Shown piece by piece: positions 1 to 64,000 of a stretch of DNA of 64,000 nucleotides (its first letter is position 1; each line of letters begins with the position of its first letter). The stretch is taken from NCBI GenBank assembly GCA_965113315.1, contig OZ220371.1; one strand, given 5' to 3'. The notes beneath the pieces are model-generated. The model ran no database searches. It saw only the letters and a program-made list of their open reading frames with translations, and had not been told where the DNA came from. The DNA is from Podarcis vaucheri. Lineage: Eukaryota. Position numbers and translations under genes: made by a program.

Positions 1-376
1 TTCAATCCATGAACAGTAACCAAGGTTTGTTCTTGTCTTACTGCTTATAGTTTGTTTGGAGAGAAATGAACAATGAGCCCACGTTCAGACAGCACAAAAA
101 GCCAGACTCTGGTTTGTTTCCTGACACTGCAAAATTAGCACTTTTCAGGAGTGTGCACCAAGTACACTGTATGGTGAAATTAACCCTTAGTTAAAAACAA
201 ACTATGGTTGAATTTGATGTGTGACTTCAACCAGTGTGGGCAGCTATTTATCAAAAGGTGTAAAAACGTCCTTAGTCATAACATTTCAGAAAATATTTGA
301 TCTATGTTTTATCACAGTGAAAGCAAGGTTCCTATTCCTTGCTCATAATGCTAATTCAAATTTCATTGCCCATTTA

Positions 377-1448
377 CCGTATTTTTTGCACCATTGGACG
401 CACTTTTTTACTCTTAAAAAGTAAGGGTAAATGTCTGTGCGTCCTATGGAGCGAATGTGTGGTGCCTTGAGCCAAATTGCCGGAGTGCGGCACACTCTTG
501 GACTGGTCTTTGGTAGTGGTGGTGGAGCCGCGCTCCCCTGCCGGCAGCCTCGGCTTCCCCCTGCAGCCCCGGGAAGCTTTGGAGCAAGGGGCGGGCTGTG
601 CGCCCATGCCCCACACTCCTGGGCTGCTGAATGGGGGGTGGGGGGTGCTGCTCTGCCAACAGCCTGCCCTTCCCCTCAAGGTTTGGAGCAGCTGGCAGGC
701 TGTTCACTGAGAGAGGGGAGGGCGAGGACGGAGAGGAGGGGGACCAAAAGCTGGGTGAAGGGAGATGAGGTACCATAGGTTGCCGTGAGTGGAGAGTCAT
801 GGTAGAGGGCAAAGGAGAGGGAGCAGTGAAGGGGAGAAATTGTAGACTTCACCTGAGGATTTTGGGTGAAAGGGATGGAGAGGAGGAGGCTGGAAAAGGG
901 GACTGTTCTGCTTGGGGGGGGGGAGAAAAAAGTGGGGAAAAGGAAAGCCTCCCAAGCTCTGCTTGGCTGTTTCTTGACTGTAATTCAAGTAAAGGGAATG
1001 TTTGAGAGCAGTTGGCAGGCTGTTTGCTGAGAGAGGTGAGGAAGAGGATTGAGAGGAAAAAATGTGGCATTAGCAATGCCTTGGATGGATACGAAGATGA
1101 TATTTTACATGAAGATAGCGAAGAAAGTGATGTCAGTGACTGTGAGCAACTGAGCTTCATAAATTCTGACTTTAGCAGTGATGAGTTCTTGGGGTTCACA
1201 GAAGACTAGAAGAGTACTCAAACCTTAAAGTCTCTCTTCATTTGTTAATGACAGTGATGATGGTTCTTAATGCCATTGTTGACTGCTGTTCACTTTACAT
1301 GGCTGTAATGTGATTCTGATATACCGGTTGTTTATTAAATACAGTAGTTTATACAACATTTGATTCAGAATATTTTTTCCTTGTTTTCCTCCTCTAAAAA
1401 CTAGATGCGCCCTATGGTCGGGTGCGTCCAATGGAGCGAAAAATACGG
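377..1448 (+). mobile_element. Non-autonomous pogo-superfamily (POGK-like) DNA transposon, internally deleted, in an INTU intron
   Basis: 27-bp terminal inverted repeats (TIRs): CCGTATTTTTTGCACCATTGGACGCAC on the left and GTGCGTCCAATGGAGCGAAAAATACGG on the right, with 2 mismatches. TA flanks both ends (375-376, 1449-1450). A transposase C-terminal remnant KKCGISNALDGYEDDIL...DEFLGF lies in ORF 1012-1209. Confidence 0.85.
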
Positions 1449-1471
1449 TACTTTCTTGTTTTTCATTACAG

Positions 1472-2095
1472 ACTAAAAAGACTGCAGGTAATAGAAGTTC
1501 AGACCGCAAAAAAGCAAATTCTGGCCTACATCAAGTGAAAGAACATGGGGTGTTGTTTGAATGTTCTCCTGACAACTGGACGGACCAAAAGAAACCTCCA
1601 CCAACTATAATGTACTGGGTTGTGGGGTGAGTGAGCAATAATACCCTTTTTCTGTTTTATGGACTGCCCAAATCCTCAAAACTTCTGTTTTCCAAAGTTT
1701 GTAATTCAGCATCTTTTACATGGGTGGTCTTAGTCACTTCCCTAATGCAGCTATCTATTTTTAACTTTTGTACCACAAAGGATGAAAACGTAGCAGAGGA
1801 TCAATTCAAGTGTGCATAAATATACCTAGCAAAGAACATTTTGAAAGCTCAGCACGTACTGCTGTATAGTTATTCCATTTTTAGTTCTTTACTAAACCCT
1901 TACAAAAGTACGGACTGTTTTTAGAATAGCCTAAAGATCTTGTTCTGACACAAAGTTTTTTTTGTGTTGTTTTTTTTTTACAGGAGACTCTTCATAGATC
2001 CCAAGCCTCGGGAGTTTTATGTCTGTTTTCATGACTCAGTTACAGAGGTTGCTGTTGAACTGGCTTTTAAGCTATCTTTTGGCTTAGCTCTGTAA
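1472..2095 (+). CDS. INTU: Inturned planar cell polarity protein, last two coding exons (1472-1626, 1984-2095); the gene begins upstream of the window
   Basis: The spliced translation ...[31 protein letters not shown]|[36 protein letters not shown] matches the INTU C-terminus. Splice sites are ttacag (1471), GG|GTGAGT (1627) and ttacag (1983), with a consistent phase-2 junction. INTU-SLC25A31-HSPA4L synteny agrees. Confidence 0.95.
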
Positions 2096-2915
2096 ATTTG
2101 TTTAGCTATACATCATAAACCTTCCAACACACTTAAGGCACACAAATAAGAATTAAATTATGGTTTTGTCCTGGTTGCTCTTTGAAGTCTTCCTCTAGAA
2201 TAAACTCGATGAATAACTTCAAATGTTTATAATAATACATGGATGTCATCAACAGTATTCTGAGTTGACTGACTTTTCAAATTACTTGTTTAAAAAAAAA
2301 AACCTAAGCAAGTGGTGATTTTCTCTTTACTGCCTTGCAACAAATTTTGCACATAAGCACTGTGATCAAGAAGGGTCTGTATATGTGAACCATATGTAGA
2401 TCTGTATTCTCAGAGCTGAGTTTCTTTCTTGCAAGGTTTAAAAGCTCAAAACATGTTATACTTTCCTCAGGTTAAAAATGCAGTTGGGCAGGGGCAGCAA
2501 TCTGTGGGGCACTTTGTGAAAATGAACAGCCGTATGGAACTTTCATACACACACTTCTGGACTTCAACTAAGGGAGTGTAATGTTTAATATATTACATAG
2601 GGTACAGAATTCTAAACATGCTATGGAATGTATTAAAGATCAGTGGGGGTGGAAAAAACCCCTGAACGTTTTCTGATTTTTTATCTTACACAGGGGGCAG
2701 GGGTGGGGTTGAGAGGAAAAAGACTACCTTACATTAAAGGGCTATAATATTTTATACAGTAAATGATGTTATGTATAATTATGTGAATGAATAAGCATTA
2801 CTTGTTATAAAGTAACATTGCCCTTATTGCAGATGCTCTGCGGCAAACATCAGAAGGAAATAACCATTTTGTTTTCAAAAACTTTGTATAAACGTTTTTT
2901 ATTTTATTTTTTTAC

Positions 2916-2921
2916 AATAAA
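2916..2921 (+). terminator. Candidate INTU polyadenylation signal (another AATAAA at 2199-2204)
   Basis: AATAAA preceded by TGTA and a U-rich tract, with TGTA/T-rich sequence downstream. Confidence 0.45.
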
Positions 2922-3498
2922 GACATATTTGCAGAACGTGTCCCATGTATTTTTATAGTCTTTCATGGGACTGTATACAACATTTCACAAGCAGCAGGCA
3001 GGTCACACAACCAGCATTTCCACTTCCCCATAAGCTCCCTATATGCACAAAAGCCTCTGCAGAGGGTTAAGGGCATCTACTTAACTGTGGGCTGATCTTA
3101 TGGGGCTGGCAGAAGAATCTTGCACCATTCACACAAGATTCCCTGTTACTGCATTCATTCTTAATGTTTACTAATTATTGCATAACTTCACCGGAAACTT
3201 CACTTCTCTTACTGCATATCTCCTAGGCCAGGGATGGAGAACCTGTGGCCTTTTAAAACATACTGGATTATCGTTCCCATTAGCCCCACTCATAATCAAC
3301 AATTGGGGATGATGGGAACTCTAGGCTGAGGTCCCCCCATCTTTGCCTCAGGTAATCTTAACAGCTTTGTGGGTTGCTTGGTCATAATTCTCCAAAATAA
3401 TAAAAATAAAGCCCCTATGGCCTCTTAACTTTTGTACCACTAAATTTTGGACATTAAATTGTTGTTGCATAACTCCAGAACCCACAACACTGCTGAAA

Positions 3499-3771
3499 GC
3501 CGAGGGCCTTCTGGCGGTTCCCTCATTGCGAGAAGCAAAGCTACAGGGAACCAGGCAGAGGGCCTTCTCGGTAGTGGCGCCTGCCCTGTGGAACGCCCTT
3601 CCAGCAGATGTCAAAGCGATAAACAACTACCTGACATTCAGGAGACATCTTAAGGCAGCCCTGTTCAGGGAAGTTTTTAACGTGTGATATTTTAGTGTTT
3701 TTTTGGTTTTTATGGAAGCCGCCCAGAGTGGCTGGGGAGGCCCAGGCAGATGGGCGGGGTATAAATAATAA

Positions 3772-3804
<33 letters not shown>
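3499..3804 (+). mobile_element. L2-clade LINE, 5'-truncated 3' end with (ATT)n tail
   Basis: The frame from 3499 reads AEGLLAVPSLREAKLQGTRQRAFSVVAPALWNALPADVKAINNYLTFRRHLKAALFREVFNV*, the typical L2 ORF2 C-terminus. It is followed by a 3' UTR and a (TAT)n tail at about 3772-3804. Confidence 0.8.
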
Positions 3805-3805
<1 letters not shown>

Positions 3806-4382
3806 TAAGAAATGCAGCAAGAAATGCTGGATTAAATGGGAATTGACTGAGTCAGGCCCTAGAGTAACGGTGCTGCTGCCTTTAAAAGCCAGTCTGAAAT
3901 ATTTTAGTCCTAAAATGCATTCCACGAGCCCTCGTGGGATATCTTGCCAGCCAAACTTTTGTTTTTTTGCTTGGCAGACAGAGCTTGAACACCTATTAAC
4001 CTTTGGTTGGAGAAACTGCGTTCGGATGAGCCCATCACTGTGATTCAGGCAATGCCCCTCTCCCGGTGCTTGCTTTGCTGGTTTCTAGGCCCTTGCTAGC
4101 AGAGGTTCCTATTCCTTGCTCATAATGCTAGGCCCTTGCTAACCTCCAACTCCAGGAGGCCCAGAATCTTCTTGGAGAAGGGATGCCCAGGAAGAGAGGC
4201 TCTCGTGATTGGGCGCTGCCGGGTCATGTGGCTTGAGAATGCATGCTTCTGATCCGGTTGGGGGAGGGGGACTCCATTGGCTCTTCCTGAGCAGTGGCAG
4301 TTAGAAGTGTTGCCTGGTGCTGGGGGATGCCACTTGGGGCTTCCATTTCCACCCAACCCCCTGTGCCCACCCATTCGACAAC

Positions 4383-4862
4383 ATGCTGGCCGCAGAGGGG
4401 CAGCAGTTTTTCGACCCTGTCTCTTTCGGGAAAGACCTCATGATAGGCGGGGTGGCGGCAGCTATCTCCAAGACGGCAGTAGCGCCCATTGAGCGCGTGA
4501 AACTGCTGCTGCAGGTCCAGGGCTCGTCCAAGCAGATCCGGGTTGACCAGCAGTACAAAGGCATGATAGACTGTTTTGTGCGCATCCCTCGGGAGCAAGG
4601 TACGTCTTCCTCAACAAATAGGCCCTCCTCGAAGGATTGGCGTGGTGTGAGAGCCACAAACGTTTGCCCCTTGTTTAAATCGTGCCTCAACTGTGAACAA
4701 AATAAGTGGCAATTCTGTTGTGCCAAGCCCCCTCACCAGCTGCAATAAGAGGCTAATAATTCTGGCCTACCTTTTGCGGTGGTTGTAAAGATTGTGGGAA
4801 AATGTGCTATTAAGTTCGCTGAATACCTAGCACAAAACAAATACTTATTACTAATACTCTGA

Positions 4863-4917
<55 letters not shown>

Positions 4918-7900
4918 CGTTTCTCCAAGGCAATATTGCAGCTTTTACATTTTTCCAATCTTTCCTTAAGGGCTGTGTGCTTCCAATGAGGCCTCACTTC
5001 CATATTCCTATATTGTTTTCATTCTGACCAAACAGTTGCACACTCCAGAGTACATAGCGCATAATATCCTTTTAACGTCCTTTCCCCCCTATTGTACAAC
5101 TCCCATCACCTTCCGGCTGCTTCCACCGCGCCAGGTTTCCCTAATTCATACTGACCTATCTACACATGCAAAATTAATACAGCATGCTCACATTTCAGCT
5201 AACGGAATATATTCACCCAGCAAGCAAGGATTTCTTCTGTAATATATACTCCTACTTCATAATATATACTCCAACATAATATATACTCCTACTTCTGTAA
5301 TATATACTCCAACAGAAATACAAGACTCCCACTGCACCACACGTGCAGCCTGATCCTAGATATGTCTGCTTGGAGCTAAGCCCCACTGAGTTCAGTGGGA
5401 CTTACTCCCAGGTCATTGCGTAGGATAGAAACTTAATTTGACTGCCTGGAATAATAGTTGAAGATCTCATAGGTGGTTATCTTTCTCCAAATAATTATTA
5501 TAACATTGTACACTGACCTGTGCCATGTATTTTTGTGCAGCTACTCTATTTATGCTGAATTCTAAGGGTGTTTTGTATTTTTAAATTACAATTGTCAGTG
5601 TAAGCAGTTCTTTGTGTTTATGGATTCCACTACAGTGCTGATTTGATTAGGAAAGTAGCAAATCTAAAACTACAAGTCCACTAAACAACTAGTTCCAAGT
5701 ACCTCCATATACCTTTAATTCAATAGGCATGGGATCTGTTTCCTTGCTATGTGTATATAGTGTTAATGTGCACTAAATCTGTAGTTTAGCGTGTCTTCAG
5801 TGTCTGTTTTACCAGCAAAATATTTAGCCTGGCTTATTTGGAGCCCACATCATGAAACAAAGATTCTGAGCATTTTAGCTGCAGTTCTAAACCACTTTTT
5901 ATTAAGAAATGTTTTACTGAACTCCACAGGACATACCAGACCAATCTGTGTAGAACTAGGCTGCTAGTGTTTGGGTAGTAAGGTGAAATAGGACAATACA
6001 AATGTGTTATCCCTAAAAGTGAAGTGAGCTTTTGGACCTAGTAAAGGAATATGTATCTTGAAGATATTTCAAAACAATTGGCAGTTCTTACCATGGCTTG
6101 ATGACTCTCAAACTGTGATACCTTTGTGCATTTAACTTGAAACATTTGGTTCCCGTTTTAGAGTTATTTTACATGATAGAAGATGTTCTTCTGAGAATGA
6201 ATGCCTTCGTTGTCTTCGTTTAAACACTACAGATTGAAGGTTGTCATATTAAATGTTGGGCGCAAGCTAAAATTTGTTCTATAAGTTGAATGAAATATGG
6301 ATTACCAACTGCTCAGACTTTTATTTTCCATGTCATTCAGTTACATAACTTTAATAAAATATGAACACAAAAATGAACATAATTATCTACTATTCTTCAT
6401 CAAATGTTGAAAGTATGCCCTTCATTTATGGTCTGCCAAGCTACTGAATAAAACAGGAAACATGCCCTGCTTGCTCTTATTAGCAAAAACATTAGTTTTA
6501 ACTTTTTTCATAACTATCTTTTGCACTCCTGTCTTGACAGCCACTGATCTTGGAAGCAATACTTTCCTTATCACTTTAAATTTAAATATTTGGTCCTGCA
6601 GTATAAGCCCTCTCCTTACAACTTGTACTCAACTGCAGTGGTCACAACAGTAAAGATCTTTCATCGTACTGAATGTTTACAGAAGCCTTGTTTTCCATCA
6701 GAATATATAGAGTGCCCATTACTGATTGCCATTATTTACCTTGGTGCCTGCAGATGCAACACTTTTCCATCCTTTGACTACTTTTTGTCTTGAACAGCTC
6801 TTACTTGCATGTTAAACTCATTTTCCACTGATCTAAACTCATCCTGTAAAATTGCCCTCTTTGACTTAACCAAGATTCTCAGATCTTTCCAATAATTCTT
6901 CCTCCTTCTCCCCCTTCCAGTTAACTGGTGCCCACAAGCTTTCGTATTGTTTGGCTTCATGCTCCTTTTCAGCTCTCTTTACATTCCTGCATTGAGACCT
7001 TGGCTTCTGGGGTCCTCAACATTTCCATTTGTCCCTTTGTTCGATTTTTCCTGTTCTCAAATGCTGCTCTTTTTATGTGGTATTTCCTCTTGAAATACAT
7101 ATGTAGTTTAATTCAAGTCTGCCTATCTCCCTTTCTTTTGCCTCTTCAGATCTTCCTCAAAGCCTAGTTTTGCCTTCACTTTCCCCAGCTCTCAGCAAAA
7201 CTCTTCCTCCAAAATAATTCCTTTTGTTGATCTAGTTTTCACTTAGTAAGGCACTAATACACTGCATCACCTGAGTCTTAGCAAGATCACCTGAGCCTGA
7301 AGAGCACAGTGGTCAGAATGTCTAAAATAATTTTTGTTTGGCTAATTCTGGTTATTTAAAATTTATGCATGTATGCCTCCAATGTACTGCAAAACCAAGT
7401 CCACCACTCCTTATTAAAATGGGTTTAGCACCCCCTCTGGTGGTGAAAACATAACCTAAAAAACATTTGTACAGTACAGTACTATTTTACTAAGACTAGG
7501 TTGTATATTTGATGGTGATCAAACATACAGATTTAGCATGCTTTACCATCACATGGGTGGCGCTGTGGGTTAAACCACAGAGCCCAGGACTTGCTAATCA
7601 GAAGGTCGGCGGTTCGAATCCCTGCGACGGGGTGAGCTCTCGTTGCTCGGTCCCAGCTCCTGCCAACCCAGCAGTTCAAAAGCATGTCAAAGTGCAAGTA
7701 GATAGATAGGTACCGCTCTGGCGGGAAGGTAAACGGCATTTCCGTGCGCTGCTCTGGCTCAGCAGAAGCGGCTTAGTCATGCTGGCCACATGACCCAGAA
7801 GCTCTACGCCAGCTCCCTTGGCCAATAAAGGAAGATGAGCACCGCAACCCCAGAGTCGGCCATTACTGGACCTAATGGTCAGGGGTCCCTTTACCTATAC

Positions 7901-10900
7901 CTTTACCTTACCATCACAGTGTGCTTTCTATTTCCTGCTGTTTATTTGCTAACTCTGGCTCTTTAAAGGATTAATAGCATCCAGCTTACTGCTATCGATG
8001 ATCTGAGCTTCCGTTTTTTCCACTGTTTGCATCTCTCTCTGCTTTTTAAAAAATCAGTACTGAGACAGTTGTACATAATTATAGGGAAGCTAGATTTGAG
8101 GTGAAAGAATTGGATGACCACTGCACATTGAACTCTCTATGGATTCACTTATATTCACTTATTCCACAAGTACCATTTCAAACATATTAATAGGTCCAAG
8201 TTCAGTACACATAAACATGTAGTTATACAACAGAAACAATTTAAGATCATGTCAACTGTACATTTTTTAATCTTCTGTCTGTAGGATTTGCCAGCTTCTG
8301 GCGTGGCAATCTTGCCAATGTTATCCGGTACTTCCCAACTCAAGCCCTAAACTTTGCTTTTAAGGACAAATACAAGCAGATTTTCATGGCTGGAGTGGAT
8401 AAAGATAAACAGGTAAATGTGGTCTAACATTTTGTTTATTGCTGATGTGTCCAAAACCATTTTGCTTGGGCCAAACATGAAGAAATTGGGATATCTTTTT
8501 GAATTATTAATAGTATACAGTACAGTTCAATAGGTGGTGTATAAAAGAGGCATTGGGATTTGTATTTAAGGAAAAAAGCTAACAAATATGAGTAATTGCG
8601 TGAACAATATTAATGCCCACTATATGTGACAAGTGGGACTTTGTAATAAAATGTTCAGGGTTACTGCCAACTCTTTTCCAGGATACTTCATTCCTGCTCT
8701 CCTCCCTACAAGTAGGCCAGTGCCCCAAAGTTACTGTGCATGCTCAGTCCTCACTGGGATATTTTGGGGCTACATCTTAGAGTTTTTACTGTGATTTTTG
8801 CTTGTACTTCTGCAAACCTTGGAGTTCACTGAAGCCTGCTGATAGCTCCTCTTGTTTGTGAATGGTGCTATTTGAGCAATGCAAGTCTGTACTCTGAAGA
8901 ATGAGCTTATTGGTGTAGGATGTTCCTACTTGAAGCTCAGTATCATGCTATTTACAAAGACATTCTTTATCTGAATTAGGCCTTAAAAAAAAAAAGTCCG
9001 GCTGGTACTTTAAGCCAAAATAAAAAAAGCAATTGCTCTTAGTAAGTGGAGCAAGCAATCCTCTCACTTCTTCCTGGAGCTCTCCAAACCTGTTTGACTT
9101 GACCAGTTGCATGGTATGCAGAGGCGTAAATCAGCAGTTTGGAAATGGTTTTCTGTTAATAGCACTGATGGTACTGACTGTTCCCCAGCTATGCTTTTTT
9201 GATCTGTAAAGGTGGATGCATGTATTTTCAAAGGACACCATCAGAGTGCAGAGCTGCTTCCTTCGAAAGAAATACTGAAAAGGCAGTCTTTAAGGGCAGG
9301 TTTACACATCACTGTTGTTCATCACTCTGTGACTGCAGCACAACATGAAAATTTGTGCATGTGAAAGTGCCATTGCAAATCAAGCTCTATAAGTATATAT
9401 TCGGGGGGAAAGAAAAATCAGTGGAAACAGTTCACACATTCAGCAACAGGACTAGTTCAGATATTTGTTTGGGCTGCTGTCCCCTCCCCCCAAAAAACCC
9501 ACTCATGCACAGTAATGTGTGAGGCCGTGATTTCAACATCAAAGTAAAGTGTGAGGTGACATTGTACTTTACACAGAATTTTTAGGCACTGTTGCAGCTG
9601 TGGAAATTACCGCTGTCTGTTTCTGATTCATATCTTTCCCATGTGCATTCCTGGGAGTATTTCTTATGGAGCAAAATAAATGTGTGAATTGATCCCAAGT
9701 GACGGGGATTTTGTGAATCAGCTTAAAGAGGGGACCCAACCCCACTAGATCCGCTTCCCTGGCTATGCCTCCCCATTTGCGATAGATACTTTAAACTGAG
9801 GTTTGGTAGGAAGCTCAAGGTTTGCGACTTGGAGAGGCGGTGCAGGAGTGCTCTGCCGGAGTTACGTCGGATCGAGGGGGGTTCACACAGGCACCCTAAG
9901 GGTGCCCTCCATTGGATGTGGAGAGCGGTCATTGTGAATCAGCCCTAACGTTCCACAGTTTGAGAAGGGGGATCGAATAACATACAATCACCTCAGCAAC
10001 ACAAAAGGGCATATAATATACTATACAGTGGTACCTCGGGTTACATACGCTTCAGGTTACATACGCTTCAGGTTACAGACTCTGCTAACCCAGAAATAGT
10101 GCTTCAGGTTAAGAACTTTGCTTCAGGATGAGAACAGAAATCGTGCTCCAGCGGCGCGGCAGCAGCAGGAGGCCCCATTAGCTAAAGTGGTGCTTCAGAT
10201 TAAGAACAGTTTCAAGTTAAGTACGGACCTCTGGAACGAATTAAGTACTTAACCCGAGGTACCACTGTATATGTATTTTGGGGACATCTTTTATTGCTCT
10301 GTAATCTTTGTTTGATATTGTAATGGGATTTTAAAGGGCTTTTTTCTAACAAGCTGGTTCATTTTCTTTCCTCCCAGTGCCTTCTGCATTGCCAGAAACT
10401 TACTGTCTAAAGCACCTGGTACTATTTCATGCTTAATGACCATTTACAAATACTCTGCATTTGGATTTAATACCTTGCATTGCATGCTCATTTTCTGTCA
10501 GTATTCATATGTAAGCCATTTCAGTTTTAAAGCTCTTACTCTGAAAGAACATGAAATACATCTTGACATACTTTGTGATATAAATGCTCCAAAGAGTAAA
10601 AGTCTTTTTGATTTTTTATATTATCATACTGATATTTTCAAATAAATAGTTTCAACATCTAGCTTAAGTTAGTTGTGTAATAACTCCTATTGAAACTGTA
10701 AAGTTCTAAATGCCAGTACCAAAAGATTCTGGGTCATATTTAACTAAGTTAAGGGTAAAGGTAAAGGTACCCCTGGCCGTACGGGCCAGTCTTGACAGAC
10801 TCTAGGGTTGTGCACCCATCTCACTTAAGAGGCCGGGGGCCAGCGCTGTCCGGAGACACTTCCAGGTCACGTGGCCAGCATGACTAAGCGGCATCTGGCG

Positions 10901-13900
10901 AGCCAGCGCAGCACACGGAAACGCCGTTTACCTTCCCGCTAGTAAGCGGTCCCTATTTATCTACTTGCACCCGGGGGTGCTTTCGAACTGCTAGGTGGGC
11001 AGGAGCTGGGACCGAACGACGGGAGCTCACCCGGCAGGGATTCGAACTGCCGACCTTTCGATCGGCAAGCCCTAGCCGCTGAGGCTTTTACCCACAGCGC
11101 CACCCGCGTCCCCCTAAGTTAAGGGTAGACCTGTTTAAATTAGGCCCATTAATATTAATAGGTCTACTCTGATAAAACTCAGTTGACTACCACTCAACCT
11201 TCCCCCAAAATGTAAACAAAAAAAATCTTCTACTTCAAAACACAGCCTTAACCTAGTTATTAAAAAATAACTTGTGGCACCATAAATACTGTACTAAATA
11301 TTCTATTATGGCAGAAGCCTTTATGGACCACAGTCTACTTCATCAGATGAATGAAGTGTTAAACTGAGTTACGTATGTGTGTATAAATAGATACACACAC
11401 ACATGGGGAAGGGGAGAAGGTAAACAATTGTGGTCACAGGTAAATGAAATGCAGTAAGTACGGTGACAGTGATAATTGCATAATTCAATCTGGTCATTCA
11501 TACAACTGTTGAGGGTAACACAGACATCCTGGCTTTGGTAAACCAATTATCATGAGTGCAATAATTAAAAAACAACAACTTTGTCCTGCTTCAAACTACA
11601 GGTTTGAGACTACACTGAACCTCTTGATGAATTATAATTCACTGGTTTCATCTTTCTGCCTCCCTTTGAAGTTCCTTTGTTACTCAATTTTCATGGCACA
11701 ATTTGTGTTGGGATGGATTTTGGGAAAGAGCCTCAGGTTGTCTAAAATTTGTTTTACACACAAGCCAAGTTTTGCCACCAAGTCTTGAGTTTGGTGCGCC
11801 CTTTGCAACGCAAGTTGTGGATTTTTCTCATGGGAATTTGCAAGAGGAAACTTCATTTTGAATTCCCTCAACTAAAATGTTGCCATCAAATCTAAGTTCC
11901 ATAGAACACTGTTGATTTATTCAAGTGTCGCCATTGGGAATACAAAAAACCCCAGTTATTTCAGGCTTGTGTCATCGCACCATTGCTTCAGGTATTTGTA
12001 ATAAAATAAAATAAAATGGAGGATTGTTACAAGCCCTGTTTTTGAACTCAGCAGTTTTTCCTTTTCAGTTCTGGAGGTGGTTTGTTTCAAATCTGGCTTC
12101 TGGTGGAGCAGCTGGAGCAACTTCATTGTGTGTGGTATATCCATTAGACTTTGCACGGACCCGGTTAGGTGCTGACATTGGAAAAGGTAAGAGCTTCATC
12201 TTCATATTTTAAGGGTTGTGTGCTGAGACTGGCAGTTTGTGTTTCTGCCTTCTTTGTGGTGGTGCCCCAGTTTATGGAGCTCCCTTCCTAGAAATAGGCA
12301 TTTGTTCCCTCCATTAACATCATTTTCATGTAACCTGGGGGGGGGGGGGTTCAACCCAACTGTTTAGTATGTGATGGGTAGTAGATTTTCAGCAGCTGTA
12401 TTTATTTTGAAAAATATGTTTTCCATGATGTTTTACCTGTTGTATGGCTCCTTATATGGCTCCCTAGGCTCCTTTGGGAAGAAGGACAGGATTAAAAAGT
12501 GAATTAATAGTAATAGTTCCCCTGTTCATTGTGGGGAATTCTTAGAGCTAAAGTGCTCCCCTAGTTATGTTATTTCCTCTTTCATTTTAGGTATGGAAGA
12601 GCGACAGTTCAAAGGACTTGCTGATTGTATTGGTAAAATTGCAAAAAAAGATGGCATTACCGGCCTATATCAAGGATTTGGTGTTTCAGTACAGGGGATC
12701 ATTGTATATCGGGCATCCTATTTTGGATGTTATGACACCATAAAAGTAAGTTTTCTGATCAAACTCACCCTTTCCCATTAAAAAAAAAGGATTATTTGTC
12801 ACCTTTATTATGGATGCATTTTACAGTATTTATCCTATCAGCTAAGATATTATTAATCCTATTGCAGAAACAGCTAAGACTTAAAAATAAAAAGACATGC
12901 CCAATTTGGTTTGTATTCCTTTAGTTTGTTATTATTTTATAAATTTAATAAATCTACTACATGATCCGGAGGAGCTCTGTGGTTACCTAATGGTTGATGA
13001 TAACACTTGTTTTAAAGCTAATTATTTCTACACATTTATTCTTCCCAATTTACTAATTGGTTCCTGAAGCCCAAAGGTCTGATGCAATATGATGCTCCTT
13101 TGCTCACAATGGCTGCCCTGTTGATTTAAAATGAGAAAGCAAGTTGACTGTTAAATTGGGCAGCCCTTGCAATCAAGATCTCAGTGTATTCATTGGACAT
13201 GGGGATGCTCATATGTATAGATAAAACATTTATACTATTTAGTTAATTAATGTGCCTCACAGATGAATCCTGTGCATTTTTATTTAGAAGTAAATCTCTT
13301 GTGATTTCCTGCTACAGAAACTGCTTTTAAGCTCTAAGAGATGCTAACCAGGACAGTCTCGTGTGGACTGCGAGAGATCTTGCAGGAGCCTCCCAGAGCC
13401 CACTTGAGACTTTCCCAAAGCCCAGTAAGCAAGCCTGAGAGCTTACTTTAACTTTTAATTTGTGTGATATCAGCTGGCCAGCTGCGAAGCATGTAAAGCT
13501 GCAATCGCACAAGTTAAATGTGCTTAAGTTGCAATCTTAATATATGTTATTTGCCCCCTCCCCCCCAAAAAAAATCATTTGGCTTGTTTGCCATGTGTAA
13601 AGTGTAAAACAAAAGGAGAAAAGAATATGTTTCCAACTACACTGACCATGTAAAATAATCCATTCAAAATACAATGCACTTAGGAAATTCTGAAGCAATA
13701 TAATGATTTGACAGCATCTTTTTTTCCATTTAGATTCTCAAGATACCCCAGTGAATTCTTATTTCTCTTTTCTCTTCTTAGGGAATGTTGCCAAATCCAA
13801 AAGAAACGCCATTTGTCGTATCTTTTGCAATAGCTCAAGCTGTGACTGTATTTTCTGGCATACTGTCATACCCCTTTGACACTGTCAGAAGACGCATGAT

Positions 13901-15428
13901 GATGCAGGTAAACAACATATACTTGCTGGTGTCTAAGCACAGGAGGCCTATCTAGAAGGGTAGAGTCCTGGGGGGAATTCTAGGAGGGGAAATATAAAAA
14001 AAATTCAAAGCTACACTCTTCTCCTGTCCCCCAACTGACATCCTTCAATTTGCATTTGCAGAGGCTCCTGCAGCCATTTTTATCAATCAGCTAATTGCAC
14101 AGCATAGCATATCACATATAACAAGCGCTATCACCAGGTCCCTCTCAGGTGGGGGGGGGAGCATTTCCCTGGGTATGTGGACCCTACATTCGGACCCTAC
14201 ATTTTGACCACAGATTTGTGTGGTTGCCCAGCTGGCTAGTCAGAAACACGTATTTGGCTGTTGATGTGCTGAGCAAACCAGGTGATTATGCTTTTTCATG
14301 GTTTAATTTTGAAGCAGCAGTGTGTGTCTCTGTGTTAAGAGAAATACATTTATTTTTATTCTTCTCCTGTTGCTGGTAAGGGGGCAGTAACCATCCTGTT
14401 GTCACCCTGTGGTGCAAAGAATGCAAGCTCTGTCGTGTGCTTTCTTGAAGGTCTGTGTACTTCAGCAATGTGGGTCTGCCTGACAGCTGTTTTATTTGCA
14501 AAAAGAGAAACAACTTATGTAATTTTATGTAATCTTCCTTCTGGATTTTTTTTTTTCAACATTAGAGACTTTTGAAAAGGAAGTATGCCAATTTGGAAGC
14601 AAGAGAAATTAATTTTTTATATCTTACAGATTTATATAGAATACTATTTGACTGTCTCAATATAAATATCTATCTTAAAAAATAGATTAAGAAAATTAGA
14701 TTCTCCAGTGTAAACATTTTGATGCAAACACATTTTTTTAAAATATCTATCAAAAAAACCATACTACCAACTTTGGGGAAATCTAAACACTTCTAGATTG
14801 GTACTTGGTGATGGGGGTGGGGAACCATGTGAAGTTCAGCGAAAAGGCAGTGAAGAACAATGTTCCAAAAATATGCTTCAGACATTATCCAAGAATCAGC
14901 ATGCTTCAAAACACCCTGAGGAATGACATGACCTTGTTTAACTCTGAAGCTTAAAAGAAACATCACAAGAAGATCACAGACTTGCTAAATTTAGCTGCAG
15001 AGAACTACATCAGGGAAGCATTTACTCATTAAGGTTCTTATATTGAAACAGAGATAAAATTAGTGAGAGGTGTTTCTAGACTTATAATTACAAAAATGCC
15101 TAATACTATATATCAGACCCTAAACTGAAAATTATAAAAATACCAAATGCCAGATTAGACCCTTGCCACATAGTAAGCACGTACATTTTCCAATCATCTG
15201 TCTTTGTTTAAAATTATTTTAACACAGAGTGGAGAGGCTGAACGTCAGTACAAAGGAACCATTGACTGCTTTTTCAAGATATACAACCAGGAAGGATTAA
15301 ATGCCTTTTTTCGGGGAGCGTTTTCAAATGTACTTCGTGGGACAGGCGGTGCCTTGGTGTTGGTCCTTTATGACAAAATTAAGGAGTTTCTTAATATTGA
15401 TCCATCAATAGGCCGATCATCTGACTAA
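4383..15428 (+). CDS. SLC25A31: ADP/ATP translocase 4 (ANT4), 6 coding exons: 4383-4599, 8285-8412, 12069-12186, 12591-12745, 13782-13907, 15228-15428; 314 aa
   Basis: All introns are GT-AG with matching phase, giving a 945-nt CDS. It has the mitochondrial carrier motifs [20 protein letters not shown] and [13 protein letters not shown] (ANT signature RRRMMM). The N-terminus [10 protein letters not shown], the C-terminal extension, the six-exon layout and the position between INTU and HSPA4L indicate ANT4 rather than ANT1-3. Confidence 0.97.
4865..4914. repeat. (TG)25 microsatellite in SLC25A31 intron 1
   Basis: Uninterrupted TG run. Confidence 0.95.
5234..5314. repeat. Short minisatellite: four copies of TAATATATACTCC with alternating TACTTC / AACA spacers
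   Basis: The core is visible at 5240, 5260, 5277 and 5298. Confidence 0.85.
7554..7907 (+). mobile_element. Sauria SINE (tRNA-derived head, Bov-B-related tail)
   Basis: A box GGTGGCGCTGTGG, B box GGTTCGAATCC and an (ACCTTT)-type tail. An 11-bp target-site duplication (TSD) TTACCATCACA lies at 7543-7553 and 7908-7918. Confidence 0.9.
10026..10267 (+). mobile_element. Tc1/mariner-pogo (Tigger-like) MITE, copy A
   Basis: Perfect 18-bp TIR CAGTGGTACCTCGGGTTA with TA on both sides; homologous to the copies at 19734 and 23690. Confidence 0.9.
10758..11113 (-). mobile_element. Sauria SINE of a different subfamily, antisense in SLC25A31 intron 2
   Basis: The reverse complement starts GGGGACGCGGGTGGCGCTGTGG and ends in an (ACCTTT)n tail. 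A perfect 14-bp TSD CTAAGTTAAGGGTA lies at 10744-10757 and 11114-11127. Confidence 0.9.
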
Positions 15429-15580
15429 AGTCACTGATAATAGTCACCTGTCCCTACTGTTAAAAATGTCATTCATTATTATATGATGAGTACTGTAAGA
15501 ACAATCAAAAGTTTTGCATGGGTCTGCTAATCATTTACACTAATGATTTGAAGGCAGCTAAAGCGTGATTTGTTTCCTGT

Positions 15581-15586
15581 CATAAA
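15581..15586 (+). terminator. Candidate non-canonical SLC25A31 poly(A) signal CATAAA
   Basis: About 150 nt after the stop codon and followed by the GU-rich element TTGTTTTTGTGTGTGTG at about 15600-15616. I found no AATAAA until about 16301. Confidence 0.4.
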
Positions 15587-16249
15587 GAGTTGCATTTACT
15601 TGTTTTTGTGTGTGTGCATTCCTTCCAAATGCCTAGCTTTCGTTTTTTCACTTGTATTTGTTGTGTCACTCATTTTCATTACCAAGTCAAAGCCAAGGTT
15701 GCTGCTATTTTCATCTAACAATTGGGCAACTTATAGTGACAAAACCCTGTTGAGTTCATGAATGAGCTGAGATTGGAACCCAGATTTCCATGAGGAAAGG
15801 GCAGCACCAGTCACTAGAGAGCATTGGGGAACATGCAGCCCTCCAGATGTCCAAATTTTCTTCAGCCCAAACCAGCATGGCCAATGATCAGAGATAATAG
15901 GAGTTGTAGTCCCACAACATCTGGCGGGCCACAGATTCCCTACCCATGCACCAGATTTTAGATTTTTTTTAATTAGTGCAGTCAGAAATGAGGTGCTTTT
16001 CCTGACAAGACACACATCCGTCTGTTTTTATGAGGCAGTTTAATATCCACAGCCATCAAGGTAGCAGAGCTCTTGCAAAAGTTCTAATTTTCAAATCTTT
16101 AACTCCACCCTAATCCTTTCCAAGTTAATAGAATTGCTCTGGTGTAAATTACAGAAATGTGGAGGAAAGCAAATGGCTATGAATAGATGTAGCTTATGGT
16201 ACTTACTAGACAGCTTGCTTGCATACGTATTTATAGTACTTCTATCCGG

Positions 16250-16810
16250 CCTTTTGCCAAATAGCCTTAAGGCGGCTAACAATGTGAAGTAGTAAAATGC
16301 AATAAACATAACAACAAGAGATAGCTAACTAAAACAGCAGATAAAACAATAGAGAGGGTAATTAGAAACTCAGATAAAGACAACATAAACAGAAGTGAGA
16401 ATAAACTATGAGTCATTAAAGGCACAAAGAACATGACAAACTTCATCTGACACTTAAAAGATTACAAAGAAGGTGCCAGGAAGATATGCCTGAGAAGGGA
16501 GTTGCCACATGCCTACTGTGGTTGGGCCCCCAAAAGAAGGGCCTTAGAAAAAGATCTGTCTGGTTCATGTGGAAGAAGACCGTCCTTTAGATATAAAGAG
16601 CAAAAACAGCACTTTGAATTGAGCCCATAAACAAGCAAAGTGGGAGCCAGTGAAAAATATATTTACTGAAGTGATGTATCCTTAGCAGTTAGCTTCGGTA
16701 AATAGTCTAGAGATGGCATTCTGCACCAGTTGAAGCTTCCATGGTGCTTTTCAGAGGCAGCTTTACAAGTGGTGCGGTACAGTATTGTAACCCGGGTGTT
16801 ACCAGTCTGA
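16250..16810 (-). mobile_element. Degenerate L2-like LINE fragment
   Basis: Eroded similarity to an L2 ORF2 3' region and 3' UTR (GCCGCCTTAAG, AAGCTTCAACTGGTGCAGAATGC on the minus strand). Boundaries are approximate. Confidence 0.45.
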
Positions 16811-19009
16811 GAAGGACAGGCCAGAGAATACCTTAGAGAACATGCCTTGAAGAATTTGAGAAAAAGTTGAAAGCTACTATCACTTAGTCATGCCCAAGAA
16901 AACGACATTGATTTGCCCAGCTTGATATGTAACCCTCACAGACCTTGGGGATATACAAAACAACATTTGACCATTAAGTCAATGTGAAATCAAGGCTGGT
17001 TAGGTTCCCACTCCTTCACCAAATCAAATGTAAAAAAGCACTCAGGGTTGCCAGCTGAATGGCTGACTTCCACCACCTTGAAATAGAAAATTAAGGAAGA
17101 AAAAAATATCTGCTTCTCATTCAACAGATGGTGGGAGTGTGTTAATTCTTATACTACTAGCCAACAAGCTTGCAGGAGAATCCTTTCCCCTGGTATATTC
17201 CTTTCACGCTTGCAGAATAAACCTGCGGCGATAACAGATGCTCAGTTGGCAGCACCCTGAAAGCGTGTTTCAGAGAGGACAAAACTACAGTTGTTTCAGT
17301 ATGCCACATTTCCATATGCCTACTTTCAGAGGAAGCCCAAAAGAGGTCTTGGAAGATGGGGTTTAGGTGATGGCACTCTCATTCCTCCTGGAAATAATGG
17401 GTCATTATTTCCTGTTCCATCGTTTAGAAAACCACAAGGTTCTTTGACATGAAAGGTGGTAGAACTGCAGAAGAATCTAGCAGAGTAGAGGTTCTCAAAG
17501 TTTCTACCCTCCAGGACACACTTGAGAGGCGTGGAAATTGCTGGAACCCACTAAGTCACAAAATGGCAAGGAAAGGGTGGAGCCAAATACTGTTGGGTAG
17601 AGGAGGAGTTTAGCATAAGCAGCAGTTATGGACATCAAATTCTGTTGATAATTAATCCCTCTTTGTAAATTGCTAATTTTGGCAAAGTTTCATAACTAAT
17701 TTTTCCTCAGGCCAAGAATGGGTATTAGCCCTGACTGTAGTGTGACATGCTCATTTTAGGGACACCTTGCTCATCTAATGGCTCTATCTGGACAGAGTTT
17801 TTTATTCTGCATCCCCTATGCCTTTCAAAAGTATTTTTACTCATCTATAATTTCTTTCCCCCTTTTCTTTTCACTCTCAATTTGTACCTTATTTCTCCAC
17901 ACCCAGACTGTCAATTCCTTTAATCTCTCTGTCCTTCCTCCTATAGCAGCTTTACATTATTAACAATTGTATGCACTCACTATTTCCTTTAGCACATCCT
18001 TTCCCTTCAGAGGAAGGAAGCACCTGCCTTTGAAAGGGACCGCAGAAATACAGACCAGGAATGTAAAAACCAGACAGCAAGGTTTCTTAAAGAAAAAGTT
18101 TTTTATTTGGTCTCCATTGGTCATCCTGACCTTCACCCCTTCACCTTCACCCCTCCCAAATTCACCAACAACCTTTGCTCAGCGTGTGGGGAGTTGCTGG
18201 TGCTGGCTTCGGTTCAACCCAAAACTATGGCATGGCCAGAGGGCTGGTTGAGTGTGTGAGGAGGCACTGGGTAGGCTATGGAATGAGGATCAGTTGTGGG
18301 CCCTGGTCCACCATTAAAGAATCTGGATGCCCAGATTCCCTTTCCCTCCATCTCCTCTGAAAACGCCCCCCCCCCCAACCTTTGTGAACCTTGGAAAGTA
18401 TTTCTTACATTTTTTAAAATCTCATGTAAACCATAACAGTTCAACCTTTATAGGACGCTGGAGGAGAGAAGGAACCACAAAATATGAAAGCAGCAGTAAT
18501 GCGTTGATGCAATAGCATGACCACCATTAAGGGCAAAAGGTCCAGAAATTCTACAGGATGGTTACCATGGCAACACTCCCAAAGCCTACTTGTTTTGCTT
18601 GGGAATGAATTGTATATGAGCGTACAAGGTGTTATGTTCAGTGGTTTGTTTTTCATAAGCACTGCTACTCAGTTGTGGCTCTTAAGGGAGGCATAATGTT
18701 TGGAACTGAATATGCTGGTAAAATGATTTACAGCCTGCTGCACAGGGATGAGGTTGCAAGGCACATTATATCTATAGTCTTCCCTAGTGAAGCCCTCAGA
18801 AAGGCAGCTTTTCTCACAGAATAGGCTGTATTTGTCAAGAGATAAGAACATTTGCTTTTCTATGCAGTTCTAGGGCAGCCTTTAAAGGCACTTTCTCATT
18901 AACAGTGTAGATTTTCCTACTTTAGAAGAGGAGAACGCAATTTCATTTGCTTGTGCATTTATAACATTGTATTGGTAACTTTTTAAAAAGTGTATGTATA
19001 AGTGTAAAT

Positions 19010-19716
19010 GTTGTTGGCATCTGTATGTCTCGAGAGACAATGGAGTGCACCTCCGGCCGTGAAATCAAACCTCTGTGTTAGCAGTACCAAAGTGACCTTG
19101 AGGTGCAAGCCTGGGCAGTGTGTATGGAGGCCCTGGGATGCCAAGACAATAAGACCCCCATCTTGGCCTCACTGATGTGGTTTAAAGGAAAGCAGAGCAA
19201 TACATTTGGCACCAGCTGGGCTGCAGGAGTTGCCAGAAGATGACATAGAAGGCGCCATCCAACAGTCTTAGGGACTTCACTCCAATTTAGCGTTTTCTTC
19301 TCCTGGAAATATTCTTCAAGGCAGCAGAGGTTTAGGATCAGAGTTTTCCTTCTCTTAGATGGGCTACCCTGCCAGGTTAATGAACCCCATCTGTCCCTCA
19401 CTTCTCTCTGCAGCACAGGCAGAAACTGTCTTTATTGGACCCACTGTTGGTCTCATCTGCTCAATCTGCTGGAGATTGCCGCATGCAAAGGGAAGTTCCT
19501 AATTTATCCAGGGTTTGAGACCCATTGTCTACCCTCCCTTGGTTTAGCCAGCCAATCTAAGCCATTCTCAGGGTGTGGCGACTGCTGCACACTGACGGCT
19601 TCTAGGAGCCACTGCTGAGAGCTGAATGCAGGGTGGAGACCAAAGGTGGACAAATTATCCCAGATGTGTCTCCCACCAGAGGTACTACCCCTCCTTTAAC
19701 ATCCCATGTACCCCAT
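19010..19716 (-). mobile_element. Non-autonomous RTE-clade retroelement (internally deleted)
   Basis: The minus strand ends in ...TCTCGAGACATACAGATGCCAACAAC, the RTE-type 3' end with a CAA tail. There is no long ORF. Confidence 0.55.
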
Positions 19717-19733
19717 GTGTAAATACACAATTA

Positions 19734-19949
19734 CAGTGGTGCCCCGGGTTACAGACGCTTCAGGTTACAGACTCTGCTAACCCAGGAATAGGACCTCGGG
19801 TTAAGAACTTTGCTTCAGGATGAGAACAGAAATTGCACGGTGGCAGCGGGAGGCCCCATTAGCTAAAGTGGTACCCTCAGGTTAAGAACAGTTTCAGGTT
19901 AAGAACGGACTTCCAGAACGAATTAAATTCTTAATCCGAGGTACCACTG
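19734..19949 (+). mobile_element. Tigger-like MITE, copy B
   Basis: TIRs CAGTGGTGCCCCGGGTTA and TAATCCGAGGTACCACTG, TA flanks, and a body homologous to 10026-10267. Confidence 0.88.
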
Positions 19950-21846
19950 TAGTATATATGACCAAGTAATCTGTATTTCCAGGACTGTCCTGGGAAAATC
20001 GGGACACTTGGAGGGTATGTGACCAGCCTGCACAGTTCATGGGCAGGAAGTGCCTGATGGAGCTGGGATGAAATTAACTCTGCTTCACAGCTCTCCCACT
20101 AAGGAAGTTTGATGGAATGGCTGCCCTAGATAACAGCTGAAGGGGAAGAAGCTTGATGGTGCTGGCCTATGTCTATAGTGAAACAGTGGTATTTCACTAT
20201 AGACTATAAAAAGAGGGGGTTGGATCAAGGAAACCAATAGGAAGAAAAACTGATACTTCATGACTCCTCCCATTGAGATTAACTAGAAACTCTTAAGCAG
20301 GCAGGACCCACTTACCAGTACACTTCCAGTTAGGACTGGAAAGGACATTTGCTAAAATAAGACTTGTGACTAAACATGACAGAAATACCTTTGTCATGGA
20401 TAAAGAGCATTAAGTGCTGCATTGAACCTCCATTTTCATTCAGTTTCCACCTGATTATGAAGAAGCAATGCCTCAACTGTTGTAAAAAGAGTTCTGGTCT
20501 GTGAGCAACCTGGTGCAACAATTATTATCACCAAAAAATGTATCTAGAAACTGACAAATACAGGTTAGATACCCAGCTACCTATGATGGTCCCTAAAGCA
20601 ATGCTTTTGGGGAAACTATCAGCATCATGTAGCTGCCCCTCCCAACATGACATTTTGTGGTGAGCTTAGCCTCCTTATTCCCTTCCTTCTCATACACATC
20701 TATAAATCTGTAAACACTGCATTTTAATTTTATTCAGTGCAACAACACTTAGAGGCCACTTTAGTTCACTGACATATGTATCAGAAAAGGGAAAATAATG
20801 ATTTAATGATGAAAATCTAGTGACTACTCCTTTAATCGCCTCTTGATTTCAGGCCTGATCATTCAGTATTTGGTTTGCAATGCAGTGCAGGTAACTGCTA
20901 CAAGATAGTACTGGAAGTAAAACCTGTTCCTTTGATGCAGAGGGCATGTTTTACAGAAATCCCTCTGACACATGCCCTGACTAGTAATCTCTGCTTTGCT
21001 AGATCACCAGGTGTGGTAATTTCTTTTCTCTCTCTCTCTCTAGTTTACATTTTTTATTGTTTTCTTCACAATAGATTTCTATGACATAGTTACTTGTGAC
21101 ATACTCTGGATGACACAAGGGCATTTGAGTAATGCAGATTGTTCTGAGACCACATTGGATTCTGGGTCTTCAAGACTCTTCAAGTGCTCTAGAGTGTCAC
21201 TACCCTAGGCACTCTTTGAGCAGAATAGCAAATTAAAACGGCAGCTCCACTTCCAGGGCCCTCTTTGAGTGTTGCTGCACCACCACTGCCAGGTGCACCA
21301 CGCTGCCCCCGTGACAAAGGGCGCCTGGGGTGTGCTGATGTCACACACGGCACACCCCATGGCATGCATGTGCTGCTGAGTAGAACTTGGGGGGCAGCCC
21401 CTTCACTGAAAATTTGTGGTTGCCTGGGCCCCAACAGCCCCGCATAGATGGCACCTATGACCATTCCCAAGTGAGCCTGAGATGGCCCACCAGCGTAAGA
21501 GAGGGCCCAGCAGAGTGCATTTGCCCAGACCTCCAAAAAATGCCGTTATTTTTAGTCAGAGTTGGCAGAGCTGGGCTAGATTGCCCAATAGTCTGACTCA
21601 ATAGAATGCAGCTTCATTACATTCACATATTGTACTTGTCGGCACTGTGTGAAGGGCAGGTAATTTTTTAAATAAAGTAAATTAAATACATAGTCCATCA
21701 GTTGCAAAAGGGAGTAGGGTTTGTGTGTGCATAGAGCAATTACCAGAAACATACTTTTTTGTGATTCTGGCCTGAATAGCTGTAAAAGGGGCAAGAGCTT
21801 GTCTGGTCCTGCTGTCAGGAAGAGACCATGTTGTGATTAATCAAGA

Positions 21847-21972
21847 CATGTGAGGGGAACCTTTGGCCCTCCAGATGGTGTTGAACTACAACCCCCATAT
21901 GTCCCCAATGGCTAGGGATGATGGAAGTTGTGGTTCAGTAACATCTGGAGGGCCAAAGGTTCCCCATACCTG
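21847..21972. mobile_element. Short fold-back hAT-type MITE
   Basis: Inverted arms GGGGAACCTTTGGCCCTCCAGATG and CATCTGGAGGGCCAAAGGTTCCCC. Same family as 55186-55321, with weaker copies near 3230-3340, 15820-15950 and 62427-62544. Confidence 0.75.
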
Positions 21973-22311
21973 AATTAGGGAAACCATAATAAGCAAATAC
22001 TTCTGCTGCTATGACAGCAGTGAACCTTGAACATTCCTTATTCTGCATTCCTTTGGCTGCTTACCTAACAGTGTGGAAGATTCTAAAGGGTGTGGAATCA
22101 ATAGAACAAAACTGCCCTCAACCTCTAAGTGATGTGGGATTCAGGTCTCCTTGATCAGAAGAGTGCTATGCAAAGTCCTGAAGTAATAACATATAGACAA
22201 GGAAGGTGATGACTGAAATAAAACTACAGCTGAAATACCTTTCTGGTTTGCCCATTGTAAAGGTTATTTCCCCCCACCTGCAAAGGGAGTCTAGTTCATG
22301 AGGCAGTAATA

Positions 22312-22357
22312 CACTGTGTGTGTCAGAATGTTACCACTGTGTGTGTCAGAATGTTAC
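22312..22357. repeat. Perfect 23-bp tandem duplication
   Basis: CACTGTGTGTGTCAGAATGTTAC occurs twice in tandem. Confidence 0.9.
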
Positions 22358-23689
22358 CATGTTTCATGTCACAATGGTATGACATCTTCCCCAAAACACA
22401 TCACAGAAGTTTTTGATAAGATCTATAAGATTTCTGTGCTGCTAATGTATTGAGGATGGGGGTTGAGTGTGAACAAACAAGACATGAATTGATTGGATAA
22501 TCGTCTATTGATTTTTATTATTGTCCAATTAATTTTTACTATCAGCCAGGTGTCTTTTTATAACAAAACATTTGTATAGCCTCTTATCATTGGAATTTAG
22601 TTTTCATTAATATCTAGCAGTGCTGGTGCATGTAGTGAGTTCAGGTTACATGTATAAATTAACTCATCACTGAGAATCAGAGCATTGTGCTTTTTCTGGA
22701 GTGCGAAGATGTTCGTTTTTATTCCGTTCTTAAAATACATTGTTGGCCCTTTTTAAAAAAAGTGATTTTATTGTAAATATGCAGCAAAATACATAACAAT
22801 AAAAAGCAGTAATAAAAACGTATTTCCCCTTCCCCCTTTCTTGTATTACCTTTTTATTGAAATACAGATACTTCCTTCCATTGCCTTGCAACATATCTAT
22901 GCTGTTTAATAATGGGAAAACCCTTTCATGTCTTCAGATTTACAACAAGAAGAATAATAGTTAACACCCACATGAAATAAGATCTGCTTAGCTATGTCAA
23001 TCTGTGTAATTACAGAAAATGATAAGTTAATAAGCAATCATGGTTTAATTAAATAATGACTCATTGAGCTTCAAATCCTCAAGTTGTCCTGTTGAAATTT
23101 CCAGGACTACTCTGGGGTGGAGACTTACAATCATAGGGTGTGACCACATTCCCATTTACTGTGGCTCCAGTGCACTCCCAACACTGGATTTTTAAGCTGG
23201 GTTCACATGATGTTGGATCCAATCCATCTGTATCCTGTAGCTTTTGGAGAAATGCTCCTATTTCATACGCGTTTTCCTCAAACAAGCTTCAGTGTGATTT
23301 GAAAATGGAAGCCACAATTGGTGTGAACAGTTCAGGATACGTGCACACAAATAATGGCACATGCTCAAACGAAAGCTTCACTGGCGGGTGTTCAGAGCAG
23401 GAAAAGCAATAATTGGGTGAAGACACACCCAGCCGGCTGTGGTGTGAACAGAAGAAGAAGGAAGTAAATTGGAAACGCAGCAGTAGGAAATAACCTCATA
23501 CTGTTTCAAGCAGAACTGAATATAAAAAAGAAGTCCAGGAAGCTGGATTAGATACAAGGGCAATAGTGGAGCAGCATCCCACCCAACCTAACAAACCAAC
23601 CTCCACTGTCATCCCCTGACAAGGGAGAGTGGGGGGGGGGGAACCAGCTCCCCCCCATCCACAAAAAATATTGAAAAGCATTGAAAGTA

Positions 23690-23947
23690 CAGTGGTACCT
23701 CGGGTTAAGTACTTAATTCATTCTGGAGTTCCATACTTAACCTGAAATTGTTCTTAACCTGAAGCACCACTTTAGCTAATGGAGCCTCCCACTGCTGCTG
23801 CGCCGCCGAAGCACGATTTCTGTTCTCATCCTGAAGCAAAGTTCTTAACTTGAAGCACTATTTCTGGGTTAGCAGAGTCTGTAACTTGAAGCGTATGTAA
23901 CCTGAAGCGTATGTAACCTGAAGCATATGTAACCCAAGGTACCACTG
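23690..23947 (-). mobile_element. Tigger-like MITE, copy C (inverted), about 1 kb upstream of the HSPA4L ATG
   Basis: TIRs CAGTGGTACCTCGGGTTA and TAACCCAAGGTACCACTG with TA flanks. The body is the reverse complement of copy A. Confidence 0.9.
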
Positions 23948-24539
23948 TATTCAATTAACTGAGGTTCTACCCCCCAACCAAAGCCTGCCCCCCCATAATG
24001 TCCTATTTTGGGGGGTATATTTACCCATGATTTCTCAAAAAGCTCAACAACCTTGGTATCCTAGCTATGCCCATGGTCTCTGAAGTGAACTGTTTTCACT
24101 AGAAACCTCATCTGTGCCACTCCATAAATGTTTCTGGTCAGAGTAAATTGTAGGCCAAAGGCTTCACACCATAATGTATACTTTGCATAGCAACTGCCAC
24201 CTCCACCCCGTCGTCCCACTAACAACCATGTTTTCCCAAGATGCAAAACTTTATTACTATTGTATAAGTAATATATATATTGGACAACAGGAACACTTAA
24301 TATTTGTTTGCTTATGCAATACGATTGAGTTGTAGTGTTTCTCTTAATTTTTCCCCCTTTTACTATTATTTGCTCATCAGGCGCCTGGGAGCCCTATTTC
24401 AATAATTAACCAATCTCTCTCTGTGGATTTTCAATTCGTTGCTTAATTTATTTCTGCATAACAATATCTAGGCTGCTGGGCCGGCCTCTGTCATGTTAGG
24501 CCACTCCCAGAAATACTTTTTCCAAAGTCACATGTTCCT

Positions 24540-50809
<26,270 letters not shown>

Positions 50810-53800
50810 GTTTTGCATTTCTTTCAGTCCATTAAAAGCAGTGCAAGTAATCAGAGGGTCCATCTTTCTTTTATGTCTGATTCACACTACAGATGTTCAG
50901 TTAGTCAACTTTCTGTCCTTTGTTCTTTGCAGTAGGTTTGAAAGTGTTTTTCTATTTGAGTGCATTCCCATTGTTCATTCCATGATACCGCTTATGTGGA
51001 GCGTTAGTTGAATGTAGATTGTAAAAGTCAGTTTAAGCTTTCCCGATATATTTTATATCAAATAGGCAGAATTGCTATATAAATGACAACAATCTACCTT
51101 ATTTAAAGCTTTTATTGTGGGTAAGCCTCTGCTCCTTTATTCAGGAAAGGCCACTGTATTGCACTACTGATGCTGAAGTCTAGATCTCTGCATCTTTATT
51201 TTGGAAGATATTGGATTTGATGTGGCTTAAATATTGCCACTTGAAGCACTGACCTTTTTCTAGTTGTTGTACTGTTCTAATTTAAATATTAAAATAGAGG
51301 TTAGCTGGCAAATTAGTTACTCTTGTTGATGTACCATGAAAACTGTAAGAACCTTGTAGACAAAACATCCAAGGCTTGAAAGGAGCTCATAGCAGCAGCA
51401 TTCTTTGTCATAAGCCTTAGCAACATGACTCAAAATAAAGCTCATGGTCTCCGTGTACACACAGTCCTATATATCATATTCTGTGTTGATGCTGAGGACA
51501 CTGTTTAAAGTTGTAATAGTATGAAACGTTAGTGAAAGTTTGAAGGCCATAACTGGGGACTCACTCATGTTTTCATTTCTCTTAATTACCTCCAGACTTG
51601 CTAATTTAGCTTAATTTTGAATGCTGCCTATGCATGTTCTTTAAATATGTCCTCCTCAGAATTAAAAGTGGAAAATATACACACATTAACTGGTAATTGA
51701 TCTCTGTCAGTGTTCCTTACTGAAATACTTCTACCATTTCTCTTGGCCAAATTATCTTCTATTTTTGTTTCTGTGTTTAGAAAAGGAACACAACAAAAGT
51801 CACAAAATCTGTCAGCAATGGTCCCAAGCATCCTTTGGCATCCATAAAAAACTCAGCCCAAAGATACATTCATGCAACCAATGTTCCAAATTTGCATTGC
51901 TTTTAACTTGATTCTACTATTACAGTTTTAAGCCTAAAAATTAATCAAAGGAGATAATAAATCAACTACCTTGAAATATGAGCAAATTGGGGTCAAAAGA
52001 ACTCATAATGAACAGACATCCTTCATGAGTAACCCAGTTTTTGGCTTAAATGTTGCCTTTGTTACATTAGCAGAGTTTTGCTTCTCTTTTTCCACAACTA
52101 CTATGCAAGTTCTATTACAGTTTGTTTCAAGTTACTCGGTCATTTCTTACAGTTTTTTGTGCACCAGGTTCCATGCAGAAAGGTTTTCCACTCTGTTTTG
52201 TATTTTCCCCCAAATCTCAGATTTTAACAGATTAGTGAGTATTGTAGGCAGAATTTCTTTTAGTTGTGCAATGTACAATATCTCCATAATGTTACTAAAT
52301 GTTTTACCATTCTCTAGGGTTTCTGTGGTACTAATCCAAAGTGATTGCAGGGTGATAGGCAGACTTCACAAAAAAGAGGCCCTTTTGAAATGCTATCAAA
52401 GTTCTCTGTCCAGGATTTGACAGGTTTTTTCTGAGGCTTTGACTTCGGTTGACTTTACCAGACATTCCTGTACTGGACTTCATTTTTCAGGCTTTTAACT
52501 AGCTTTCTTCAGGGCAGAAAGAAGGATATGTTGCTGCTTAAGCCATTTTCTGAGCTTCCCTTGGGACTATGAGGTTGGACGTGTGGAATCCTAGCTTTCT
52601 TGTACACTCCTTTCTGCAACTTTCACACCAATAGGTTGATTTTGGGATGGCTGTGAAACAGGACGCTGAATAACAGAGATCTTCATCTGGTCTGTTTAGA
52701 AGTACCAGAACAATGCAAGAAAAGGGGGTTTTGTTTGCTTGTTTTAAACACTCTTAAGATTTACTGAGTACAGTGAGGAGGCTTAGCACCCAAGTGTACC
52801 ACACCCCTTTCAGATGCCTCAGCAAACTAATCCACCTACTGCCATCTTAATAATGAGTGGTGCAGATGTTTTCTCTTTGTCCCCCATAACAAGATCTCAT
52901 GCAAGTGGAATTCCTTGTCAACTGGAAGAAGCCAGTTGAAATTACTCAACATTTAGGGGCAATTGTGGATTCTATCTTTCAAGACATTGTTACTGAATAA
53001 TATACGGGGTTGGGTGGGAGAAGAAGACTGGGGTCATTCAGTATTCAGTCTTCCATGGATCAGGATCCTTTCTTGAGCTTGGGTCTTTAGTGGATTTCCT
53101 ACCTCCTTGCCAAGAGATGCTTGCAGAAAACTTAGTGCTTACCCCATTTTATGCCAATCTGCCAGCTAGATAAAATGCTTGTTTTTTCAAAAAATGTGAA
53201 GGAAAGAATTAAACTTATTATTGTGTTAGGCTTTGTACACTGGTGGATACTTGGAAGCCTGCTTTATTGGGAGGGATTAGGAGTCACTTTCTCCTATTTG
53301 CCCCTGCCATAAGTCTGTCTTATGACACCAGTGGAGCATAACCCTATTTTACAGTGTTTGATAGATAACCCAAAGGAAGTCAAATCACAGATAAGCAGCC
53401 GATTACTGTTTTTATGACCAATACCTAGGATAATGGATTATGCAATTTTGCTACATTCTTTTGACCTGTATTTTTCTCTTATATGTGGAACTAGTGATGT
53501 CCTTGCAGTCAATTTAGCACAGGCATTCATGGGATGAGACCATTCCTTCCAGACTTCCAGCAGCTTCAGGGTGAGGTAAACTCTTCATGTGCATATTCAA
53601 GCATATTCTGAATTCAGTTTCTGGTACGTCACGCTGACTTCGTAATGACTTACTCTAAACAAATGAATTCTGTATACTAAAGTGATTATTGGTTACAGAG
53701 AGCTGTGTATAAAATGTCCAAGCTAGAATATTGATGTGGAAAAGTATGGCAGAAAAGAATGGTCTGTTACAGCATTAGAAACCCCCTGCTCATATCTTCA

Positions 53801-55185
53801 GGGATGAAGCATGGTTCCCACCAAATTATTTAAGGAAATGTTGCTCAGATTAGAAAGGAGGTTGTACACTTTTGCAATTGTTCTTTATCCCATGATTTGT
53901 TGCAGAAAAATATTCCTTTAATGAAAAGGTACAAAGATGGAACCTTGTTTGTATTAATAGTAATCCAGCAGCGTAGGCATATGGAGTTTGCCCAGAATTC
54001 ATTCAAAAAGTTTCTAAGCTGGCCTTCCAGGGGTTTTCTTCACTTTTCCATACTTTTTCTTCAAAGTAGTTTGAGTGCTTTGCAGGGGAAGCTGTTAAAT
54101 CAAAACCACCCTATTAAAGTGTGACATATATGTAAAGCTTCTTGGTGAACGTGGACTCTTTCTTTTTGGGATAGAAATGCTAGATTTTTCAATGCATCTC
54201 TTTACATTTTACGGCATGGGTTTAGCTTTATACACCTTTCTGTTTCTGAGTGAACATTATTTCTAAGTTGCAGACTATATGTAACGAAAGCACTGTTCAT
54301 ACTTTTGGCTTATGTTTAGCATTTTGAGTAATTTTAAAGTACGTTTTAAGTGTTAATATACTAGACCATGGACTGAATGATACAGTATGTACCCTAAGTC
54401 ACAATGGTATGTCAACAGGTGCTAGAACTCATGAGGCACAGTATCACATGACCTGTGGAGCTAAGTATCTTCTTAAAACAATAAGAATGGATTTGGCCTC
54501 TCCAGTTTAGGCTTAATAGAGGATAGTGCCTTGTATCTGAGATAAATTAAATTTCTTCTCCATCATGTCCCTGTGGTTCACTGTGACTTCAGTAGTTAGT
54601 TAGTGTAGTTAAATGTGTCTGGGATGGGGTATTTGCATGCTACTGAGAATGAAAAACACACGAGCAAAGTGCTTAGTGAATATCAGGAAGGCAGACTGAG
54701 CAGTTTTGCATAGTCTGCTTTTTTTTCCTCCTGTCTACTTTCTGCCCACTTCTGGTTGAGGATGATGTTGAACATGAGTGATGGGGAAAAATTAATTAGC
54801 AACTTTGTTTTACTCCCCCAGTGGCTTATATGCATGAGTTATCTCTTATCTCACAACAGCAAATTAGTGGTACTGTCTGCTTTTGTTCAGCTCCTATTTT
54901 CAAGAGTGGGCACTACTTTAATCCTTTTGGAAATATATCTCCACCTAACACCAGTAATTATAGTTTTATAGATTCATTATTCATAGTCATGCCACCAGGA
55001 ATTATAATTTCACTCCATACGTCATGTCCTTCTGCATTGATGCCTGCTCACGTTAACTGGTTATTCCTTCATCTTCCAAGGCCCTTACCTAAAAAAAATG
55101 GAACCCACCATTTAAATCAGGGATGATGGGAGTTGTAGTCCAACAAGATCTGAAGGGCCATGGATTACCCAGCCATGATTTAAGC

Positions 55186-55321
55186 CAGGCGTAGGCAAAC
55201 TCTGGCCCTCCAGATGTTTGGGACTACAATTCCCATCATCCATAACCCATGTTCCTGTTAGCTAGGGATGATGGCAATTGTTGTCCCAAACATCTGGAGG
55301 GCCGGAGTTTGCCTATGCCTG
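55186..55321. mobile_element. Fold-back hAT-type MITE with 8-bp TSD
   Basis: Near-perfect inverted arms of about 55 bp start CAGGCGTAGGCAAACTC and end GAGTTTGCCTATGCCTG. The flanks are ATTTAAGC and ATTTAAGT. Confidence 0.85.
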
Positions 55322-56864
55322 ATTTAAGTGGCTAGTTTCTCACTTAAATTTGGTGTAAATTTAAATTGGCCACAATTCAATTATAGGTATTTATTTATCT
55401 GAGTCGGAATGCAGGCCTTGGTACTAGTTTGGGGGAGGGGTATGAATCCTTGGGGGATATGAATGAAAGAATCGGCTGTGTGCCTGGATTCAAAATGCAG
55501 GGCTGAATGAACTCTCCAGCAGGAAAGAGCCCCCAGTATCAGAGTTTAAACTCACAAAAGTCAAGCAGCACTATTGCATGGGAATATAGGCTATTAAACC
55601 CTTTTCATAACCCATTTAGTTGCACACATCACTCCTCTCTTTTTACCCCTCTGGCAATGAACAAACCACACACTGTTAGCTTAAAAAGCTTTACTTACAA
55701 AATGTTCCAAAAGTCAGATTCATGCATTTATCGAAGCAGCAGCAAGGAGAAGACAGAATATACAGAATGAAAACTTCAAACGCATGCCCTAAGCTTGCTC
55801 CTTGATCAGAGAGAGAACAGGAAGAGAAGGCTTCGCTTCCTAGCACATCAGAGAAGAGGGTGTGTGACATAGCCAAGTCTGGGAATACAGGTCTATTTTC
55901 TTAACCCATTCATGCAGTGACTAATATGCCCCCGCTCCATTGCTACTTAAATTAAGTAGGTATCTTACAAAAATCAGCAGATTAATAGGCCATAATTCAC
56001 AGTACAAGCTTCTCTACAGAGCTGTTATCCTACAGACCAATGTTGTCGTTTTTTGAGTTACCTTTCTGTATAAGTGGAAACTTTCCTGCTATCTTCCTTT
56101 CTTGCACACAGACACAATACACACAGAGAGATACCTAAGGTTCCAAAACAAGACTGTTTTATTTCCAGCCTTGCTTCAGAAGAGCTACTTTAAACAGCAG
56201 TTAGAATACCCAAGGCTGCCAGCTAGCAAGTTCAAGTCAGAAGTGTAAAATCATATTATGAAGAATGATCTTTGCAATTTCAAATTCATTTCCACAGTTT
56301 GGAATTTGGAATGGGTTCCTGTGAATATATTAGTATGTATGAGGAGGACAGAGGCTTGCTAAATTGCATTGCCCAATTAAAAAAAACACCATTTGCTATT
56401 TTGTTAGGATAAATTTGTGAATAGCAAAATGGTACAATTCTTGTAAGCTGCAAGGTGACTCCATTTAGTTTTCTCATAACAGGCATGTACCTCAAAACAC
56501 AGAAAAATGAAGGTGTGAATTGGGGAAATCAGTTCACCATAACGGAAGCTGAAGCTAAAGTCAATCAGCTGCCATGGCCAGGGTTCTACAGTCATTTTAT
56601 ATTTAGCAAGTGTTTTCTTATGTAAATGTGTCTCCATGGGACAGGAGTGTGTTCAGCTTGGATAACCTTATAGCAGTGTTTAAGTATGCAAAGTGTTTAT
56701 ATGTAAAGGATGGAATCCTTCATAGTTACATCATGCACAAATGGATGAATATGTCAGTTGATTTCCAAGTGGCAACACTTATTTACCAGAGATTGTGTGT
56801 AAAAATTTATAATAAATATTTAAATCTACTTCTTGAACCAGAAGTGATGTTCCCCTGAGACTTT

Positions 56865-56870
56865 TTTATT
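56865..56870 (-). terminator. Candidate poly(A) signal of the WD40 gene
   Basis: AATAAA on the minus strand about 230 nt after the TAA stop. Confidence 0.45.
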
Positions 56871-57101
56871 GCCACTAGTTTCAGCTTAATCTGCTACTGT
56901 AATACAGTAATCGTCCTAACCAATGGGATTATTGTCCACGAAGAGGACTGATCTCTTAACAGCCATCAAAGTTCTTTGGTCAGAAAAAAACACATCAGCA
57001 CACTTTATAAATTCTGCTTGCTTTTTACACATCATACATTTGAGAAAAGTTGCTTGGTTGCTTAAAGGCGGCCTCTGCCCTGCAGCCTGTCCAAGAAGCT
57101 G

Positions 57102-60100
57102 TTAAATTTCCAACTGAAATGGGTCATCAAGTTCTGCTGCTAGATTTGGTTTGTGGAAGGCAAGCTGTGTGTCGGCTAACTCACACAGTGGAAGAGAGTG
57201 ATAAGAATTTATTCGGTTTGCATCATGTTGAATAGGTTTCCACTGGAACTGCTTTGACCTGAAAGATAAATGGTGTGCTGTTTTCTTTCTGGCTAGTAGT
57301 TGTAAGAGGGATACGTTTCCAAATGACATAAAATTAAGACTTCTTAAATTTGAGAAATTAGATGAGGGAATGGGGAGAGAATAGATTATATGGATAGCTA
57401 GGAGTCTGGGAAACTTCTAACAAGGCACACAAAGGGAATGGTAGATGCAAAAAGCAGCTTTGAGAAATACATGTTGCTACTGTATCGCACACAGAGTCTG
57501 TGCACTTGAGTATGGACTCATCTGTCAACACAATTTAATTTTCAGTTGTCCTGTGTATTTTATAGAGTGCAGCATTCTATTATGCCATGCAAGACTTGCA
57601 TATCTGTTAGGCTAACCTAGTATGGGCCAGTATGTTGTCGGTGAATAAAGAGGATTTAAATTCAAGTTGTACACACCTGTGTAGTCTGTCTATCTGCCTT
57701 TGCTTCAGTTCTTCAGCAAGTTCATCATCTATTACCATCTTTGAAGTGCAAGTGTCCCAAATCATCTATGGGATAACATACCAGTCATTTAGGCTGGGTA
57801 GAGAAGTGCCCTCAAAGTACACAGGGAGCAATGATTTCCCAGAAAATAAAGGTTTTTGGTGAAACAGCAACTATAATTACAATGCTTTCCCAGAAGGGAG
57901 AAAGGGTTTGTGGGGTGAGTTGGTGACACAATTGTGCGGTATAATTTTAGCTTCGAAGCAAAGGGCGATAGTAGCAGTAGGACTAAGAAAAGGTAGTAAA
58001 ATGGTTGCAAGGTAGTAAAATACTTTCTAGAAGAAGAAGAAGAAGAAGAAGAAGAAGAAGAAGAAGAAGAAGAGGAGTTTGGATTTGATATCCCGCCTTT
58101 CACTCCCTTTAAGGAGTCTCAAAGCGGCTAACATTCTCCTTTCCCTTCCTCCCCCACAACAAACACTCTGTGAGGTGAGTGGGGCTGAGAGACTTCAAAG
58201 AAGTGTGACTGGCCCAAGGTCACCCAGCAGCTGCATGTGGAGGAGCGGAGACGCGAACCCGGTTCCCCTGATTACAAGACTACCGCTCTTAACCACTACA
58301 CCACACTGGCATATATTACAGATCAAATGTTATTTTTTGGCTCCAAAAGTAACAAAGTATTGTGTATAACGTGTTTAGCCATTAAATTATGTTTGGTATG
58401 TTAAAAGAACATAAATAAAAAGTAAATTTGATTTGAAATTATTTTGTTACAAAGAGCTAGAAGCTGCTGAACTGTAAGGAACCTAGCATCTCATTCTTAA
58501 AATTTAAGAGGAGCAGGCAAAAAAAAAATTAGCAAAACCAGGATAAGCCAACATAATAGTTTTTTAAAAAAAAATATTCTGAAAATTATGCTGTTTTCCA
58601 GTCCCTCCACGTGGCAAGCAGGCATAAACATTCATTTCCATAAAAAGAGCTGAGAAGAAGGCAGAGGACCAATACAGTACTCAATGAACACTTCATTAAA
58701 TTTTATCCCATTTTCTGATTCTTCATCTTTTTCATTATACTTATCAGAGGCTTGCAAAAATCGCAGATTTGTCCAGATTAAAAAAGCTATGCAGTTTCAC
58801 ATCTCAAGAGCTATTGAGCATGGGGAGGGGGAGTATACTGTTGAGTATTTCATGGGCTGCAGGCCACTTCATCAGATACATGAAATTTTATCCTTAATTA
58901 TCAAGAATATAATATACCTGATTTGGGGACAGGAGCCAGATGGCAATGAAGCCAAATGCTAATGTAAAGAAAAGACAATGGGAGATAGCTAATTTTTAAT
59001 CATAGTGGACCTTTTGAAATTAATGGACCTAACTTAGTCATGCTCATTAATTTCAATGTGTCTGCTCTAAATAAAACTCAAATACTGCCCAGTGATGATA
59101 ATATTCCTACCTCAGCATCCATTTTGGATTTCTTCTGTGTGTCAAAGGTTCTTGTAGATTCGTGTCCAAAAGAATCACAGCTATTTTCTGAACTCGGGTT
59201 GGATTCTGATAGTCCCCAAGATGACTTCTCTTTTATGTTCCATGGTTCTCTTTGACCAAATGTACCTTTTTTTAATTAAAAAAAAGTAAAGTTACTTTAA
59301 AATGTTATACTTGACTACCTCAGAATCTTCTCTGTTATGCATATATTCAACTTTTACTTGCATGTAGACAAAGGACTCTATCCAACCAAGTTGTCCTGTT
59401 AGATAAAAACATCTGCCTGCGCAATGAAATTTCTGCTCCCTTCCTCCCCCAACCAATCTTCTCCAAAGGGTTGGAGAAAACCACAGGACAGATTTGGGAG
59501 GACAACAAGAGAGTAAAGGAAGAGGAAGTCCCATTGTGCAGGTGGAAGACCTGCTAACTGAATAACTTGATTGGATACAACCCAAAATAAAGCTTTCAAA
59601 AAACCAAAACCACTGTTACAGTACTCGGGAATGAACAACCACATAAGAACATAACGAGAGCTTGCAGGATCAGACCAATGGCCCACCTAGACAAGCATCC
59701 TGTTCGCATAGTGGACACCTAGAGCATGCCTGTGGGAGACCTGCAAGCCGGACCTGAGCACAAGAGCAATCTCCAGCCCTATGCTTTCCAGAGACGTGTG
59801 CAAAAGCATTACGGCCTCAACCGTGGAGGACAAGCAGTAGCCATCATGGTTAGTAGCAATTGATAAGACTTCTGCTCCGTGACGATGCAGTGGTGATGGT
59901 TCCGTTCCAGATGCAATCAGAGAAAGTTTGATGTGGCAAAACAGGATAGGGGTATGTGGGTTGCAGACAGATCGTGCAGTGTGTGTATAGTTATCAGTTT
60001 GTGGGTGCAACAACTCCTTATTCCTGGGTCCAACAAGTGTTAAAATGTAAGCCAGGCTAGATTCGTGATGAGATTAAGAGAACATAGGATTAAGGGGGCT

Positions 60101-62783
60101 CTGTGCAATACAGCAAATAGGTAGGGCCCCTCCCTCAACTCACAGATAGAACGCCAAAAGCCAGAGTTTAGAGTTGAGTTTGGTTGTGTTGTGACCGAGA
60201 AGAAAAGCAGAAAGGCAGAGCACGATGTTTGATTTCTGTTTGAATTCAAGGCTGCTGCTATGGAGGAAACAATACTCTCTTGGGTTGTTGATGCTGTGAA
60301 CCCCTCCACTGTAGGCTTAAGTTGTATATATGTGTAAATAAACCATATATCAAAGAGACCACAGCTTCCACTGTACTCATTACCAAAAGGAAACATGAAC
60401 CCTGGGTAAGAGCCTGGAATCTCACACTGCTGGGAGATTGGAGTGGTGTGTAATAATGTATATGTATTTCCACCTAAAATTAAATCTTACCTATATATTC
60501 CCCTTTTAGGCTCCACAACTTTGCATTGTAGTCTAAAGAAGTAGTGAGGAGAAGCTGGTGCTCATTCATAAGGCTGATGCTACTCCATTGGAAAAAGAAA
60601 ATGGGTTTAATTTGTTATATTGACAACTGCTCTGAAAATAGGCACTGCTGCGGAATTTCCTTACTCTCTTAAACATCTTGTTTCTCAAGTTCTTTCCACA
60701 GCTAGAATGGCAATACTCGTAGAACTCCTCAATGCCAAACCATACCCACATGCCCAACATGCGACATCATATGTGATGTCACGTGTGGGGCAAATAAAGA
60801 TGCAGTTGAGCCAAAAGGGGGATACATGCCATACACAGTACTTTGCCAGCGCAGACAACTGACTGATGCTCAGGACTTGCAAAGCACAGTGCTGATTGTT
60901 GTGGCTTGCAATGGTGCTATGGAAAAACAGATCACCTATTGATATTGTGGTGTCATGTGCCTTTCAAATGCCGTTGTGATGTTGTGTGCCTTTCAAAGTT
61001 GGCCCATGGGGGAGGGGGAGATAAGCACCCAATCCACTGGCTGAATCCAGCTCCCCACTGCTCTTCTACAGGGTCTGTGCTTTCTTACCCAAGCAGGCAG
61101 TGCAGGCAAAAGAGCTAAACTGCCACCACCAGTGCACCATGAGAAGGTGGCCTAAAATGGAAGTAAAGGGAGCTTGTCCCCAATGGATTCACCAGCTCCT
61201 AATCTTTCCTCATGGGCCTTGTTTTCCTCAGCGTGTCTTACCCGGTTATGCTGCAGTTGTGAGTGTTCCAGCTGCGAAGTACTATTTGAAAAAAAGAAGG
61301 AGGGGAGACTAAGGTAAGGACATACTGTACACTCGGGAGCAAATATGAAACTTTTGGGTTTTGAATAAAAATGTTTCTCTCACAAACTGGTGGCTTGGCT
61401 TCTGGGCCATTAATGGCATATTCTGCAATGTTCCAGATATGGAGAAAGCCCAGTTGGTCTCCTGCACACAAGAGGAAGTCCTTGTCATCAACTGCCATGT
61501 CACTGACTGTGGATCTCTCTTTTGACTGCAAGCAAGGAAATAATAATAATCATACATACTGTACATACATACATACAATCATGTAACAAACTCATCCGTT
61601 AGCTGCTGGATTGTAGAAGCTTCAGTACTAAAGTTGTGGCGGAAATGTCCTTTAAGCGATGCATTATTTTATTTTTACTCTCTTTCAAGAGGGAGGACTA
61701 ACAGCATAATTCTGTGATGATGTTCTCAGAAATAAATTCAACCAAGTTCAATGGAACTCGCTCCCTGCCCTGCCTAGAAGGGTGTGTTGGATTGAAGCTT
61801 CCTTGCACTCTTAGGAGCACTTCGTTTCTTGTGTCACTTTTGGTGAATGATTAGTTTTGCATTTCAGTTGGTGCATGTGGTGAGATTTTAAGTGCAATTT
61901 CGGCATACACAGGCAGAAGTGCCTACATTTTAAGGCTGTCTTAAGCCAAGCAAACATGTGAAATGCATGCATCCAGCCCAACTATCAATAGGATATTGTT
62001 TACTCTTTATTTTGATTGCACATTATGTTACATATTAGGTTGATTCTAATGTAATACCAACCCATGGTTTTGTGCTATGCAAACAGGTTTGTTGGAGGGA
62101 ATAGGGTTGTGCATGCCCCACACTCTGTATCTCCTAAAGTAACCTGTTGCCCTCAGGGAGGGATACCACTGAGAGTCAGCTCTCAGTCTAGCTAGCTTCT
62201 GTATGTGGAAGCAGCAGGGTGGCATCTTGTCCTTTGTCTCTGATCACAAGATGCCCTGGGCTAGCACTGTCTCTGGGTTCACCTTGATGCTTAGACTACC
62301 ATCATATGAAAAGTCAGAAGAGGATACAGGCAAAGCCCTAATGCACAGAGCAATCCTATGCATATTTACTCAGAAGTCGATCCTACAGCATGCAACGGGG
62401 CTTACTCCCCCAGTAAGTGTAGCTAGCAGGGGTAGGGAACCTATGACATTCCAGATGTTACTGGACTCCAGCATGGATGGTGGTCTGCAAAGATGGGATT
62501 TGTGGTCTAGCAACATCTGGAGGACCACTAGCTACCCAGCCCTGGTGTTTAGGATTGCAACCTAAATGAATGTGTGCCACTTCCAGTTATGAATTATTTA
62601 GTTCTTATTTTGTTTGTTTCCAAACTGTTAGGAATCTCACAGCACTAATAAAAACATACAGAGGCCTTACAAATGGAAATTAGCAACATGTAAAACATTC
62701 TTCCAGAAAATGAGCAGCACTTACATTAGAGAAATAAGCAAAAAGGCTCCCACGGCCATATATATTCCAGAATGCAATATAAC
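57102..62783 (-). CDS. WD40-repeat protein, WDR49/WDR95-like; 3' seven coding exons: 62783-62725, 61525-61384, 61281-61242, 60579-60491, 59265-59111, 57765-57677, 57258-57102 (5' part outside the window)
   Basis: The seven GT-AG exons join in phase into about 242 aa with no internal stop: GYIAFWNIYGRGSLFAYFSN|SKERSTVSDMAVDDKDFLLCAGDQLGFLHIWNIAEYAINGPEAKPPV|LLRSWNTHNCSITG|ISLMNEHQLLLTTSLDYNAKLWSLKGEYIG|TFGQREPWNI...|MIWD...DDELAEELKQRQIDRLHR|SKQF...YHSLPLCEL...KPNLAAELDDPFQLEI*. There are three WD blade ends (FWN, IWN, LWS) and a GEYIGTFGQxxPW motif typical of the WDR49/WDR64/WDR95 group. Confidence 0.85.
58030..58310 (-). mobile_element. tRNA-derived squamate SINE (Squam3-like, L2-type 3' end) with (CTT)n tail
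   Basis: The minus strand begins GCCAGTGTGGTGTAGTGGTTAAGAGC (A box) and has GGGTTCGCGTCTCC (B-box-like). It ends in a (GAA)n run on the plus strand at 58030-58073. Confidence 0.8.
59645..59870 (-). mobile_element. CR1 LINE 3' UTR fragment
   Basis: AAGAACATAA...GGATCAGACCAATGGCCCACCTAG is the reverse complement of a reptilian CR1 3' terminus, and it resembles 27490-27620. Confidence 0.6.
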
Positions 62784-63254
62784 CTGGGAAATAACAGCAA
62801 TCACGGTATCAATAACAGTATCATATAGATGAAAATGAGATTTTCGGCATTCCCCCCTTAAAGTAGAAGAAGTCTGCCCTGTGGTTGGGGGTGGGGTGGG
62901 GGGTGTTGGTTTTCTGCTAGAAACTCTGAAACCTGAATTTTTTTCTCTGTACTGAAATGTTCATTCTGACCCTACAATGGTCACACAATAGGCTCTATAC
63001 TAAGACTATTTCAGAAAGCTTCTACAGATTAACATCCTTCCACAAATCTAGGTACTGATGCAAGGCCAAAGCCTCTTCTCAATATGCAGTTGGCAGAAGG
63101 AAGAAATTTTGAGTTGAATTTCTTAAGAAAGGATCTCCCTTGCTAAAATGCCTGTTTGATCTGAGTGCTTCTTTCAACAGCGCTAATCTTAAGAGGCATT
63201 GCCTCTTAAGTGTCAATGATTGAACAACATCCTGTTAATAATATTTTGTATTTG

Positions 63255-63485
63255 GGTATCACTCTCAGGTGCTTCAAAGTGCTTCCTGTGCATTAGCTAA
63301 CTGTCATCCTTACAGTAACCATGTAAGTCAGGATTATTCTCTCTCATATTGCAAATGGGGGGGGGACTGAAGGAGAGAGGGAGAGACTCTTACCTAAAGC
63401 CATTGAGTTAATGGCGGAGGTGAGTTTTGGACTGGGAGCTCCACCTGATTTGTAGCTCAGTCTCTTGGCCATGGTGCTGCACCAT
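63255..63485 (-). mobile_element. Old MIR/CORE-like SINE
   Basis: ATCCTTACAGTAACCATGTAAG...ATATTGCAAATGGGG...ACTGA...TTACCTAAAGCCA resembles the antisense CORE segment. It is heavily diverged. Confidence 0.5.
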
Positions 63486-64000
63486 CAAAGTCACAAGTGC
63501 TGCAACTTATGACAGCCTCAGGTGCCATCGGGGTGTTCCCACCCACCTCCCTGCCCTGCTTGCCTGATATTTGGATTGAGAGGAAAGCTCTAATGGCTAC
63601 AATGGTAGGTTTTTTCTCCCAATGACAATAGTCGGATCACTTCCATACCAACATTTAAAACGCTTTGTTTCTCCTAAGGAATCCCAGGAACTGTGGTTTG
63701 TTAAGGGTGCTGGAAATTATAGCTCTGTGAGGAGTAAACTGCAGTTCCCAGATTTCAGGGGGTGGGGAAGCAATGTTCTTTAAATATATGGTGTGAGGAA
63801 TGCAGCGGGAATGCAAGCCCCCAGCCTCCCAAATAACCTTTCACACAATTGATGGTTGTATGAATAGTGTCTTGCCTAGCCTGGCCCTGAAACACCCTTT
63901 GGACTGCAGGCCCTTGCACTGCATTGGCAGCCATTTTGAAAGGTTCCCCAATCTGTGAGCAGGTTTTTGGTGAGTACCTGGAGCCGTGAGAAGAATATGG

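Follow-up and report, generated by a model that had tools for sequence, protein, structure and literature searches.

A WD40 gene tail lies convergent with HSPA4L

We analysed a window of 64,000 nucleotides from the lizard Podarcis vaucheri (contig OZ220371.1). On the plus strand, SLC25A31 (ANT4) occupies 4305-15425, where stop-free ADP/ATP-carrier segments match Pfam Mito_carr on two exons. Downstream lies an HSP110-family gene (24971-50809, plus strand) with stop-free segments from start codon to stop. It ends '...SSEEMDVD' at 50806 with its stop at 50807-50809, carries Pfam HSP70 matches on two exons, and has HSPH1 as its top PDB match (6gfa, E 5e-38). We call this gene HSPA4L because it is positioned after SLC25A31, and the gene order in the window matches that published for human and anole (PMC3155547). 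The published human order, INTU-SLC25A31-HSPA4L-PLK4-MFSD8, agrees with the INTU-SLC25A31-HSPA4L-PLK4 order given in a preliminary description of the locus. A WD40-repeat gene on the minus strand (57102-62783) is convergent with HSPA4L. The two stop codons, placed about 6.3 kb apart by the preliminary description, are separated by 6,293 bp.

The window covers the 3' third of the WD gene (243 of ~860 codons), ending in a TAA stop at 57104-57102. The seven phase-consistent minus-strand exons and stop described earlier were borne out to the base: all acceptors read AG and all donors GT (12 of 12 splice sites canonical), the carried phases run 1>0>1>2>1>0>2>0, and the 243 codons, equal in length to the Podarcis muralis protein, hold no stops and no frameshifts. 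E1 (62783-62725, 59 nt, AG/GT) opens with two bases of a split Gly codon and encodes a WD40 blade strand (...YIAFWNIYGRGSLFAYFSN). A WD40 blade, SKERSTVSDMAVDDKDFLLCAGDQLGFLHIWNIAEYAINGPEAKPPV, is encoded by E2 (61525-61384, 142 nt), which has its donor GTGAGA at 61383, and E3 (61281-61242, 40 nt, AG/GT and in phase) contributes LRSWNTHNCSIT plus split codons, aligned with 'LLHSWNTHNCSIT' of the P. muralis protein. The last blade, ISLMNEHQLLLTTSLDYNAKLWSLKGEYI, comes from E4 (60579-60491, 89 nt) and gives a weak Pfam beta-propeller match. The E4 acceptor is the second AG in a tandem agTAG; this choice agrees with ACC-AGC-ATC across the junction in a relative's contig and gives the same length as in Podarcis proteins. 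E5 (59265-59111, 155 nt) encodes TFGQREPWNIKEKSSW... followed by a Ser/Glu-rich linker, and E6 (57765-57677, 89 nt, AG/GT) encodes MIWDTCTSKMVIDDELAEELKQRQIDRLH. Finally, E7 (57258-57105) adds 51 whole codons before the stop and carries a conserved C-terminal motif, NSYHSLPLCEL...HKPNLAAELDDPFQLEI.

No further upstream exon of the WD gene was found in 62784-64000. Because the window holds only the last 243 codons, the intactness of the remainder is taken from the annotations of relatives. Past the stop, the first AATAAA in a pattern scan, a candidate polyadenylation signal, lies 232 nt off at 56865-56870 on the minus strand. More AATAAA occur at 56163 and 55395, and RNA contigs extend below 57000.

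All six introns are spliced in a close relative

Transcription was assessed with RNA from a close relative that differs by ~2% (organism A), at a depth of 2-8 and with three of the four runs only presumed to be RNA. Each of the six introns is spanned by junction-containing RNA contigs (three studies) or by raw stranded RNA-seq reads, and the junction reads fall on the strand expected of a minus-strand gene. One X5 contig and 2 raw X23 RNA reads cross the E1/E2 junction. Contigs from X1 contain the junctions on both sides of E3, including 61281/61384 with CT..AC ends. Junctions 59262(+3)/60488 and 57765/59111 were recovered in X1, X5 and 1 X23 read, and 57258/57677 in an X5 contig. The preliminary description had named a lack of junction reads, together with dN/dS near 1, as counting against its reading; in the relative's RNA, none of the six junctions is lacking.

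A junction that skips exon 4 and reads that span intron 6 are also present. Comparing the exons of the window with those of organism A, we counted about 7 replacement and 3 silent differences, and 5 of the 7 replacements cluster in the E5 linker. From so few differences, strong constraint on the C-terminal part is not apparent.

Lacertid orthologues are annotated under misleading names

The exons pair one by one with residues 618-860 of an 860-aa P. muralis protein, XP_028599198.2 (P0137, 'CFAP337-like'), at 86-100% identity. In tblastn against the 64-kb window, E-values range from 1.5e-28 for E7 (52/52 identical at the C-terminus) to 2.2e-6 for the 20 aa of E1 (18/20 identical, residues 618-637). 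E5 matches residues 728-780 at 50 of 53 positions, and E6 matches from residue 780. A phmmer search of 1.84 billion proteins with E2 alone retrieved Lacerta agilis XP_033016723.1 at E 8.5e-24 and the Podarcis raffonei orthologue at E 1.1e-19. Annotations in P. muralis and Zootoca include intact orthologues of 860 aa, and P. lilfordi models span 857-921 aa. Other annotations are fragmentary: the L. agilis gene is divided between models of 453 and 139 aa, and the 217-aa P. raffonei model terminates in intron read-through.

The window gene is the orthologue of a lacertid RefSeq LOC gene named 'CFAP337-like / WDR49-like / WDR64-like'. It is not new to databases, where a RefSeq prediction exists under misleading names. 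Across the wider clade described below, genes are labelled WDR49-like, WDR64, WDR64-like, 'WD repeat protein on Y chromosome-like', CFAP337-like or 'WD40 repeat domain 95', and the analysis serves to sort out this family.

The protein is a CFAP337-family member in a clade distinct from WDR95

We used the P. muralis orthologue as a stand-in for the window gene in full-length similarity searches and tree placement. It matches Pfam WD40 at 4.8e-38, with many propeller families over residues ~260-660; E1-E4 themselves read as WD40 blades, with generic WD40-repeat matches in the PDB. A maximum-likelihood tree (LG+C20+F+G4 PMSF, 51 rows, one invertebrate sequence per species, WDR49 and EFCAB8 left out; quick trees were also made) placed the orthologue in a clade with 100/100 support, which we call S. 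Its proteins, ~870 aa long, come from sharks, gar, bowfin, sturgeon, coelacanth, lungfish, amphibians, turtles and several lizard lineages. A second clade, L (100/100; proteins of ~1080 aa), contains rodent Wdr95, and we equate it with WDR95 from hamster cluster labels ('Wdr95 [Phodopus]', 'WD40 repeat domain 95 [Cricetulus]'). Vertebrates and invertebrates are split at 100/100, and the branching within both S and L agrees with the species tree from sharks onwards; the lamprey is placed relative to S and L with a support of just 66/61.

Lacertids possess both genes. L members occur in P. muralis, P. lilfordi, Zootoca and L. agilis, on contigs different from those of the S genes, and between Podarcis and Zootoca the protein distances are similar (0.054 for S, 0.046 for L). 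The window gene represents an old jawed-vertebrate paralogue group, S, distinct from the WDR95 group. The preliminary description had proposed an unnamed family member rather than WDR95 itself, and this idea holds, given the separate S and L clades and the position of WDR95P beside HSPH1. Its alternative outcome, a genome with no second copy and hence a translocation, does not apply to lacertids. It had also supposed that mammals kept a WD gene beside HSPH1 and the lizard one beside HSPA4L; the HSPA4L copy stands, and the one-copy part falls, since lizards have both paralogues. As for the suggested loss in mammals, a search in which a mammalian S protein should have scored far above the WDR95 matches turned up none. 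More broadly, protein searches returned no S protein from a mammal, bird, crocodilian or teleost.

Within P. lilfordi, the S and L proteins are 43% identical over 737 aa, with S residue 7 aligned to L residue 214. S proteins, whose N-terminus we read from relatives because it lies outside the window, thus begin at about residue 214 of WDR95-type proteins and are missing the N-terminal motif and EF-hand found there. Consistently, no S row matched an EF-hand Pfam entry, whereas most L rows have one. Some family members, such as a short WDR49 isoform, also lack an EF-hand, and for this reason we treated its absence as a variant and not as grounds for exclusion.

At the other end, E7 encodes, as NSYHSLPLCELADTQLAFHKPNLAAELDDPFQLEI, a motif (..Y[HQ][ST]L.[CY].[ED]L.....KP[ND].[AS]A...DP[FY]..) common to Nematostella, Branchiostoma, S and L proteins; its use as a family marker is our own reading of the sequences. 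Judged from the WD40 propellers, this motif, full-length similarity and the tree, the protein belongs to the axonemal FAP337/CFAP337-WDR49-WDR64-WDR95 family. Within it, S is probably the closest paralogue of WDR95. Because WDR49 and EFCAB8 are outside the tree, this ranking draws on similarity scores and on one label, the Ensembl-derived 'WD40 repeat domain 95' carried by a gar S fragment.

Origin of the HSP110/WD40 gene pair

We conclude that the window very probably contains the 3' third of a working protein-coding gene, the clade S paralogue of the CFAP337/WDR95 family, convergent with HSPA4L. A decaying or non-functional remnant, whether a pseudogene that is still transcribed or a gene that is 5'-truncated in this species, is very improbable. 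Such a remnant might account for the fragmentary models in L. agilis and P. raffonei, the exon-4-skipping junction, the reads across intron 6 and the excess of replacement over silent changes among the few differences from organism A. It fits poorly, however, with 243 open codons of P. muralis-equal length, 12 canonical splice sites, a C-terminal motif unchanged from P. muralis, full-length models in P. muralis and Zootoca, and a Podarcis-Zootoca comparison in which S evolves no faster than WDR95. The notion that the gene is WDR95 or WDR64 itself, relocated beside HSPA4L in lizards, draws on the database names of S-clade proteins, and we reject it: S and L form separate clades, a lacertid L gene exists on another chromosome, and the solved WDR64 scores just 144 bits against an S protein.

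How S and WDR95 came to lie beside HSP110 genes is a separate matter. Human WDR95P and HSPH1 are neighbours (PMC7890067), as the preliminary description had stated. TEX26, also a neighbour of WDR95P, is fused into the alligator L models, which hints at the same arrangement. With S beside HSPA4L in this window, the neighbours are paralogous as well. We favour a history in which early vertebrate genome duplication produced S and WDR95 along with HSPA4L and HSPH1: an ancestral convergent HSP110/WD pair would have been duplicated to give S/HSPA4L and WDR95/HSPH1, and mammals, birds, crocodilians and teleosts would later have lost S. Cartilaginous and bony vertebrates have both S and L, and the invertebrate copies fall outside, as expected of an ohnologue pair. 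Alternatively, the clade S gene could be real and the S/WDR95 split an independent, small-scale or older duplication, with the two HSP110 neighbours coincidental or rearranged later. The linkage of S to HSPA4L is known from a single genome, that of this window, the lamprey is weakly placed, and WDR49, WDR64 and EFCAB8 are unplaced, all of which leave room for such a course. We nevertheless consider it less likely: both clades reach cartilaginous fishes and the sampled invertebrates fall outside at full support, which is the timing expected of early duplications, and two convergent HSP110/WD pairs, paralogous on both sides, are hard to obtain by chance (this window; PMC7890067). On the duplication history, the locus neatly illustrates a paired-gene paralogon (HSP110 plus WD40) with differential loss.

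A fuller scenario can be put forward tentatively. S may be a fifth, unnamed vertebrate CFAP337-type subfamily that was duplicated with HSPA4L in the convergent HSP110/WD40 pair, lost its EF-hand early, and later disappeared in separate events from mammals, birds, crocodilians and teleosts, and perhaps also from snakes and iguanians; where retained, it might stand in for CFAP337/WDR95 at the CCDC96/113 site in cilia or sperm tails, insensitive to calcium and specific to certain tissues. The locus reveals neither a novel class of gene nor a novel mechanism, and we regard it as a modest case of gene-family history.

Comparison with known relatives

The S and WDR95 clades (the latter including mouse Wdr95 and the human pseudogene WDR95P) are equally old, share their tandem WD40 architecture and the C-terminal motif Y-x-S/T-L...KP..AA/SA..DP, and both adjoin an HSP110 gene, HSPH1 for human WDR95P and HSPA4L for S in this window. 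They differ in that S forms its own clade, ends directly after the motif, and has an N-terminus ~210 residues shorter, without the MPLGKK.RPSSA motif and without the EF-hand. Moreover, WDR95 has rodent members, whereas our searches found no mammalian member of S. WDR95P has HSPH1 and TEX26 as neighbours; the window gene has HSPA4L, after SLC25A31.

CFAP337/FAP337 of Chlamydomonas and Tetrahymena and its invertebrate orthologues are 37-41% identical to the Xenopus S protein over >90% of its length. The invertebrate orthologues share the C-terminal motif with S, but invertebrate and algal CFAP337 proteins have an N-terminal EF-hand region that S proteins do not. FAP337 is axonemal and tied to FAP57 and the CCDC96/113 complex, and an axonemal location with CCDC96/113 and CFAP57 contact is known for FAP337/CFAP337 and WDR64 only (PMC6761771, PMC11779644, PMC11639810). 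Like CFAP337 and WDR64, the S protein might attach to the doublet microtubules of cilia or sperm at the CCDC96/CCDC113-CFAP57 region, and could do so without calcium sensing. Xenopus, turtles and lizards offer a natural EF-hand-less CFAP337 variant for the comparison of cilia.

Mammalian WDR49 was not among the high-scoring matches listed in full-length protein searches, and the relation of S to WDR49 is judged from that absence only. WDR64 is of the same family as S but remote from both S and L (E 5e-41, one matched stretch against an S protein). In the sperm axoneme (PDB 9fqr, chain No) it sits on the CCDC96/113 coiled coil and has been proposed to be a sperm-specific paralogue of WDR49 (PMC6761771, PMC11779644, PMC11639810). 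The WDR64/WDR49 pair provides a precedent for tissue-specific paralogue swapping.

A WD40 gene lies tail-to-tail with HSPA4L

The last seven coding exons of a gene for a WD40 protein (hereafter the WD gene) lie on the minus strand at 57102-62783, and we found that both end coordinates given in the preliminary description are exact, with AG/GT sites and phases that fit. The exons are E1 (62783-62725), E2 (61525-61384, donor GTGAGA), E3 (61281-61242), E4 (60579-60491), E5 (59265-59111), E6 (57765-57677) and E7 (57258-57105, with the stop codon at 57104-57102). Each has an AG acceptor, which for E4 is the second AG of a tandem agTAG, and E1 to E6 each end at a GT donor; together they make up 243 codons in consistent phase. 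The exon preceding E1 (...EDLTINKIIFLLSRLEKKK...) was not found in 62784-64000. Exons were compared one by one, with an 860-aa Podarcis muralis protein (XP_028599198.2, our P0137) as a stand-in for the whole protein.

On the plus strand, ADP/ATP carrier exons (about 4305-15425, Pfam Mito_carr) are followed downstream by an HSP110-type chaperone gene that starts at 24971 and stops at 50807-50809, its protein ending in '...SSEEMDVD' with the final base at 50806. Compared with solved structures, an exon of this gene matched human HSPH1 best (E 5e-38), above yeast Sse1 and ordinary HSP70s. We call the gene HSPA4L because the published order in human and anole, INTU-ANT4/SLC25A31-HSPA4L-PLK4-MFSD8, puts HSPA4L after ANT4/SLC25A31 (PMC3155547). 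A GC-rich island at 24000-26000 (GC 0.53 vs about 0.40 in its surroundings) spans the first HSPA4L coding exon and is presumably the HSPA4L promoter CpG island. HSPA4L and the WD gene are convergent, with 6,293 bp from stop to stop, in agreement with the first estimate of about 6.3 kb.

Transcripts from a close relative are spliced at all six introns

We mapped RNA on 57000-62900 (5,901 letters), using three contig runs from three studies, which we guessed to be RNA, and one raw stranded RNA-seq run. All four runs come from a close relative (organism A) that differs from the window by about 2%. Splicing was seen at all six introns in this congener, at a low depth of 2-8, which bears out the predicted junctions. 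Junctions with CT..AC ends, equivalent to GT..AG on the minus strand, were found at 57258/57677, 59262(+3)/60488, 61281/61384, 57765/59111 (two contig runs and one raw read) and 61525/62727 (one contig and two raw reads, with a two-letter difference, Asn to Ser). The raw junction reads have their first mate on '+', as expected of minus-strand RNA in a dUTP library. The organism A version of E5 equals that of P. raffonei, so the RNA evidence belongs to a congener and cannot be credited with certainty to the species of the window.

Two candidate irregularities were rejected. An E2 donor at 61387, which would put E2 and E3 out of frame and hint at a pseudogene, was ruled out by the 61281/61384 junction with its GTGAGA donor. 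At E3/E4 an organism A contig joins 60581 to 61244 with apparent AC..CC ends; a non-canonical splice was ruled out by the tandem agTAG in the E4 acceptor region (60579-60584) together with a G/A difference in organism A. Joined via the second AG, E3 and E4 encode ...CSIT-S/G-ISLM..., a length as in Podarcis proteins.

Other transcript forms were also seen. One contig joins E3 to E5 (59267/61244); without exon 4 the sequence that follows would be out of frame. At 57610-57765, an open frame continues past the E6 donor as far as ...RLHRCVQLEFKSSLFTDNILAHTRLA and a stop, an end also present in the P. raffonei RefSeq model XP_053259301.1; such an isoform would be without the conserved C-terminal motif. 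At 55250-57607, long organism A contigs (1.5-2.3 kb) span exon 7, most of intron 6 and 0.9-1.75 kb below the WD-gene stop, and raw stranded reads here have their first mate on '-', whereas the junction reads of the WD gene have it on '+'. The read orientation points to a plus-strand transcript overlapping the end of the WD gene, perhaps HSPA4L read-through or an extended 3' UTR of that gene. A pattern scan found minus-strand AATAAA signals at 56870, 56163 and 55395. A SINE-like intronic repeat at 58000-58378, by a (TCT)n run (58021-58082), draws contig words in the tens of thousands, a huge RNA depth when summed, with lesser high-depth repeats at 59013-59058, 60150-60350 and 62319-62712.

The WD gene belongs to a clade distinct from WDR95

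Pfam scans of single exons gave no usable match, a word-index search with exon 2 (46 aa, a length at which only short proteins were eligible) gave no candidate, and a protein atlas gave leads at family level only. A representative search with exon 2 matched Lacerta agilis XP_033016723.1 (98% identical, E 8.5e-24) and P. raffonei XP_053259301.1 (91% identical), along with Varanus, turtle, coelacanth and frog proteins, partially or in full. The Xenopus protein of the same orthologue group (clade S, below), used as a query, retrieved P0137, which is annotated as 'cilia- and flagella-associated protein 337-like'. Residues 618-860 of P0137 match E1-E7 exon by exon with an equal length of 243 residues, and identity is 52/52 for E7, 50/53 for E5 and 58/60 for E2 and E3 together. 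Its 90% cluster holds Zootoca vivipara proteins of 860 aa and P. lilfordi models of 857-921 aa. Judged from these alignments, the WD gene is already predicted intact in lacertid relatives.

These proteins belong to the axonemal FAP337/CFAP337-WDR49-WDR64-WDR95(-EFCAB8) family (PMC6761771), and no paper treating its evolution was found in the literature searched. We built a maximum-likelihood tree of 51 proteins, WDR49 and EFCAB8 not among them (1084 columns, LG+C20+F+G4 by PMSF; support as ultrafast bootstrap/SH-aLRT). Two clades emerged, S and L, each supported at 100/100 and each in line with the species tree. Clade S (about 840-900 aa), which contains the WD gene's orthologues, comprises sharks, sturgeon, bowfin, coelacanth and lungfish among fishes, and caecilian, salamander, frogs, turtles, geckos, Hemicordylus and three lacertids among tetrapods; a gar protein outside the tree (XP_069045839.1, 882 aa) was assigned to it because its C-terminus matches exon 7 of the window. 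Clade L (about 1000-1100 aa) includes chimaera, sharks, bichir, sturgeon, gar, teleosts, lungfish and coelacanth; amphibians, turtle, alligator, tinamou, snake, anole, gecko and lacertids; and monotreme, marsupial, carnivore and rodent mammals. Invertebrate proteins fall outside both clades (100/100), and the placement of a lamprey protein has a support of only 66/61.

Clade L is WDR95, because its hamster cluster holds 'Wdr95 [Phodopus roborovskii]' and 'WD40 repeat domain 95 [Cricetulus griseus]'. No primates were among the matches listed, consistent with human WDR95P as a pseudogene. In alligator the L models are fusions with TEX26, the neighbour of WDR95P on the side away from HSPH1. The proposal that the WD gene is an unnamed family member and not WDR95 stands; RefSeq entries for it carry generic, inconsistent names.

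Family names are unreliable in public annotations more generally (our rows P0016/P0093, P0359, P0227/P0345 and P0260). In X. tropicalis the S gene goes by 'WDR64', while a fragment of the gar S gene goes by 'WD40 repeat domain 95' and hamster Wdr95 products by 'WDR49'; the alligator L models take the name 'testis-expressed sequence 26' from the neighbouring gene with which they are fused. A family member from the sawshark Pristiophorus japonicus (P0086, 1281 aa) is broken by a transposon-like, integrase-like stretch (...FATHGLPNIIVSDNGSCFTS...), probably a gene-model artefact.

Clade S has a patchy distribution and a likely origin by duplication

With the Xenopus S query, matches above 750 bits with a stated origin came from amphibian, lungfish, coelacanth, sturgeon, bowfin and shark and, among reptiles, from turtle, gecko, lacertid and cordylid. 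The sole other match above 750 bits was P0126 (1505 aa, 1002 bits), from a source without a stated organism. Proteins from mammals, birds, teleosts, crocodilians, snakes and iguanians turned up across the searches in clade L only, none in S. An intact S orthologue is expected at about 800 bits or more, and therefore no annotated intact S gene is present among the proteins of those groups in the collection searched. This absence from predicted proteomes does not establish that the gene was lost.

The preliminary description had proposed that mammals kept a WD gene beside HSPH1 and this lizard one beside HSPA4L. An S gene does lie beside HSPA4L, but lacertids keep both paralogues: S and L are on contigs of 83.7 and 107.5 Mb in P. 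muralis (L, XP_028582280.2), 78.3 and 102.3 Mb in Z. vivipara (XP_034971548.2), 74.8 and 100.7 Mb in L. agilis (XP_033002345.1), and 77.0 and 103.1 Mb in P. lilfordi (CAI5773096.1). The P. lilfordi pair shares 43% identity across 737 aa, with S residue 7 corresponding to L residue 214. The adjacency of WDR95P and HSPH1 given in the preliminary description is confirmed by a human variant table, which places rs77197167 in the intergenic interval 'WDR95P, HSPH1' at 13q12.3 (PMC7890067). The published order lists no WD gene between HSPA4L and PLK4 in human, anole or chicken, matching what that description gave for human (PMC3155547). Mouse Wdr95 is testis-enriched and has no orthologue in human, and mice that lack it are fertile (PMC13253961).

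We consider it rather probable that an ancestral convergent HSP110/WD pair was duplicated in the early vertebrate genome duplications, because two convergent HSP110/WD pairs exist that are paralogous on both sides, the S-HSPA4L linkage being known from this window alone, and because clades S and L both reach back to cartilaginous fishes. The reading of the WD gene as an unnamed sister paralogue of WDR95 is supported, and we infer its origin by whole-genome duplication.

Constraint and likely function of the S protein

The 243 codons of the WD gene hold no stop or frameshift. Exon 7 encodes a C-terminal motif common to the whole family from Nematostella onward; the WD gene's copy is identical to that of P. 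muralis, and S proteins keep the motif and end directly after it. The Podarcis-Zootoca protein distance is about equal for S and L (0.054 vs 0.046), and the shape of the S tree has followed the species tree since the shark split. Pointing the other way, a rough codon count of the listed exon differences between the window and organism A gave about 7 replacement vs 3 silent, in a sample so small and selective that it carries little weight. The E5 linker (59162-59196), which is fast-evolving and Ser/Glu-rich, has six of the differences in a stretch of 35 bp, five of them replacements; in organism A it reads ..ETTSDSFGQ.., as in P. raffonei.

CFAP337/FAP337 is FAP57-dependent and part of the CCDC96/CCDC113 complex, a bridge between the nexin-dynein regulatory complex and inner dynein arm g (PMC6761771, PMC11639810). 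In sperm, WDR64 lies on the CCDC96/113 coiled coil and has been proposed as a tissue-specific stand-in for WDR49 (PMC11779644); WDR64 (PDB 9fqr chain No) scores 144 bits against S and 141 bits against L, and so is as distant from one as from the other. The S protein would most likely dock at the CCDC96/113 site in some ciliated or flagellated cell type, and would do so without a calcium-binding module. Unlike WDR95, S proteins are without the N-terminal MPLGKK.RPSSA motif and the EF-hand region, the EF-hand Pfam entry being matched by most L rows and by no S row.
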